From IMG/VR virus record IMGVR_UViG_3300032117_000015, positions 18,149 to 82,148 of that record: a DNA stretch of 64,000 bases; one strand, given 5' to 3'. Source of the stretch: a virus. The position numbers and the translations under genes are program-made. This document shows positions 1 to 64,000 of the stretch, one piece after another. The notes under the pieces are model-generated. The model was not told where the DNA came from. It did not search any database and saw only the letters and a program-made list of their open reading frames with translations. Every line of letters begins with the position of its first letter. The first letter of the stretch is position 1.

Positions 1-294
1 AAACTTATCGGACTTAGCAAGTACACAAGAATCGCACAGTGGTGTGCAAGACGTGGTACTCTCCAGGAGGAACTTTGTAATGACATTGCTAGGGAAATCC
101 AAAAAGCCACAGGAGCATCAGACTTAGGTGTGTATATTCAAGCTACACACGGATGCTGTGAGAATCGCGGTATTATGGCCAAGAGTAGTTTAACACAGAC
201 TACAGTATTGCGTGGTGCGTTTAATACAGATATGGGTACAAAGAAAGAGTTCTTTGACAATATTAAACTACAACAAGACTGGGCATCAAAATAA
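1..294 (+). CDS. folE: GTP cyclohydrolase I, 3' part (truncated by window edge)
   Basis: Frame 1 translated by hand: KLIGLSKYTRIAQWCARRGTLQEELC...ATHGCCENRGI...TTVLRGAF...KEFF, the FolE C-terminal motifs. Stop TAA at 292-294. Not in the ORF track. Confidence 0.92.
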   Translation, partial: KLIGLSKYTRIAQWCARRGTLQEELCNDIAREIQKATGASDLGVYIQATHGCCENRGIMAKSSLTQTTVLRGAFNTDMGTKKEFFDNIKLQQDWASK

Positions 295-641
295 TGGAAG
301 CGCAAGTACCTGCCGAAGGCATTTTAATGAAAAAAGACTGGGGCGATGCCAAAGTCTATAAAATTGTATGCGAGTGTGACGACTGCGATCATTCTCATAA
401 CGTGTGGATAGAAGCAGATGAAACAGGTGTTAGCGTTACTGTCTATACTCAACAAAAAACAAAGTGGTGGGCACTTAATCGTTGGCAAAAGATTTGGACG
501 TTGTTAACTAAAGGTTACATCGAAGTTGAATCTAATCTCATTATGGGTGAGCAACAAGCACTTAATTACGCAGAAACTTTAAAAAGTGCTGTTAAAGATG
601 TTAAGGAATTTAGAGATGCAAAACGCCAAAGACATAACTGA
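294..641 (+). CDS. hypothetical protein (CECxxCxH motif)
   Basis: ORF coupled to folE by a TAATG overlap. Confidence 0.7.
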   Translation: MEAQVPAEGILMKKDWGDAKVYKIVCECDDCDHSHNVWIEADETGVSVTVYTQQKTKWWALNRWQKIWTLLTKGYIEVESNLIMGEQQALNYAETLKSAVKDVKEFRDAKRQRHN

Positions 642-846
642 CAATTTAATACATCGTTTACGCAACTCAACATTGCAGTTGTTTGAAATTAAACGAGAAG
701 TAGGACCAGGATGGTTGCCGCAAGGCACCATCCCTTTTGACATTAGAGCTAGTAACGGTGTTGCTACATTTAAAGTATATGCAGAATTTTTACAAGATGC
801 TGAAGATCAAGTAACACAATTTTTAGAACAGGACGAAGATGAGTAA
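616..846 (+). CDS. hypothetical protein
   Basis: ORF 586..846. The likely start is ATG 616, downstream of AAGGA. Overlaps the queE start. Confidence 0.65.
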   Translation: MQNAKDITDNLIHRLRNSTLQLFEIKREVGPGWLPQGTIPFDIRASNGVATFKVYAEFLQDAEDQVTQFLEQDEDE

Positions 847-1687
847 GATTAAAATCGCAGAATTATTTTATAGTATCCAAGGAGAAGGACGTTACATGGG
901 TGTGCCGTCTGTTTTCTTGCGTACATTTGGTTGCAACTTTAAATGTGCTGGATTTGGTATGCCAAAGGGTCAACTAAGTACAGAAGCAGACGAAATTTCA
1001 GAAGTAGTTCATTTATATAACAAATATGAAGAACTGCCACTGGTTAGCACAGGATGTGATAGTTATGCTAGCTGGCATCCTAGTTTTAAAGATCTTAGTC
1101 CAATGCTTACTAGTGATGCAATCGCAGATAGAATTACAGAAATTTTACCGCACAATGAATGGCTAGATGAACACTTGGTTATTACCGGTGGCGAGCCATT
1201 ATTGGGTTGGCAACGTGCTTACCCAGACTTGCTTAATCATCCTAAAATGTCAGGATTGAAAGAAATTACATTTGAAACAAATGGTACACAGGGACTAAGC
1301 GAAGAGTTCTTTAACTATCTAAATGCATGGAAACGTGCATACGATGATAGAGAAATTACATTTAGTGTAAGTGCTAAACTTCTATGTAGTGGCGAAAAGT
1401 GGGAGGAAGCAATTCGCCCAGAAGTAGTTTGCGAGTACGAACAAGTTGGCACAGCATATTTGAAGTTTGTTATTGCTACCGAAGAAGATAGAGACTATGC
1501 ATTAAAAGCCGCTAGTGAATATCGTGCGGCAGGTTTTAAAGGTCATGTTTACTTTATGCCAGTTGGAGGCGTTGAAAGTGTGTATAACCTAAATGCTAAA
1601 TCTGTAGCACTAATGGCAATGAAGCATGGTTTGCGATACAGTGATCGATTGCAAGTGCCGTTATTTAAAAATGAGTGGGGAACCTAA
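839..1687 (+). CDS. queE: 7-carboxy-7-deazaguanine synthase (radical SAM)
   Basis: Motifs ELFYSIQGEG, VFLRTFGCNFKC...GCDS, VITGGEP, FETNGT and RYSDRLQ; lies near folE. Confidence 0.9.
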   Translation: MSKIKIAELFYSIQGEGRYMGVPSVFLRTFGCNFKCAGFGMPKGQLSTEADEISEVVHLYNKYEELPLVSTGCDSYASWHPSFKDLSPMLTSDAIADRITEILPHNEWLDEHLVITGGEPLLGWQRAYPDLLNHPKMSGLKEITFETNGTQGLSEEFFNYLNAWKRAYDDREITFSVSAKLLCSGEKWEEAIRPEVVCEYEQVGTAYLKFVIATEEDRDYALKAASEYRAAGFKGHVYFMPVGGVESVYNLNAKSVALMAMKHGLRYSDRLQVPLFKNEWGT

Positions 1688-1688
1688 A

Positions 1689-2045
1689 ATGAGAAAAATA
1701 GTTTATAGTATCGAGTTTGATAAAGAAAACTTTTCTTCTTTCCTTAATATTAAAATGAAAGACAAAGATGGAAAAGTTAGTGTGTTATTCAGAGAAGAGA
1801 TGTCAAGAAAACCTGATAGCAAATATACTCCTGAACAACAGGCTAAGATTAACCAAGTTAATCAAATATTAAGCATGAATGGCGATTCGCCGATGACCGA
1901 AGAAGAATGCGACTATATGTTAGATCCAAATGGCTACAAAGCCTATATGGAATCTAAGCTAGCGGAAGAAGAATTACAAAGACTAGCTGGGTTTAAGGTA
2001 GAAAAGAAGATTACATACTTTAACGATTTCCACGAGGAAAGCTAA
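1689..2045 (+). CDS. hypothetical protein
   Basis: ORF with likely start ATG 1689, directly after the queE stop. Confidence 0.65.
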   Translation: MRKIVYSIEFDKENFSSFLNIKMKDKDGKVSVLFREEMSRKPDSKYTPEQQAKINQVNQILSMNGDSPMTEEECDYMLDPNGYKAYMESKLAEEELQRLAGFKVEKKITYFNDFHEES

Positions 2046-2046
2046 T

Positions 2047-2190
2047 ATGTTCGAAATGATTATAGCACTATTACTAGTTTTAGTACTTGTAGGTGTTGTG
2101 GCTCGTTTTAGTAAAAATGACGGGTGTACAGGTAATTGTAGACAAGGAAGAAATTGTAACTGTAAGGATAATGATGAAAAACTTAATTAA
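2047..2190 (+). CDS. small membrane protein with Cys-rich tail (47 aa)
   Basis: Read by hand: MFEMIIALLLVLVLVGVVARFSKNDGCTGNCRQGRNCNCKDNDEKLN. GAGGA lies upstream. Below the ORF-track size cutoff. Confidence 0.7.
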   Translation: MFEMIIALLLVLVLVGVVARFSKNDGCTGNCRQGRNCNCKDNDEKLN

Positions 2191-2623
2191 ACGACTATTT
2201 GGCATCGATAAAATCGAAGCTCAAAAGGATCAAGCATTGGCTGAAGCCGCGGTTGCTGAAAAATTAGCTAAACAAAAATTAGAAGAAGTTGTTGAAGCTG
2301 AAAAGGCCGCGGAACTTGCTAAAATGAGTCCAAAAGAACGTGCTACTGCACGTGGCGAACCGTGGGTAGCAGTATTAGATACTCATGTGAACAAAGAAAA
2401 TGTTCGTAATGGTTTCTTTGAGCTTGACTGGAATGAAATATTTGTGTTACAATTGAAACAAGCTGGATACGGTTTTGACGGTGATCCAGACGAAGAAATC
2501 GTAGATCGCTGGTTTAGAGATCTTGCCAGAAATATGCTAGCAGATGAAGGGCAAGACATGAATCGCGGTATGGGTTATATTAACGTAAGTAAACTCGGTA
2601 ACGGGAAAGCATCTGTAGAATGA
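2171..2623 (+). CDS. hypothetical protein
   Basis: ORF 2093..2623 with likely start ATG 2171/2174 after AAGGA. ATGA overlap with the next gene. Confidence 0.75.
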   Translation: MMKNLIKRLFGIDKIEAQKDQALAEAAVAEKLAKQKLEEVVEAEKAAELAKMSPKERATARGEPWVAVLDTHVNKENVRNGFFELDWNEIFVLQLKQAGYGFDGDPDEEIVDRWFRDLARNMLADEGQDMNRGMGYINVSKLGNGKASVE

Positions 2624-3639
2624 CATATATTATAGTTGATACTGCTAACACATTCTTTCGTGCTAGACACGTAGTTCAAGGCTCTGCTGATATCAAACTC
2701 GGCATGGCATTTCACATTACTTTTAACAGTATCAAAAAGGCTTGGCAAGACTTCGGTGGCACTCATGTAGTGTTCTGCCTTGAAGGTCGTAGCTGGCGCA
2801 AAGACTACTACAAGCCATACAAGGCTAACCGTGCTGAAAATCGTGCGGCTATGACACAACGAGAACAAGATGAAGATAAATTGTTCTGGGAAGCATTTGA
2901 CGAGTTTAAAAATTTCATTACAGAAAAAACTAACTGTACTGTAATGCAACATCCCAATCTAGAAGCAGATGATTTAATTGCTGGCTGGGTACAAGCACAT
3001 CCAGATTCCAAACATGTTATTATTTCGACAGATGGAGATTTTGCACAATTAGTAAGTCCTACAGTTAGTCAATATAACGGTGTTGCAGATCATCACATTA
3101 CACACGAAGGAACATTTGATGCAAAAGGTAAACCTGTTAAAGACAAGAAAACAGGCGAGCCTAAGCCTGCACAAGATCCAGAGTGGATGCTATTCGAAAA
3201 ATGTATGCGAGGCGACACATCGGATAATGTCTTTTCGGCTTATCCAGGTGTTCGAACAAAAGGGTCAAAGAATAAAGTTGGTCTCCAAGAGGCATTTGCC
3301 GATCGTAAGACTAAAGGATTTAATTGGAACAATCTCATGTTGCAACGTTGGGTCGACCACAATGGACAAGAACACAGAGTCTTAGAAGATTACCAACGCA
3401 ATGTGCAGTTATGTGACTTAACAGCACAGCCCGACGACATTAAAGCTAAGATTAGAGAAACTATCAACACTCACGCTGTGCCTAAGACTGTTGATCAGGT
3501 AGGAATTCGTATGCTCAAGTTTTGCAATGCTTGGGATATGAAAAAGATTGCTGATAATATTCAGCAATATGCAGAACCATTCCAAGCAAAATATCTTGAG
3601 AAAGATGTTACTTGGCGTAAACTAACCGAGGAAAATTAA
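2620..3639 (+). CDS. rnh: T4 RNase H-like 5'-3' exonuclease (FEN family)
   Basis: Motifs IIVDTAN, WRKDYYKPYKANR, LEADDLIA, ISTDGDFAQL and GDTSDNV. Confidence 0.9.
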   Translation: MTYIIVDTANTFFRARHVVQGSADIKLGMAFHITFNSIKKAWQDFGGTHVVFCLEGRSWRKDYYKPYKANRAENRAAMTQREQDEDKLFWEAFDEFKNFITEKTNCTVMQHPNLEADDLIAGWVQAHPDSKHVIISTDGDFAQLVSPTVSQYNGVADHHITHEGTFDAKGKPVKDKKTGEPKPAQDPEWMLFEKCMRGDTSDNVFSAYPGVRTKGSKNKVGLQEAFADRKTKGFNWNNLMLQRWVDHNGQEHRVLEDYQRNVQLCDLTAQPDDIKAKIRETINTHAVPKTVDQVGIRMLKFCNAWDMKKIADNIQQYAEPFQAKYLEKDVTWRKLTEEN

Positions 3640-3640
3640 A

Positions 3641-3835
3641 ATGAGTGCAATTTCAGAAAAATTAACAAAAGTAAACGAAAGTTTCACAATCAATCGCTAC
3701 GACAACGGTTTTATGATCGAAGTCGGTGGTCGTAACGAAGACGACGATTGGAAAACAGCTAAAGTTATTGTAGGTACAGAAGAAGAATTAATTGAACTAA
3801 TTCAAGAAACTCTATCACTACCAGTAGCAGAATAA
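3641..3835 (+). CDS. hypothetical protein
   Basis: Compact ORF in the operon with GAGGA upstream. Confidence 0.7.
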   Translation: MSAISEKLTKVNESFTINRYDNGFMIEVGGRNEDDDWKTAKVIVGTEEELIELIQETLSLPVAE

Positions 3836-4569
3836 TGTTTTTCTTTTTCAGACCTTCCACAATTACGGTAGACGTTTTTTGTGCAGATGAAATTATATTC
3901 CATAATTTCAAACCAGAACGTGCAAATAAATTCCTTCCTAAATTTTGGAAGGAACTGCCGCCATATTTAGATCAAAAGGCAATACAAAATCCTCATAGTA
4001 AATTAATGACTAAAGTTGGCACATTGAAAAAGTGTGTCGGTTTTACAGATTTATTTTCTAATGGATTTATTTTGCCTAATTGGGCAGACTGGCAAAACGA
4101 AGTGTTACCAAGCGGAGTAAGTGTTACTGCAAACTTTAATAGTGAAGATGTTAACAGCACATTCTCAGGCCATGGTCGTACACAATTCGGCGAACCACTT
4201 TACAAAAATTGTGGGCATATTAAAATAGACAGTCCATGGTTGTTTAAAGAAAAAACTGGTGTTAAGTTTACATGGAATGGATGTCCTTGGCATAACACAG
4301 ATGCATTAGAAAATTTTTATGTGTTGTCTGCTATTGTAAATTATAAAAATCAAATCGGTACTAATGTTAACGCATTCCAGCGTAAAGGTTCGATTGTGCA
4401 GTTTACAGCAGGTGATCCGTTAATACATCTAGTTCCTATGAGTGAGAAGAAAGTTAAAATTGCACATCATCAAATTTCTCAACAAGAATGGCATAATATG
4501 AATTCTCGAGAAATGATTGCACTACGTTATAAAGATTCAAGAGCAGTTAAAGCAAAATGCCCATTTTAG
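3835..4569 (+). CDS. hypothetical protein
   Basis: 244-aa ORF coupled by TAATG. No family recognised with confidence. Confidence 0.75.
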   Translation: MFFFFRPSTITVDVFCADEIIFHNFKPERANKFLPKFWKELPPYLDQKAIQNPHSKLMTKVGTLKKCVGFTDLFSNGFILPNWADWQNEVLPSGVSVTANFNSEDVNSTFSGHGRTQFGEPLYKNCGHIKIDSPWLFKEKTGVKFTWNGCPWHNTDALENFYVLSAIVNYKNQIGTNVNAFQRKGSIVQFTAGDPLIHLVPMSEKKVKIAHHQISQQEWHNMNSREMIALRYKDSRAVKAKCPF

Positions 4570-4578
4570 GAGAGTATT

Positions 4579-5079
4579 ATGGCACTATGGACCGTTAAAA
4601 CACATTACAAAAAATCTTGTCAAGAAATTGAACATTGGATTCGAAGCGAAAGCGAGGGTAAAATCACAGTTACTAACGGGTTCCGTTGGGGCGAATGGAC
4701 AGTAGAAACTTCAGATGACAATCCTCCAGAGTTTGAGTTTACTTTTGTTCCCGGTGGCGATGGCAAGAAAGACAGCATCAATATGCTAGATTGCGAAGTT
4801 AACAATATCGAAAGCGTTGAGCTTGTTAGCATGGATGATGGCGGTTGCTGGTATGATGTTGATTTTGAAGATCTTACCGAGGAAGAGGAAGAAGAGATTC
4901 AAGAGTTTATTGATGAAAATAGCATCTATGAATTAGAAGAACGCGAAGACTCTTGGTATCAAGATGATAGCGAATGGTGGGTCTGGGGCCCTATTGAAAT
5001 TCAAAATGAAGCCGGTGAAACTGTACGAATTATTTGTGCAGATGCAGACGGTAATGTAGTAGACTTTAAGGAAGAATAA
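4579..5079 (+). CDS. acidic hypothetical protein
   Basis: AGGAG RBS; 166 aa, rich in D, E and W. Confidence 0.75.
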   Translation: MALWTVKTHYKKSCQEIEHWIRSESEGKITVTNGFRWGEWTVETSDDNPPEFEFTFVPGGDGKKDSINMLDCEVNNIESVELVSMDDGGCWYDVDFEDLTEEEEEEIQEFIDENSIYELEEREDSWYQDDSEWWVWGPIEIQNEAGETVRIICADADGNVVDFKEE

Positions 5080-5558
5080 TGACAGAGATACACGCTAAAC
5101 CAATTGTAGATGGAAAATTTTGGATTGTCGAGCAAGACGGTGCCAAAATAGCTACCTTACATAAAAAAGAAAATAATAAATTTGTTCTTAGCAGTACACA
5201 AGGAGAAGTCTTTTTTAACAAAAAAGACGATTTGACTAAACAATTTGGATTAGATTTTTTCTTGTCGAGTACTAAGGTTAAAGTTACTAAACAAGACATA
5301 CATGAATGCCACGGGTTTCCTACTAGTGTAAAACCTTATAATGCTATGTATGATGTAAGACACAAACTACCATTGTTTACCAAAAGTAATGCTAGTAAAA
5401 GTTTGTATTGTGCAGGCTATTATACCATTCAATTTAATAAAGGTTGGGTTAAGAGTTTTTGCCCTAAATTAATTACATTGGAACGTAACCCATACAAAGG
5501 TCCGTTTAAAACTGAAATCGAAATGAAACAGGTACTGTCTAATGCAAAATCAGATTAA
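5079..5558 (+). CDS. hypothetical protein
   Basis: ORF coupled by TAATG. Confidence 0.75.
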   Translation: MTEIHAKPIVDGKFWIVEQDGAKIATLHKKENNKFVLSSTQGEVFFNKKDDLTKQFGLDFFLSSTKVKVTKQDIHECHGFPTSVKPYNAMYDVRHKLPLFTKSNASKSLYCAGYYTIQFNKGWVKSFCPKLITLERNPYKGPFKTEIEMKQVLSNAKSD

Positions 5559-5784
5559 TCTAACACCAATCACAAACCTTATTCAAGTAATCAGAAGTGC
5601 TGAACTTGCTCAACAAAAAGAAGTAAGAATACCTATTCAAGCCGCTAGATTACTAAGTTTAGCACTTGCTGAAATACAAGATAAACTACTACAAGACTAT
5701 GAAAGCATGTTTAATCAGCTTAAAAACAGTTCTGCAACAGAAGTAGTACAAATACAGTTAGACGGCGGAAGTTTTAAAGACTAA
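5542..5784 (+). CDS. hypothetical protein
   Basis: ORF within the operon. Confidence 0.65.
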   Translation: MQNQINLTPITNLIQVIRSAELAQQKEVRIPIQAARLLSLALAEIQDKLLQDYESMFNQLKNSSATEVVQIQLDGGSFKD

Positions 5785-5787
5785 TAG

Positions 5788-5795
5788 GATAAATA
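5788..5795 (+). promoter_or_regulatory. late (gp55-type) promoter GATAAATA
   Basis: Intergenic match to the recurring TAAATA motif (T4 late consensus is TATAAATA). Confidence 0.65.
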
Positions 5796-5821
5796 TATGC
5801 GTATATAATTGGATACGCATT

Positions 5822-6106
5822 ATGAGTCGACCTAAACCTAAAGTACTATTAGAGCACGTCAATAAAAAGACCTATAAGGCCGAGCAGATTTTAGAAGCCG
5901 ACGCAATATGGGCTGTGTTCTATAAAAACGAACCGTTTAATTTAAAATCGTTTAATAGCCTTGTTAATTATCCTGGACCTAAATATAAAAAGGTCTCCTT
6001 TAGTAATCCAGGACATGCTCGCAATCTAGCTAAAAAGCTCAACATGACATTTGGATGTGATGATTTCCAAGTTGTTATGCTGACCACTGGCACAGTAGTA
6101 AAATGA
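5822..6106 (+). CDS. basic hypothetical protein
   Basis: 94-aa ORF starting MSRPKP. Confidence 0.75.
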   Translation: MSRPKPKVLLEHVNKKTYKAEQILEADAIWAVFYKNEPFNLKSFNSLVNYPGPKYKKVSFSNPGHARNLAKKLNMTFGCDDFQVVMLTTGTVVK

Positions 6107-6510
6107 TAACCAGAGATGCATTAACCAAAATATTTTTACAACAGTGGGGCAAAAGCATAGATGATGCCAATGTTAAAATATTTGGTCGTAAATGGTGGCA
6201 AAGTACAAGAGCAGGTAAGCAAAATAACTTTCGGTTAAGTGACGAAGGTTACGAATTTTTAACTCAAGAATTGGATTTGAAAGCGTACGAAGTTCCGTTT
6301 ACTGAACCAATCGAACTAAGTCCACAAACAATTATATTTTTAGAAAGATACGTGGACTGCCCTTACTATCTTACCCCCATGTCAATCACTGTCTTCTCAG
6401 AACGCAAAGGTTTTGAGCTAATGTTGTTTTCAGACGACATCAGAAAATTCGGCTTAATTAAAGCTATGAATGAGCGAGAAAAAGAACTCGCAAGTCAAAA
6501 TAATAGTTGA
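6103..6510 (+). CDS. hypothetical protein
   Basis: ORF coupled by an ATGA overlap. Confidence 0.75.
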   Translation: MITRDALTKIFLQQWGKSIDDANVKIFGRKWWQSTRAGKQNNFRLSDEGYEFLTQELDLKAYEVPFTEPIELSPQTIIFLERYVDCPYYLTPMSITVFSERKGFELMLFSDDIRKFGLIKAMNEREKELASQNNS

Positions 6511-6535
6511 CTTAACTCCTACTCTGCCTTATAAT
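6507..6535 (+). promoter_or_regulatory. sigma70-type promoter
   Basis: TTGACT-N17-TATAAT upstream of the AAA ATPase. Confidence 0.85.
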
Positions 6536-6590
6536 ACATACTTACACAGCATTATTCGCACAATTTTTTAACTAAGTTAGGAACTTAAAA

Positions 6591-7679
6591 ATGGCAGAAA
6601 TCAATAGTCGCACAGTGGGCCCAAGCGGTGCCAAAAAATCTTTGCGTAAAGCATTTAAAAATCAGCGTCCGCTTTTCCTATGGGGCCCTCCAGGCATTGG
6701 AAAATCTGACATTATTAAACAACTTGGCGATGAGCTAGAAGCTCATGTTATTGACGTTCGTCTTTCACTTTGGGAACCTACTGATATTAAAGGTATTCCA
6801 TATTTTGATAGCAATGATGGTACTATGCGTTGGGCACCTCCTGCAGAACTTCCAAGCAAGGACTTTGCTTCAAATCACAAACAAATCATTTTGTTCTTGG
6901 ACGAAATGAACTCTGCGGCACCTGCTGTACAAGCCGCCGCTTATCAACTTATCCTTAACCGTAAAGTCGGTGCATATCAATTACCAGACAATGTTGTAAT
7001 TGTTGCGGCTGGTAACCGTGAAACTGACAAGGGTGTTACATTCCGTATGCCTGCTCCATTGGCAAACCGTTTTGTTCACTTGGAAATGCAAGTTAACTGG
7101 GATGACTGGTTTGAATGGGCTGTTGAAAACAAAATCCACAAGGACGTTGTTGGCTATTTGACTTTCTCTAAAAAGAGCTTGTATGACTTCGATCCAAAGT
7201 CTAGCTCACGTGCATTTGCTACACCCCGCTCTTGGAGTTTTGTAAGCGAATTGCTTACAGACGACGACACAGATGTTGATACATTGACTGATCTTACATG
7301 CGGTTCTGTTGGTGAAGGTTTGGCAATCAGCTTTATGGCTCACCGTAAAGTTGCATCAAAGATGCCTAACCCAAGCGACATTTTGAGTGGTAAAGTTAAG
7401 AAAATGGACTCAAAAGAAATTTCAGCTATGTACTCGTTGACTGTGTCATTGTGCTACGAATTGAAAGATTCTTGCGAGAAGAAAGCTAAAGATTGGAATG
7501 ATCAAGTTAACTACTTCTTCGAATTTATGATGAATAACTTCGAAACAGAATTGGTTATTATGGGTACTAAATTGGCTTTGAGCACTTACAAGTTGCCATT
7601 GGATCCAGATGAAATCAAATGCTTTGATGATTTCCATGCTAAGTTTGGCAAATACATTAGTCAAGCTACTGAAAAATAA
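6591..7679 (+). CDS. MoxR/dynein-related AAA+ ATPase
   Basis: Walker A GPPGIGKS, Walker B LFLDE, sensor AAGNR, Arg finger ANRF, and TPRSW. Confidence 0.9.
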   Translation: MAEINSRTVGPSGAKKSLRKAFKNQRPLFLWGPPGIGKSDIIKQLGDELEAHVIDVRLSLWEPTDIKGIPYFDSNDGTMRWAPPAELPSKDFASNHKQIILFLDEMNSAAPAVQAAAYQLILNRKVGAYQLPDNVVIVAAGNRETDKGVTFRMPAPLANRFVHLEMQVNWDDWFEWAVENKIHKDVVGYLTFSKKSLYDFDPKSSSRAFATPRSWSFVSELLTDDDTDVDTLTDLTCGSVGEGLAISFMAHRKVASKMPNPSDILSGKVKKMDSKEISAMYSLTVSLCYELKDSCEKKAKDWNDQVNYFFEFMMNNFETELVIMGTKLALSTYKLPLDPDEIKCFDDFHAKFGKYISQATEK

Positions 7680-7695
7680 TCGGTTTTAGCACTAT

Positions 7696-7724
7696 TTGAC
7701 ACCTCCTGCGGGAGGTGTTATAAT
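7696..7724 (+). promoter_or_regulatory. consensus sigma70 promoter with a palindromic spacer
   Basis: TTGACA-N17-TATAAT. The overlapping sequence GACACCTCC-TGCG-GGAGGTGTT is an inverted repeat. Confidence 0.85.
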
Positions 7725-7753
7725 ATATACTATAGTAACAATTAAGGAAAAAC

Positions 7754-8938
7754 ATGTCACATACCGATCCAGTAATTGACAAAATTATCGTAGCCCGTGT
7801 GGGTCTACTGTTGCGTCATCCGTTTTTTGGAAACTTAGCAACACGTCTTAAAATTGAAGAAGGATCTGAATGGTTACCGACAGCCGCTACAGACGGACGT
7901 CACATCTATTTCAACAGAGAGTTTTTTGAAAAACTTACTATTAAGCAAGTCGAATTCGTTATTGCACACGAAATCTTGCATAATGTATTTGATCACATGG
8001 GCCGTCGTGAAGGACGAGATCCACAAATTTTTAACATTGCCGCAGACTATTGCGTAAACGGACAAACTGTCCGTGATCACATCGGCGATCACAATGTTCC
8101 AGACATCAAAATCTTCCATGATCCTAAATACTACGGCATGAGTGCTGAAGAAATTTATGACAAGATTTACGATGAATATGATGAACAACAATTACAAGCT
8201 CTTGGTCAATTGTTAGATGAACACATTGACTGGGGTAAAGATGGTAAAGATGGCCAGCCAAAATATACTAAAGAACAGTTAAAAGAAATTCGTGACGAAA
8301 TGCGCGAAGCAACTATCGCGGCCGCTCAAGCCGCGGGTGCGGGTAATACTCCTGCTAGCGTACAGCGCATGATTAAGGAATTCACAGAGCCTAAGATGAA
8401 TTGGCGTGAAATACTACGTCAACAAATTCAAAGCACTATTAAAAATGACTTTAGTTTTATGCGTCCTAACCGCAAAGGTTGGCACATGAGTGCTATTCTT
8501 CCAGGTCAACAGTTTCAAGAAACTATTGACATCTGTGTAGCAATTGACATGTCTGGTTCTATTGGAGACGAGCAAGCAAAAGACTTCTTAACAGAGATTA
8601 AGGGTATTATGCAAGAGTACAAGGACTTTAAAATTAAAGTATGGTGCTTCGATACTCGTGTTTACAACGAACAAGATTATGATGGTTATTCAATGGATGA
8701 CTTTGATAACTACGAGCCAATGGGCGGTGGCGGAACTGAGTTCGATGCTAACTGGGAATACATGAAGGAAAATGATATTCAGCCTAAGAAGTTTATCATG
8801 TTTACTGACGGTTATCCTTGGGGTAGCTGGGGTGATGAAAACTACTGTGATACAGTATTCATTATCCATGGTAATGATAAGATTGTTCCACCATTTGGTG
8901 AACATGCTTATTACGAATTTAAAACTGAACACGCATAA
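7754..8938 (+). CDS. HEXXH metallopeptidase-like plus vWA domain protein (DUF2201-like)
   Basis: Motifs TAATDG, AHEILH, MIDAS DMSGS, GGGGT and FTDG; adjacent to a MoxR-type ATPase. Confidence 0.85.
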   Translation: MSHTDPVIDKIIVARVGLLLRHPFFGNLATRLKIEEGSEWLPTAATDGRHIYFNREFFEKLTIKQVEFVIAHEILHNVFDHMGRREGRDPQIFNIAADYCVNGQTVRDHIGDHNVPDIKIFHDPKYYGMSAEEIYDKIYDEYDEQQLQALGQLLDEHIDWGKDGKDGQPKYTKEQLKEIRDEMREATIAAAQAAGAGNTPASVQRMIKEFTEPKMNWREILRQQIQSTIKNDFSFMRPNRKGWHMSAILPGQQFQETIDICVAIDMSGSIGDEQAKDFLTEIKGIMQEYKDFKIKVWCFDTRVYNEQDYDGYSMDDFDNYEPMGGGGTEFDANWEYMKENDIQPKKFIMFTDGYPWGSWGDENYCDTVFIIHGNDKIVPPFGEHAYYEFKTEHA

Positions 8939-9225
8939 TGGCATTAAAATCAGGCAAACCCAATCCTTTAAACTACTTTGACTTACGTAGGGTCGAGTTT
9001 GCCTGCCCGCATTTTAAATACACTACTTTAGATAGATACACTCCACAGCTGGTTAGAGCTGTAGATAGCTGGATTCGCCAAAATCTAAACAATAGATATT
9101 ACATCGGGCAGGACATAGAACTGGATAATACTAACACAATCGTGTATAATACTACCATAGGCTTTGAATCAGAAAAAGAACTAAGTTTTTTCACAATTGC
9201 CTGTCCACATCTTCAAACGAGATAA
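8938..9225 (+). CDS. hypothetical protein
   Basis: ORF coupled by TAATG. Confidence 0.7.
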   Translation: MALKSGKPNPLNYFDLRRVEFACPHFKYTTLDRYTPQLVRAVDSWIRQNLNNRYYIGQDIELDNTNTIVYNTTIGFESEKELSFFTIACPHLQTR

Positions 9226-9256
9226 TTATATACGTACTTTCAAAGGAGATACGTAT

Positions 9257-9520
9257 ATGACAGATACAGTACAACAACCACAACAAGATAGCACAGATTT
9301 GACTATTAACGATTTGAACTCGTTAAAAGTAATTATCGATATTGCTAGTTCACGTGGTGCATTCAAACCAAACGAAATGGTAGCAGTTGGACAAACTTAT
9401 ACCAAACTAGAAACATTCTTGAATACAGTTGCTAAACAGCAACAAGCTCAAGCACCGGCTCAAGCGCCAGCTCAAACACCAGCCGATCAAGCAGTTGCAA
9501 ATACTGTAGCAGGAGTATAA
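9257..9520 (+). CDS. hypothetical protein with Q/A/P-rich tail
   Basis: AAGGAG RBS before ATG 9257. Confidence 0.75.
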   Translation: MTDTVQQPQQDSTDLTINDLNSLKVIIDIASSRGAFKPNEMVAVGQTYTKLETFLNTVAKQQQAQAPAQAPAQTPADQAVANTVAGV

Positions 9521-9524
9521 TACT

Positions 9525-10166
9525 ATGGCTGAACTTAAACACATCGGCCGCGTTATTGCCACTAACAAAAAATGTGTAGTGGCATATCGCACGTTGCCAG
9601 GGGATGCTTACTATTGTTTGATTGTCCCAACAGAAAACTTGCCTGACATTTACCATGACTCTTTGATTAATCTAGTCGAGAGTAGTGCTGGACAAGATGC
9701 TTATGAATTTGCAGAAGCGTTGGATCGTAGTCGATTCCCAGATGGTTCAAATATGTTACGTTGGCTACATGGTAATAACAGACTAATTAAAATTGGTACT
9801 AGTGCTGTTGAAATGACTCCAACTACTGGATTTTCGATTGTGCTTTCAGAACTAAATCAAATCATTGCTGAACAGCGTGGTTTATCAGTTGACGATTTAG
9901 CATTGAAATCAAGTCTTGATCCTAAAGATAATGCTAATGCCAAGGTTGCCGAAAATCAGCTTGTTAAAACTACAGAAACTGCTAAGAAGCCTGAAGCTAA
10001 ACCAACAGCCGAAGTTGTTAATGCCGAACCAGCAGTCGATGCAACACCAGAAGATCAAGCAAAATTTTTCCGTAGTCAAGCAGATAAGCTAGCTAAACAA
10101 GCCGCAGAAATGCGCCGTAAAGCAGAAGAATTGTCACCTACTAAGAAAAAAACAATAGTTAAATGA
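9525..10166 (+). CDS. hypothetical protein
   Basis: AGGAG RBS; 213 aa with a helical C-terminus. Confidence 0.8.
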   Translation: MAELKHIGRVIATNKKCVVAYRTLPGDAYYCLIVPTENLPDIYHDSLINLVESSAGQDAYEFAEALDRSRFPDGSNMLRWLHGNNRLIKIGTSAVEMTPTTGFSIVLSELNQIIAEQRGLSVDDLALKSSLDPKDNANAKVAENQLVKTTETAKKPEAKPTAEVVNAEPAVDATPEDQAKFFRSQADKLAKQAAEMRRKAEELSPTKKKTIVK

Positions 10167-10483
10167 CCAAATCGGGAAGACCACTTCCCAAGGACGTCAT
10201 AGAACATTGGCCTGAAGTATTCGGTGAAGTACACTTAAACGTGTTACCTCTAGGGTATCTCCATACCGTTTTGGTCAATTTTAAAGATGGTAAAACTTGG
10301 GAAATAAAAATAACAGCAAAAACCAAGCGTGAGGGTTGGAAGTCTTTTGAAAAGAATCTTGGAAAACTTTGTAGAACATACGAAGAAAGAATCGACAACA
10401 TAGACTTCAAACTCGACACAGAACGAGTCAAAAAAGATATTGAAAAAGAGACTCAAAAATTTTTAAAGAGAAAGAAGTTATAG
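10163..10483 (+). CDS. hypothetical protein
   Basis: ORF coupled by an ATGA overlap. Confidence 0.75.
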   Translation: MTKSGRPLPKDVIEHWPEVFGEVHLNVLPLGYLHTVLVNFKDGKTWEIKITAKTKREGWKSFEKNLGKLCRTYEERIDNIDFKLDTERVKKDIEKETQKFLKRKKL

Positions 10484-11167
10484 ATGAATGTCCGATTACT
10501 CAGTTTCAGCCAGCCAACACAAGAATTTGCTTCTATGGGCATTGATGATGCGCAGGAACTTATCGCATATTGCGCCCGTGTGTCCAATCCTTCCAACCAA
10601 CTTAACACTGAAACATCAGAAAAGCTCATCAAATATCTCATCAAACACAAGCACTGGAGCCCACTTGAAATGGTCAGCGCCTGCATTGAAATCACAACAA
10701 CAAGAGATATTGCAAGACAAATACTCAGACACAGAAGTTTCAGTTTCCAAGAATTTAGCCAACGCTACGCGGATCCAACGAAAGATTTATCATTCGTATA
10801 TCGCGATGCACGAAGACAGGATCTTAAAAATAGACAGAACAGCATAGATTTGGATCTAACAAACGATGCTGATCGTTTCCTTGCCGCTGGTTGGGAAAAC
10901 ATTCAAAAAGGCGTTATTGAAAAATGCCGCGAAGCATATGAATGGGCTATTGTAAATGGCATTGCTAAAGAGCAAGCCCGTGCTGTATTGCCTGAAGGAT
11001 TAATCGAAAGTAGAATTTATATGAATGGTACACTACGCAGTTGGGTACATTTTATCGAACTACGTAGTGCTAATGGTACACAAAAAGAGCATCAAGAAGT
11101 TGCTATTGCTTGTGCAAAAGTTATAGCTGAGATTTTTCCTCTTGCCAACGATTTAGTAGCCAATTAA
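10484..11167 (+). CDS. thyX: flavin-dependent thymidylate synthase
   Basis: Motifs HWSPLE, RHRSFSFQEFSQRY (ThyX RHRx7S signature) and EQARAVLP. Confidence 0.95.
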   Translation: MNVRLLSFSQPTQEFASMGIDDAQELIAYCARVSNPSNQLNTETSEKLIKYLIKHKHWSPLEMVSACIEITTTRDIARQILRHRSFSFQEFSQRYADPTKDLSFVYRDARRQDLKNRQNSIDLDLTNDADRFLAAGWENIQKGVIEKCREAYEWAIVNGIAKEQARAVLPEGLIESRIYMNGTLRSWVHFIELRSANGTQKEHQEVAIACAKVIAEIFPLANDLVAN

Positions 11168-11795
11168 AATCATTAATCTTAGCAAGTGCCTCCTTATCGG
11201 AGGCATTTTTTTCACCGTATTGTTTGCCTTGAATAGCACCCATATATGCATAACTACCGTGTTCTGCATTGGTATTTAATTGGCACCAGACGTGTAATCT
11301 AGCTAACGATTCCTCATTATTAATCACTGCCAGTTTACAGCATTCTCTAAATGCACTACGCCAAGTACTAAATGGATCTGTATTAAAGGCTGTAATGTTG
11401 CTTATCTTATCTATTGCTTTAAATTTACTACTGATATTTGTAGTCATATCTACAGTATCTGTATTCATATTCATTGTAAGAAATTTTGGTAATAGTTTAA
11501 CTCCGCCATAACCATATGTTAAGCTATTAATAGGATTAATACTACGCCAAACATGGACTACGTCTAAGTCCCATTCGCTTACTTCATAATCAAAATTAAA
11601 ATCATTTAGTATAACTGCATCGGCATCTACGACCCAAAACATTTTAGTCATGGCTTTCTTTGCGGCCGCAATATGAGCTTGATGAATTCCTTTAACACCG
11701 TGTACACGCTTTGCTAAAGGAAATCGTTCTTTTAAACTAGCAAAGTTTTCATCTGCATTTTCTTCATCATATGAAATAAAGATAATATCGTACAT
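11121..11795 (-). CDS. glycosyltransferase-like protein (GT-A fold, DxD)
   Basis: DIIFISYDE...FWVVDADA; paralogous to 11795..12694. Confidence 0.65.
   Translation of the reverse strand: MYDIIFISYDEENADENFASLKERFPLAKRVHGVKGIHQAHIAAAKKAMTKMFWVVDADAVILNDFNFDYEVSEWDLDVVHVWRSINPINSLTYGYGGVKLLPKFLTMNMNTDTVDMTTNISSKFKAIDKISNITAFNTDPFSTWRSAFRECCKLAVINNEESLARLHVWCQLNTNAEHGSYAYMGAIQGKQYGEKNASDKEALAKINDFNWLLNRWQEEKSQL
11187..11212 (+). terminator. intrinsic terminator of the + strand block, embedded antisense in the convergent gene
   Basis: TGCCTCC-TTATC-GGAGGCA followed by seven T. Confidence 0.8.
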
Positions 11796-12694
11796 TATTT
11801 GCGTCTTCCAATAATACGTGGAGTATTAAGATATACAGTTTTAAAGAATTTACTACCTGCACCATCTAAATTAGCAATTTCTAAACTACCTTGTTTAGCA
11901 AGTTCTTTTCCTAAGAAGTTAATATACTTTGACATTTCTTCTGGCTCTGCTTGCTCGTGTGTAGTGTTCCAGTATTCTGTTAACCATTCAAAATCACGAA
12001 CTTGGCTGTAGTCCCAATCTGTAAACATAGTTTTATAACAGCCTTCTCTTGCACCCATTATACTCCAAATTCCGTTTTCTACGTCGGCACCTACTGAACA
12101 CCATACAAGTAATCTATGATAGTTTTGCCACCAAATCTTTTTAAGGTCATTTACCTTATTGCCTTGATCCAATGACATTTTTACGCCTTCACGGAATCCT
12201 GCTCTCCATGCTTGGAACGGAGTAGCGTTAGTAAAGCTCTCGCTATAACTAGTATTAAATTGATAGTAGCGATTATCAAAACAAAATTCTACACGACCTT
12301 TTGCATCATTAGGATCTGCATTTTCATGTGTCTTCATTTCGTTAACAAACTTACGTGTCCATAATTTAAGTCCACCATTACCGTACATAAGTCCGTTAAC
12401 GTGTACTTTGCCACACCAGCTAAAAACATTTTCTGGAGTACATCGTATTTCTTCTAAATCTATCTCTACATTTAAAAAATCTGGATCAACAATATTGTCA
12501 GCATCGACTGTAACAAAGTATTCAGTTTCACTTAATGCGGCACAGGCTTTATGCGCGGCATCACTGCCTTTAACTCCATGTACACGTTTAGCCCAAGGCA
12601 CCTTAGTACACAAATCAGCATAATTCTTTTCAGCGTTGGGCTCATCATAACTAAGAAAGATGATGTCTTGTTCGATAATTTTAATTTTATCCAT
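11795..12694 (-). CDS. glycosyltransferase-like protein (GT-A fold, DxD)
   Basis: DIIFLSYDE...FVTVDADN; shares the RVHGVKG, YGxGGxKL and WRxxFRE motifs with its neighbour. Confidence 0.65.
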   Translation of the reverse strand: MDKIKIIEQDIIFLSYDEPNAEKNYADLCTKVPWAKRVHGVKGSDAAHKACAALSETEYFVTVDADNIVDPDFLNVEIDLEEIRCTPENVFSWCGKVHVNGLMYGNGGLKLWTRKFVNEMKTHENADPNDAKGRVEFCFDNRYYQFNTSYSESFTNATPFQAWRAGFREGVKMSLDQGNKVNDLKKIWWQNYHRLLVWCSVGADVENGIWSIMGAREGCYKTMFTDWDYSQVRDFEWLTEYWNTTHEQAEPEEMSKYINFLGKELAKQGSLEIANLDGAGSKFFKTVYLNTPRIIGRRK

Positions 12695-13274
12695 TTTTAA
12701 TTAATCCGTAACTTTGAAAGTATATCCTTGATGATATGGATATCTTGTCTATTTGATTTTCTATTTTGCTTGCAAAAGGAACTATTATCTTTTCCTGTTC
12801 CATCAAATCTTTAACATCAATTAGTATGCTTCTGATTAGAAAATCAAAATCATTTTTAAGCATTACAAAAAATATAGTATTATTAGTTATACTATCAGCA
12901 AGCCTTGTTTTGGCTTTTTCAGTTAATCTAAAACACCAATTTTTTTCATTTGCATTCCACTCGACAATTAATTCTGTATTTTTATTAGGAGGATTTTTAA
13001 TCCACTGAAAAACACTATTTCTAAATCCGTACAATTGGTTTGTTATTTGCATTAATGTTAACTCTGTTTTTCCATTAATGCCTTTAGAATATCCTATTAT
13101 ATAATCCCTAGTGTACTTTTCTTTTTTCATAAATGCGTCATATTCTTCCGCAGATATTTCAAATGCACATTTTTCTGTAGGGGATTTTTGATTAGAAATA
13201 TGTGTTATAACTCCCGACTTTTTATCGTAAATCAAATAGTATTTTTGTGGAGGAGTAAATTTAAATCTTGCCAT
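12687..13274 (-). CDS. hypothetical protein within the glycosyltransferase cluster
   Basis: ORF overlapping both neighbours. Confidence 0.7.
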   Translation of the reverse strand: MARFKFTPPQKYYLIYDKKSGVITHISNQKSPTEKCAFEISAEEYDAFMKKEKYTRDYIIGYSKGINGKTELTLMQITNQLYGFRNSVFQWIKNPPNKNTELIVEWNANEKNWCFRLTEKAKTRLADSITNNTIFFVMLKNDFDFLIRSILIDVKDLMEQEKIIVPFASKIENQIDKISISSRIYFQSYGLIKNG

Positions 13275-14118
13275 TTATTTCCTCCAACTGTTCAATTAGT
13301 TCTGTTGTCATGAAATCTTTTTCAACATAGTGAAATACACCCTGTTGTTTTATATTACCGACAATTAAATCTCCACGTTCATTTAAAACAAACGGTACAA
13401 TATCTTGCCAGCTATCGACACCAACTGGCCAATCTTGCAAAGGAACTTTCATATGCACAAATCTCATAGGATTTAATACATCTAATGCTTCTTGATGTAT
13501 GCCCATAATTTCGATAGCAATTGCCGAAGCAAGATCCATACTTAACCATTTTTGATAATAATTAGGGGCAAAAATGTCATAGCATCCTTCCCAGTTATTA
13601 CAAATAAATTCTAGTACTTTATAAAAATTATATGCTGTATCCGATTTTTTAAAGTAGTGTAATGCAAAGTATAGGTTTGATAACTTGTTAGCAATAAATG
13701 TTTTTCTATGAAATTTATCAACAGGAATATGTTCTTGTTTGTAATTAGTAATATATGAACAGAATTTGATGTCAAAATTGCCGCAATATTTCCACCAGTC
13801 ACTTATATCTTCTAACATTAGCATGTCTGCATCTAGTACTATTGTTTCATGGTATGGAGATACGTGATATAATTTCCAGCGGTGCTCGGCCGCAAATTGA
13901 TTGCTTGCTGTATTTTCAAACCAAGGAATAGGAATGATTTGATCAAATGCTTTTCGATATTTTTTAGAAACAGCACTATTGGTAACCAGAGAAACATCCT
14001 TTACTTCAGTTTGACTATTTTTAATACTTAATGCCAATGCATAGGCTTGTTGAATATAATCAACTGTATCTGTATTTTGTGCAAAAATTAAAAATCCTTT
14101 AGACACCATAGCCTCCAT
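13261..14118 (-). CDS. GT8-like glycosyltransferase
   Basis: QAYALALSIK, SPYHETIVLDADML and FHY motifs. The true start is probably 14109 or 14106, after GGAGG. Confidence 0.65.
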   Translation of the reverse strand: MEAMVSKGFLIFAQNTDTVDYIQQAYALALSIKNSQTEVKDVSLVTNSAVSKKYRKAFDQIIPIPWFENTASNQFAAEHRWKLYHVSPYHETIVLDADMLMLEDISDWWKYCGNFDIKFCSYITNYKQEHIPVDKFHRKTFIANKLSNLYFALHYFKKSDTAYNFYKVLEFICNNWEGCYDIFAPNYYQKWLSMDLASAIAIEIMGIHQEALDVLNPMRFVHMKVPLQDWPVGVDSWQDIVPFVLNERGDLIVGNIKQQGVFHYVEKDFMTTELIEQLEEINGKI

Positions 14119-14947
14119 CGATATAACGATTTAAACTAAATTTGTTCATAACATGCACATCTAACCCTGTGGTTTTTATTGCAGTATATTCTCCTAAATG
14201 ATTTTTCTTTTCTACTAAAAATTTCATTTTGTTGCCATCAGTACTAATCAATATATCTTTGTCCGATGTATAAATCATTTTACCAGGCAATTCTACAGTA
14301 AATTCACCTTCTGTTTTTCCATTAAAGATATGTATTGCAATACTAAATGCTGTATCATTTCTAAATGCAGGAGCATCAATAGTATAAAGGGTTCTAAAAT
14401 AAATCCAATTTACCTTAATATATTCTATGAGGTCAAAGAAAGATTGCATCAAAGGCGTTTTATCAAATATAAAAACTGTTGCCCAGTAAAATGGGATACT
14501 AAAAGGATTTATACGTTTAAATGCATTGAGTTCTCGTTCTGAAACTAAATCAAAACTGTTTCTGTAAATTTGAAATTCGTATTGATTATATAATGCAGGT
14601 TTAAGTACACTAGAATTTAAAATGTAATCAGTATCCATAACAAGTGTTCTATCGTATGGTGTTAAATCATAAACACTACTACGAGAAAAGTTTTTCCATT
14701 CTGCAGTTATTCCTGTGAGAGATCCGTCATGGAATCTTCTGTGTTGTGCAGGACCCGATTCTTCTAATTGTATAACTTTATCAAATCCGTGATCGGGGAA
14801 ATTAGCCTGCAACCATTTATGGTCATCCGTTATTAGACTAACTGGAATATCTAGATATTGTTTAATTCTACTTGCGGCAAAAATTGCCATCTTAATATAA
14901 TCAATACTAGAATTATTTTGTGCAATAAGCACCGCACCTATTGTCAT
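14099..14947 (-). CDS. GT8-like glycosyltransferase
   Basis: TPYDRTLVMDTDY; paralogous to the downstream gene. Confidence 0.65.
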   Translation of the reverse strand: MTIGAVLIAQNNSSIDYIKMAIFAASRIKQYLDIPVSLITDDHKWLQANFPDHGFDKVIQLEESGPAQHRRFHDGSLTGITAEWKNFSRSSVYDLTPYDRTLVMDTDYILNSSVLKPALYNQYEFQIYRNSFDLVSERELNAFKRINPFSIPFYWATVFIFDKTPLMQSFFDLIEYIKVNWIYFRTLYTIDAPAFRNDTAFSIAIHIFNGKTEGEFTVELPGKMIYTSDKDILISTDGNKMKFLVEKKNHLGEYTAIKTTGLDVHVMNKFSLNRYIDGGYGV

Positions 14948-15294
14948 AGCTCGACTATATCCGCAATCTTTCTTTTGCGTTTTAAATCATTATACTTTAC
15001 AGCATAGTCGTTCGTAGATTCAAAATATATAAAAGAAATATCATCTAAAAACTTTTGAACATCTCCAATAAGAACTGGAAAGTTATTAACATCTATAAAT
15101 GCCACATCGTTAGTATAACCTAAATCTATGACTGTTTTAGTAAAGCTGATTAAATCTGGTGTGATTTTGAATGTTGCACCGTTGGTATAATACACCAATT
15201 TCTGGTTGTATTCTTCTAAAATAATTCTTCTTTGATTTGAAAGTGTAGCAGTATAATTTGCAACTGCAAACGCTTTTTCAATTCTTTCATCCAT
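14944..15294 (-). CDS. hypothetical protein
   Basis: GGAG RBS; first gene of the glycosyltransferase operon. Confidence 0.75.
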   Translation of the reverse strand: MDERIEKAFAVANYTATLSNQRRIILEEYNQKLVYYTNGATFKITPDLISFTKTVIDLGYTNDVAFIDVNNFPVLIGDVQKFLDDISFIYFESTNDYAVKYNDLKRKRKIADIVEL

Positions 15295-15314
15295 AAGAAA
15301 CTCCGTAGTGTACT

Positions 15315-15343
15315 ATGATACACTACAGTAGTTAGCTTGTCAA
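15315..15343 (-). promoter_or_regulatory. sigma70-type promoter of the glycosyltransferase operon, overlapped by an inverted repeat
   Basis: On the - strand: TTGACA-N17-TATCAT. Inverted repeat GTAGTGTA-N6-TACACTAC at 15305-15326. Confidence 0.7.
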
Positions 15344-15347
15344 GTAA

Positions 15348-17396
15348 TTAGAGAGAAGTTATTTGGCCAATTGCTGGCAAATAATTGTATAAATTGGACA
15401 CTGGTGCCATTGTTACATAGTTACCGGATGCATACGAAATATTAACTTCGCTTGCTACTGTACCTGTAACATCTTCGTCAATGTCGTAAGGATTGACTGT
15501 TGTCTTGTAGAAATCTTCTGTACCTGCCGCTTGGAATGTTGTTCCGCTTAATGACCCGGTACTCAGGGCCACATCTGATGTAATTGGTGTAGCCGCTGTC
15601 GCATTATTATAGCTAGTAGCTAGTGTTACACTATTATTTCCAGAATTTACACTTGCAACATAATATGTCGATCCAGGAGATCCAGCTGATAATCCATTTC
15701 CGCCTGTACCTTTAAACAAAATCACAGTACCTTGAATTATGTTTGAAACACTACTTAAGAAGACAGTGTTTGAAGCACCTGTGGAGTTTGCAGTACCAGT
15801 TACTACAGGGAATCCACTTGATAAATCTTCAAACATAATTTGGAATGTAAGTTGATTTCCGGCACTATTTAGTTGTGCCCAAATTGTATATTGATTCGGT
15901 GCATATACACTAGAACCAGGAGCACCTACACTATTTGTAAAAATAGGAACTAACGGACCGCCTGCATTGTTTAAGAAATATTGCCAGCCATTGCCAGTGC
16001 CTGTTCCTGAACCTGATGGGCTAGTTCCATAATAGCTAAAAGTGACTGTTCCCATACCATTTAAAATAGTATACCAAGAATAGTTCTTAGTACCAGTTGT
16101 TGGCACTGCTCCTGCTGATGTTGGAATAGTTGGAGATATAGTGCCTGGAGAACTCATACTAGCACTAAATTGTATCGATCCGCCTGAATTGAAGAAATAT
16201 TTTGCGGCTTGCGATCCAGAATATCCTGTTCCACTTGGGAATGTAACTGTAACTGTATTAGAAATAATAGGAGTATTACTTTCAGAAACATTAAAAGTAC
16301 ATGTTAGTGTTTCTGGTAAAGCTAAACTAGCAACTGTTTGAGTATTATTAACAGTATAAGAATAAGCCGAGAATGGTTGTAAACTTCCGGCACTACCAAC
16401 TGTTTGGGCCGGTCCAGCAATAGTCCAAGTTGATCCGCCGCCGCCTGTAACTATTGTACCAGCCGCTAAATTGCCGCCGCCGCCGAACAACAACATACCC
16501 CCGCTAAGTGGCCCAGTTACACCAGAAACTGTTAAAATATTTCCAACAATATAACCAGAGAAAGTAGCAACGTTTACTGCTGTAATAACCGTTCCTGCAC
16601 TTACACCAGAACCAGTGACTGTCATTCCAGCGGCAAAACTTCCGCTTGGAGTAGTAATAGTAGTCATTGTAGTTCCGCTAATATAACCACTAGCGGCTAC
16701 AGATCCTGATGAAGGGTTAGTAATACTTGTGCCGCCCCATGGTCTGCTCGATCCTTGTCTTGCAGTAATAAATGGAAAGCCGCCCGATGTTGGAGTACCA
16801 ATTGTTGGAGTTGCAAGTTGTCCGTTTGGAGGAATTGCATAGCACCCTGGGTATGTAATACCGTTAACTATACTACCAGATCCACTATTTGCCAATGCCG
16901 ATGACATTGTTAAGTATGCAATTCTGTCTGTTTCTTTAATTTTTACACTTGAAGACGCAGTAGTTAGTGCAGGACTTGGAGTATTGTTTAACTGATGTTG
17001 ATAAACGTTTGTAATATCTTGTTGTAATGCGTTCCATTGGGCTGTTGAAATAGTATTTCCAGAACTAACTGTACTACTATTCAGTATTTGACCGTAACCT
17101 GTTGAAGCTCTTCCAAGGATTGGAGATATTGTGTTATAAATTGTATTATAATCGTTAGCTAAAATTAAAGGTGTTGTACCTGTAATTGTAATTTGAGATC
17201 CACTGCTACCTGATGTTTGGCTAACACTTACTGTATATGTTCCTGTTGAACCTGCACCTGAAATTCCAGAAGTAATATATGTGTTTGCAGAAATACCGCT
17301 ACCGGTAATACTCATTGGAACAAGAATAGTTCCACTTGCAACAGAACTAACTGTTAATGTTGTTCCACTAATATAACCGGTAAAAATAGCTGTCAT
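15348..17396 (-). CDS. G/S/T-rich virion structural or tail fibre-like protein
   Basis: Repeated (F/A)xGYIxGxxLTV modules, an upstream late promoter, and tail-module context. Confidence 0.7.
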   Translation of the reverse strand: MTAIFTGYISGTTLTVSSVASGTILVPMSITGSGISANTYITSGISGAGSTGTYTVSVSQTSGSSGSQITITGTTPLILANDYNTIYNTISPILGRASTGYGQILNSSTVSSGNTISTAQWNALQQDITNVYQHQLNNTPSPALTTASSSVKIKETDRIAYLTMSSALANSGSGSIVNGITYPGCYAIPPNGQLATPTIGTPTSGGFPFITARQGSSRPWGGTSITNPSSGSVAASGYISGTTMTTITTPSGSFAAGMTVTGSGVSAGTVITAVNVATFSGYIVGNILTVSGVTGPLSGGMLLFGGGGNLAAGTIVTGGGGSTWTIAGPAQTVGSAGSLQPFSAYSYTVNNTQTVASLALPETLTCTFNVSESNTPIISNTVTVTFPSGTGYSGSQAAKYFFNSGGSIQFSASMSSPGTISPTIPTSAGAVPTTGTKNYSWYTILNGMGTVTFSYYGTSPSGSGTGTGNGWQYFLNNAGGPLVPIFTNSVGAPGSSVYAPNQYTIWAQLNSAGNQLTFQIMFEDLSSGFPVVTGTANSTGASNTVFLSSVSNIIQGTVILFKGTGGNGLSAGSPGSTYYVASVNSGNNSVTLATSYNNATAATPITSDVALSTGSLSGTTFQAAGTEDFYKTTVNPYDIDEDVTGTVASEVNISYASGNYVTMAPVSNLYNYLPAIGQITSL

Positions 17397-17415
17397 TTGT
17401 TTTCCTCGTCTGCGA

Positions 17416-17423
17416 TATTTATT
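17416..17423 (-). promoter_or_regulatory. late promoter AATAAATA
   Basis: Intergenic TAAATA motif. Confidence 0.6.
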
Positions 17424-17424
17424 T

Positions 17425-18933
17425 TTATAGAATTACACATTCAATAATATTGATATCATTGTATTGTGCATCTAATTTGTCTTCTAAGGCAATAGCAAAT
17501 GGGTTATTTCCAGGTGAAGTAGTAGTCATATTTGGTGTAGCATTAATTGAAAAACCTGATCCATTTGATCCTGGATAAATTAAATCACCCTTATTAACAG
17601 GACCTTCAATTTTTACTGGAACACGACCTCTTAGAGCAACATAAACGCCGCCTTTTAACTCACTGTTCATCATATATGCTGGGTTAGTACTAATAACTCC
17701 TAGTGCATATCCATCAGTTGTACATGCAGTAATTTCTTTTTCACCGCCAACCATAACAACTGTACCAGGTGCATATTCTACATCTGGAAGATATTTTTCC
17801 GCTAAGTCAGCATAGTTAGCAGATGTTGCTGTTCCTTGGAATAAATTAGCAGATAAATTGCCATTTCCGTCACGTCCAGCGATTGTGTTTGCAGAAGCTG
17901 TCATATTAGCTTGTGCATAACCGTATCCCGGTAAATTAACTAAATTTGCCTGTGTTGCTGTTCCTACAAAAGAACTAGCATATACATTTAACCATTGATA
18001 AGACGAACTACCTAGGCTCGAAACTCCACTTTGTCCTGGAATTAAATCAGTTCCAATCAATTCCAATGGAGTAACTGTGCTTCCGTTTAGTGCAGTAGTT
18101 TGAAATAAGAATCCACCAGTACTTGTAAGAGATACAGTTGGCTGACTTACGTTAATTACATTGCCCGAGGCAATTGATAAACTCAAATTATTGTTTGCAC
18201 CGACAGTAAATCCTGAAGAAAAACTTGCTTGTGTAAATGCAGAACTACTTAATGTAACATACGAGCTTGCAGGCAATCCATTTAGCATTAATGCGTTACT
18301 TGCAGTTCCTTCAAATCTGTATCCACCAGATGTAACACCATTAGTAGATGCCTGAGTATCTACTAAAGTAATACCTTGAACAATTTGATCAAATCCTGGA
18401 ACTACGTTATTTGCCATTGTGAAGGAAGAATTGCTAATAATTGCAACTACAGTTCCGTTAGCAATAGCTTGAATAACTGGGTATGAATGTAAACCTGATG
18501 AATCAGTTAAACTAACTGATTGCATTTGTGTTGTACCTGCTCCTGTGACTTCTTGTGGTCCAACAAGTGTAAGTCCGCTACCGTTATAAACATAAAGCTG
18601 GTTACTTGCTGTATTAAAAAAGAAATCGCCTTGTGTTAGACCAGCTGGCTGGGCAGTACCAACTTCTGCTCCGTTGGCTTGACGGAAATAACTACCGTCC
18701 CAAAATTTTAATTTTTTATTACCACTATCATACCAAATTTGCCCAGCAAGTGGATTAGGTGGTTGGGTAGTATTTGCAAAATTTTCAAGCAACCAAACGA
18801 AATTGTCGTTTTGTGATTGGCCGTATCCTGCATAATTCTTACCAATTAGGGTAAGATCTGTGGAAGTATCAACCGTGCCGTCCGCAACTGTTGCAAGTAA
18901 TGTTCCGTTATAATGGTTAATTGTATATGACAT
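17425..18933 (-). CDS. tail fibre protein with C-terminal intramolecular-chaperone (autocleavage)-like domain
   Basis: N-terminal LLENFA...GQIWYD domain; C-terminal YADLAEKY...GTVVMVGG...LGVIST...VALRGRVPVK. Confidence 0.75.
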   Translation of the reverse strand: MSYTINHYNGTLLATVADGTVDTSTDLTLIGKNYAGYGQSQNDNFVWLLENFANTTQPPNPLAGQIWYDSGNKKLKFWDGSYFRQANGAEVGTAQPAGLTQGDFFFNTASNQLYVYNGSGLTLVGPQEVTGAGTTQMQSVSLTDSSGLHSYPVIQAIANGTVVAIISNSSFTMANNVVPGFDQIVQGITLVDTQASTNGVTSGGYRFEGTASNALMLNGLPASSYVTLSSSAFTQASFSSGFTVGANNNLSLSIASGNVINVSQPTVSLTSTGGFLFQTTALNGSTVTPLELIGTDLIPGQSGVSSLGSSSYQWLNVYASSFVGTATQANLVNLPGYGYAQANMTASANTIAGRDGNGNLSANLFQGTATSANYADLAEKYLPDVEYAPGTVVMVGGEKEITACTTDGYALGVISTNPAYMMNSELKGGVYVALRGRVPVKIEGPVNKGDLIYPGSNGSGFSINATPNMTTTSPGNNPFAIALEDKLDAQYNDINIIECVIL

Positions 18934-18959
18934 GGTGTCGCTTGTTCCTTATTTCAGTG

Positions 18960-18967
18960 TATTTATC
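18960..18967 (-). promoter_or_regulatory. late promoter GATAAATA
   Basis: Intergenic motif. Confidence 0.65.
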
Positions 18968-18979
18968 ATAGTTTTGCTG

Positions 18980-20314
18980 TTAGAAGGTTCCTAACGCTAC
19001 TCGTTTCCAAGTAGCACTACCGCCAACGCCACCCGCAGTACACACATACATGTAACTAGAATCCCACGCTATTTGTCCTGTTACGCCTGCCGCTGTGCTA
19101 GATGCTGGTGTTGCTGTACTAATTCTAAATGTACCATTTACATCTAGGGTTGCTTGAGGTCTATTTCCCGAATTAAATCCGTTAATTCCAACGTTTCCAG
19201 TGTTTGAACTTACAAAAATTGAAGAACTGTTAGTACTAACAGGCAATGATATTTCAAAATCTTGACTAGAAATATTTGATGCTATTTCTAGCAATGTGGA
19301 ACTTACTGTAACTTGTGATTGAGCAGAAGTTCCTAATATTAAAGGTGTTGCATTATTAATCGACAATGTCCCGCTAGTTGAGTTTTGGTAAGTGTCTGTA
19401 GATAAAAATTGTTCTGCAGATTTTAATGATCCATCTGCCGCTAGTAATTTACTAGACTGTGATGTTGGAACATTAAAATTAATACCTGCAAAAGTACTGA
19501 CATTAAATCCAATATTAATTGTTCCTTGAATCGATGTAATAGTAATCGGGCTAGCCGAACTACCAACAGTTTGGCTTGTACTTAGTGTATAGGTTCCAAG
19601 TTTTCCTTGTGCAACTCCTATTCCACCTGGGCCTGTACCAAATCCAGTAATAATTGCTTTTGAAGATATACCTGCTCCAGATACTGATTGCCCTATACTA
19701 ATAGTTCCAGATGTTACTGAAGTAACAGTCAATGTTGTTCCATTAGTGTATCCTGTAAAAACTGCTGTTGATGTAAATCCACTAATACTACTAGCAGGAA
19801 CAAATGATTCTTTTGCAAAAATTCCCATTAATGTATTTGCAATGTATAGCAAGACAATAGTATGAGAAACTCCGCTAACATCTAGTATGTCTTGTACAAC
19901 AAACCCAGACGGTGCTTGAGATTTAGTATAGATGGGACCAGCTAATGTTGTTTGTGTGCCATCGTTAAAAAATAACTGACTAGTAGCATTATTAATCCAG
20001 AACCCGCCAGTTGTTAATCCGCTCGGTGCAGTAGAAGCTACCAGTGTGTTTCCAGTAGGTGTAAATGTTGTGCCATTGTACACTTGCAAAAGATTTTGAC
20101 TAGTATCATACCATAATTGGCCTTTAATTGGATTATTTGGCTGTGTTGTATTTGCAAAATTTTCTAACAAATGCACAAAATTATCGTTGACATACAATCC
20201 GTAACCAGATGCATTTTGTCCAATTAAGGTCAAATCTGTTGCAGTTTGGTCTATTGTACCATTAGGAACTGCAACTAGTTTAGTTCCGTTTGTTAATAAG
20301 ATTGAATAGCTCAT
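18980..20314 (-). CDS. tail fibre protein
   Basis: Same N-terminal domain as its neighbours; C-terminal [23 protein letters not shown]...WKRVAL. Confidence 0.75.
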
Positions 20315-22560
20315 GATAAATTAGCACCAGTAAAGATAATGTAGTTTAGAGTCAAGTAAGGATTCATAATGTTAATTGCTGATCCTAATGTTGAAGTATT
20401 GACTCCGCCAACTGATATACCTGTAACTTCTGTACTGGTATAATAGCGTGATTGGTCGCTATCTGTTGCACTAGAACCAGCGGAGCCATATGTATTTGGA
20501 ACAACATCAAACGGTACTCCACCTTCTGCATACGGATCAATGTGATGGTGGCCTGGGTCGGTAAGTTTGTGTGTATGATCTGGCAGATTAGATGTTTGCA
20601 ATGTTGCTGTTTGGTATCCTGCACCTCCGCCGACTGTATCGGCAGTAGTATCGCTAACACGCTGAGCCGCACCAATTTGTCCGCCAGTGTTGATAGAATG
20701 TCCAGACCCGTCTGTTGCTTGAGTAAACCCAGTCACATCTGTAAGGTTATTCATATTATCTCGACCTAACGGGAATCTTCCGCGCATGTCTGGTAATACA
20801 AAAGTTCCTACACCTTGTGGTATACCATATGTATTACCAATAACTTTAAATAAACTTTGATAAGTCGACTGACTAACTTCTGATCCGTCACATAATAACC
20901 AACCATTAGGTATAGCTCGAATATTTGGAATTCCTGCAAAAGGTAAAATTACGCCAATTGGAACTCCGTATCCACTAGTTTTTAATGTTGAATCTATTTG
21001 TAGCAATACTGCTTTAGACATACTAACTAAAGAACCGCTAGAACCACTTCCGCTCGATTGATATACAAGGAATTGATCGGATGTATTAGATACTAAAGAA
21101 GTTGTTTGTGAGTTAATAACTGTTGGGCTTAATTGTGTATTCAACACAGCATAGCCTGTTGCACTTTGTCCGTTGAATCCAGTTCCGCCGTCTGAAGACA
21201 CAACATCGCCTGCTAGCTTAAATGTAATTAATTGATTAAGACTGTTTGCTGTTCCAGATACACTACCAGTAACTGTTCCTGTAAAGTTACCAGTAAAACT
21301 TCCTACAAAAGACTGTGCAAAAATATTTCTGAAAGGATGTGTTTGAGATCCGATATCGTATTGTGGAGTTGCGTTAGTTAATGCTGGAGGTAAAATAATA
21401 GAACCAGTTGGAGCAGATGAACTAATTTGAAGGACTCCGCCTAAGTTTAAATTATTATTAATTGTTGTTGCTAGTGAAGTAGTTACTCCGCTAGAGTTAT
21501 TAACAGAAAATACAGTAGTTTGTGGAGAACCACCATCTGTTACTGCTAATCCGCCAGCTGTTCCAACTACTCCTGACGTAATTGAACCCGATACTGTTGT
21601 AGGTGCACCTACTGAAACTTTTCCAGATACATCTAAATGAAGTAAATTAGAACCGTTTAATAAGAAATCTATATTATTTGTGCTACTTTTGCTATTGAAT
21701 AAAAATGTATTTGTACCTTGACCGATTGTCAAACTTAAATCACTACCGATACTAATACCACTTGTATTTCTAACATTAAATCCGTTATTGGTTGTACTGA
21801 CTACGTCTGAACGTAGAAAGTTACTACCTGAAACTACTGTTTGAGTCGATCCAGATCCAACGACTAAAGAATTAGATTGCTGTGCAGTACCCCAAATATA
21901 TGTAGTACCTTGATCGATTGAATTTGAATATAAATTTATACCAGCATTGATTGTTGAAAATCCGTTAATTGCAGATTTTGGTGTAAATGAATCAATGCTT
22001 ATAATTGCTACTCTGTATGCGGCGCTGTTTGAACTGCTAGATGCATACATTGAAATTACGCTATGTGTTACGTTAGCAGTATCAACAATAGATTCCACTA
22101 AAGGACCAGTTGAAAGACCCGAACTAAACTGAGGTCCAATCAATAACCATGTTGTTCCTGAGAACAAATACAACTGACTATTATCAGTATCTACCCATAA
22201 ATCGCCCGGATTACTATTAGATACATCAGGAACACCACCTGTTGTAGTTAAGGTCGATTTTCCTTCACGCTTAATTGATCCTGCTTCAGGCCAATTACCC
22301 GATCCATCATAAACTCTTAGGATATTATTTCCAGATGATGTATCATACCATAGTTGACCTTGCACTGGATTATTTGGAGCTGAAGAATTTGCAAAATTTT
22401 CTAACAAATGCAACATGTTTCCTGCAATCAGTGAAGCATATCCTGCATAAGTTTGCCCAGGAAATGATAAACTAGTTTGTTGATTAACTGTACCATCAGC
22501 AACCGTAATGGCCGGTTTTGCAGGATTAGTCGAATCTGTGTATGCAACAGAATAAGTCAT
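20311..22560 (-). CDS. tail fibre protein with phage tail collar domain
   Basis: [10 protein letters not shown]...[13 protein letters not shown]...[13 protein letters not shown]...[13 protein letters not shown]; ends in [10 protein letters not shown]. Confidence 0.85.
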
Positions 22561-22563
22561 TTA

Positions 22564-23175
22564 TTAAACTCCTACCAAGCCAGTTAAACTTTGAATACGA
22601 ACTGTATAATCAATTTGTATAAGTCTGTTTAAACTTTTTAATACTGGGTGAAAAATTACATGTGTTAGTAGTAAACTTTCACCACTTTTACTGTAACTTT
22701 GTAATCCTAATTCATCAAATACATAAGTTTGTTCGCTGTTAACTGATGTATCGTAAGCAGTTTGTCCGCTAGGCTCGCCGTAGTCTAACAAGCAGGTGCA
22801 GAAAATATCGGTATAATTTGTACCAGTTACGTGCCTAATTTCAGTAAAATTACGTGTTGGGTCAATATTAGTTGATGCATTCGGGTCAATAACTTTAGCG
22901 TATGTTTGATTATACAAACTTGCATTTGTACCGCTAGTATTTGGCGTAAGATATGTAATAATCCCTGTAGGATCTACACTTGTTCCACCGTTACCAAAAG
23001 CCATATTGTAAATAAATCCGCCATCTGTGCTGTTTGACAATGATTTAGCTAAGGCTACACTGATATTTTCGTAATGAATTGCATTACGTTTGTTAATAAA
23101 AGTTTCCTTAGAAACAGGGTCATATATATGAATATGACCTTCGATATGAATTCCAGTTACGTCTTTAGTTTGCAT
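22564..23175 (-). CDS. virion structural protein (tail or baseplate associated)
   Basis: Late promoter upstream, FDELGL...HVIFHPVLKS motif, and gene context. Confidence 0.65.
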   Translation of the reverse strand: MQTKDVTGIHIEGHIHIYDPVSKETFINKRNAIHYENISVALAKSLSNSTDGGFIYNMAFGNGGTSVDPTGIITYLTPNTSGTNASLYNQTYAKVIDPNASTNIDPTRNFTEIRHVTGTNYTDIFCTCLLDYGEPSGQTAYDTSVNSEQTYVFDELGLQSYSKSGESLLLTHVIFHPVLKSLNRLIQIDYTVRIQSLTGLVGV

Positions 23176-23195
23176 ACTAATCTCTCTTTATCTTA

Positions 23196-23203
23196 TATTT
23201 ATC
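23196..23203 (-). promoter_or_regulatory. late promoter GATAAATA
   Basis: Intergenic motif. Confidence 0.65.
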
Positions 23204-23223
23204 AACAGCTTTAAACTGCTAGT

Positions 23224-26200
23224 TTAACTTTTAAATCCTGTGTACCATACACCCGGAGCGGCTTTAATGAAGTTAGCAACTGTGCTTGAATCGTAAATTA
23301 CACTAACATCTCCGGTATACTGCTTACCGTCCCATGGGATTCCAGTCTTTTTAACTACTGTTACTTCGGTTCCAAATAATGGAGCATTGGCTAAAGTAAT
23401 TGTACTTGTATTGTTTACAGTGAAATCTGCTGGGTAACTTACATCACCTGCTGGGCTGTATGGAGCTTTGTTAATATCAAATACGCTATAAGCTGATTTT
23501 TTCAAACGAACCATATCGTTTTGACCGCCAACAAACACTTCAACTTGGTCCGCAGAGCTAATTGTGTATCCGACATTTACAGAAGTTGTACCTAGTGAAG
23601 TAATTTTCTTAGTTAAGATTGTATCATTGTATGGAATAGTTTCACTTGGTCCAATTCCTTGTACAATCGTACCAGCTTTGTTTAAATTGTATACGCCGGT
23701 ACCTAGCGTTCCTCTACGTAATTGTCCAAGAATATTCCCTGAAATAGTAAAATATTCAATTCTTTCTCCGCGAATTTCAACAATACCCGGTTTATTTCCT
23801 GCAGGGTTTGGCGCATCTAACTGTGAAGCGTCGGTGACAACGATTGTAGTGTCATTCCAATTCAAATCTTGTGCAAGTTTTACTTGTTTATTAAGATTCA
23901 ATCGTTTGTAACTTACACGATTTAGCATATCTTTAAATTGCATATAAGATATACTAGATGTTGAAAGTAAATTACTTCCAAATGTGATTAATGTGATTGT
24001 ATCACCAGCCACTAACTTAATTCCTAATGTGATACTTTGTAAATCACTATTTAGAACATAATCGATGCTAGACGTTAATAATGTTGTATTTTTAATTACC
24101 CATACATAGTTGCTGTCAATAACTGCACGATCTAAATTAATAATACCACCAGCAATATTTTTATAAGTGTAGAACTGTGTTGTTCCTGGTGTAATTGAAT
24201 AATTAGAACTGTATTGAACTGTAGTACGTTGAATGTCTAATACATCTTGCACATATGAACTAATTACTTCAACTGTACCTGTTGGAACTGTTGTAAATGT
24301 AATTTGTCCAGAACTTGCATTGTATGAATATCCATTATTGGTAACAATACTTACAATTAATTGCTGTCCTGAATATTGTGAATAAATGTTTCTGTTAATT
24401 TTAACATTGATGCCGCTTGGATCAACAGTATAATCCGATGCTGGATTTAAAAGATTATTGCCAGCATAAACTACAACATTTCCAACAGGAACTGAATTAG
24501 GAGTAGCTTTAGACGGATCTATTGAATAATTTAATCTATTACCTTTAATAGTAAAATAACTATTATTAGGAGCTTGTAAAATACTTTGTCCAACACGTAC
24601 AATCATATTACTTTCATTTGGTAAATTATTTCCAATTGGATATGATAGTGTGTAAGTCGAAGTGTTTGCAATTGGTGCAATCGTTTGTGTCGTAGTAACT
24701 GCAAATGTTTGTTGCAATCCAGAAACAATAATATAATTAATCAATGCTCCAACTGCAGGTGCTGTTGCAAACTGAATACCAGTTTGACCTTCAATACTAT
24801 ATGTTGAGTCTGTTTTAAATAAAACTACTTGTGTTGCAACACCATTTACATAAACTAAACTTGTTGCGCTGTTTGTCCAACTTGCTCTTGTTACAAAATC
24901 AACAGTTGTACCGTCGCCTATAAAATAGTCAATGTCTAAAACATTAGATCCACTAAAACCAATACTATAGATGCTTAATAATTGGTTGGCAGTTGGCGCT
25001 GTTGCAACTAGCTGATTATTAACTGTTGATACTAATTCAATTGTTGCAGTTTGGTAATTAACAACATAATCTGAATTATATGTTAAAATGTTTGAACCAA
25101 GTTTGACTATTATTGCACGTGGATTATTTGGAGTTTGGCCAATTGCATAAGTGTAAGTAGTATCATCAGTTAGATAACTAATATCTTTAATATTTGCAGA
25201 TCCACTGTTAGTTTGGTCGTATACCTTAATAGCTAGTGTATCGACGACTTGTCCTGGTACTACTTCTTCAGGAGCAGGACTGTTTGTAGGAGTAATTAAT
25301 CCATCTCCATCTAATACAATATCATCAGCCGCAATACCTGTTGCAGTTGTATATGCTAGGTTACCACCATCGAGTTTAGTATCATAATTTGCATCCGGTG
25401 TTGGTACTGAACCATCACTTGTGCTTTCTCTTAAAATAAATTGATCGCCTGCACCAACTACAAAAGATGCTGGAATTTCAATAGTGTTGCTAACTAATTG
25501 GTCAATAATCATGCCATCTAAGGTACTTACTGGTGTACTAGAAGCCGATCCACCGTCATCAACTGCACCAAATGAAACTGTTATCAATGCTCCGCCGCCA
25601 CCTACTGATGTAGTAGTTAAGGTATTTCCAATTACAGGAGTTGGAATAATTGCGTTAGCATTAGTTTGACTCATTGTTCCAAAGTTAGGATCATCTAAAC
25701 GAATTGGATTATATGTTCCTGTAACATTAATTAATGATCCAGATGCATAAGGTGTGCTTAGAGAAATAGATCCTGGCACTATAACTACATCTTTCAATTC
25801 GGTTAGATTTTCTGTAAATGTAATTTGTGTTGAATTTACAATGTTTAATAGCAGTACTTGATCCAATGTAACTGTGTTATGTGTTGTATCGATTGCTGTA
25901 ATCTTAGTATCGTAACTAAAAGCCGATGCTGTCGCCGCAGTACCTGTACCTGTTCCTGGACCAGTAGCAATAAATGTTATCCCGGCTTCGTTTGATAATG
26001 CACCAATCAGCGTGAAATCAGTTGTGCCAATACTACTAATAGTATAAGTAACTCCTGTTGTAAATGCGCCAGCTGGTACTAAAGAATTAGAAACAACTGT
26101 TCCGACTTTTAAATTTGAAACACTATTCAATGTTAAAATATATCCGCCTGCAATATTTGAAAATGTAATTGTTTTGCCGTTTGCAGGTATTGAAGTGAAT

Positions 26201-29200
26201 GTAATTGTTTCGCCGTTTGCAGGAGTAGCATCGGGTATTGCACTAATAATTAAAGTAGTTTTGTCGACTACCTTAACAACGGTTTGCCCAGAAGTAAATC
26301 CTGTTCCGCTAATTAACATTCCAGGTATAATCTTAGCAGTACTAGAAATTACAAGTGTTGTTGTTGCACTACCTGAAGAATTATAAGAACGATAATACGA
26401 TAAATTATCTGGAATTGAATCAATAATTATCGATGTTGAATTAACGATTCGAACAACTTGCTGACGGTTTAAGAAGCCTTGTCCGTATAATTTCATTCCA
26501 GGAACAATACCTAATGTGCTACCTACATTAACTGTAAATCCGGAACTATTTAAAGATGTATATGTAGTTGTTACTCCTGCTGTAAGTGCAGTTGTTGTAA
26601 CTGTAACTGTTGGCGAAATTAAGTTTTGATCAAAACTGTATGTAACTGTTGAGCCGTCACTAGTGAAAGAGAACGTTTTTTGTTTTACATAATAAATGTT
26701 AATATTTGTACCGGCCGCAGGAGTATAAGGCAATGTAAACACATGGGTGTTTGCCGCAACTTGGACAGCATAATCGTTAAACGTTGGATCTCTACTATCC
26801 CAAGTATCTGTCATATATGGAGTTGATCCCCAGCCGCCAGCAATATTAAAATCTAGTCCGCTAACAATAGTTCCACCGTAGTCAACACCTGTCATTAACT
26901 GTGACAAATCCTTACCAAGTTGACCTGTTGTTGGATTATAATAATATTGAATACGATCTGTTGCACCCATAATCGATACATCTTTACTGTATGTAACAAC
27001 TATAGTAGAACCAGTTGATGGCGCATCTGTGAATGTTATTGTTCCAGAATACTGGGTGTATCCATTTGATGTTGATTTTACAATCGCCATCTTATATAAT
27101 TCTCGAAGTACTGGAATTCCGTCAATAGTAACCGTTGATTCACCTACTCTTACATCAGGCGCCCAAGTTAGGGCAAACTGCACTTTAGAAGAAGAACCAG
27201 TAAATGTATCTGTTTGTTTAATATTACTAATGTAGTATCCAGAATTAATACGGTCGAATTTTAATGCTGTTAAGTTTGAACGAATTATTCCGTCACCAAT
27301 AATCGCAACGGCTGTTGCCGGAACTCCGTTATCACCAAGCCCGCCATTAAATGCAATCGTCGGAGCACTTAAATATCCGCTTCCATTTTTATTTGTTAAA
27401 ATCACAACACGATTTACTTTTCCATTAGCAATATATGCCACAGCTTCGGCTGTAATTCCGTTAATACCGGTCGGAGTCGAAATAATAACTTCTGGAATAT
27501 TTGCATATCCGCTTCCGCCATTAGTGATAATAATATCTGTTACACTAAATCCTAGATTATCTGTCCAGAATTTCCATGGATAAGTTTGTAATAATCCGCT
27601 AGTCGATTCTAGTTGATTGTTAGCAACTATTACATCGATTGCAGTTGAGGTTCCATTAACAAACGTTGGTTGTAAATCAAAGTCGGTAACCGCACTTTCA
27701 TTAGTATCTAGTCCGGTATAGTTACTGATATATTCTCTAACTTTTGTTCTATAAGGTTTAACTTCTGCAACATAATCTTGGAAATTGTTTAAATTATCAA
27801 CTGGGTAATTAACTGGTTGATTTAAAGTTCCTACAGTATGAGTAGCTCTTACAAAACTTGTTTTGAATATCCAATCAATAAATGGTTGCTCGCTGTGTGC
27901 AAAACGTACACTAGTAAAGAACAAATCTAAATAATTTTGTTTTAAATCATCTATCAATAAATTATTTTTAATTGTATTAAGAATAATTCGTAATTCTGCA
28001 CTAGCTTGTACATCAAAGTCTCCGCCGTCAAATGTGTTAGAATCATACCCTACATTTGTTCCACTAAATTCATAAAGTGAAGAATTAAACTGTATTGTTC
28101 CGTTTTGAATTCCAATTACATTATAACTTTGTGTCCAATCGATACTTGTACTATTAGCATATTTTTCTAATAGTAACCAGCCTCCTGCATTAACTGTTGC
28201 AATCTTAACAACTTGTCCAATAGTAGGGTATATTGTATTCAAATCTGCAAAAGTCGATACTAGATAATCTGCGGCGGTATATTGATTATATCCTGTTGCA
28301 AACCAATCAGCATAACTCCAATAGTTATTAACATTATATGATTGAGTTAGTGTCTTAGACCATGTAGCAGTAGTATTATCGTAAGCATAGATACTCCAAG
28401 CACCAAGCGATGTGCTATCGGACTTAATCAATGCAGAGTAACCTCTCACAGTTGCAGTTGTACTGCTATTATATCCGACACCACTGTTAATAATATTTGC
28501 TCCAGTGATTTCTCCTAGAGCATTAATAGTTGCTCGAACTATGGCGGCTTCGCCCGAACCCGATATTTCAATATAAGGTGCAACAGCATACCCTCTTCCT
28601 GCGCTAATAACATTTATTCCAGTAATTCTACCGTTTGTTATAATCGGTGTTAATGAAGGTGTGCTGAAAGATCCTACGTTAGCAAATCTTAATTCAGTAT
28701 CTGTATCAAAAGATTTATCCCATAATCCAGAAATTTCTGTTGGAGCAGGATCAAATGTTTCTAATGGAGAAATGTCTCTCGAATTAGTAGTTTGATACGT
28801 ACTTAAAACAATGTTAACTCTTTCGATAAACTCTTTTAATGCTTCGATACGATTTACAAACATCGACTGGCGAGGACGATTTTCAATTCCATATCTTAAT
28901 TTTACAGGCAATGTTGGATCTGGTACTGGGCGACCTCCTGTATCAATTCCGCATAGACTATCGAACCATTTTTGTTCTATACCAGAAGGTAAATCAACTG
29001 CCGGATCATTACTAATTAGCTTCCACTGACTGTGAATATTTTGGTCGTTTTTATCTATTAACCAGTATTCAATTGCTAACACAATATCTGTTGCATTTAG
29101 ATATTGTGATGCATTTATTAAACTAAAACTGTTGGTGCCAGTTAATGCAAGGCAAGTATAATCTTGACCTCGAGGATTTGCAATTAAACTTGCAACATCA

Positions 29201-32200
29201 TTTGCGGCCATATTTCTTCCATCGACATTAGGAATAATTTTTTTATTCTTAACCCAGAAATAATATGTATTTTTAAATGTTTTACTTACGTTGTCATATA
29301 CTTGTGTTAAACTGTATGCAGAATTTCCGTATAAACTAGTTCCGCTAATACCCAATGCTAGTCCTGTTGATGTATCTGCAAGACTATCCCATACTGCTGG
29401 TAATTGGCTGTAAGATACCCATTCATACACATCGATACTTGCACCAGACGCTAACGTATTCCAAGTGTTTGTTCCGTAAAGAGGATCGTCAAAATAATTA
29501 TTAAGGAATTTAGCAGTTCTTAGATCCCACCACAATCTTCCTAAAGGTTGATCAGACCACCATCCTTCTATTCCATTTGACGGCGCAACGTTGACAGTTA
29601 CAGTTCCATCGCTATAAGAATAAGTTGCCGGATCGTAGAATGTTTGATACTTAATTTCTTCCTGAGCGGGTCCTGCTATTTTTCCTTGCAATGGATCGAT
29701 AACGTCTAGATAAGTTACCAATGTTCCTAAAGATTTATTATATAAAAATGCTTTACGAATCTTCGAAACATCAGGAATATCGACTTGCTGACGAGTAATA
29801 GTCCATGTAAGGTTATTGTTTAATTTAGTATAAGCATAAACTTGTCCAGATTGTGTTCCTTGATTAAATGCAGTTGGTGCTCCAACTACAACCTGATTAC
29901 TACCAACTGCAAAACCGATGCCATAACCGTCACCGACTGAATTTGAAGTTTTTAAACTTTCGCTAAAGACCCAATTAATATTGTATCTATCATAAACATC
30001 TACTCGTCCGCTACTGACTATTTTAGTAATAAAATCTGTAGATTTTTTATCAAATGTTGTTAAATTTTCATCAAATGTTGTAGTTACAGTTGTGTCTCCA
30101 TTAGGACTATAAACAACAATAGTTTGATAATCATTCATAAACTCTATCTTGTTTCCAAATAGAGCATCAACTTCTGGATTAGCATTAACTAAAGTCTGTG
30201 TCAATGTATAACCGTTAGAACTATAACCGTAAACATTAACAATTCCTTGTTTTGGTTTAGTTGGTGTTCCTTGTGTATCATCAGATATTGCAATATAATC
30301 ACCATATGAAGATACTGCAATACTATTGCCAAATCTTGAATCAGAACCTGTTAACACTTGAGAGGTTACAAATCCAGCTCCAGCATCTTTGTAGACATTA
30401 ACTTTTCCAGAAGATGAAATTAATAAAGTACTAGAATCTAAACTTAGTTTAGTATATTGACCAAAGTTTGTAGTGTTAGATGAATCAATTGTTGAATCAT
30501 ATGCCCAAGTGTTGATAATAAATTGTAATTGTCCGCTTGGTAAACTATTTTTATCAACGGGAGAATCTAACAAGATTGTATTTAATTTAATAACTGACGA
30601 TACACCAAAAGTTAAATTAACATTATTATCGATTACAACTTGCGTTATAGATGCATCAATGTCTTGCGGAGATCCGATAATAAAATAGCTCAATACTGTT
30701 TGCATTCCATTTACTAGAACAATTTCAGTTCCTTGACTTACTATTTTTGTATTTGGAAGAATATTTGTTCCAGTAACTGTCATACTATCTAACACATTAA
30801 CTGTGCTGAATACCACATTCACTAAACTATTTGCATTGACTAAAATTAATTTAGTTAGCACATAATCGACCGTTTGATTGCTAGTGTATCCGCTACCAGT
30901 TACAATCATTCCAGCACGTATTCCGCTAGTTGAATTTACTACTAGTGTGTTCAAAGAACTTCCAACAGGATTGTATTGAGTAGTAGCCATTACTATAGTT
31001 TTGTAACTTAGTTTATAAACACGGCCTGTACCGTTATTATAACCTGTTGCACCTACATATAATGTATTGTTACCAAAGGTAATACTTGATCCAAAATTTT
31101 CACCTGTAGTGGGATTTGGACTAATAATTGTATCTACAAGATTATAATTATTATCTAAATCTTTCTGATAGATACTAATTGCACCTTGCCCTACTATTGT
31201 TGAATTTATTCCAGAAATTTCGTTTGCTGGAATATAAGGAATTATTTGCCATGCTAGTGTAGTAGATGATGGTGTTGTTCCCGATGTAGTTTGCAATGCT
31301 TCGTAGTATACATTGTTGTATGAAACAATATTTCCAGAAACATAAGTATTTCCGCTGTTATAAGCACCTACATAATTTGTTGCTACTCTACTCACAGCTG
31401 GGTGCCCAGTAGCTAACCATTCTCCGTTTGTACTTATTCCAATTACAGTAGCAATTTGTGTAGGTTTTACATATAACGATGGTTGTCCTGGGATATGCTG
31501 TGTAATAAATGGTTGATCTAAGGTAGAACGTTGTACCCAAGGAACTAAAATTCCAGCCTTATCAAATGTAGTTACAACTCCTGTAGACCCGCTAGTAATT
31601 GCTAAGATAGATCCTTGGCTATTCATTCCAATAGTCGAACCAAATTGGAAAGATGTTGTTGGAGTTTGATTTGGTATACTTGATAAGTTGTATACAGGAG
31701 AATATTCCCATGTTGCCCAGTTACCAGTACCGTCATCATCTGTCCATACTAATTCTCCTGGAGCAATATGGCTAACCGGAATTTGATCTAAATTATCTAT
31801 AGAGCTTGTTCGACGTGTGACTAGCGCATATATCACTAGTTGGTTAGCTTCTGTAAAAGATACTGGGAAATTTTGAATACTTGCATTAACTGTAAAAGTA
31901 TTCAAAGAAACACTAGTAACTTCATAGAATCCTTGAAGCATAGCAACTTCAGCCAATCCAATGTATTGTCCTACAACAAGTGGGTCAATATTTTGTGTTG
32001 TGATTGTTAATACCCCGTTAGTGTACGTTACACTAGATGCACGTATTTGCAAATCAGAAAAACGATAGATATTCCAACTTGCTCCTTCAAACGCTGTCCA
32101 TACATATTGACCGTTATTTAAACTACCAATGTCTTGTGTAACAATATCAGAAAGTTGTCCAATACTAATTGCTACATCTGCAGAATTTACATATCCTGCA

Positions 32201-35200
32201 CTACGCAATAGTGGTTGATAATTGTCGATAGCAGGGAATGGATTTGAATTATATCCCAAAGGCTTAACGTAGATATCATTAGGTGTGTATTGATTGATAA
32301 ATGAATTTATATTGTTGTTAATATTATTTGTTAACAAGAATCCTTGAGGATTGTTTCTAAATTTACTTTGATCTAACACAACTTCAATATCTTCAAATGC
32401 GTTGCTCGCACCGTATCGACCAGTACGTAATGCCCACTCTTCATAGAATATTAAACTTTCAGCTTTGTCTTCGCTCAACACACCAAACAAATGATTCAAT
32501 ACATTTTGAGTTCCTTTTTCACGAATCATCCCTTGATAGAATTTAAATTCGCTTACTGGATCTTGAATAATATTATCTAAGTATTGACGTGTTTGATATC
32601 CAATTAAATGCTGTGCAAATTTTTGTTGTTGACTACTAAAATTATCAACATTTAAACTATAAAAATCTACAAACTGTGTTGCAAGGTTAGTCCAGTTTGG
32701 CAATAATTTTGCAGATGGCTGAGATGATAAACGTGCCCAACTAGATGGAACAAATGTCGATGTACCTGCGGTAAATGCGTTTGCGCTATAATAAGATCCT
32801 TGATAGGCAACAATATCTGCCATATTATAATCTTGCCAAGGTTGCCAGTTCTCAACAGTTGCTCCGTCAAAAACAAACCCTGGAATATCCAAGCCGCCGT
32901 ACCATCCAGTTGTAACATATCCAGACAATTTAATTCGATCTCTACGATATCCACTTGGAGGATTATAAATTACATCATTAAAGATATCAACATTGTCAAT
33001 AATAACTACATGTTCGTTTTGAATCAAGTAGAAACTTGCACAATAAATGCCGTCAGCAGTTCTTGGTGTATATGTAACAACATTGCCGTCTCTGTAGCTG
33101 TCTAGCTCTGTTGTTTTAAATGGTGTGCCGTCAACTTTAAAAATTTCGTAACTATTAAATGGGTTTGATATACTGTCGACAACAGTTAACTCTGTTGTAA
33201 ATGTAACCCCGCTAGCACCTGGACTTAGGCTTATCGCACTACTTCCAATGTTTGATAATCCTGGAAGTAATAACCATACATTAGTATCAAAAATAGGCGA
33301 TGCCGGAATATTGTATTGAGCACTATAATAATCGCCTTCGTACTTAACAACCGTGCCATAGCTATAAACTTGGTTTGGTAACCAATCTGCCCATTTTTCT
33401 TCTCCATTAGACCAATTTTGTGTGGTCCAAAACATAAATTCTTTAACACTAGTTGACCAATTTGTTACTGCATTTAAGTTATTATTAAAATTATTAAACT
33501 GGAATCCGTTGTCAATTAGATACTGTTCGTATCCTAACATAAAATCCACAACTTCTTGGATTGTAGATAACTGTGTGCCGTATGGTAATGTCAACAGAGC
33601 CGATTTGTCCCATGCTTCTCTGAAGGTTGCATTGACACCTCCAACTATCGGTAATGTATCTAAAGGAGAAAAATAGTCAGAATTAAAACTAATTCCAGCA
33701 GTTGAATTTACTTTGGCTCGATAATATGTTATTCCATATTTTACAATTTGCCCTGCCACATAAGACTGTCCTTGTGTCCATTGTGAAAAACTTTCTGAAA
33801 TTCCTCCAACATTTATACTAATACCAGATTGCAAATAATTATAATAATTAAAATATGGTTGAGTTTTACTATACCCTTTAATTTCATAACCTGTAGATAA
33901 TTTTGTAATAATTATTCCACTATAAGTTAATTTTTTAACAGGACTAGATGTGTTTAAAAATACTTTATAACTTTCATTTGGGATGAAAACACTACCTGTT
34001 GAAAGAGGTGTTTTGCTTTCAAGTAATAATTTAAATTGATCTTGATTAGTAAATGCACCAACTCTATAACTTAATTTAGGAACTAGATTAGACAAGTTAG
34101 ATTTATAAGAATTATAAGAATCTTGGTTATTACTAAAAATAATATTTAAAATTAAATCAACTACATAGTTAACAATACCTGCTGTTTGTGTTCTAGATGT
34201 ACTAGAATAGATACTAGGAATCTGTATATCAGCTGGTCTGATACGTAATCCGGTGTCTTTATAAACAAATTGGCCAGCAACGTTTCTTTCAACTCTCGAT
34301 CTGTCTAGTAATAATCCAAATGTTTTTGCAGGTGTTAATAACATCGATGTTACTATTACACTAAACGGATAATAACTGCTACGTCTCCAAGCAGATTCAA
34401 CTGGGCTAATATCGCCAAATACAAATGCATTATTCGTACTGTAATTAATTGGACCTGTTGCTAATCCAGAAACGATTGGGCTTACTAAATTACCAAATTC
34501 ATCTACTGGAATGTGCTGTGTTAAGAAAGGACGAACATAGTTAGACAATTTAACTGCGGGTAATCCTGGTTGTTTAACTAGTCCAGCGGCAAGGTCTTGC
34601 CACATAACTAAATTATTGCTTGTATAAGGTGCAGGTCCGTACACACTAGTCCACCAGCTCGGTTGTTGACTAAATCCTAACATTTCCCAAGGACAAAGGT
34701 GTGGTCTGTCTGTATCAAGCATCCAGCGATATATTCCTCTCCAGAATGCAGGAACTGAATTGTTGTCGGGCGAGACACTTTCTTTATAGTTAAAAGTAAA
34801 TGAATTACTCTTATCGTAACTTAACGGTTGAGTAAAGTCGATACCAACTAAACCACTCCATTGGTAAAATGACGGTGCAAGTACTTCATTAAATTCTGAT
34901 AAACTGTAGTCATTGGTTCGATTGTAACCAGGAATAATGTCTGCTATATCAAAAATTGTAGTATCATATTTTACTTTAATATTATTAAAAATTCTTGTTT
35001 CTAATTCTAATATTAACGCATCTCTGTAATCGCCGTATGCTAACAAAATACTTCCGTCGTGTCCTTGAATCACATTCTGTGGTGTGATTAAAGTTGTATC
35101 TAGATACAGTTGTGGAATAAATGCTGGCCACATACCTAATTTAGAAGGTGTTGCTGGAATAAAGCACCCGTCTGTTGAATCATATTCAACAGTTGTAATT

Positions 35201-38061
35201 GTATCACCGTTAATTAATGTTACATTATTAGCGATAACAATAAAACTTTGACTGTTAAATGTATAATCTCTTCCGTAAACTAATTGAGTTTTAATATTAT
35301 TAGAAGTACGATAAACTCCTACCGCTTTATTAGATAATGTATCTAATGTAAACACATTTGATAGAGGATATGTTTTTACTCTATAATCGACTACAGTAAG
35401 ATTAGTAATTGTAGATGCACCATACGGAACCATATCACTAAAATAATATGGTGCGGTATTAGGTTTATTTGCATTAAGTTTTTGTAAGATTAAATCAACT
35501 ATAGTGACTGGGTCTCCATCGATTCCTAATGTTTCAGCTGTTTTTATAAAATTTCTTTTGAAACTATTATAGTCATCTTTTGCAGTTTCAATAGCATTAA
35601 TAATATTATTCGATTGATTTGTAATATGATATAAACTTAAACTTATTGGACCACTGTGTTGTACAAATTTTGTGCCGTATTGAGTTATATTTCCAAGATC
35701 TCGTAAATTGCTATCTCCTGGAAAAATTCCAACAAATCCTGATGGCAAATTATCAATAATACTATTAACGTGATCTGCTACTTCGCCTAACGTAAATGTT
35801 CCAATGACATCATTCATTGGATTGTTTTGAAGATTCAATGGAATTTCATAATAACCGTTACTATTAATAGCCTGTGAAGCAAAAGCACGAATAGTTAATA
35901 CATCGCCAGTGCCTATGCTAGTATTCAATACTATTTGTTTGTATTGCGGTGTTGATATGATAGTCCACAAAGTTGAATCTAATCTAGAACTATTAACATA
36001 AACTTTTACAACTAAATCTGCTAAATTATTAATGTCATCAAAAATATCAATATTAAAATTATTTGTTTGTGTTGATCCATCATAGATTCTAATAGCGGCT
36101 TGTACTATTGATGTATTACAAATTTGCCATCCATTTACATAACTAGACACTCCAACAAAATTATTTTTTAACAAATAACCGGTGTTAATACCTTGATTAA
36201 TAACCGCCGTTGTTTCTTTATAATTAAAAGTGTCCGATGCTAAATCAAAACTAAACACAATGTCGCCAATATTTGCAACATTTAGATAACTTAGAGGAAA
36301 TCCTAAACTGGAGTCATCGTTACCTGTGCCAACTTTATAGGAAAATATTTTTGTTCCTATAAAACTTGAACCGTTATACTTACTTGTATCTCCAAAGCTG
36401 ATTCCTTCACTATCAAATATATCAAATAAAGGAGGCTGGTTTGTAGCTGTTTTTTGTTGCCCGGCAATCCAAGTTGTACCGTCATACCAGTATAACTGAC
36501 TTTGATTTTTTATACCTTGAAGAACTAACACTATCTGATTTTCAATCGGTGTATGTACTTGGGTCAAGTGTATTTGATTGCGTCCTTGAATGTTTATAAA
36601 ACTGACTTCGTAGATATTGTTTTTAACTAAAGGATCATAGTCATTAGTGAAAAGAATACGCTGTCCTGCTGATACAGGAATTCCATCGATATTATACCCA
36701 AGCGTTCCTTCAATTGAAGAAAATACATCAGTAGTAAATGTATCTACCAAATCAATGTCTTGTATTGCAGTTGTACCTAAATTAAATAATTTAAGTCCTG
36801 CTTCAAATTCAATAATAGGTCTTATAGCTCTTGTTGTTTGATCCAAACTTGGAGTGTCACCATTATATGTTATACTAGTTTCGATAACATCCTTATGGAA
36901 CCAACGATTATAACGACTCCAAGGGTTATGGTCAGTGCTTGCTCTATTAATTACAATATAATCTTTATTACTTGCAAATCCAGTTGAGTCGTCGAATGGT
37001 GTGGAATCGAATGGATCAGCTCCAAATTCGACTGCCTCGTTAGAAGAATAAGGGCTTACGATTTCTAAAATAGATTCTGAAATTAATTTAATTGCTGTGC
37101 CGACACCTTCAACATAATAGTGTCCTGTAGCATAACTAGAAGGTATTACATTACCTCCAAAATTAATTTTCATGCCGTTGCTTAGTGCTGTACCGTCGGG
37201 CAAAATATAAACTTGTTTTCCAATAATATCATTTTCGACATCAAGTGTTGTTTCGTCTACAATGTCATAAATTTCAATTGCGCCGCCTACATTAATATCT
37301 GTTTCGCTTTGGTAAAATAATAAACTAGGTGCATCGATTGGAACTTCAAATGTTATTGTCCCGCTTTCTACACTATGAGCACTTACATTTTTTGTATATA
37401 GATACGCAGTTCCTAAACTACGTTCAGTCATAAAGCTGAACGGATTTCCTAAACTAGTAATATTAAAATTATAAGTTTGTCCTCTATATAATTTTAAGGT
37501 AGGATTCAAAGTTAATCCGTCTGGGGTAAACAAATATTCATTAGTGTCCCCTTCTGACTGTAGCTGAACATTATATGTACTATTTGCACCTGTAGGTTGT
37601 CCGTAGATTGTAATAACTGTTGGACCGTTTGGTAACCAATAGTAATCTTGGAAATTAATAAACTTATCCCAGTCAATATGTGGATCCCAACTATAAAATT
37701 CTTGTTTGTTTAGTCTTGCATGATTACTTGTATTTGCACCGAATACATTTAATTGATTAATATAATCTTGATAGTCTTTAAAAAATGTTGTGTTTCCTAA
37801 AGTATCTGTAACTGTCAACCCCGGCTCTAACTGATAATTTTGGCGAATATTATTAGCGGCTTGAACATATACATCTGTTCCGGTAGCGGCTTTTGCATTT
37901 TTACGACCAATAAATCCACTAGTTTTAGTAATTGTTCCTGGCTGATATAATTGATCAATTGTTGCTTGCAAAAACTTTTTGTTTGCACTTGACTGATAAA
38001 AATCAGGAAGAAAATTAACACCTAATCCAGTGTTGCCGGTTGGAATGTTGTCATTAGTCAT
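23224..38061 (-). CDS. giant (4945 aa) baseplate wedge/adhesin-like virion protein
   Basis: Uninterrupted 14.8-kb ORF coupled to the gp6-like gene. Contains four CBM5/12-like repeats and FG-GAP-like repeats. Confidence 0.8.
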   Translation of the reverse strand: MTNDNIPTGNTGLGVNFLPDFYQSSANKKFLQATIDQLYQPGTITKTSGFIGRKNAKAATGTDVYVQAANNIRQNYQLEPGLTVTDTLGNTTFFKDYQDYINQLNVFGANTSNHARLNKQEFYSWDPHIDWDKFINFQDYYWLPNGPTVITIYGQPTGANSTYNVQLQSEGDTNEYLFTPDGLTLNPTLKLYRGQTYNFNITSLGNPFSFMTERSLGTAYLYTKNVSAHSVESGTITFEVPIDAPSLLFYQSETDINVGGAIEIYDIVDETTLDVENDIIGKQVYILPDGTALSNGMKINFGGNVIPSSYATGHYYVEGVGTAIKLISESILEIVSPYSSNEAVEFGADPFDSTPFDDSTGFASNKDYIVINRASTDHNPWSRYNRWFHKDVIETSITYNGDTPSLDQTTRAIRPIIEFEAGLKLFNLGTTAIQDIDLVDTFTTDVFSSIEGTLGYNIDGIPVSAGQRILFTNDYDPLVKNNIYEVSFINIQGRNQIHLTQVHTPIENQIVLVLQGIKNQSQLYWYDGTTWIAGQQKTATNQPPLFDIFDSEGISFGDTSKYNGSSFIGTKIFSYKVGTGNDDSSLGFPLSYLNVANIGDIVFSFDLASDTFNYKETTAVINQGINTGYLLKNNFVGVSSYVNGWQICNTSIVQAAIRIYDGSTQTNNFNIDIFDDINNLADLVVKVYVNSSRLDSTLWTIISTPQYKQIVLNTSIGTGDVLTIRAFASQAINSNGYYEIPLNLQNNPMNDVIGTFTLGEVADHVNSIIDNLPSGFVGIFPGDSNLRDLGNITQYGTKFVQHSGPISLSLYHITNQSNNIINAIETAKDDYNSFKRNFIKTAETLGIDGDPVTIVDLILQKLNANKPNTAPYYFSDMVPYGASTITNLTVVDYRVKTYPLSNVFTLDTLSNKAVGVYRTSNNIKTQLVYGRDYTFNSQSFIVIANNVTLINGDTITTVEYDSTDGCFIPATPSKLGMWPAFIPQLYLDTTLITPQNVIQGHDGSILLAYGDYRDALILELETRIFNNIKVKYDTTIFDIADIIPGYNRTNDYSLSEFNEVLAPSFYQWSGLVGIDFTQPLSYDKSNSFTFNYKESVSPDNNSVPAFWRGIYRWMLDTDRPHLCPWEMLGFSQQPSWWTSVYGPAPYTSNNLVMWQDLAAGLVKQPGLPAVKLSNYVRPFLTQHIPVDEFGNLVSPIVSGLATGPINYSTNNAFVFGDISPVESAWRRSSYYPFSVIVTSMLLTPAKTFGLLLDRSRVERNVAGQFVYKDTGLRIRPADIQIPSIYSSTSRTQTAGIVNYVVDLILNIIFSNNQDSYNSYKSNLSNLVPKLSYRVGAFTNQDQFKLLLESKTPLSTGSVFIPNESYKVFLNTSSPVKKLTYSGIIITKLSTGYEIKGYSKTQPYFNYYNYLQSGISINVGGISESFSQWTQGQSYVAGQIVKYGITYYRAKVNSTAGISFNSDYFSPLDTLPIVGGVNATFREAWDKSALLTLPYGTQLSTIQEVVDFMLGYEQYLIDNGFQFNNFNNNLNAVTNWSTSVKEFMFWTTQNWSNGEEKWADWLPNQVYSYGTVVKYEGDYYSAQYNIPASPIFDTNVWLLLPGLSNIGSSAISLSPGASGVTFTTELTVVDSISNPFNSYEIFKVDGTPFKTTELDSYRDGNVVTYTPRTADGIYCASFYLIQNEHVVIIDNVDIFNDVIYNPPSGYRRDRIKLSGYVTTGWYGGLDIPGFVFDGATVENWQPWQDYNMADIVAYQGSYYSANAFTAGTSTFVPSSWARLSSQPSAKLLPNWTNLATQFVDFYSLNVDNFSSQQQKFAQHLIGYQTRQYLDNIIQDPVSEFKFYQGMIREKGTQNVLNHLFGVLSEDKAESLIFYEEWALRTGRYGASNAFEDIEVVLDQSKFRNNPQGFLLTNNINNNINSFINQYTPNDIYVKPLGYNSNPFPAIDNYQPLLRSAGYVNSADVAISIGQLSDIVTQDIGSLNNGQYVWTAFEGASWNIYRFSDLQIRASSVTYTNGVLTITTQNIDPLVVGQYIGLAEVAMLQGFYEVTSVSLNTFTVNASIQNFPVSFTEANQLVIYALVTRRTSSIDNLDQIPVSHIAPGELVWTDDDGTGNWATWEYSPVYNLSSIPNQTPTTSFQFGSTIGMNSQGSILAITSGSTGVVTTFDKAGILVPWVQRSTLDQPFITQHIPGQPSLYVKPTQIATVIGISTNGEWLATGHPAVSRVATNYVGAYNSGNTYVSGNIVSYNNVYYEALQTTSGTTPSSTTLAWQIIPYIPANEISGINSTIVGQGAISIYQKDLDNNYNLVDTIISPNPTTGENFGSSITFGNNTLYVGATGYNNGTGRVYKLSYKTIVMATTQYNPVGSSLNTLVVNSTSGIRAGMIVTGSGYTSNQTVDYVLTKLILVNANSLVNVVFSTVNVLDSMTVTGTNILPNTKIVSQGTEIVLVNGMQTVLSYFIIGSPQDIDASITQVVIDNNVNLTFGVSSVIKLNTILLDSPVDKNSLPSGQLQFIINTWAYDSTIDSSNTTNFGQYTKLSLDSSTLLISSSGKVNVYKDAGAGFVTSQVLTGSDSRFGNSIAVSSYGDYIAISDDTQGTPTKPKQGIVNVYGYSSNGYTLTQTLVNANPEVDALFGNKIEFMNDYQTIVVYSPNGDTTVTTTFDENLTTFDKKSTDFITKIVSSGRVDVYDRYNINWVFSESLKTSNSVGDGYGIGFAVGSNQVVVGAPTAFNQGTQSGQVYAYTKLNNNLTWTITRQQVDIPDVSKIRKAFLYNKSLGTLVTYLDVIDPLQGKIAGPAQEEIKYQTFYDPATYSYSDGTVTVNVAPSNGIEGWWSDQPLGRLWWDLRTAKFLNNYFDDPLYGTNTWNTLASGASIDVYEWVSYSQLPAVWDSLADTSTGLALGISGTSLYGNSAYSLTQVYDNVSKTFKNTYYFWVKNKKIIPNVDGRNMAANDVASLIANPRGQDYTCLALTGTNSFSLINASQYLNATDIVLAIEYWLIDKNDQNIHSQWKLISNDPAVDLPSGIEQKWFDSLCGIDTGGRPVPDPTLPVKLRYGIENRPRQSMFVNRIEALKEFIERVNIVLSTYQTTNSRDISPLETFDPAPTEISGLWDKSFDTDTELRFANVGSFSTPSLTPIITNGRITGINVISAGRGYAVAPYIEISGSGEAAIVRATINALGEITGANIINSGVGYNSSTTATVRGYSALIKSDSTSLGAWSIYAYDNTTATWSKTLTQSYNVNNYWSYADWFATGYNQYTAADYLVSTFADLNTIYPTIGQVVKIATVNAGGWLLLEKYANSTSIDWTQSYNVIGIQNGTIQFNSSLYEFSGTNVGYDSNTFDGGDFDVQASAELRIILNTIKNNLLIDDLKQNYLDLFFTSVRFAHSEQPFIDWIFKTSFVRATHTVGTLNQPVNYPVDNLNNFQDYVAEVKPYRTKVREYISNYTGLDTNESAVTDFDLQPTFVNGTSTAIDVIVANNQLESTSGLLQTYPWKFWTDNLGFSVTDIIITNGGSGYANIPEVIISTPTGINGITAEAVAYIANGKVNRVVILTNKNGSGYLSAPTIAFNGGLGDNGVPATAVAIIGDGIIRSNLTALKFDRINSGYYISNIKQTDTFTGSSSKVQFALTWAPDVRVGESTVTIDGIPVLRELYKMAIVKSTSNGYTQYSGTITFTDAPSTGSTIVVTYSKDVSIMGATDRIQYYYNPTTGQLGKDLSQLMTGVDYGGTIVSGLDFNIAGGWGSTPYMTDTWDSRDPTFNDYAVQVAANTHVFTLPYTPAAGTNINIYYVKQKTFSFTSDGSTVTYSFDQNLISPTVTVTTTALTAGVTTTYTSLNSSGFTVNVGSTLGIVPGMKLYGQGFLNRQQVVRIVNSTSIIIDSIPDNLSYYRSYNSSGSATTTLVISSTAKIIPGMLISGTGFTSGQTVVKVVDKTTLIISAIPDATPANGETITFTSIPANGKTITFSNIAGGYILTLNSVSNLKVGTVVSNSLVPAGAFTTGVTYTISSIGTTDFTLIGALSNEAGITFIATGPGTGTGTAATASAFSYDTKITAIDTTHNTVTLDQVLLLNIVNSTQITFTENLTELKDVVIVPGSISLSTPYASGSLINVTGTYNPIRLDDPNFGTMSQTNANAIIPTPVIGNTLTTTSVGGGGALITVSFGAVDDGGSASSTPVSTLDGMIIDQLVSNTIEIPASFVVGAGDQFILRESTSDGSVPTPDANYDTKLDGGNLAYTTATGIAADDIVLDGDGLITPTNSPAPEEVVPGQVVDTLAIKVYDQTNSGSANIKDISYLTDDTTYTYAIGQTPNNPRAIIVKLGSNILTYNSDYVVNYQTATIELVSTVNNQLVATAPTANQLLSIYSIGFSGSNVLDIDYFIGDGTTVDFVTRASWTNSATSLVYVNGVATQVVLFKTDSTYSIEGQTGIQFATAPAVGALINYIIVSGLQQTFAVTTTQTIAPIANTSTYTLSYPIGNNLPNESNMIVRVGQSILQAPNNSYFTIKGNRLNYSIDPSKATPNSVPVGNVVVYAGNNLLNPASDYTVDPSGINVKINRNIYSQYSGQQLIVSIVTNNGYSYNASSGQITFTTVPTGTVEVISSYVQDVLDIQRTTVQYSSNYSITPGTTQFYTYKNIAGGIINLDRAVIDSNYVWVIKNTTLLTSSIDYVLNSDLQSITLGIKLVAGDTITLITFGSNLLSTSSISYMQFKDMLNRVSYKRLNLNKQVKLAQDLNWNDTTIVVTDASQLDAPNPAGNKPGIVEIRGERIEYFTISGNILGQLRRGTLGTGVYNLNKAGTIVQGIGPSETIPYNDTILTKKITSLGTTSVNVGYTISSADQVEVFVGGQNDMVRLKKSAYSVFDINKAPYSPAGDVSYPADFTVNNTSTITLANAPLFGTEVTVVKKTGIPWDGKQYTGDVSVIYDSSTVANFIKAAPGVWYTGFKS

Positions 38062-41000
38062 TAACTATTTGCCCCATAATTTGCACTTGTTACTTGTTGT
38101 AAGTTTGCTGTTGATGTCAAAGCTGTACCTGTTACTGTTTTAAGATTGCTAGATGTTAGCCCAGAAACAACTTGAATATTATCAGTTGTTGCACAACTTA
38201 AAAATATACTGTCGCTCGGGCATTGTATTTCAAATAAACTTCCAAAATATTGTCCTGTTTGTGATGGCACAATAACAAAACTAATAATATCTGGACTTAA
38301 CTGAGTCATTACATAAGTTGATAATTCTGTAAAATAAAATGTATCGCCAAAATCCCAGTTTGCTAGAGCAAAGAATTGATTAATTGCAGTTAGTACTCTT
38401 GCCGTTACGTTGGCACTAGATACTGCTGATGATGGATTAATCATAACATCAAATGTTGCTTGTAGACTTGCATCAGCCGCTGGGCCAAACAATAATGTAT
38501 ATTTCACTGGGTGATAAACAATCTCATCTGAAATAGATTTAATTAGATTTAGATTTGGTGCTAACAAACTATTAAGACTATCCTGGCTTGGCGGTAATGG
38601 TTCTGTTCCTACTGTGCCGCCAGCTACCCATTGTCTAAATGCAGTATCGTAACTATTAGTCAATACATACAAATCAATAATATTGCTTGCGCCTGGATCG
38701 ATTCTGGAATTGTAATCGGCGCTATGTGTGTATTGGAATCGAAGACCACTTCGCCCTACATACACTTTATAATCTAAAGTTGGCTGTAATTTTTCAACAG
38801 CGTTATTTGAAGAATACTGAACAACAGTTTGTGTATCTGCAAAATAAAAATATTGTCCGTCGGTCCATTGAGATAATGGATATGCTAAAGACTTTGTTGC
38901 TAAGATAATTACTGGGCCGCTTTGTGGATCGTTGTAAACATACTTGTAATCTTCTTGACCAGTCGTAATTGTATATTTTTGTTCAACAATATATTGTGTT
39001 AAAGATCCAGGTTGCGGATTAACAATATCTAAAAATTCTTGAGGATTATCTACGACACCATTGTTTAAAGGATCTGCAAAAGTAATAACAATTTTCTTAG
39101 GATCAATATATCCATCTTGTCCAATGTACTCACTAACTATTTGCCATTGATAATCTGTTGTAAACGGTGTTGAACTACCAGGTTGCGTATTAATGTTTAA
39201 TACTTTAATTACGTCTGTTACTGTTGTACTTGATACAACATCGTAAATTTTAACAGTATCGTCAAAATAGAATGATACTTCTGAATCGCTTTCAAATACA
39301 TATCGAAGAGAGCGTTGTGTAATAGTATAGTTTTCTCTGTTAGTTGTAAACAATAAGAACCAGCTTGCATCTAATTGTGTATTAGAAGTATCGCCTTGGT
39401 TTGCTAAACTGAAATCACTAGATGAATTTAAATTGTTTTCGTAAACAATTTGCCAAGTTTGTGTCACTCCGTCATAACGCAAACCAAAAGAAGCATTACC
39501 GAAGATTAAATCAATCATTTGTGTTTGCACACTTGAACTTAATGTTGTAGAAAATGCAGGAATAATCTGTGCTAAAACTGCTTTATTTGGAATTGACTTA
39601 CTTAATGTAATTGGGCCAAACCCTGTAGATAATAATTTACTAGTACCATCTCCTGTTAAAGAAATAACACTAGCCCATACATAACTTACTCCGCCTTCAG
39701 GCAAAGTTGTTCCTGCTGTAAGAGCATTATTTTTATAAGTGTTAAAATAATAACCGGTTGGAGCAATGAATTTAACTAATGCACCAGGACCAACATATTG
39801 TAAATCTGTAGAAGTATTTCCAGATCCTACTATAAGTGCAGAAGTATCCGATGCTCCTATGTAGCCAGATGAACTATTACTATCATTTGTTTGTGCATAC
39901 CAAATTGCATTGATATTTGTATTAACATAATCAATAAAATTAGAATAGAAAAAGTTTCTAAGGTTTGGATCTTCAAGTATTGGTAAAACTACATTATCTA
40001 TTACTCCTTGAATATCTGTTTGAGTAACATAGGTAAATGTAGTACCTGCGGTATATGTTTGTTGATATACAATACCGTCATCGGCAAATAAATTAGTTGA
40101 ACTATACTTGCCTGTTGGGTCTGTTAAATCAAAGTAGCGACTAATACCGCTACTTGTTCTATTAATTGATTTTACTTTTGCAACTTGTAAACTTGCCGAT
40201 AGTGGACTAATATTGTAATCTTCTCCAGTAATCATACGATTTTGCGTGTAGTATGTTTGAGGAGCATTTTGTTTAATACTTGCATTAGTTTCGGTTTGTG
40301 TTGCATTAACAACAGATGATGCCAGTCCTAATGTTATTGTTAGTGTTTCTGGTGCATTAGCAGAAGAAATGTATGGAATAGAAATTGAAATATTATTAAT
40401 GTCTGTTGGGTTAACAGTATATGATAAGTTATTACTAACACGATAGTATACTTTAAAATTTCCAAGTGGTAACTGACCGAATACACCGTCTGCAAAATTC
40501 AAAGTAATAGCATCATTAGTCTGTGTAGTAACGCTATAAATTGTTGTAATTTTTTGATTTAAACTATTATAGATAACATTATTTCCAGTAGTAGCCGGTA
40601 CTTGAGTCCACAACACACTTTCGTTTCCTGCAGAATCTAGTTGCCATAACCATACATCTGTATTGTTAATATTTTGTGTGTTAATGTTTATTTGTTCGTT
40701 ACTACTAGGATTTGTAATTGTAAATGTAGCAGTATTCAATGTACCTTGTGTAAAGTAAAAGAAAAACCCTGTGCCTGGGCTACCTGCACCATACCCATCA
40801 TCAGTGTACACACATGCGATTTGATTTCCAGTTTTTGGAGTTTCTTCGTAAATGAATGTATTGTTTGCAAATGTTGTGCTACCAACTTCAAAATTCATCG
40901 AACGACCAGCTACAACAGAACTAAAATCATAGACAGATAGTCCTTCATTAATAGTATTAAATCTGTATTGTGCTGTTGGAATATTATAAATTGTTGCTTT

Positions 41001-41525
41001 GTCGGCAGGATTTCCAAATTTTTGTGTCTGTGGAAAAGACGCATTTAGAATTTTGATAAATTGATCATACCAATTGCTGTTGCTTGCATCGTTCCAAGTA
41101 ACAATTTGACCCGATAAGTTTCTGTTATTACTATCAATAACATCTTCTGTTGTTGTGATATTTGCAATTTTTAATAAACCACTTGCACTTATACTTCTAC
41201 TTGGAACATAACTTACCAACTGAGCAAGGTTTAATAAACTTTGTCTACGCTCTGCTGTTTCAATAAAATTTTCACGGGCGTTTAAATCAACACGGAACGC
41301 AATGCTTTGTCCGACAAATGCAATAAGGTCGATTAATGCTAGATACTCGCTTGATTCAATATAATCGTTAAAATCTTCTGGAAAATTTGTACGAATATAA
41401 TCAATCATTGTACGACGCAGATTGTTAAAATCATAACTTTGAAAGTCTGCGTTGGTGAATGTTTGATAAATTTTCTTCCAATCTTCAGAAAGTAAAAGAT
41501 TATTTTGTCTAGTAGTTGAACCCAT
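38061..41525 (-). CDS. baseplate wedge subunit (T4 gp6-like)
   Basis: DFNNLRRTMIDY...ESSEYLALID...ENFIETAERRQS, FADGVFG, and SIKQNAPQTYYTQNRMITGEDY. Confidence 0.85.
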   Translation of the reverse strand: MGSTTRQNNLLLSEDWKKIYQTFTNADFQSYDFNNLRRTMIDYIRTNFPEDFNDYIESSEYLALIDLIAFVGQSIAFRVDLNARENFIETAERRQSLLNLAQLVSYVPSRSISASGLLKIANITTTEDVIDSNNRNLSGQIVTWNDASNSNWYDQFIKILNASFPQTQKFGNPADKATIYNIPTAQYRFNTINEGLSVYDFSSVVAGRSMNFEVGSTTFANNTFIYEETPKTGNQIACVYTDDGYGAGSPGTGFFFYFTQGTLNTATFTITNPSSNEQININTQNINNTDVWLWQLDSAGNESVLWTQVPATTGNNVIYNSLNQKITTIYSVTTQTNDAITLNFADGVFGQLPLGNFKVYYRVSNNLSYTVNPTDINNISISIPYISSANAPETLTITLGLASSVVNATQTETNASIKQNAPQTYYTQNRMITGEDYNISPLSASLQVAKVKSINRTSSGISRYFDLTDPTGKYSSTNLFADDGIVYQQTYTAGTTFTYVTQTDIQGVIDNVVLPILEDPNLRNFFYSNFIDYVNTNINAIWYAQTNDSNSSSGYIGASDTSALIVGSGNTSTDLQYVGPGALVKFIAPTGYYFNTYKNNALTAGTTLPEGGVSYVWASVISLTGDGTSKLLSTGFGPITLSKSIPNKAVLAQIIPAFSTTLSSSVQTQMIDLIFGNASFGLRYDGVTQTWQIVYENNLNSSSDFSLANQGDTSNTQLDASWFLLFTTNRENYTITQRSLRYVFESDSEVSFYFDDTVKIYDVVSSTTVTDVIKVLNINTQPGSSTPFTTDYQWQIVSEYIGQDGYIDPKKIVITFADPLNNGVVDNPQEFLDIVNPQPGSLTQYIVEQKYTITTGQEDYKYVYNDPQSGPVIILATKSLAYPLSQWTDGQYFYFADTQTVVQYSSNNAVEKLQPTLDYKVYVGRSGLRFQYTHSADYNSRIDPGASNIIDLYVLTNSYDTAFRQWVAGGTVGTEPLPPSQDSLNSLLAPNLNLIKSISDEIVYHPVKYTLLFGPAADASLQATFDVMINPSSAVSSANVTARVLTAINQFFALANWDFGDTFYFTELSTYVMTQLSPDIISFVIVPSQTGQYFGSLFEIQCPSDSIFLSCATTDNIQVVSGLTSSNLKTVTGTALTSTANLQQVTSANYGANS

Positions 41526-41543
41526 GATTTATCCTAATAATGG

Positions 41544-41551
41544 TATTTATC
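41544..41551 (-). promoter_or_regulatory. late promoter GATAAATA
   Basis: Intergenic motif upstream of the gp6-like gene. Confidence 0.65.
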
Positions 41552-41575
41552 GAATAAAATTAAGTACGTAGTTAA

Positions 41576-42025
41576 TTAAACAGTTACTTGCGACGATGTT
41601 AAACCGTTGTTTTGATCAAATTGCAACTGTATTTTTTCGCTTAGATTGTAGATAGTATAACTCAAAGTAAACTGTACTTGAAGACCAGTATCATACTGTG
41701 AAACTATTACATTACTAGCTTGTACTCTTGGGTCTGCGTTAAGAATAGCATTGATATTTTGCAATAACAACCCTTTAACATCTTCTGTTAATGGTTCAAA
41801 TAACAAGTCCCAAATAACACAACCATACGTAGGATTCATTAATCGCTCGCCTTGACGCACGTAGAAACTGTTTAGCAAATCCTGTTTAATTAATTCAAAG
41901 TCGTATAGAGCAAAATTTTTACTATTTTTATTAAGAGTACTAAACCCCCTGTACATCTGAGGGCCAGTAATGTCTGGGTTTTGACTAGCAGGAATTGTTA
42001 TTTTTGTATGTAAACTTGTAGACAT
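41576..42025 (-). CDS. baseplate wedge subunit (gp25-like)
   Basis: LIKQDLLN...GERLMNPTYGC...LLFEP...DPRV. Confidence 0.88.
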   Translation of the reverse strand: MSTSLHTKITIPASQNPDITGPQMYRGFSTLNKNSKNFALYDFELIKQDLLNSFYVRQGERLMNPTYGCVIWDLLFEPLTEDVKGLLLQNINAILNADPRVQASNVIVSQYDTGLQVQFTLSYTIYNLSEKIQLQFDQNNGLTSSQVTV

Positions 42026-42036
42026 TATTGTCCCCT

Positions 42037-43662
42037 TTATTGGTTAGTATCCGATTGTACAGGTATGTAATCAAATACATCTGTTGCAGTTGTATATTTG
42101 TTATAAAACTCAGGAGCTAAAGCACTTCCATTACTAAACTTAATTGGAGTTGAATTTTCTCTATCAGTTTTGTCTGGTGTCATTGTTAATGGGTCTAAAT
42201 TTTCATGTTGTGGCCAAGGCTCGTGTGCTGGAATCCGTTTCATTATACTGGTTAGTGTACTACCATTTGCATCGTAAATATTACTAAAAGTTGTCAATGC
42301 TACTGGTTTTGTAGTAAGTGCTTTTGGTGCAACAGGGCCGTTTTCTCCAATAGTATTTGCGGTTAATAAAATGTTATTAGTGCTGTTTATGTTTGTATCA
42401 ACTGCACTAGTTAAATTAATAGATCCTGTTGTCGTTACATTGAAATCGTTCAATACGTTAATATAATCCCCAACGACAGATACTTTGTAATTTTTTCCTA
42501 CAATAACATTACGATCCCCAGCACTTTCAACTTGGATTCTTCCCGTAACACTTCCAGTTGTATTTGTTCCAGATGCTTTTACATTAATATTACGACCAGC
42601 TTCCATATTAATATCACGGTCAGCATAAAAATTCATATCTTGTTTAGTATGAATACTAATACTGTCTTGTGCAAATATATCAATTTTACCGTTGCTTGAT
42701 AATTCAATCCAAGAAGTTCCGCTAGCATTTCCAATATAAATTAAATCTTCGCTATTGTGCAATAAAATTTGATGCCCGGTACGAGTTCTAATACGAACAA
42801 GTTCATTATGCGGAATTGTTGGATCACCGTCGGTTTCTCCTCCAGACACAGATGCATACTTAGGAGGACCTGCATTGGCTTTTTTAACTCTTCTGAATTG
42901 AGAGCTTCCGTCATCCATTACAAAAGTGCTTCCACCTAATCTACTCGACGGTACATTGATAGATGCTCCGGATGTGCCAGACGTAGGACCGTATGGGCCT
43001 TTAGGTGCATCAGGACGTCTGTCTACTGGCCCAGGAGTACTAATACCATATACATTACTAGGAAGTTCTCGTGCAGAACTACTTGAAGTAATTCCTCGAA
43101 TATCGTCAATGTTTAAACCTTGATCGGTTAATGTTTTTGCTAATAGACTTGTAGGTTTGTTTACTTTAACAAAACTCTTATTGCCATCGTTGTCAGTACC
43201 AGCAACTACTTTGTTCACTTCTGCAACAGGAACACGCAAAAGTTGTCCTGCTGTATTCGTTCCACCGTCAACATTAAATTGTGTAGCGGCCATACCTGGA
43301 ACTGCAAATCCAATATCATCGTCAGACACACATCCTAGCCAGTACGCACGACCTGTTTCACCTCCAACAAATATTACTAATACTTGTGTGTCAATATCGG
43401 GTGGAACAAACCACATACCATAACTTTTTTGTGTACCATCGTAGTCATTATTTGAACTTCTATATCTAGCCGCTGTTTGTCCAGCAAATGGCGATAGCAT
43501 ATACGCATTAAAAATATTACCCTCAGTCTGAGGGCTTCCAGCTTTTTTCAAGAGCTGTACTGCTAATGTACCGTTTTTATCTATATGTCGAACTACTTTT
43601 GCCAAACGTGGCACTTCCGGTGTTAGCGGAGTCGACATTGATGTTGCTTTTATATTTGCCAT
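42037..43662 (-). CDS. baseplate hub/central spike protein (gp5/Vgr-like)
   Basis: OB-fold-type region (PPDIDTQVLVIFVGG...YWLG), RTRTGHQI, SWIELSSNGKIDI and short beta-helix repeats. Confidence 0.8.
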   Translation of the reverse strand: MANIKATSMSTPLTPEVPRLAKVVRHIDKNGTLAVQLLKKAGSPQTEGNIFNAYMLSPFAGQTAARYRSSNNDYDGTQKSYGMWFVPPDIDTQVLVIFVGGETGRAYWLGCVSDDDIGFAVPGMAATQFNVDGGTNTAGQLLRVPVAEVNKVVAGTDNDGNKSFVKVNKPTSLLAKTLTDQGLNIDDIRGITSSSSARELPSNVYGISTPGPVDRRPDAPKGPYGPTSGTSGASINVPSSRLGGSTFVMDDGSSQFRRVKKANAGPPKYASVSGGETDGDPTIPHNELVRIRTRTGHQILLHNSEDLIYIGNASGTSWIELSSNGKIDIFAQDSISIHTKQDMNFYADRDINMEAGRNINVKASGTNTTGSVTGRIQVESAGDRNVIVGKNYKVSVVGDYINVLNDFNVTTTGSINLTSAVDTNINSTNNILLTANTIGENGPVAPKALTTKPVALTTFSNIYDANGSTLTSIMKRIPAHEPWPQHENLDPLTMTPDKTDRENSTPIKFSNGSALAPEFYNKYTTATDVFDYIPVQSDTNQ

Positions 43663-43677
43663 TATCTATTAAACCTG

Positions 43678-45834
43678 TTAACTCTTAGGTGCTAAGTTAG
43701 AAGAAAGTCCTTTCTTCGGCTGGACTCCTGACGAATTTGAGTTTGGATTATCTTGGTTCGGTCTTCTGTATGCTTGTAATTCTTGTGTGAATTGTCCGTC
43801 TTTAAAAATACTCTTAACTGTTGTTAACTTATATAATCCAGAAAATTCATAAGAAGTTTTAGCATGTAAAGTATACAAGCCAGTTGCTTGATTAATATCT
43901 ACTGGTGTTTGAAAGTGAATTAAAAAATCAACTTCGCTTTGTTGATAATCCATGTCACCGTCTGCTGTTATGTTGTGTTGGTCAGTTAAGACTGCTTGAT
44001 AATTTCCCATACCGCTATTGGCAATATAATAAGGGTCTCCAGCAATTTTTATATGTCCGTTAATCATATCGTAGTTTTCGTGAAACGCTCTATGCATCAT
44101 TTCTACTGCTCGAGTCTGTGCAACTATTCCAGGTGTTGGAGTAATTCCGTCAAATGAATTTTGCCAGTGCATATATTTCATTGTTTGAGATGTAGCTGGA
44201 GATAAATTTGATGCTTTATCACCATCAGTTGGTGCGCTAATTGTAGGCTTGCCGGCATCTTTAGTGCTTGCAATTTTAGACTGTTGATTTCTTAATAACT
44301 CGTCTTGGGTAAATGCCGCCATATCAGGCGCCATAAGACTAAGGAATGTATTTTTTATTTCAATATTAAAATCAATAACTTCGCTATTAAGACCGGTATA
44401 GATATAATTGTACACCTTAGCTACTTGTTTACTCAAGGCTTTATATCCAGGCGCGGCGGCATTAACTGCTGTCATTTTATCATCGTGCGCTTTATAAGGC
44501 AAAATTCGATAAACTACAATTCTAGGTTTAGTACCAGTTTTTGTATCGTTAGCAGTAGTTGGTATATGATATACTTGCATATCAACACGCCACCAAGGTC
44601 TAAAACCTTCATCGTTAACTGCTTGATCATCTAATGCTTTAACACCATAATTACTCATTACAATAACTTTGTTAATGATGTCCATAACTTTGGTAGTTTG
44701 GCTAAATTGCATTTTAACAAAAGCAGGGTTAAGATTCTCTTGTTGAATTGGATTCCAATCGTCATTTTTTTCACTCCAGACTTTTGCAATATTTTGTGGA
44801 ACTTTATGGCCCTGACGACCTGGACCAAAGCCTAGTTTTGCTGTGCCGATATCATTCAATGTACTAGGATCTTGCTGTGCAATGACCACATCTGCTGTTG
44901 CACCTGTTGCTTTTTGTAACCCTAATGTTTTAAGAAATGCCGCATCATCTGCCGATGGTGTGACTTTAGATGCCTTGGCAAATAATCCAGGAGTAGAATT
45001 TGATAAATCTTTTATTTTAGGAAATGTTATAAAAACTTGTTCTGATACTGAAACTTTTCCTGTTTTCTTTTGTTCTGCATAATATCTATTTAAAACTGCC
45101 TGCAAACCATTTTCTCCAGTTTGTAAAATTTCCTGGATAGTCGATCCTTCTATAGTAGTATCTTCTTTAGTTTGCATATAAACATCTGTTGCGGCTTCAT
45201 AGTTAGCAACATAGCCTTTGCATTTATATGTGGCTCCTCCTGCATTTACTTTTGCATTTATACTTGTAAATCTAAAAGGAATAAATCTTGCAGTATTTGG
45301 AATATTTTGTATTGCCCCAGTTTCAGTGTTTCCCCTAAACTGTATTACTAACAAATATACTGCATCATTGTAGTTTGCATAATTTGCTTGTCCGGCCGCG
45401 GCAGTTAACACACTTACAAAAGCCATCATACTGTATGGTTCAACTACTGTAAATTCTAATGTTAAATTAGATGTGTTACCTATTTTTGGATTGAATGCGT
45501 AAGCACCGTTTAATACAAGATCGTTTATATAAAACTCGTACGAAGTTCCAGTGTCTGTAGATTTAAATCTATAATCAGGATTACTACCAGCACTTTTACA
45601 AATAATAGGAGGTAAGTCGCCTGTCATATAAGTTGCAGAAGGAGAATTATAGCTTGCTGTGTCTAAACAATGTAAACTAAAAGAATAATTATAACTGGCA
45701 AACCCACTTAACACATTTGGTTGCGGAAGTGTTTGAGATCCAGGAACGCCCGAAGATGCATCGCTTGTGATAGTTTTAGCCGATGCTCCAGAATTAATAT
45801 CTTGCGTTGCGCCTGCTTGATTTTGATCTGCCAT
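43678..45834 (-). CDS. putative baseplate hub protein (gp27/GpD-like)
   Basis: Lies between the gp53-like and gp5-like genes; C-terminal IKIAGDPYY...FSGLYKLTTVKSIFKDGQFTQEL. Confidence 0.55.
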   Translation of the reverse strand: MADQNQAGATQDINSGASAKTITSDASSGVPGSQTLPQPNVLSGFASYNYSFSLHCLDTASYNSPSATYMTGDLPPIICKSAGSNPDYRFKSTDTGTSYEFYINDLVLNGAYAFNPKIGNTSNLTLEFTVVEPYSMMAFVSVLTAAAGQANYANYNDAVYLLVIQFRGNTETGAIQNIPNTARFIPFRFTSINAKVNAGGATYKCKGYVANYEAATDVYMQTKEDTTIEGSTIQEILQTGENGLQAVLNRYYAEQKKTGKVSVSEQVFITFPKIKDLSNSTPGLFAKASKVTPSADDAAFLKTLGLQKATGATADVVIAQQDPSTLNDIGTAKLGFGPGRQGHKVPQNIAKVWSEKNDDWNPIQQENLNPAFVKMQFSQTTKVMDIINKVIVMSNYGVKALDDQAVNDEGFRPWWRVDMQVYHIPTTANDTKTGTKPRIVVYRILPYKAHDDKMTAVNAAAPGYKALSKQVAKVYNYIYTGLNSEVIDFNIEIKNTFLSLMAPDMAAFTQDELLRNQQSKIASTKDAGKPTISAPTDGDKASNLSPATSQTMKYMHWQNSFDGITPTPGIVAQTRAVEMMHRAFHENYDMINGHIKIAGDPYYIANSGMGNYQAVLTDQHNITADGDMDYQQSEVDFLIHFQTPVDINQATGLYTLHAKTSYEFSGLYKLTTVKSIFKDGQFTQELQAYRRPNQDNPNSNSSGVQPKKGLSSNLAPKS

Positions 45835-45835
45835 A

Positions 45836-46138
45836 TTAAATTCCTAACACTCGGACTAGTTCGCTCAATTTACAAATGTAAATTTGTGTTCCTGGAATGA
45901 AATCTAATATTGGATCTTGTAATACATCTAGGTTTCGTTGTATGAATACCCACCATAACTTTGGATCTCCGTACAAGTCGTATGCTAACAAATCTGGTCT
46001 GTAAGTATACTGAGGTTGTATGGTATATAAAAAATCACTCGAACTGGCACTTACTGGTCTGATGTTTAATACATCGAGATAGTTTCCAGTAACAGGCGTA
46101 GTATACCAAGGGCTTACGTTTGAATAGATAGCTGTCAT
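45836..46138 (-). CDS. baseplate wedge protein (gp53/LysM-like)
   Basis: RPDLLAYDLYGDPKLWWV...N...DPI. Confidence 0.8.
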   Translation of the reverse strand: MTAIYSNVSPWYTTPVTGNYLDVLNIRPVSASSSDFLYTIQPQYTYRPDLLAYDLYGDPKLWWVFIQRNLDVLQDPILDFIPGTQIYICKLSELVRVLGI

Positions 46139-47127
46139 TAAATAAATCCTGGTGAAGTTCCTAGATATCCGCCTTCAACAAATCTATCTAGGCTAAATTT
46201 CTGTGCTGTATTTCTTGCATACATTGTTTGTAACGTAACTGTAAATGTGCTCTTTGTAGGAACACGGGTAACTCCACCTGGTGTTGATCCTCCTAAGCCA
46301 AACAATCCTGCTGTTGCGGCTATTTGTCCAACTCCGCCGGCAATTGTATCAACTCCGGCTGTGATTCCTGCTACACCTGGCAAGGCTGATCCAAGTGTGT
46401 CTGCTAACCCACCAACTGCATCTGCTAAACCTTCGGCTTGTCCTGCGGCACTTCCTACAACCGGTATACTAATATAATCACAATCTTTTCCTAATTGTGC
46501 TTGGAATTGTGTTACTACTACTGGCACATTTGAAAATACATATTGACCGTAAGCGTTCAATTGAACAATTGGTGGAGGGTTTCCAGCTTTTGGATCAAGA
46601 CCTGTGAACATTTTGGTAAGACTTCTTAAATAGTGCATGACCGCAATCCAGTATAGTCCTTGTGTTTGATCTTCAACATACATAGGAGCAGTAATTTGAA
46701 TTGTACCTGGATCACTATTTTGATACGCATGGTAGTTATAGTTTGTATGAACTAGATTTAAAGGCGTATACTTTGCTGTTGCTGTTGATGTAATTTCTGG
46801 AGTATAAGGAAATATCATGCCACCTGCATTAATTAACGGATTCAAAACTGGACTATTTCTAAAACTAGGCCATGTAGGAATACTTAATCGAACACGCCAC
46901 TCATTTGCTCCTTCTAAATCAGTAAATGCGGCGGCCGCGGCGGCAATATCTCCTACCGTTTCTCCGGCGGCCGGTAAATCAAGTGAACGCCACGCTGATG
47001 CTAAATTGCCAACATTGCCAACTGCACTGATTAGAGAGCCTACTTGTCCTGCTGTTTTGATAGTAGAACCAATCGAGTTAGGACTTGCTCCTTGCTGTAT
47101 TCTTGCTGTTGCTCCGGTCACTGCCAT
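46138..47127 (-). CDS. putative baseplate or tail tube initiator protein
   Basis: GMIFPYTP...GNPPPIVQLNAYG...VPVVVT; first gene of the baseplate operon. Confidence 0.55.
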   Translation of the reverse strand: MAVTGATARIQQGASPNSIGSTIKTAGQVGSLISAVGNVGNLASAWRSLDLPAAGETVGDIAAAAAAFTDLEGANEWRVRLSIPTWPSFRNSPVLNPLINAGGMIFPYTPEITSTATAKYTPLNLVHTNYNYHAYQNSDPGTIQITAPMYVEDQTQGLYWIAVMHYLRSLTKMFTGLDPKAGNPPPIVQLNAYGQYVFSNVPVVVTQFQAQLGKDCDYISIPVVGSAAGQAEGLADAVGGLADTLGSALPGVAGITAGVDTIAGGVGQIAATAGLFGLGGSTPGGVTRVPTKSTFTVTLQTMYARNTAQKFSLDRFVEGGYLGTSPGFI

Positions 47128-47155
47128 AATATTATCCTTTTGGTATAATATTTAG

Positions 47156-47184
47156 TTGACTTTATAAAGTGCGTAGTTTATAAT
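47156..47184 (+). promoter_or_regulatory. sigma70-type promoter of the late sigma gene
   Basis: TTGACT-N17-TATAAT. It abuts a divergent late-type motif (CTAAATA, - strand, 47149-47155). Confidence 0.85.
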
Positions 47185-47207
47185 TAGACATTAGAGGACT
47201 CTTAAGG

Positions 47208-48053
47208 ATGACATTACCCGTAAACCCACCAAAAGTAAATTACTTAAACAACAAAGACATGCTCGCAGAAATACACAAATCAAAGAGCTCATATTGTGTC
47301 TTTACCAAACCAGAATATCATCAATACGACATTATTTTACCAAGTGTTGATAAAGTTAATATTAGAACTATTGCAGAAGCCAAACGTAATCGTGCCAAAC
47401 GTATAGGAGATTTAGATTACCAAACTCGTAAGAAAGCTGGCGAAAAAGTCAAACAAGCAGACTGCGAAGTCGATTATAAAAAAATAGCAAAGACGGATTT
47501 AGTATTCCGTATCATGACTTTTGATCATATTCCGCTCAATAATACCCGTAAGAAAAATCCAAAGAGTCTTGCCGACCATAGAGATAAAGTTAACTTCCCT
47601 CCTTTCCAACATTTTAAATTTAATGACAAAGATGAACTAGTGTGTGTTGGAAAAAGTCATTGGAAAGGCGGATTAAAGACTGGCCACTTTGACAAAGATG
47701 CTGGCCAAATTACTAACAATTTAGCACGAATGATGTTAAAGTTATGTGAACGTTATGCTACTCGTGGTAACGTTCGTGGTTACACTTACAACGATGAAAT
47801 GAAGGGACAAGCTATTTTACAGCTTACACAAATAGGACTACAATTTGATGAATCTAAAAGCGATAATCCTTTTGCCTATTTTACTGCGGCAGTTACTAAT
47901 AGTTTTGTTCGTGTTATTAATATTGAAAAGCGTAACCAAAATATCAGAGATGATATCTTAGAAATGAATGGTATGAATCCAAGCTACAGTCGTACTGGTG
48001 CTGGAGAACATGCGGCCGCAATGAAACGTGCAAATGAGGACACTAGTGAATGA
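47208..48053 (+). CDS. gp55: late-transcription sigma factor (T4 gp55-like)
   Basis: NYLNNKDMLAEI, GYTYNDEM and FDESKSDNPFAYFT...FVRVINIEK; lies upstream of gp47/gp46 as in T4. Confidence 0.85.
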   Translation: MTLPVNPPKVNYLNNKDMLAEIHKSKSSYCVFTKPEYHQYDIILPSVDKVNIRTIAEAKRNRAKRIGDLDYQTRKKAGEKVKQADCEVDYKKIAKTDLVFRIMTFDHIPLNNTRKKNPKSLADHRDKVNFPPFQHFKFNDKDELVCVGKSHWKGGLKTGHFDKDAGQITNNLARMMLKLCERYATRGNVRGYTYNDEMKGQAILQLTQIGLQFDESKSDNPFAYFTAAVTNSFVRVINIEKRNQNIRDDILEMNGMNPSYSRTGAGEHAAAMKRANEDTSE

Positions 48054-48112
48054 GTAACGGAAACAATCTTCATGTTTGTGATTTGATTAAGAAACATTTT
48101 GGAGTTGAATAA
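48050..48112 (+). CDS. 20-aa mini-ORF ending in KKHFGVE
   Basis: Read by hand: MSNGNNLHVCDLIKKHFGVE. GAGGA upstream; ATGA and TAATG coupling on the two sides. Confidence 0.45.
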   Translation: MSNGNNLHVCDLIKKHFGVE

Positions 48113-48288
48113 TGGCTTCAGTTAAAAACACAAGAGAAATGAACGAGCCAGAGTTAAACTATCGTGCTACCATCATCTGGGATAATATGACCACCGTAGT
48201 AGAGAACGGTGTCGAAGTATCTCGTGTGTATAAAGATAACAGTATCCGGCTCGACCTGTTTAAACAACATTTCGGAGTTAAAGAATGA
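48112..48288 (+). CDS. 58-aa protein ending in KQHFGVKE
   Basis: Read by hand: MASVKNTREMNEPELNYRATIIWDNMTTVVENGVEVSRVYKDNSIRLDLFKQHFGVKE. GGAG RBS; coupled to gp47. Confidence 0.65.
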   Translation: MASVKNTREMNEPELNYRATIIWDNMTTVVENGVEVSRVYKDNSIRLDLFKQHFGVKE

Positions 48289-49298
48289 GCAACTTGTTCA
48301 AGAAGGTTGCGTGTATGACCGATATTCATTTCGGTCTCAAGAGCAACTCATCAGTACACAACCAAGATTGTGAAGAGTTTGTAGATTGGTATATTGCAAA
48401 AGCAAAGGAGAAAGGATGTGATACAGGTATCTTTATGGGTGATTGGCATCATAACCGTAATAGCCTTAACATTACTACAATGGATTATAGTCTTAGGGCC
48501 TTGGAGAAGTTGGGTGCGGCGTTCGATAACTTCTATTTCTTTCCTGGTAATCATGATCTGTATTACAAAGACAAACGGGATATACACTCTGTGGAGTTTG
48601 GAAAGTATATACCTGGTGTCACTGTGGTACATGAGCCTACTACTATTGGAGATGTTACACTCTATCCCTGGCTTGTCGGCGACGAATGGAAAACTATAAG
48701 CAAGCGAACAGGCAAATATTGCTTTGGGCATTTTGAACTTCCTAAGTTTTTTATGAACGCAATGGTTCAGATGCCGGATCATGGCGAGCTACAAGTCGAT
48801 GCGTTCAAAGGGTTTGAATTAGGATTTAGCGGACATTTTCATAAACGTCAAGAAAATGAAAATATGATTTATATCGGTAATGCGTTTCCGCACAATTATT
48901 CAGATGCATGGGACGATGACCGCGGCATGATGATTTTAGAATGGGGCGGTAAGCCTGAGTATTTTAGTTGGCCTAAACAACCTACTTACAGAACTATTAA
49001 ACTAAGTGAACTGATTGATCGTGCAGACGAAATTATTCTGCCTAGACAGCATTTACGTGTTACACTAGACATTGATATCAGTTACGAAGAAGCAAGTTTT
49101 ATTAAAGAAAAGTTCATGTCAGATTATGATATACGTGAACTAACATTAATTGCCGAGAAAAAAGACATCGAAATTAATACAAATATCGATGTGCAGGCAT
49201 TTGAAAGTGTCGATCAAATTGTTAGCAATCAAATTGTTAATATTGATTCAGACACTTACGACAAAAATACACTACTGGCAATTTATAGCGGCTTATGA
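48285..49298 (+). CDS. gp47: recombination endonuclease subunit (gp47/Mre11/SbcD-like)
   Basis: Phosphoesterase motifs DIHFG, GDWHH, GNHD, GHFE and SGHFH. Confidence 0.92.
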   Translation: MSNLFKKVACMTDIHFGLKSNSSVHNQDCEEFVDWYIAKAKEKGCDTGIFMGDWHHNRNSLNITTMDYSLRALEKLGAAFDNFYFFPGNHDLYYKDKRDIHSVEFGKYIPGVTVVHEPTTIGDVTLYPWLVGDEWKTISKRTGKYCFGHFELPKFFMNAMVQMPDHGELQVDAFKGFELGFSGHFHKRQENENMIYIGNAFPHNYSDAWDDDRGMMILEWGGKPEYFSWPKQPTYRTIKLSELIDRADEIILPRQHLRVTLDIDISYEEASFIKEKFMSDYDIRELTLIAEKKDIEINTNIDVQAFESVDQIVSNQIVNIDSDTYDKNTLLAIYSGL

Positions 49299-51073
49299 TT
49301 ATAATTAAAGATTTAACAGTTAAAAACTTCATGAGTGTGGGTAACCAGACTCAAGCTGTAGACTTTGGTAAAGAGAACTTAACACTTGTACTAGGTGAAA
49401 ACTTAGACCAAGGCGGAGATGATAACGGAAGTCGTAACGGTACTGGTAAAACTACTATTGTTAATGCACTAAGTTATGCATTGTTTGGAGTTGCATTAAC
49501 TAACATTAAAAAAGATAATCTTATTAATAAGATTAATACTAAAGGAATGTTAGTTACACTTACGTTTGAAAAAGACGGTACTATGTATCGCATTGAACGT
49601 GGACGCAAACCCAATGTACTCAAGTTCTTCATCGATGATATGGAACAGGAAACTGCTGAAACCGATGACGCACAAGGCGATATGCGTGAGACCCAGAAGG
49701 ACTTAGATGACTTGCTGGGCATGAGTCACGACATGTTCAAGCACATTGTTGCTCTAAACACTTATACTGAACCGTTTTTAAGTATGCGAGCTAACGATCA
49801 ACGTGTTATTATTGAACAGTTGTTGGGAATTACACTATTAAGTGAAAAAGCAGAAATACTTAAAGAACAAATTAAAGAAACAAAAGATGCTATCTTACAA
49901 GAGACAGCAAATATAGAAGCAATTAAAAAATCTAACGATAAAATCCAACTAAGCATTGATAGTTTACTAACAAGGCAAATGGCTTGGGAAAATCAACATA
50001 GACAAGAATTAGAAAAGATTGGCAAAGCAATCGTAGAACTTGAAAGTGTAGATATTGAAGCAGAGCTTGCCAAGCATGCCGAGCTCAAAGAGTATGATGA
50101 GAAATCAGCGAAGCTGAAAAGCCTAAATAAAGAGCGGGCAACGCTCGAAGCGGCGCTAGCACAAGCGGAGCGAAACGTAAAAAAATACGCTAGCGAGCTT
50201 GCTAAGTTGCAGGACAAAAAATGTCACGCTTGTGACCAAGAGTTGCATGATCACAAACATGAAGAAATGTCTGCTCAAGCTACCAAGCACGTTGAAGAAG
50301 CCGCCACTTATTACGATACTGTTAACGCAGACTTGATTAAAATCAATGGCGAACTAGAAAAGATAGGTGAAATCAATGGGCGTCCAAAAACTTACTATGA
50401 CACGTTAGAGCAAGCACTAAAACACCAGAATAATTTAAAAACTCTAGAAGCACAGTTAAGCACTAAGGCTGTAGATGTTGATCCTTATCAAGAGCAAATT
50501 GAAGAATTGCGTATGACAGCTATGCAGGAAGTGTCATGGGATCATGTTAACGCATACACTAGCTTAAAGGATCATCAGGAGTTTTTATTAAAGTTGTTGA
50601 CTAGCAAGGATTCGTTTATTCGTAAAAAGATCATTGATCAAAACCTAGCTTACTTGAATAATCGGTTAACTTACTATCTTGATAAGATAGGTTTACCGCA
50701 TAGCGTAGTATTTCAAAATGATTTAACTGTGCTTATCACCCAGCTAGGGCAAGATTTAGATTTTGATAATCTAAGTCGAGGTGAGCGTAATAGACTTATC
50801 CTTGGTTTGTCATGGGCTTTCCGTGACGTATGGGAATCACTATATCAAGGTATTAACTTGTTGTTTGTTGACGAGTTAATTGATAATGGTTTAGATCCGT
50901 CTGGTGTTGAAGGCGCATTGGCTGTGCTTAAGAAGATGGGTCGTGAACGCAAGAAAAACATTTTCTTAATCAGTCACAAGGAAGAGTTGATAGGTCGTGT
51001 TAACAATGTGTTAAAAGTTGTTAAGGAAAACGGATTTACCAGCTATGCAAACGATTTAGAAATTAATGAGTAA
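49295..51073 (+). CDS. gp46: recombination ATPase subunit (gp46/Rad50/SbcC-like)
   Basis: KNFMSVGN, Walker A NGTGKTT, coiled coil with CHAC hook, LSRGE signature, LFVDE and ISH. Confidence 0.93.
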   Translation: MIIIKDLTVKNFMSVGNQTQAVDFGKENLTLVLGENLDQGGDDNGSRNGTGKTTIVNALSYALFGVALTNIKKDNLINKINTKGMLVTLTFEKDGTMYRIERGRKPNVLKFFIDDMEQETAETDDAQGDMRETQKDLDDLLGMSHDMFKHIVALNTYTEPFLSMRANDQRVIIEQLLGITLLSEKAEILKEQIKETKDAILQETANIEAIKKSNDKIQLSIDSLLTRQMAWENQHRQELEKIGKAIVELESVDIEAELAKHAELKEYDEKSAKLKSLNKERATLEAALAQAERNVKKYASELAKLQDKKCHACDQELHDHKHEEMSAQATKHVEEAATYYDTVNADLIKINGELEKIGEINGRPKTYYDTLEQALKHQNNLKTLEAQLSTKAVDVDPYQEQIEELRMTAMQEVSWDHVNAYTSLKDHQEFLLKLLTSKDSFIRKKIIDQNLAYLNNRLTYYLDKIGLPHSVVFQNDLTVLITQLGQDLDFDNLSRGERNRLILGLSWAFRDVWESLYQGINLLFVDELIDNGLDPSGVEGALAVLKKMGRERKKNIFLISHKEELIGRVNNVLKVVKENGFTSYANDLEINE

Positions 51074-51335
51074 ACATGTTGAACCCAGTCCTGAGCAAAA
51101 TGAGGAATCACACGAACGCCTCATGCATGCTTTTAAAGAGTACTTCAAGGAAAACCAAAAATGGCAAGCTCGAGGTACTCGCAGGGCTGGGGAAAATATG
51201 CGCTATTGGCTGGCACAAATACGTATAATTGCAAAAGAACGTAGAACTCATGTGCAACAGTATCGCGTATGGTTAGATCAAACTAAGGCAGAAAAAAAGG
51301 CAAACCAAAATCAAGGGGATGGTGAGGACGAATAA
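51066..51335 (+). CDS. small helical protein, possibly Hc1-like nucleic-acid binding
   Basis: ORF overlapping gp46. The resemblance to Hc1-like phage proteins is weak and from memory. Confidence 0.55.
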   Translation: MSKHVEPSPEQNEESHERLMHAFKEYFKENQKWQARGTRRAGENMRYWLAQIRIIAKERRTHVQQYRVWLDQTKAEKKANQNQGDGEDE

Positions 51336-51347
51336 ACTACATAGTTA

Positions 51348-51782
51348 ATGTCTTGGACTTATCAAAATCAAATTATAGAAACCCTCCCTGAAGAATGCAT
51401 AGGATTCGTATATCTTATTACAAACACTACTAACGGGCGCATGTACATAGGCAAAAAATTAGCAAAATTTAGCAAAACTACCTACAAGACAGTAAAACTT
51501 AAAAACGGCAAGAAGAAAAAACAAAAAATCCGCAGTAAAATTGACAGCGATTGGCGTGAATATTATGGTTCATCGCCCGAGTTGACTAAAGATATTGCGC
51601 TGTTAGGCAAAGAAAATTTCACTAGAGAAATACTTTATTACTGCGAATCTAAAGCGATGTGCAGTTATATTGAAGCTAGAGAACAGTTTTCACGCAGAGT
51701 TTTAGAATCAAAAGACTACTATAATGGTCATATTCAAGTGCGTGTACATGGATCACATATACTCAAGGCTCAACAAAAGTAG
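51348..51782 (+). CDS. stand-alone GIY-YIG endonuclease (T4 endonuclease II-like size)
   Basis: GFVYLITNTTNGRMYIGKK, YYGSS, FTREIL, catalytic-type E in YIEAREQ, and YYN. Confidence 0.8.
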   Translation: MSWTYQNQIIETLPEECIGFVYLITNTTNGRMYIGKKLAKFSKTTYKTVKLKNGKKKKQKIRSKIDSDWREYYGSSPELTKDIALLGKENFTREILYYCESKAMCSYIEAREQFSRRVLESKDYYNGHIQVRVHGSHILKAQQK

Positions 51783-51789
51783 GCAAAAT

Positions 51790-52250
51790 ACCGCCAAATA
51801 AGCCTGCACAGGCGTTGTTAAAGTGCCCTTAAAGCTGGATCTCGGATCGCAGTCAATGGAATTCCTGCTTGGTGGCAGGGTTATAAATCACTATCCTTAA
51901 CAGGACGACGATGGAACGTGCCTTAAATCCGTTTGATTTATAAGAGAAAATTTTAAAAAGGCTAAAAGAGGGGTTGTAGCCCCACGTTTGTATGCATGTT
52001 AGCGTATGTATGCAAGCCGCCGTCATATAAAGACAGCATGAGCAGGTACCGGATGACCGCCTGTGTTTTAGTGCTAACGCTAAGTGATATTGTTCGACTC
52101 GGATAATGTTGTTTAACTTTGCCCGCTAGGGCAAAGTGTGACTGAACGATCTGGATAATATTTAAAACGCTTTGCGTTAATTATTCAGTTTAAAATAAAC
52201 AGATTAGTTCGAGCGAAAGCGAAGAACAGAAGAACGTAAGTTCTTCTTTA
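51790..52250 (+). ncRNA. candidate large structured non-coding RNA (about 460 nt); boundaries approximate
   Basis: Gap of about 500 nt with no ORF in the track. More than 10 helices can be drawn, many with G-U pairs valid only on the + strand, plus GNRA tetraloops and a 7-bp pseudoknot. Confidence 0.7.
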
Positions 52251-52257
52251 GTGTGTA

Positions 52258-52265
52258 GATAAATA
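52258..52265 (+). promoter_or_regulatory. late promoter GATAAATA
   Basis: Upstream of the ORF at 52287. Confidence 0.65.
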
Positions 52266-52286
52266 CCTTATAGGAAATCACGAATA

Positions 52287-53426
52287 ATGAAAGTTACTGA
52301 AATCATAGAGAATCCGCTTCAAGAATGGCTAACATTCGAAGCTACTGTCGGTGCTAATGCCGGAACAATAAGTCCTGGTGGAATTGCTATTCCTACTGGT
52401 TCTACTACACATTTACCTCCATCATCAACTCCTAAAGCAAGTGGTACAGGTAATTGGAAAAGTCCTCTTGGACCAATGCCTAAAACTAACATTGGTAAAA
52501 TGCTTTCTAAAGATCAAATTTGGTCTAAAGTAAAAACTACACTAGCATCAAGTCCTATTAATAAAGCACCTTTATCTAGCAAAGGTTTAAAAGTAGTTGG
52601 TAACTATATTCGTGTTGCACAATGGTTTAACTATTATGACTTCTTAGTTGAATACTGGAAAACTAAAGAAGTTATCGAACAAATGGTCAAGGATGGTCCA
52701 GATAAAGGTGGACTTTCAGAAGACGACGGTGAAGTAGCTATTAGATTACAACGTGAAAAACTATATGTTGACTTAATCAGTGGCGGCATTATTAATAGCA
52801 TCGTTATTAAAATGATCAAAGTCATTCCTCTTGCACGTTGGTTCAGCAGAGGAGCAGGCGCTTTACTTGAAATCTTCACAGGTGGGTTAGCTACTGCTGG
52901 TGTTGTTGGTGAAATATTGTTAGTTGAAGCAGTAACAGTATTATTACAAAAATGGTTAAACTCAGAAGATGGTAAACGTGTAATCACATGGTGTGTTTGC
53001 TATCTTATCGATCCAGGTGTTGAGTTGTTTTGGCAAATGGGATGTGAACGTTTCTTTGGAGAGTTAAAACACATGTCGACACAAGGTGATGAGAATCTTG
53101 AAAAAGGCAATAAAGTAAATGGAACTCCTGCATCGGATTTAATTACTAAGGCAGGTAACGCTGTTTCTGGCGCACTCGGCGGAGTGGCGGCTGGTGCAGG
53201 TGATTGGGTTTCAAAGAATGTTAGTAAAGATGCTGGAAAAGCTATTACGGATCTAGGAAAAGATAGTTCAAGTAGTAGTTCGTCTTCTAGTCCATCAACT
53301 CCGTCAGGATCTAAATCAAAAATAAATCAAACATCTGATGATGACAATGACGGACTTGATAAAACTAATATAAGAGTGAGAAGACCAGGCGACATTGATC
53401 AGAGTTTAATAAAACCTGGTAATTAA
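52287..53426 (+). CDS. late hypothetical protein with hydrophobic segments (possible internal virion protein)
   Basis: Late promoter, MKVTEIIE N-terminus, Gly/Ala-rich hydrophobic helices and a Ser-rich tail. Confidence 0.7.
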   Translation: MKVTEIIENPLQEWLTFEATVGANAGTISPGGIAIPTGSTTHLPPSSTPKASGTGNWKSPLGPMPKTNIGKMLSKDQIWSKVKTTLASSPINKAPLSSKGLKVVGNYIRVAQWFNYYDFLVEYWKTKEVIEQMVKDGPDKGGLSEDDGEVAIRLQREKLYVDLISGGIINSIVIKMIKVIPLARWFSRGAGALLEIFTGGLATAGVVGEILLVEAVTVLLQKWLNSEDGKRVITWCVCYLIDPGVELFWQMGCERFFGELKHMSTQGDENLEKGNKVNGTPASDLITKAGNAVSGALGGVAAGAGDWVSKNVSKDAGKAITDLGKDSSSSSSSSSPSTPSGSKSKINQTSDDDNDGLDKTNIRVRRPGDIDQSLIKPGN

Positions 53427-53656
53427 ATTAATGGCATTCCGGAAGATTTAGTAGCTTCCATATTTTCTTTAATAATTTCATTTATTAAATTAATATCTTC
53501 AAGTGAGTACGTGTGGAATAAGTCGTTAATATTAACTCCACCACGCATATACCAACTTAATCTAAATAAATTTTCTTTAAATAAGACGATTTCTTTTTCT
53601 AGCCTAACAAGATACTCTTCAATTTCTCTGTCAGTTAGTCTTGTTAGGCGCCAACG
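53423..53656 (-). CDS. -1 frame extension of the gp26-like gene (77 codons; gp51/GT-like)
   Basis: Open -1 frame directly after T TTT TTC: RWRLTRLTDREIEEYLVRLEKEIVLFKENLFRLSWYMRGG...SSGMPLI. Confidence 0.65.
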   Translation of the reverse strand, partial: RWRLTRLTDREIEEYLVRLEKEIVLFKENLFRLSWYMRGGVNINDLFHTYSLEDINLINEIIKENMEATKSSGMPLI

Positions 53657-54471
53657 AAAAAAGTTGTTTGATTAATCTCAATAGATATGTCGTCATCATG
53701 CTCACATGTAGAACACTTGACCTTAACTTTAGGCGTTTGCCATGCATTGTTATTAGCATCAAACTGTTTCTTGATTGAATCATACACATCTATGTCACAG
53801 TTATCTAAATATTCGTTAATAAAACTTTTTTCTGTTACTACTACATTCGGTAACTCTATTTGATCAATAGACTCTAACATGATTTTTCTTTGCAACTGTT
53901 TCATTTCTTCAAATAATGATTGGAATAATGCAATACGTTCTTCGTCTGATTCGACTCTATCAATCTGTGCAGATTTCTTTTGAATAGCAAAATTTTCTAA
54001 ACTAAATTTGTTAGATTCTTTAAATGTCAATGGTCTAATTTTAATAACTAGATCTCGTAATACGATTTTAGGATCAAATTGACATTTTTGAAAATGCTCT
54101 ATAAATGTTGATAAATCTAGATCGTATTGATTTTCTGCACCGCAATTTTCGCAAACATGTGGAACTTCGATTAAGTTATTATATGTGGCAATTCTTATTG
54201 CAGTTAACACATAGTCTATATCGTTGTTACATAGTTCCCAAGGATTAGAAACATCGGGACAGCAACTACCGATGACCTTTGCAACACTTTCTCCTGAAAG
54301 TAATGCATCTGGAGTTTTAAGTATAATTTCATCCATGCCTGTTAAACCAAATACAGCCATTTTTTCACTTGACTGAATTGTTCCTGGTTTACTATACAAT
54401 TTACTGATAGGTAAATCGATATAAATCTTAGGTTGTCTGAAATACTGCTGTAAAGGGTTGGATTTCGCCAT
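53644..54471 (-). CDS. baseplate hub assembly protein or tail assembly chaperone (T4 gp26-like)
   Basis: Start MAKSNPLQQYFRQPK after AGGAG. DEIILK, DIDYVLTAIRIAT, two CxxC pairs, and an FFVGA end. Confidence 0.75.
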   Translation of the reverse strand: MAKSNPLQQYFRQPKIYIDLPISKLYSKPGTIQSSEKMAVFGLTGMDEIILKTPDALLSGESVAKVIGSCCPDVSNPWELCNNDIDYVLTAIRIATYNNLIEVPHVCENCGAENQYDLDLSTFIEHFQKCQFDPKIVLRDLVIKIRPLTFKESNKFSLENFAIQKKSAQIDRVESDEERIALFQSLFEEMKQLQRKIMLESIDQIELPNVVVTEKSFINEYLDNCDIDVYDSIKKQFDANNNAWQTPKVKVKCSTCEHDDDISIEINQTTFFVGA

Positions 54472-54482
54472 ATTTGGCTCCT

Positions 54483-54508
54483 GATAAATATAATATATTG
54501 TATTTATA
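54483..54508. promoter_or_regulatory. face-to-face late promoter pair
   Basis: GATAAATA on + (54483-54490) and the exact T4 consensus TATAAATA on - (54501-54508). Confidence 0.7.
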
Positions 54509-54535
54509 TACGCAGTTTTTACCGGAAAAATAATA

Positions 54536-56458
54536 ATGAACACTTCTGATCCAGATTACAGACGTTGGGCCGACGCACAAGAAGAAACAAATAAACTACT
54601 TAGAAGACGAGCAGACAAGGGAGACGATGCTCCTTTAAGGTCATTCTTTGGCGGTATAATTAAAGGCGAAGGTACTATGGATGAGTTTTTTCGCAAATTT
54701 AGAGAATACAAAGCTGATTTAGAAGATTTAAACGATCAATATCGTGTCGCAACTTCGGTTGGTTTACTTAGCAACCGAAGTATGTATCAATTAGATGCCG
54801 ACTTAAAATCCGCTCATCTTAGTGTTAGTGAATTTAAACATGTTTTAGATTTTGCAGGAACTGTTAACTTTAGTAAATTTGGCGGAGGAATGAATCAGGC
54901 TACTGATAATTTCTTACAAATTTCCAGAGTTATGCAATCTTCTGGACTAACAACTTCCCTTCAACAGTTAGGTTTAAACTATCAAGAGCAAAACGAACTA
55001 TTAGCAATATCATTTGATAGACAAAAAGATAAGTTTGCTATAGAAAGAGGACCAGACGGCTTACCAAGAATTACTCAATCGTTAACCGACAGAATGGTTG
55101 AGCTAGGAAAAAACATTGCCCTTAACACGGATATTTTAGGAATATCAAGAGAAGATCAATTAAGAGCAATAGCACAACGTAACAGAGACGCAGAAACACA
55201 GTATGCTTATGAACATGCTAGCTCAGATGGATTGAAAAAATTTATATCTAGCCAGGGTCCTTTAATGGATGCGTTAAACAGTAACGAATTCAAGCGCCTT
55301 TCATTAGGGTACACTTTAAATTCTGAAGAGATGGCAAAATTAAGAGTACAATTTAAAGAAAATACTCCTGAAATGATGAGAGTTGCTAGTGAGATTGCTA
55401 GAGTTTCGCCTGATAAACAAGCACAAGAAACAACGGCTGTTAAATTACAAACAGCAATTGGTCATTTGCAAGATTCTATCAATAATCCAAGATCTGCAAA
55501 TGAAATGAAAAATATTTCCAGAATTCAGGAAAGTAGTCCAGAATACGGAGCAGGATTAGTAGCTGGAAGACAAATGGCTATGAATCTTCAAATACTAAAC
55601 GATCTACGTAAAAATGACAAAGGCGAAATAGTTAAAAGTCTCCAAGAAGTTATAAAAGAACAAGCAGACAAAGGTAAAAATGGACTAGTTGCTCCTGGAT
55701 CGGAAACACCTACTGCTGGACTAACTCCAGGGCAAAGAGCTACAGTACTAACCCAGGAGGCATTAAGTAGAGCGGCAGATGCACATGCATTAATGTCAAG
55801 AGGAATTGAAATGCTAGCAAATGATGTGTTAGGATCTGCAAAGTTAGGAGACAAACTTGTATTAGGGTTACGTCCTGAAGGTGCATTTGGACAGCAAGTT
55901 CAACTTAGAGCGGCACAAGATGTAGAAGCATCTATTTCTACATTTTTCCAGTGGATACTCGGCGAAAAAACTGCTGGGCAGATGGCAGATTCTCTTAAAA
56001 AATTATGGAACGATACTATAGGAACAGCTTTTGAAGAAGCTAAAAAAGTTTGGAACTCTGGAAATCAAAGAACTGATTCTAGATCGATTCCAAACACAGA
56101 ACCACCGAGAGCACATGCAAGCGGAACCATGGGTGTGTGGGGCGAATTATTTCACGATTTTAACCCTGCAGGCGAGTTACACTTTTTAGATGGAAAAGAA
56201 GCAGTATTAACTCCTCCTCAATTATCAGGCTTGATGAACAAAGTTACAAGCGATGCAATCGGCACACTACAACAATCTTTAGCAACACCAATACAAAATA
56301 CACCTACTGCTCAAATTGATGAACAGCATTTTGTAGACATAAAACAACTGCTAGGACAGTTAAATACACTAATGTCACATTTGCCAGGCATCGCTGACAC
56401 TATGGATAAACAATATAGTGCTCTGAAGAGCCTAAATAACGATGCACTTCAATCTTAA
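54536..56458 (+). CDS. tape-measure-like or baseplate hub helical protein
   Basis: Long, apparently helical sequence. The C-terminal HASGT...GELHFLDGKEAVLTP resembles tape-measure tails. Adjacent to the gp26-like gene. Confidence 0.55.
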   Translation: MNTSDPDYRRWADAQEETNKLLRRRADKGDDAPLRSFFGGIIKGEGTMDEFFRKFREYKADLEDLNDQYRVATSVGLLSNRSMYQLDADLKSAHLSVSEFKHVLDFAGTVNFSKFGGGMNQATDNFLQISRVMQSSGLTTSLQQLGLNYQEQNELLAISFDRQKDKFAIERGPDGLPRITQSLTDRMVELGKNIALNTDILGISREDQLRAIAQRNRDAETQYAYEHASSDGLKKFISSQGPLMDALNSNEFKRLSLGYTLNSEEMAKLRVQFKENTPEMMRVASEIARVSPDKQAQETTAVKLQTAIGHLQDSINNPRSANEMKNISRIQESSPEYGAGLVAGRQMAMNLQILNDLRKNDKGEIVKSLQEVIKEQADKGKNGLVAPGSETPTAGLTPGQRATVLTQEALSRAADAHALMSRGIEMLANDVLGSAKLGDKLVLGLRPEGAFGQQVQLRAAQDVEASISTFFQWILGEKTAGQMADSLKKLWNDTIGTAFEEAKKVWNSGNQRTDSRSIPNTEPPRAHASGTMGVWGELFHDFNPAGELHFLDGKEAVLTPPQLSGLMNKVTSDAIGTLQQSLATPIQNTPTAQIDEQHFVDIKQLLGQLNTLMSHLPGIADTMDKQYSALKSLNNDALQS

Positions 56459-56467
56459 GGATAATAG

Positions 56468-58216
56468 ATGAGCTGGAAAAAATATTTCACACCTGTAGCA
56501 GTTAACGGTGATGTACTAAGTCCTATCAGCGGGCAAAACGGAAGCCGTCCCGGTCCAGCACGTACTAATTACTCAAGCTATTTGCCAGATGTTTATACTG
56601 GTAGTCCAAACCGTGTTGAACGATATGCTCAGTATGAAGTTATGGATTCAGATCCAGAAGTTAATGCGGCTTTAGATATTCTTGCAGAATTTTGCACACA
56701 AAAATTAAAAGATTCAAAAAGTCCATTTGCAGTTAAGTGGCGTAGCAAAGCTACTAATGCTGAAATTAAAATTCTAGGTGAATACCTACAACAATGGAAT
56801 AAATTGCAACAGTTTGATACACGTATGTTCCGTATTGTACGCAATGTATTCAAATATGGAGATGCTTTCTTTATTCGCGATCCAGAAAATCAAAAATGGA
56901 CATGGGTCGACTCTGCACAAATTATTAAAGTCATTGTAAATGAAAGCGAAGGCAAGAAACCTGAGCAGTTTGTTATTAAAGATCTAGCACCTAACTTTGA
57001 AAAGTTAGTTGCAACAATGATTACTCCAACAGTTAATCCACGCCAAGGCGGACAGGGTTCACAAGGCGGCGGAGGTGCGTTTGGAGGTACTGGAAAGAAT
57101 GCAGGCGGTTCTACTCCTACACCGGGAAGCGCAGGACGCTTTGGATTAAATCAAAAAGAGTCTGCTGTCGATGCAGAACATGTTGTACACCTAAGTCTAA
57201 GTGAAGGTTTAGATAACAATTATCCATTTGGTAACAGTTTATTAGAAAATGTTTTTAAAGTTTACAAACAAAAAGAACTTTTAGAAGACGCAATTCTTAT
57301 CTATCGTATACAACGTGCTCCAGAACGCCGTGTTTTCCATATTGACGTAGGTAATATGCCTCCGCACTTGGCTATGGCATTCGTAGAACGTGTTAAGAAT
57401 GAAATACATCAACGCCGTATCCCAAGTCAGACAGGTGGCGGATCTAATGTTATTGACAGCGCATACAACCCTTTAAGTATTAATGAAGATTATTTCTTCC
57501 CTAAAACACCAGACGGTAAAGGTTCTGATGTAACAATGCTCGAAGGCGGTAAGAATATTGGTGAAATTGATGACTTGAAATACTTTACTAACAAGTTATT
57601 CCGCGGTTTACGTATTCCAAGTAGCTACTTGCCTACAGGACAAGACGATAGTCAAAGCAATTTTAACGATGGTCGTGTAGGAACTGCTTATATTCAAGAA
57701 CTACGCTTTAACAAATACTGTGAACGTTTACAAAGTCTATTGATTAGTGTATTCGACGAGGAGTTCAAACGTTTCATGTACGGTAAAGGCATGAACATTG
57801 ATCCTAATTTGTTTGAATTAAACTTCAATCCACCGATGAACTTTGCAAGTTCACGTCAAGCTACTATTGATGCTGAACGTATTAATACATTTAATACTAT
57901 TGTTGCAGTGCCTTTTATGTCAAAACGCTTTGCACTAAAACGTTTCCTAGCATTGTCAGACGAAGAAGTAGCAGAAAACGAACGTCTATGGGCTGAAGAA
58001 AACGGTAAAGGTGAGCCTACAAGTACAGATGCCGCAAGCGAATTGCGTGGCGCAGGTATTTCAGCTGGAGATATGGCTGGAGATATGGCTAGTGCTGAAG
58101 ATATGGAAGCTCCAGAAGATATGCAAACACCAGAAGCTGAACAAGGCGGTCCTAATCTAACCCCTCCATCAACTCAAATGGGTGCATCAGGATCTAATCC
58201 TGGACCGGTAGCATAA
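56468..58216 (+). CDS. gp20: portal protein (T4 gp20-like)
   Basis: LEDAILIYRIQRAPERRVFHIDVGNMP, EDYFFP, and IDDLKYFTNKLFRGLRIPSS. Confidence 0.95.
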   Translation: MSWKKYFTPVAVNGDVLSPISGQNGSRPGPARTNYSSYLPDVYTGSPNRVERYAQYEVMDSDPEVNAALDILAEFCTQKLKDSKSPFAVKWRSKATNAEIKILGEYLQQWNKLQQFDTRMFRIVRNVFKYGDAFFIRDPENQKWTWVDSAQIIKVIVNESEGKKPEQFVIKDLAPNFEKLVATMITPTVNPRQGGQGSQGGGGAFGGTGKNAGGSTPTPGSAGRFGLNQKESAVDAEHVVHLSLSEGLDNNYPFGNSLLENVFKVYKQKELLEDAILIYRIQRAPERRVFHIDVGNMPPHLAMAFVERVKNEIHQRRIPSQTGGGSNVIDSAYNPLSINEDYFFPKTPDGKGSDVTMLEGGKNIGEIDDLKYFTNKLFRGLRIPSSYLPTGQDDSQSNFNDGRVGTAYIQELRFNKYCERLQSLLISVFDEEFKRFMYGKGMNIDPNLFELNFNPPMNFASSRQATIDAERINTFNTIVAVPFMSKRFALKRFLALSDEEVAENERLWAEENGKGEPTSTDAASELRGAGISAGDMAGDMASAEDMEAPEDMQTPEAEQGGPNLTPPSTQMGASGSNPGPVA

Positions 58217-58223
58217 ATATAAT

Positions 58224-58472
58224 ATGATCTTAAGAGAATTGTTTTATATTGATCCTAATACTAGACATGTAGCAAATGATTTACGCTACGAGCCTAATCG
58301 CGATGATACAGTAATGCATCGTGACGATACACGTAAGACACGTTTAACATTAAGACAAATTAACGAACTACGTAAAAGCACAGAAGCACATATTCTAGAA
58401 CAAGAAAAAGAACTAGAATTCATAAACGATATGTATGCAACTCCAGCACCTGAAGCTGGAGCACCAGCATAA
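58224..58472 (+). CDS. small head-module protein
   Basis: Late motif CATAAATA (58212-58219) immediately upstream. Confidence 0.7.
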   Translation: MILRELFYIDPNTRHVANDLRYEPNRDDTVMHRDDTRKTRLTLRQINELRKSTEAHILEQEKELEFINDMYATPAPEAGAPA

Positions 58473-58484
58473 AATTAAAAAATC

Positions 58485-58508
58485 GGTCAAAACGACTCGT
58501 TTTTGACC
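58485..58508. other. intergenic inverted repeat
   Basis: GGTCAAAA-N8-TTTTGACC. Confidence 0.5.
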
Positions 58509-58584
58509 TATATTCCCCCACTTTTTTAACATAAGTGTAAATATTACACAGCCTTGTATCTACATAAACACAGGAGAACTTAAC

Positions 58585-59652
58585 ATGACTGACCGCGCTC
58601 AATTTGAAGCGATGCTTGAAGCGTTAATCAATGACGATCAACAAGCCGCAAAAGAAATTTTCCACAATATCGTAGTAGGAAAATCACGTGAAATCTACGA
58701 AGAATTATTAGCAGAAGACTTTAGTCAAGACACTGGTAATCCATACAAAGAAGCATCTGAAGACGACGATGAGCCTTTAGAAGAAGATGATATGGAAGAA
58801 GAAGGTGCTGAAGAAGGTGAAGACGACGGCGAAGAAGAAGATAAAGAAGAAAACCCATTCGGCGGCGATGACAGCGAAAAAGATGGTGAAGACGACGGCG
58901 AAGAAGATGGTGAAGACGACGGCGAAGAAGCACCAGACTTTGGCGGTGAAGAAGAAGGCGGTGAAGGTGACGGCGATATCGAAGATCGCGTAATGGACCT
59001 AGAAGACGCTTTAGAAGACCTAAAAGCAGAGTTTGAACAACTATTGCAAGGTGAAGAACACGAAGAAGAAAACGAACCAGGCATCCACGGTGACGGCGCT
59101 CCAATGCACGACATCGGTGCAGAAATGGGCGGCGATATGAGTGACATGGGCGGTGACGACCATGAAATGGACGAATTAGCTGACCTAATGGAATACGTAA
59201 ATCGTATTGGTGCTCCATATGAAGGCGGTAAAAACATCGCTGGTTCAACAGAAGGCGCACACGTTGGTGCTCAAGCTGGTTCAGTTACAAGTAACATGAA
59301 CAAAAGAAGTACTTTAGATGGTAGCATCGTAAACAATATGGGTGGTACAACTGCTAATATTGCACGTAACGATGTAGAAGTACATGGTGACGCAGGTGTT
59401 AAAGCTGGCGGAACAAAAGGCGGACTAGCTAGCCCAGATACTAAGCCACTAATTGGTAAAGTACAAAACACACCAGGCGGTGACGCAGGTAAAACAGGAT
59501 TCAAAAAGCAAGAACCAGGACATGGCGCTGAAAAGAAAGGCGAAAAACCAGGTCGTGAAGTTGGCGCTAAAGACTCAAACGGTCGCGGCGAAAGCAACAC
59601 ACAAAGCGTTTTACGTCAAGTAAAGCAAGCTGGTAAGAGCTCAAGATCATAA
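58585..59652 (+). CDS. highly acidic prohead core-like protein
   Basis: AGGAG RBS and D/E-rich composition. Sits between portal and protease, the T4 gp67/gp68 position. Confidence 0.7.
   Translation: MTDRAQFEAMLEALINDDQQAAKEIFHNIVVGKSREIYEELLAEDFSQDTGNPYKEASEDDDEPLEEDDMEEEGAEEGEDDGEEEDKEENPFGGDDSEKDGEDDGEEDGEDDGEEAPDFGGEEEGGEGDGDIEDRVMDLEDALEDLKAEFEQLLQGEEHEEENEPGIHGDGAPMHDIGAEMGGDMSDMGGDDHEMDELADLMEYVNRIGAPYEGGKNIAGSTEGAHVGAQAGSVTSNMNKRSTLDGSIVNNMGGTTANIARNDVEVHGDAGVKAGGTKGGLASPDTKPLIGKVQNTPGGDAGKTGFKKQEPGHGAEKKGEKPGREVGAKDSNGRGESNTQSVLRQVKQAGKSSRS
58882..58929 (+). repeat. 24-bp tandem repeat, two copies (DGEDDGEE)
   Basis: GATGGTGAAGACGACGGCGAAGAA occurs twice, with a near copy at 58813-58836. 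Confidence 0.85.
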
Positions 59653-59669
59653 AAAGAGACTAGTAAAAT

Positions 59670-60299
59670 ATGTCTTTATACCTCCGAGAGAATCTCAGTT
59701 TCAACGAAGCAAAAATGATCGTTGAATCTGATGACAAAGATGGGAAAAACTTATACATGTCCGGGATTTGCATCCAGGGCGGTATTAAAAACGCCAACCA
59801 GCGTGTTTATCCTGTGAGTGAGATTGGCAAGGCTGTCAAAACCCTTAATGATCAGATTCAAAACGGTTATTCAGTTCTCGGAGAAGTGGATCATCCAGAT
59901 GATCTAAAAATTAATTTGGACCGCGTAAGTCACATGATAGTTAATATGTGGATGGACGGTCCAAATGGTTACGGGAAGTTGAAAATACTTCCTACCCCAA
60001 TGGGACAACTAATTCGCACCATGCTTGAAAGTGGTGTTAAGTTAGGTGTCAGTTCACGCGGATCCGGAAACGTCAAAGATGACGGATCCGGTGAAGTATC
60101 AGATTTTGAGATTATCACAGTAGATATGGTAGCTCAACCTAGTGCTCCAGGAGCATATCCCACACCAATTTATGAACACTTGATGAATAATCGCGGTGGT
60201 CTAAATGCCTTACGCATAGCGCAAGAGGTTAAAGGAGATCCTAAAGCACAAAAATATCTCAAAGAGAGTTTATTAGCAATAATAAACAAACTCCAATAA
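59670..60299 (+). CDS. gp21: prohead protease (T4 gp21-like)
   Basis: NANQRVYP, GEVDHP, RVSH, GVSSRGSG and DMVAQPSAPGA. Confidence 0.95.
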   Translation: MSLYLRENLSFNEAKMIVESDDKDGKNLYMSGICIQGGIKNANQRVYPVSEIGKAVKTLNDQIQNGYSVLGEVDHPDDLKINLDRVSHMIVNMWMDGPNGYGKLKILPTPMGQLIRTMLESGVKLGVSSRGSGNVKDDGSGEVSDFEIITVDMVAQPSAPGAYPTPIYEHLMNNRGGLNALRIAQEVKGDPKAQKYLKESLLAIINKLQ

Positions 60300-60313
60300 C
60301 AAGGAGAATCATA

Positions 60314-61417
60314 ATGTTGGATGCACTAAAAAGTTTATTCGAGAACAATGTGATTTCTGAAGAGATCAAAGAGTCAATTGAAGCCGCTTTCGAGAGTCGT
60401 ATTAACGAAGCTCGTACACAAGTAGCTCAACAATTACGTGAAGAGTTTGCACAAAAATATGAACACGATAAAGCAACTATGATTGAAGCAGTTGATCGTA
60501 TGATCACTGACCAATTAAGTGCAGAAATCGTTGAATTTGCTGACGATCGTAACCAATTAGCTGAAATGAAAGTTAAGCTAGCACAAGAAAAGAAAGCAGT
60601 TGCTGAAACAATGAAGAGATTCGTTACACGTCAGTTAGCCGCCGAAGTTCGTGAGTTACATGAAGATCAAGTTGTAATGGCAAGCAAGTTCAGTAAACTA
60701 GAACAATTCGTAGTTGAGGCTCTAGCTCAAGAAATTACAGAGTTTGGACAAGACAAACGTGACCTAGCGGAAACTAAAGTACGCTTAGTTCGCGAGGGTC
60801 GCGAAGAAATCAAGAAGGTAAAACAACAATTTGTTAAACGTGCCGCAGATATGGTCAATAGTGTTGTAAGTGAAGGACTACGTTCTGAACTACATTCATT
60901 AAAAGAAGATATCGAATCAGCTCGTCGTGCAGATTTTGGCCGTAAGTTATTTGAAGCTTTTGCTTCTGAATACCAAGCGAGTTACCTAAATGAAAAATCG
61001 GAAACTGCAAAATTACTCAAAGTCATAGACTTGAAGGATTTAGCTATGCAAGAAGCCGCTCAGGCCGTTGTAAAAGCTGAACAAATCTTAGAAAGTAAAG
61101 AACAGGAAATCCGTGCTTTGAAAGAAGCTAAAGAAAGAAAAGAGATCATGAGCGAACTTTTAGCTCCGCTTAACGCAGAGCAAAAAGCAATCATGGGCGA
61201 ATTAATGGAGACTGTGAAAACAGAACGTCTAAACGAAAGTTTTGACAAGTATCTCCCAGCAGTACTTAACGGTTCAGCTGGCAAAGCTCCGCAGAAGAAA
61301 CAGGCACTAGTAGAGGCTAAAGAAATAACCGGAAATAAGATTTCCAACAACCAAAATAGCAGTGAGAACGATAGCAACATTGTTGACATTCGTCGTCTTG
61401 CTGGACTAAAATTTTAA
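60314..61417 (+). CDS. gp22: prohead scaffolding protein (T4 gp22-like)
   Basis: Coiled-coil protein located between the protease and the capsid gene. Confidence 0.8.
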   Translation: MLDALKSLFENNVISEEIKESIEAAFESRINEARTQVAQQLREEFAQKYEHDKATMIEAVDRMITDQLSAEIVEFADDRNQLAEMKVKLAQEKKAVAETMKRFVTRQLAAEVRELHEDQVVMASKFSKLEQFVVEALAQEITEFGQDKRDLAETKVRLVREGREEIKKVKQQFVKRAADMVNSVVSEGLRSELHSLKEDIESARRADFGRKLFEAFASEYQASYLNEKSETAKLLKVIDLKDLAMQEAAQAVVKAEQILESKEQEIRALKEAKERKEIMSELLAPLNAEQKAIMGELMETVKTERLNESFDKYLPAVLNGSAGKAPQKKQALVEAKEITGNKISNNQNSSENDSNIVDIRRLAGLKF

Positions 61418-61429
61418 GGAGAAATTTAA

Positions 61430-62605
61430 ATGTCAGAACTATTAACAGGACGTTGGGCAGAAACTAAGGAAGCCCTATTAGAAGGCTTACAAGGCACAAA
61501 AAAATCAGTAATGGGCGTAACCCTAGAAAATACTCGCAAGTATTTGATGGAATCTCCAACTGCTGGTGCCACTTCTGCTGGTAACGTTGCAACATTAAAC
61601 CGCGTGATTCTTCCAGTAATCCGTCGTGTTATGCCTACCGTTATTGCTAACGAATTAGTAGGTGTACAACCAATGACTGGTCCAGTAGGACAAATTCACA
61701 CATTGCGTGTTCGCTACAGCGATACAAGCTCTGGTGCTAACGTACTAGCTGGTGAAGAAGCACTAAGCCCATTCAAGATTGCGGCTTCTTATTCAGGTAA
61801 TGCTAACGACTCTTCTGCTAAAGCCGCTTCAACAGCTACTTTAGAAGGTGTTGCTGGTAACCGTTTAAGTATCCAAATCTTGAAACAAACAGTTGAAGCT
61901 AAAACTCGTAAATTGTCTGCTCGTTGGACATTTGAATCAGCTCAAGACGCACAAGCCCAGCAAGGTATTGACGTTGAAGCTGAAGTTATGGCGGCTCTTG
62001 CTCAAGAAATTACAGCTGAAATCGACCAAGAGATCATTGCATCTCTAATCACATTAGCTGGTACAGCTACTCAAACTTATGACCAATCACAAGTTTCAGG
62101 TACTGCAACATTCGTTGGTGACGAACACGCCGCATTGGCAGTTCAAATCAACCGCGTAAGCAACTTGATTGCTCAACGTACACGTCGTGGTGCTGGTAAC
62201 TATGCTGTTGTTTCTCCATTTGCATTGACAATTCTTCAATCTGCTACAACTAGTGCGTTTGCTCGTACTACAGAAGGCACATTCGAAGCTCCAACAAACA
62301 CTAAGTTCGTTGGTACATTGAACAACGCAATGAAAGTTTATGTTAACTCATATGCTCAAGATTCAACAAGTATCCTTATTGGTTACAAAGGTGCTAGCGA
62401 AAGCGATGCTCCAGCATTCTATTGCCCATACATTCCATTGATGAGCAGTGGTGTTGTTCTTGACCCATCAACATTTGAACCAGTCGTATCATTCATGACA
62501 CGTTATGGTTATGTTGAGTTGTCAAACACAGCAAGTTCTCTAGGTAATGCGGCTGACTATTTAGGTCTAGTTGGTATTACTTCAGCTAACGTTAAGTTCA
62601 GCTAA
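61430..62605 (+). CDS. gp23: major capsid protein (T4 gp23-like)
   Basis: GVQPMTGPVGQI, VEAKTRKLSARWT, EITAEIDQEII, FYCPYIPL and FMTRYG. Confidence 0.97.
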   Translation: MSELLTGRWAETKEALLEGLQGTKKSVMGVTLENTRKYLMESPTAGATSAGNVATLNRVILPVIRRVMPTVIANELVGVQPMTGPVGQIHTLRVRYSDTSSGANVLAGEEALSPFKIAASYSGNANDSSAKAASTATLEGVAGNRLSIQILKQTVEAKTRKLSARWTFESAQDAQAQQGIDVEAEVMAALAQEITAEIDQEIIASLITLAGTATQTYDQSQVSGTATFVGDEHAALAVQINRVSNLIAQRTRRGAGNYAVVSPFALTILQSATTSAFARTTEGTFEAPTNTKFVGTLNNAMKVYVNSYAQDSTSILIGYKGASESDAPAFYCPYIPLMSSGVVLDPSTFEPVVSFMTRYGYVELSNTASSLGNAADYLGLVGITSANVKFS

Positions 62606-62634
62606 ATCGAACTATTGCTTTATAGTAATAAAAT

Positions 62635-62659
62635 AAAAGGACTCTTCGGAGTCCTTTTT
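62635..62659 (+). terminator. intrinsic terminator after the major capsid gene
   Basis: AAAAGGACTC-TTCG-GAGTCCTTTTT with a cUUCGg loop. Confidence 0.92.
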
Positions 62660-62676
62660 GTTTGGGTAAATATAAG

Positions 62677-63261
62677 ATGCCTACCACAACAAAATTCTAT
62701 AATCCACAAACTCTTACAAACGTTAATGTAATGAATGAAATTATTAATACACCTAGTATTGATTGGAAATTTAACGGAGTAATTGCAGAAAATAATTATG
62801 CAACATCTAGTAAACCTCTTTACACTATTAGCGGATTATGGATGGAAAAGTTTTTAAGTAATACAAGTCAATTGTGGATGACAAATTTAAAAATTCCTGA
62901 TAACGGACAACAAGTTCAAGGAATAGAATTTCAATTGAATATCTTACGTGCCGCACGTATTGAAGATTTGTTAATACAACTAACACTAGGCGGACAATTA
63001 ATTGGTGATAATTATGCTAGCCTAGTTAATCCAGTACAAAGTGATATGTATACTGGAGATTTTACAGCACCTTTAGTACCAGTCGGCGATTATCATATCT
63101 ATGGTGGATCGTCAGATCTTTGGGGAACAACTGGGCTTACAAGCACAAATATAGCAGATCCAACATTTGGTGTAGTTGTTAGTTTTAAAAGTAATGCCAT
63201 TTATCCTCATAGAGATCTTGCTTATATCGACCAAGTTGGTGTAAGAATCACATACGCATAA
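62677..63261 (+). CDS. hypothetical late or structural protein
   Basis: The likely start is ATG 62677, directly after the late motif GGTAAATA. Confidence 0.7.
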   Translation: MPTTTKFYNPQTLTNVNVMNEIINTPSIDWKFNGVIAENNYATSSKPLYTISGLWMEKFLSNTSQLWMTNLKIPDNGQQVQGIEFQLNILRAARIEDLLIQLTLGGQLIGDNYASLVNPVQSDMYTGDFTAPLVPVGDYHIYGGSSDLWGTTGLTSTNIADPTFGVVVSFKSNAIYPHRDLAYIDQVGVRITYA

Positions 63262-63354
63262 ATACATAGTAACAACTCACATAGGGTGAGTTTTATGCAG
63301 AAATCCAACTGCGTACGGCCTAGAACGCCGTGTTTTTCATAAGGAGAAAACAAA
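63257..63354 (+). promoter_or_regulatory. late promoter plus multi-hairpin 5' leader
   Basis: CATAAATA (63257-63264) followed by three clear hairpins and a fourth over the RBS. Confidence 0.6.
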
Positions 63355-64000
63355 ATGGGACGTCCTCTTAATAAAAAGTACTTTAGCTCACGTAATGCGT
63401 CAGCATCAGGTACATATAGCCGCTCTGCCGCAGTTGATGCCGGCATTGGTGGTTCAAATATTGCAAGTCTTGCAACAGGCGGTACACTAACAGGTTATAC
63501 ATCTGGTGCTCCAAGTTTATCAATCTTTGGTCCACAACTTGCTAACGGTGTACAAGCTACAGCAGTTGCAGTTTTAACAGCGGCCGCGGCCAGTGTTACA
63601 AGTGGTGGTACAGGTTATCCAGCATCAAGTACATTTACAGTTTCAGTAACTGGTACAAATGTTCAAGGCGGTGGTACAGCAGTATTGAACGTTACAACAA
63701 ACGGTTCTGGCGTTATTACAACAGTTAACTCAGTAACTTCTGGCGGTACATGGACTGGCGCAACATCGGGTGCAACAGCTTTAACGGCAGTTGGTAGTAC
63801 ATTTACATCGGCCGCTACATTCACACTAACATCATTCACAATTACAAGTTATTCATTAACTAACAACGGTGGTGATGGTTATTTAGATTCTGCAGATACT
63901 AAGACCATGAGCATCACAGCAACTGACGGTAGTGGTAACATTACAGTTAGTTCGATTGATGAAATGGTTGTTGGTATGAAATTTACACCAAGCCAATCAA
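63355..64000 (+). CDS. G/S/T-rich virion structural protein (runs off the window)
   Basis: AAGGAG RBS; MGRPLNKKYFSSRNASASG... stays open to the window end. Not in the ORF track. Confidence 0.8.
   Translation, partial: MGRPLNKKYFSSRNASASGTYSRSAAVDAGIGGSNIASLATGGTLTGYTSGAPSLSIFGPQLANGVQATAVAVLTAAAASVTSGGTGYPASSTFTVSVTGTNVQGGGTAVLNVTTNGSGVITTVNSVTSGGTWTGATSGATALTAVGSTFTSAATFTLTSFTITSYSLTNNGGDGYLDSADTKTMSITATDGSGNITVSSIDEMVVGMKFTPSQS

What the first reader, a model, noticed from the sequence alone, without database searches (positions are those of the whole stretch)
51783..52257. Large pseudoknotted structured RNA directly downstream of a stand-alone GIY-YIG nuclease
Seen: this is the only long non-coding gap in a very dense window, and almost all of it pairs. 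TTATAAATCA(51881-90)/TGATTTATAA(51934-43) closes a three-way junction containing TCCT-taac-AGGA and GATGGA/TCCGTT. A 13-bp helix (51986-98/52005-17) has four G-U pairs, and its loop TTAGCG(T) is complementary to ACGCTAA (52077-83), giving a pseudoknot. Further helices: TCCTGC/GCAGGG; GGGGT-tgta-GCCCC; AGCAT/GTGCT enclosing GCAGGT/GCCTGT; GATATTGTTCG/CGGATAATGTT; ACTTTGCCC-gcta-GGGCAAAGT; CTGGATAAT/ATTATTCAG enclosing AACGC-ttt-GCGTT; and two GNRA-capped stems (GAAA, GTAA) at the 3' end. The G-U pairs would be A-C mismatches on the other strand, which points to a + strand RNA. I do not recognise it as tRNA, tmRNA, RNase P or a group I/II intron. Inference: it may be an undescribed large phage ncRNA, possibly forming an RNP with the 144-aa GIY-YIG protein encoded just upstream. 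That protein has a catalytic domain and a basic insertion (KTVKLKNGKKKKQKIRSK) but no separate DNA-recognition domain.
Basis: partly seen in the sequence, partly recalled or inferred. Interest (0 to 1): 0.9.

Follow-up and report, generated by a model that had tools for sequence, protein, structure and literature searches.

The report
Full-length twin-box Polynucleobacter-1 phage RNA
The gene-free gap behind a small nuclease gene of this uncultured freshwater T4-like phage encodes a real, doubly knotted RNA of about 460 bases; only its first third was catalogued, its job is unknown, and the nuclease looks like a neighbour rather than a partner.

Summary
Window 51783-52286 is the only internal ORF-free stretch over 300 nt. 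It folds better than shuffles on the + strand (z -4.67). On 74 non-redundant phage homologues, a 111-pair structure with two pseudoknots is 85.6% paired, against 37-42% when slid, and 76 pairs change on both sides.

It is not wholly undescribed. 51801-51943 is a full-length match to Rfam RF01718, Polynucleobacter-1 (93.6 bits, cut-off 37). The remaining ~300 nt are uncatalogued but conserved.

The same full-length RNA lies in Polynucleobacter chromosomes without any GIY-YIG gene. There it sits between a DUF6641 gene and a 188-aa tyrosine recombinase.

The 3' domain carries one 7-nt word twice (52101-07 and 52153-59). The two copies are identical in 73 of 74 phages, with nine different words. 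I found no partner for them.

The RNP idea is not supported. GIY-YIG homologues in three cultured phages lack the RNA, and one phage has a PD-(D/E)XK nuclease in that slot.

This scan found the same RNA earlier on other DNA. Function remains unknown.

The parts
51348..51782 (+). 144-aa SegE-type GIY-YIG nuclease gene. It is the upstream neighbour and is not shown to be part of the RNA's function.
   Evidence: Pfam PF19835 at 3.3e-33. phrog_447 at 3.5e-37 over 9-146 of 148 profile positions.
51792..52247 (+). The whole structured RNA, about 456 nt, from the 5' strand of pseudoknot 1 to the end of the last hairpin.
   Evidence: Covariation over the full length. nhmmer finds it full-length in 66 of 80 loci that were fetched by the protein.
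51792..51797 (+). Pseudoknot 1, 5' strand (CGCCAA). It pairs with 51869-51874 and lies upstream of the Rfam model's start.
   Evidence: All 6 pairs change on both sides, for example 51796/51870 GC 39 and AU 29. In the bacterial copies I read the same pairing by eye, as CUACUG/CAGUAG and CUACCG/CGGUAG.
51801..51943 (+). 5' domain. It is a full-length Rfam RF01718 Polynucleobacter-1 match: three hairpins plus a three-way junction.
   Evidence: 93.6 bits against a gathering score of 37, model positions 1-141 of 141.
51869..51874 (+). Pseudoknot 1, 3' strand (UUGGUG), in the loop of the third Rfam hairpin.
51944..52083 (+). Uncatalogued middle domain. Helices: 51960-62/52019-21, 51970-73/51980-83 (variable), 51986-97/52006-17, 52022-24/52032-34, 52035-39/52071-75, 52042-46/52060-64, 52050-52/52057-59. 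It contains the invariant stretch GGUACCGG..ACCGCC.
   Evidence: Per-helix counts. Invariant columns.
51999..52005 (+). Pseudoknot 2, loop strand (UUAGCGU). It pairs with 52077-52083 (ACGCUAA).
   Evidence: All 7 pairs change on both sides and 96.2% of cells are paired. I first saw it. In the bacterial copies I read CCACUUA/UAAGUGG at the same place by eye.
52076..52249 (+). 3' twin-box domain, the span of my covariance model R1.
   Evidence: R1 scores 150.4 bits here. It finds model positions 1-169 in bacterial loci that were not in its seed, at 66.8-87.2 bits.
52097..52107 (+). Handle ACUC plus box 1 (GGAUAAU).
   Evidence: ACUC and box position 6 (A) are invariant in 85 of 85 phage and bacterial sequences. 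Box 1 equals box 2 in 73 of 74 phage sequences.
52149..52159 (+). Handle AUCU plus box 2 (GGAUAAU).
52207..52227 (+). GAAA-capped stem with flanking G-A/A-G.
   Evidence: 52213/52220 is GC 67, AU 5. 52214/52219 is CG 68, UA 6. 52210/52224 is UA 39, CG 32.
52228..52247 (+). Terminal 8-bp GUAA-capped hairpin followed by UUU. It is the possible 3' end of the RNA.
   Evidence: All 8 pairs change on both sides and 97.6% of cells are paired. The simple terminator scan did not call it.
52258..52265 (+). GATAAATA, 22 nt before the next gene's ATG. It resembles the T4 late-promoter box. It is not part of the RNA.
   Evidence: ATAAATA stands in the consensus of A1 just behind the last hairpin. The T4 late consensus TATAAATA is recalled from memory, not from a call.

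Best explanation
**What it is.** The gap encodes one autonomous, roughly 456-nt structured non-coding RNA on the + strand. It is a full-length member of a family whose 5' third is Rfam's orphan motif Polynucleobacter-1 (RF01718).

**What is shown.**
- About twenty helices.
- Two pseudoknots.
- Many invariant unpaired bases.
- Homologous copies both in a large clade of freshwater T4-like phages and in mobile islands of Polynucleobacter chromosomes.

**What is inferred.**
- In the phage the RNA is transcribed together with the upstream gp47-gp46-GIY-YIG block. It starts 10 nt after the stop codon.
- It ends at the terminal hairpin, just before the next gene's late-type promoter.
- It acts in trans. 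A rigid, knotted scaffold displays two identical single-stranded 7-nt words, each behind a conserved A-(C/U)-U-(C/U) handle.
- The two words change in concert between lineages, so I read them as base-pairing sites for two copies of one nucleic-acid partner encoded elsewhere.
- The GIY-YIG nuclease is a conserved, vertically inherited neighbour and not the RNA's obligate partner.
For: **Identity.** RF01718 matches at 93.6 bits over the full model.

**Structure.**
- 85.6% of cells are paired, against 37-42% when the partners are slid.
- 1006 cells change on both sides, against 344.5 +/- 18.1 in shuffles.
- 0 of 500 shuffles reach the observed value on any of the five measures.

**Extent.**
- The whole gap is conserved behind the gene in 66 of 80 protein-first loci.
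- 12 more loci have a partial match; 5 of these are cut by the contig end.
- The 2 loci without a match have too little DNA behind the gene.

**Independence from the nuclease.**
- RF01718 scores over its cut-off in 17 of 151 Polynucleobacter genomes.
- The 3' domain model R1 hits 27 of 151.
- tblastn finds no GIY-YIG at those loci.
- The neighbours there are DUF6641 and a 188-aa tyrosine recombinase, in 8 of 8 wider loci tested.
- None of 8 island proteins has a homologue in the window at E <= 1e-4.

**Twin boxes.**
- The two words are identical in 73 of 74 phages, with 9 different words.
- They are identical in 10 of 14 bacterial copies.
- The best mutual-information partner of each variable box position is its twin, at 0.30-1.15 bits.

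**Nuclease under purifying selection, not recently spread.** In 38 phages whose gp46 is under 65% identical:
- GIY-YIG amino-acid identity is 0.76, against 0.59 for gp46.
- Identity at fourfold sites is 0.45, against 0.42.

**RNA library.** A 292-nt contig of a lake metatranscriptome, from a relative, covers 51659-51828. A second contig covers 51958-52098. This is a weak hint only, because DNA can be present in such a library.
Against: - No partner for the boxes was found. There is no conserved internal complement: 38 of 74 sequences have none at all.
- There is no recurring site in the flanks. Own-word density is 0.224 per kb against 0.154 expected, and no position recurs in more than 4 of 74 loci.
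- There is no excess in the window: 8 occurrences on the + strand and 4 on the - strand, against 7.2 expected per strand.
- A protein reader of the boxes is not excluded.
- Within phages the linkage to the nuclease is nearly perfect. 57 of 58 RNA-first loci carry the GIY-YIG gene just upstream. The 58th has another nuclease there. In bacteria a DNA recombinase is the fixed neighbour. That pattern can be read as functional.
- Transcript ends, abundance and trans action were not measured.
- No promoter of the RNA's own was found.
Confidence: 0.5

Rival explanations
1. Nuclease-RNA system. The RNA binds the domain-only GIY-YIG protein and supplies its DNA recognition, with the twin 7-nt words acting as guides.
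For: - The gene and the RNA are adjacent in 57 of 58 RNA-first loci, and 78 of 80 protein-first loci hold the RNA.
- The protein is only a catalytic domain: PF19835 covers residues 3-129 of 144.
- The boxes vary in concert, as guides would.
- The one exception has another small nuclease in the slot.
- In bacteria the neighbour is a small recombinase.
Against: - The RNA exists without any GIY-YIG in at least 17 Polynucleobacter genomes.
- GIY-YIG homologues of the same 140-150-aa family are in 353 GenBank phage records. The three whole genomes I tested have no RF01718 and no R1 match.
- ORFs of 92 to about 800 codons in total separate the gene and the RNA in some phages.
- No target for the boxes was found in the flanks or in the window.
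- 7 nt is short for a guide.
- No paper in the held library links GIY-YIG to guide RNAs. I saw 7 papers in the search listing only, and none has such a title or abstract start.
Confidence: 0.07
2. Cis-acting 3' UTR. The structure belongs to the nuclease mRNA and stabilises it, terminates it, or controls its translation or processing.
For: - It starts 10 nt after the stop codon, and no promoter of its own was found.
- An RNA-library contig bridges the gene end and the RNA start.
- Weinberg et al. 2010 scored the 5' motif 'y' for cis-regulatory in their table (PMC2864571, one passage read).
Against: - In bacteria it stands alone, downstream of a divergently oriented gene.
- It keeps its structure when other ORFs lie between it and the nuclease gene.
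- About 456 nt with two pseudoknots, invariant loops and concerted twin words is far more than a stabiliser needs.
Confidence: 0.12
3. A conserved RNA gene that attracts selfish nucleases. The RNA has its own, unknown function, and the neighbouring nucleases are homing-type genes that settled beside a conserved sequence.
For: - Two unrelated nuclease families, GIY-YIG and PD-(D/E)XK (PF24608, 2.5e-29), occupy the same slot.
- PADLOC's best hits for the GIY-YIG protein are homing endonuclease models.
- The behaviour of Seg-type genes in T4 is recalled from memory, not from a call.
Against: - The GIY-YIG gene is not sporadic. It is present in all 80 related loci by construction, and in 57 of 58 RNA-first loci.
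- It is under strong purifying selection with saturated synonymous sites.
- It lacks a DNA-binding domain.
Confidence: 0.15
4. A self-assembling or protein-sequestering RNA particle, like the large ornate RNAs of phages and mobile elements (ROOL, GOLLD). The twin words would be contact or protein-binding sites.
For: The size, the number of invariant unpaired bases, two pseudoknots, and its location in phages and mobile islands. The comparison with ROOL and GOLLD is recalled from memory, not from a call.
Against: - No Rfam match to ROOL, GOLLD, OLE or HEARO, even at E up to 10.
- Identical words cannot pair with each other, and no complement covaries with them.
- Assembly cannot be tested with these tools.
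Confidence: 0.1
5. A DNA-level element (replication origin, iterons or a recombination site) and not an RNA. This was the alternative reading noted for 52140-52250 (e1-6121142).
For: - The twin words are direct repeats 52 bp apart, as iterons can be.
- In bacteria a recombinase and an RFC/DnaX-like ATPase are neighbours.
Against: - Strand-specific G-U pairs are conserved. 51910/51933 is G-U in 74 of 74 sequences, and this would be A-C on the other strand.
- 76 of 111 pairs show compensatory change.
- The + strand folds better than the - strand.
- The spacing of the boxes differs between phages (about 50-60 nt) and bacteria (72-86 nt).
Confidence: 0.03

Closest known systems
Polynucleobacter-1 RNA motif (Rfam RF01718; Weinberg et al. 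2010, Genome Biol 11:R31, PMC2864571)
   Same: 51801-51943 matches the whole 141-position model at 93.6 bits. The habitat and taxa fit the paper's table entry, 'Burkholderiales, fresh water/estuary'. Ten non-source DNA runs that hold at least half of the sampled words are lake-water metagenomes.
   Different: - The Rfam model covers only the first third of the RNA.
- Not in the model: the 5' strand of pseudoknot 1 upstream of the model's start, the roughly 140-nt middle domain with pseudoknot 2, and the roughly 170-nt twin-box domain.
- Some phage variants keep the 3' domain but score no RF01718 (L040, L041).
Large ornate RNAs of phages and mobile elements (GOLLD, ROOL, OLE, HEARO); recalled from memory
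   Same: Several hundred nucleotides, many conserved helices and pseudoknots, carried by phages and mobile islands, function unknown or only recently approached.
   Different: No sequence or structure match to any of their Rfam models, even at E up to 10. Multimerisation was not tested. None of those RNAs is known to me to carry a concerted twin word.
Guide RNAs of mobile-element enzymes (omega RNA of TnpB/IscB, bridge RNA of IS110); recalled from memory, plus the search listing
   Same: A structured RNA is encoded next to a DNA-cutting or DNA-joining enzyme of a mobile element or phage. It has short variable words on a conserved scaffold.
   Different: - The enzymes here (GIY-YIG, PD-(D/E)XK, a small tyrosine recombinase) belong to other families.
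- The words are only 7 nt long and identical to each other.
- No target was found.
- The RNA and the enzyme each occur without the other.
Seg-type free-standing GIY-YIG endonucleases of T4 (Pfam PF19835 SegE_GIY-YIG) and phrog_447
   Same: The catalytic domain matches PF19835 at 3.3e-33. It matches the 148-position phrog_447 end to end.
   Different: - There is no C-terminal DNA-binding domain.
- The distribution is not sporadic, and selection is strongly purifying.
- In GenBank and PHROGs the family is mostly named 'NAD synthetase', which the GIY-YIG match contradicts.

Membership tests
Rfam RF01718 Polynucleobacter-1 RNA | Score at or above the curated gathering score over the whole model | tested here: met
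   93.6 bits against 37, model positions 1-141 of 141, E 8.4e-19 for the whole window.
Rfam RF01718 Polynucleobacter-1 RNA | Consensus helices: three hairpins and a three-way junction | tested here: met
   The cmscan alignment marks only one non-standard pair. The junction helices covary in 74 homologues. Helices 5, 7 and 8 are 99-100% paired.
Rfam RF01718 Polynucleobacter-1 RNA | The motif as catalogued is the whole RNA | tested here: not met
   Conserved, covarying structure continues for about 300 nt further 3', and about 10 nt further 5'. This applies to the bacterial copies too.
RNA-guided nuclease systems (CRISPR, OMEGA-type) | The nuclease and the RNA always occur together | tested here: not met
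   RNA without GIY-YIG in bacteria. GIY-YIG homologues without the RNA in 3 of 3 whole cultured phage genomes.
RNA-guided nuclease systems (CRISPR, OMEGA-type) | A variable guide segment that matches a DNA target | tested here: inconclusive
   Variable twin words exist. No target was found in 559,603 flank bases or in the window. Whole genomes of the relatives were not searched.
RNA-guided nuclease systems (CRISPR, OMEGA-type) | The protein binds the RNA | not testable with these tools
   Needs purified components.
Free-standing homing endonuclease (Seg-like GIY-YIG) | GIY-YIG catalytic domain | tested here: met
   PF19835 at 3.3e-33.
Free-standing homing endonuclease (Seg-like GIY-YIG) | A separate DNA-binding domain | tested here: not met
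   The protein is 144 aa and the domain covers residues 3-129. No other Pfam family hits.
Free-standing homing endonuclease (Seg-like GIY-YIG) | Sporadic presence among close relatives, or recent spread | tested here: not met
   Present in 57 of 58 RNA-first loci. Synonymous sites are as saturated as in gp46.
tRNA, tmRNA, RNase P, group I/II introns, GOLLD, ROOL, OLE, HEARO | A match to the family's model | tested here: not met
   ARAGORN found 0 genes. cmscan at E up to 10 over 51600-52400 lists only RF01718 and four sub-threshold matches of 15-20 bits.
Rfam RF02947 cow-rumen-2 RNA | Score at or above the gathering score, or a recurring match in homologues | tested here: not met
   19.9 bits against 66, E 0.5. 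It is not listed for any of 17 homologous loci at E up to 10.
Intrinsic terminator | GC-rich stem followed by a U run | tested here: not met
   The scan does not call 52228-52247. The stem has 3 G-C pairs and only UUU follows it.

The most novel reading that the evidence does not exclude
The RNA is a programmable adaptor for small DNA enzymes that lack their own DNA-recognition domain: GIY-YIG or PD-(D/E)XK nucleases in phages, and a 188-aa tyrosine recombinase in Polynucleobacter islands. On this reading the two identical 7-nt words would each pair with one of two identical DNA sites and so set where the enzyme cuts or joins. This would be a new class of RNA-guided DNA enzyme outside the CRISPR, OMEGA and bridge-RNA families.
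Probability: 0.04. Interest if true: 0.95.

Novelty: new variant of a known kind. Interest (0 to 1): 0.6.

Why it matters
Rfam's Polynucleobacter-1 has been an orphan 141-nt motif since 2010. The held library has one paper that names it.

This window and its relatives show that the motif is the head of a roughly 456-nt, doubly knotted RNA. That size and complexity put it among the few large bacterial and phage RNAs of unknown function.

The RNA is abundant. At least 540 viral contigs encode the linked nuclease. It is shared between lytic T4-like phages and mobile islands of their likely hosts, which points to a role in phage-host or phage-island conflict.

The concerted twin words give a concrete handle for experiments. 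Whatever reads them must change with them.

Cultured Polynucleobacter strains that carry the island copy would make the RNA testable, even though no cultured phage tested here has it.

Tried and rejected
- **cow-rumen-2 (RF02947).** It hits 51986-52083 at 19.9 bits. I rejected it as chance or too weak, because it does not recur in 17 homologous loci.

GATATTGTTCG/CGGATAATGTT and CTGGATAAT/ATTATTCAG are not conserved.

- **A 4-bp pairing of box 1 with AUCU (52101-04/52149-52).** It is 97.6% paired in phages. It is not compensated in the 4 sequences with C at box position 2, and by my reading it is not conserved in bacteria. I left it out of model R1.

- **An internal partner of the boxes.** None covaries.

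- **DNA targets of the boxes.** I found none in the flanks or the window. The recurring ATTATCT sites lie in a conserved gp46 coding motif and do not follow the word.

- **A codon-like reading of box positions 3-5** (AUA/AUG in phages; CGA/CAA/AGA in bacteria). I considered it but did not test it. A full complement of a 7-nt anticodon loop does not fit, because position 37 is a purine (recalled from memory).

- **Sigma-70-type promoter.** There is one 10-of-12 match at 51541-51569, inside the gene. The region holds fewer such matches than shuffles do.

- **blastn of the gap against GenBank phages.** No match.

- **Genome contigs pattern scan.** It returned 114 stretches, of which 80 are listed. 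Only L258 held the RNA, and it is a 2.4-kb phage-like contig binned into a MAG. L275, in a Polynucleobacter genome, was a chance match.

- **PADLOC on 8 island proteins.** No defence system was found. There was only a weak TRIP13-like hit to the AAA protein.

- **RNA run X20.** 24 of 30 depth bins have no cover. That says nothing about expression.

- **Errors I made and corrected.** The window coordinates printed are shifted by one or more bases after about 52036, because I had dropped gappy columns. The later helices inherited the shift and were recounted. One search picked the wrong word in about 21 of 74 sequences and was redone.

Full report
**Setting.** The window is part of an 82-kb IMG/VR virus record. 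It is T4-like. A Metallophos protein (48285-49298) and an SMC/AAA_23 protein (49295-51073) stand in the gp47/gp46 positions. An 89-aa ORF follows, then a 144-aa GIY-YIG gene (51348-51782). Next come 504 nt without an ORF, and then a 379-aa ORF with no family match. Ten DNA runs that hold at least half of the sampled words, and are not flagged as possible sources, are lake-water metagenomes. They come from 10 studies of one year, which may be one campaign.

**Observation.** The gap is the only internal ORF-free stretch over 300 nt in the window. The + strand folds with z -4.67 and the - strand with z -2.91. The 13-bp helix has four G-U pairs, as stated.

**Identity of the 5' third.** cmscan at gathering thresholds gives two hits in the window. 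One is RF01718 Polynucleobacter-1 at 51801-51943 on the + strand, at 93.6 bits over the full model. The other is freshwater-2 at 63275-63357. A permissive scan of 51600-52400 adds only sub-threshold matches of 15-20 bits. ARAGORN finds no tRNA or tmRNA. The only paper in the held library that names the motif is Weinberg et al. 2010. I read one passage of it, a table row. That row scores the motif as a likely RNA, likely cis-regulatory, with taxa 'Burkholderiales, fresh water/estuary'.

**Relatives.**
- A scan of viral contigs with the GIY-YIG protein found 540 relatives, of which 80 loci were kept.
- An HMM of the RNA finds it full-length in 66 of these 80 loci and in part in 12. Five of the partial matches are cut by the contig end. 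Seven match only the middle or 3' part.
- The 2 loci with no match hold too little DNA behind the gene.
- An independent scan with an RNA motif fetched 118 loci. Of these, 58 hold the RNA, and 57 of those have the GIY-YIG gene just upstream on the same strand. The other 60 were chance matches to the pattern. Some contigs occur in both sets.

**Structure.**
- I aligned 74 sequences with MAFFT (A1). They were thinned so that no two are more than 95% alike, and the alignment was not fitted to any structure.
- I counted a 111-pair structure of 24 helices on it. 85.6% of cells pair, against 37.4-42.0% when the partners are slid by 1-3 columns.
- 76 pairs change on both sides.
- 1006 cells change on both sides, against 344.5 +/- 18.1 in shuffles.
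- The covariation score is 0.351, against 0.150 in shuffles and 0.067-0.103 when slid.
- 0 of 500 shuffles reach the observed value on any measure.
All 7 of its pairs change on both sides.
- A second pseudoknot pairs 51792-51797 with the loop 51869-51874, and all 6 of its pairs change on both sides. Its 5' strand lies outside the Rfam model and only 10 nt after the stop codon.
- Helices 3, 4, 10 and 11 score poorly (51-67% paired). MAFFT mixes two sequence sub-families there. Helices 3 and 4 are part of the Rfam model.

**Twin boxes.**
- The 7 nt after the invariant ACUC (52101-07) equal the 7 nt after AUCU (52153-59) in 73 of 74 phage sequences. There are nine different words.
- For each variable position the highest mutual information in the whole alignment is with its twin.
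- Position 6 (A) and both handles are invariant across 85 phage and bacterial sequences.
- In bacteria the words differ from the phage ones (AGCGAAA, AACAAAA and others). The twins match in 10 of 14 copies.
- I noticed the repeated GGAUAAU. Earlier agents of this scan had already described 'twin boxes' on other genomes, and I tested their claim here.
- I found no complement that covaries inside the RNA. I found no recurring site in 559,603 bases of flanks. There is no excess in the window.

**Bacterial copies.**
- RF01718 scores over its cut-off in 17 of 151 sampled Polynucleobacter genomes, at 21 places.
- nhmmer finds both the 5' part and the 3' end about 400 nt apart at these loci.
- Twelve copies align over about 480 nt.
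- A covariance model of the 3' domain (R1: 85 sequences, 169 positions) finds the whole domain in bacterial loci not used to build it, at 66.8-87.2 bits.
- R1 hits 27 of 151 Polynucleobacter genomes and 4 of 151 sampled Burkholderiales genomes.
- R1 also finds the domain in phage variants where RF01718 does not score (L040, L041).
- The weaker R1 hits (33-40 bits) are a second RNA variant in the same genomic slot.
- The slot is constant. A divergently oriented DUF6641 gene comes first, then the RNA, then a 188-aa tyrosine recombinase of XerC/FimB-like type. Further on lie an RFC/DnaX-like AAA ATPase and unknown proteins.
- No GIY-YIG is present there. None of the eight island proteins has a homologue in the window. 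No PADLOC defence system matches.

**The nuclease.**
- It is a SegE-type GIY-YIG domain and nothing else.
- It belongs to phrog_447, a family of about 148 aa that is misnamed 'NAD synthetase'.
- tblastn finds relatives in 353 GenBank phage records, mostly cyanophages, all under 60% identical.
- In Melnitz-3, P-HM1 and ACP17 there is no large gap behind the gene. Neither RF01718 nor R1 scores anywhere in those three genomes.
- Within the freshwater clade the gene always follows the gp46 homologue, sometimes with other ORFs in between.
- Where gp46 is only 0.59 identical (38 loci), GIY-YIG is 0.76 identical. Fourfold sites are equally saturated, at 0.45 against 0.42. The gene is therefore old and under strong constraint, and has not spread recently.
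- In L091 a PD-(D/E)XK nuclease (PF24608, 2.5e-29) takes its place directly before the RNA.
- In L037, L040, L041 and L138, ORFs lie between the gene and the RNA.

**Expression.**
- One lake metatranscriptome run holds two short contigs from relatives. One covers 51659-51828 and crosses the gene end. The other covers 51958-52098.
- DNA can be present in such libraries, and contigs show neither ends nor strand, so this is only a hint.
- Behind the last hairpin, many homologues have ATAAATA. This resembles the T4 late promoter, which I recall from memory. It suggests that the RNA ends before the next gene's own promoter.

**Reading.**
- The RNA is real. It is a member of RF01718 and about three times longer than the catalogued motif.
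- It is shared by phages and by host islands that have nothing else in common with the phage locus. I therefore treat it as an autonomous module.
- The concerted twin words argue for a reader that discriminates A from G at two positions. That fits base pairing better than wobble-tolerant or purely structural roles.
- The constant presence of a DNA enzyme next door is the main fact that keeps the guide idea alive. There are three unrelated families: GIY-YIG, PD-(D/E)XK and a tyrosine recombinase. Against it stand the mutual independence of RNA and enzyme, the short words and the missing target.

**Novelty.**
- In the held library, no paper extends Polynucleobacter-1.
- No paper ties GIY-YIG to a guide RNA. 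One search listed 7 papers, and I saw only titles and the starts of abstracts.
- The scan itself has met this RNA many times on other DNA, with the same conclusions.

Noticed in passing
window 63275-63357 (+): Full-length Rfam freshwater-2 RNA (RF02980), 75.9 bits against a cut-off of 49.9. It ends in AAGGAG...AUG, so it is the leader of the next gene.
   Followed up: no
L091 3963-4484: In one related phage a 173-aa PD-(D/E)XK endonuclease (PF24608, 2.5e-29) replaces the GIY-YIG gene directly upstream of the RNA.
   Followed up: partly
L349-L352, L355, L356 (Polynucleobacter chromosomes), about 6150-6900 in each locus: A second, different structured-RNA variant sits in the same slot between the DUF6641 gene and the 188-aa recombinase gene. 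It shares only the 3' terminal stems and GUUUGAC..AAUCU with the twin-box RNA. It carries CCAAUC twice.
   Followed up: partly
L335 5959-11887 and the other island loci: The island gene set is conserved. It comprises DUF6641, a small XerC/FimB-like tyrosine recombinase (188 aa), a 249-aa Trp-rich protein, a 263-aa protein and an RFC/DnaX-like AAA ATPase (222 aa). Two islands lie about 18 kb apart in one genome (G110). No PADLOC system matches.
   Followed up: partly
window 51348-51782 and GenBank phage records: This GIY-YIG family (phrog_447; T4-like gene cluster 213 in the cyanophage record P-HM1) is widely annotated as 'NAD synthetase'. The Pfam GIY-YIG match contradicts that name.
   Followed up: no
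L027, L029-L032 (gap 3427-3913): A phage sub-lineage has a gap of the same length. Only the 3' domain there matches the HMM and model R1. The 5' two thirds have diverged beyond recognition or been replaced.
   Followed up: no
L138 5687-6487; L040 3443-4276: A 266-277-aa ORF starting (M..)FTGCS(F/Y)TAG is inserted between the GIY-YIG gene and the RNA in some phages. In L138 and L140 a radical SAM gene lies just upstream of the GIY-YIG gene.
   Followed up: no
window 52258-52265: GATAAATA lies 22 nt before the ATG of the 379-aa ORF. ATAAATA is conserved at this place in many homologues. It looks like a T4-type late promoter, which I recall from memory.
   Followed up: no
window 48180-48186: catctgGGATAATatg in the gp55-gp47 spacer resembles the box 2 context (gatctGGATAATat) with one extra G. 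I judge it to be chance.
   Followed up: no
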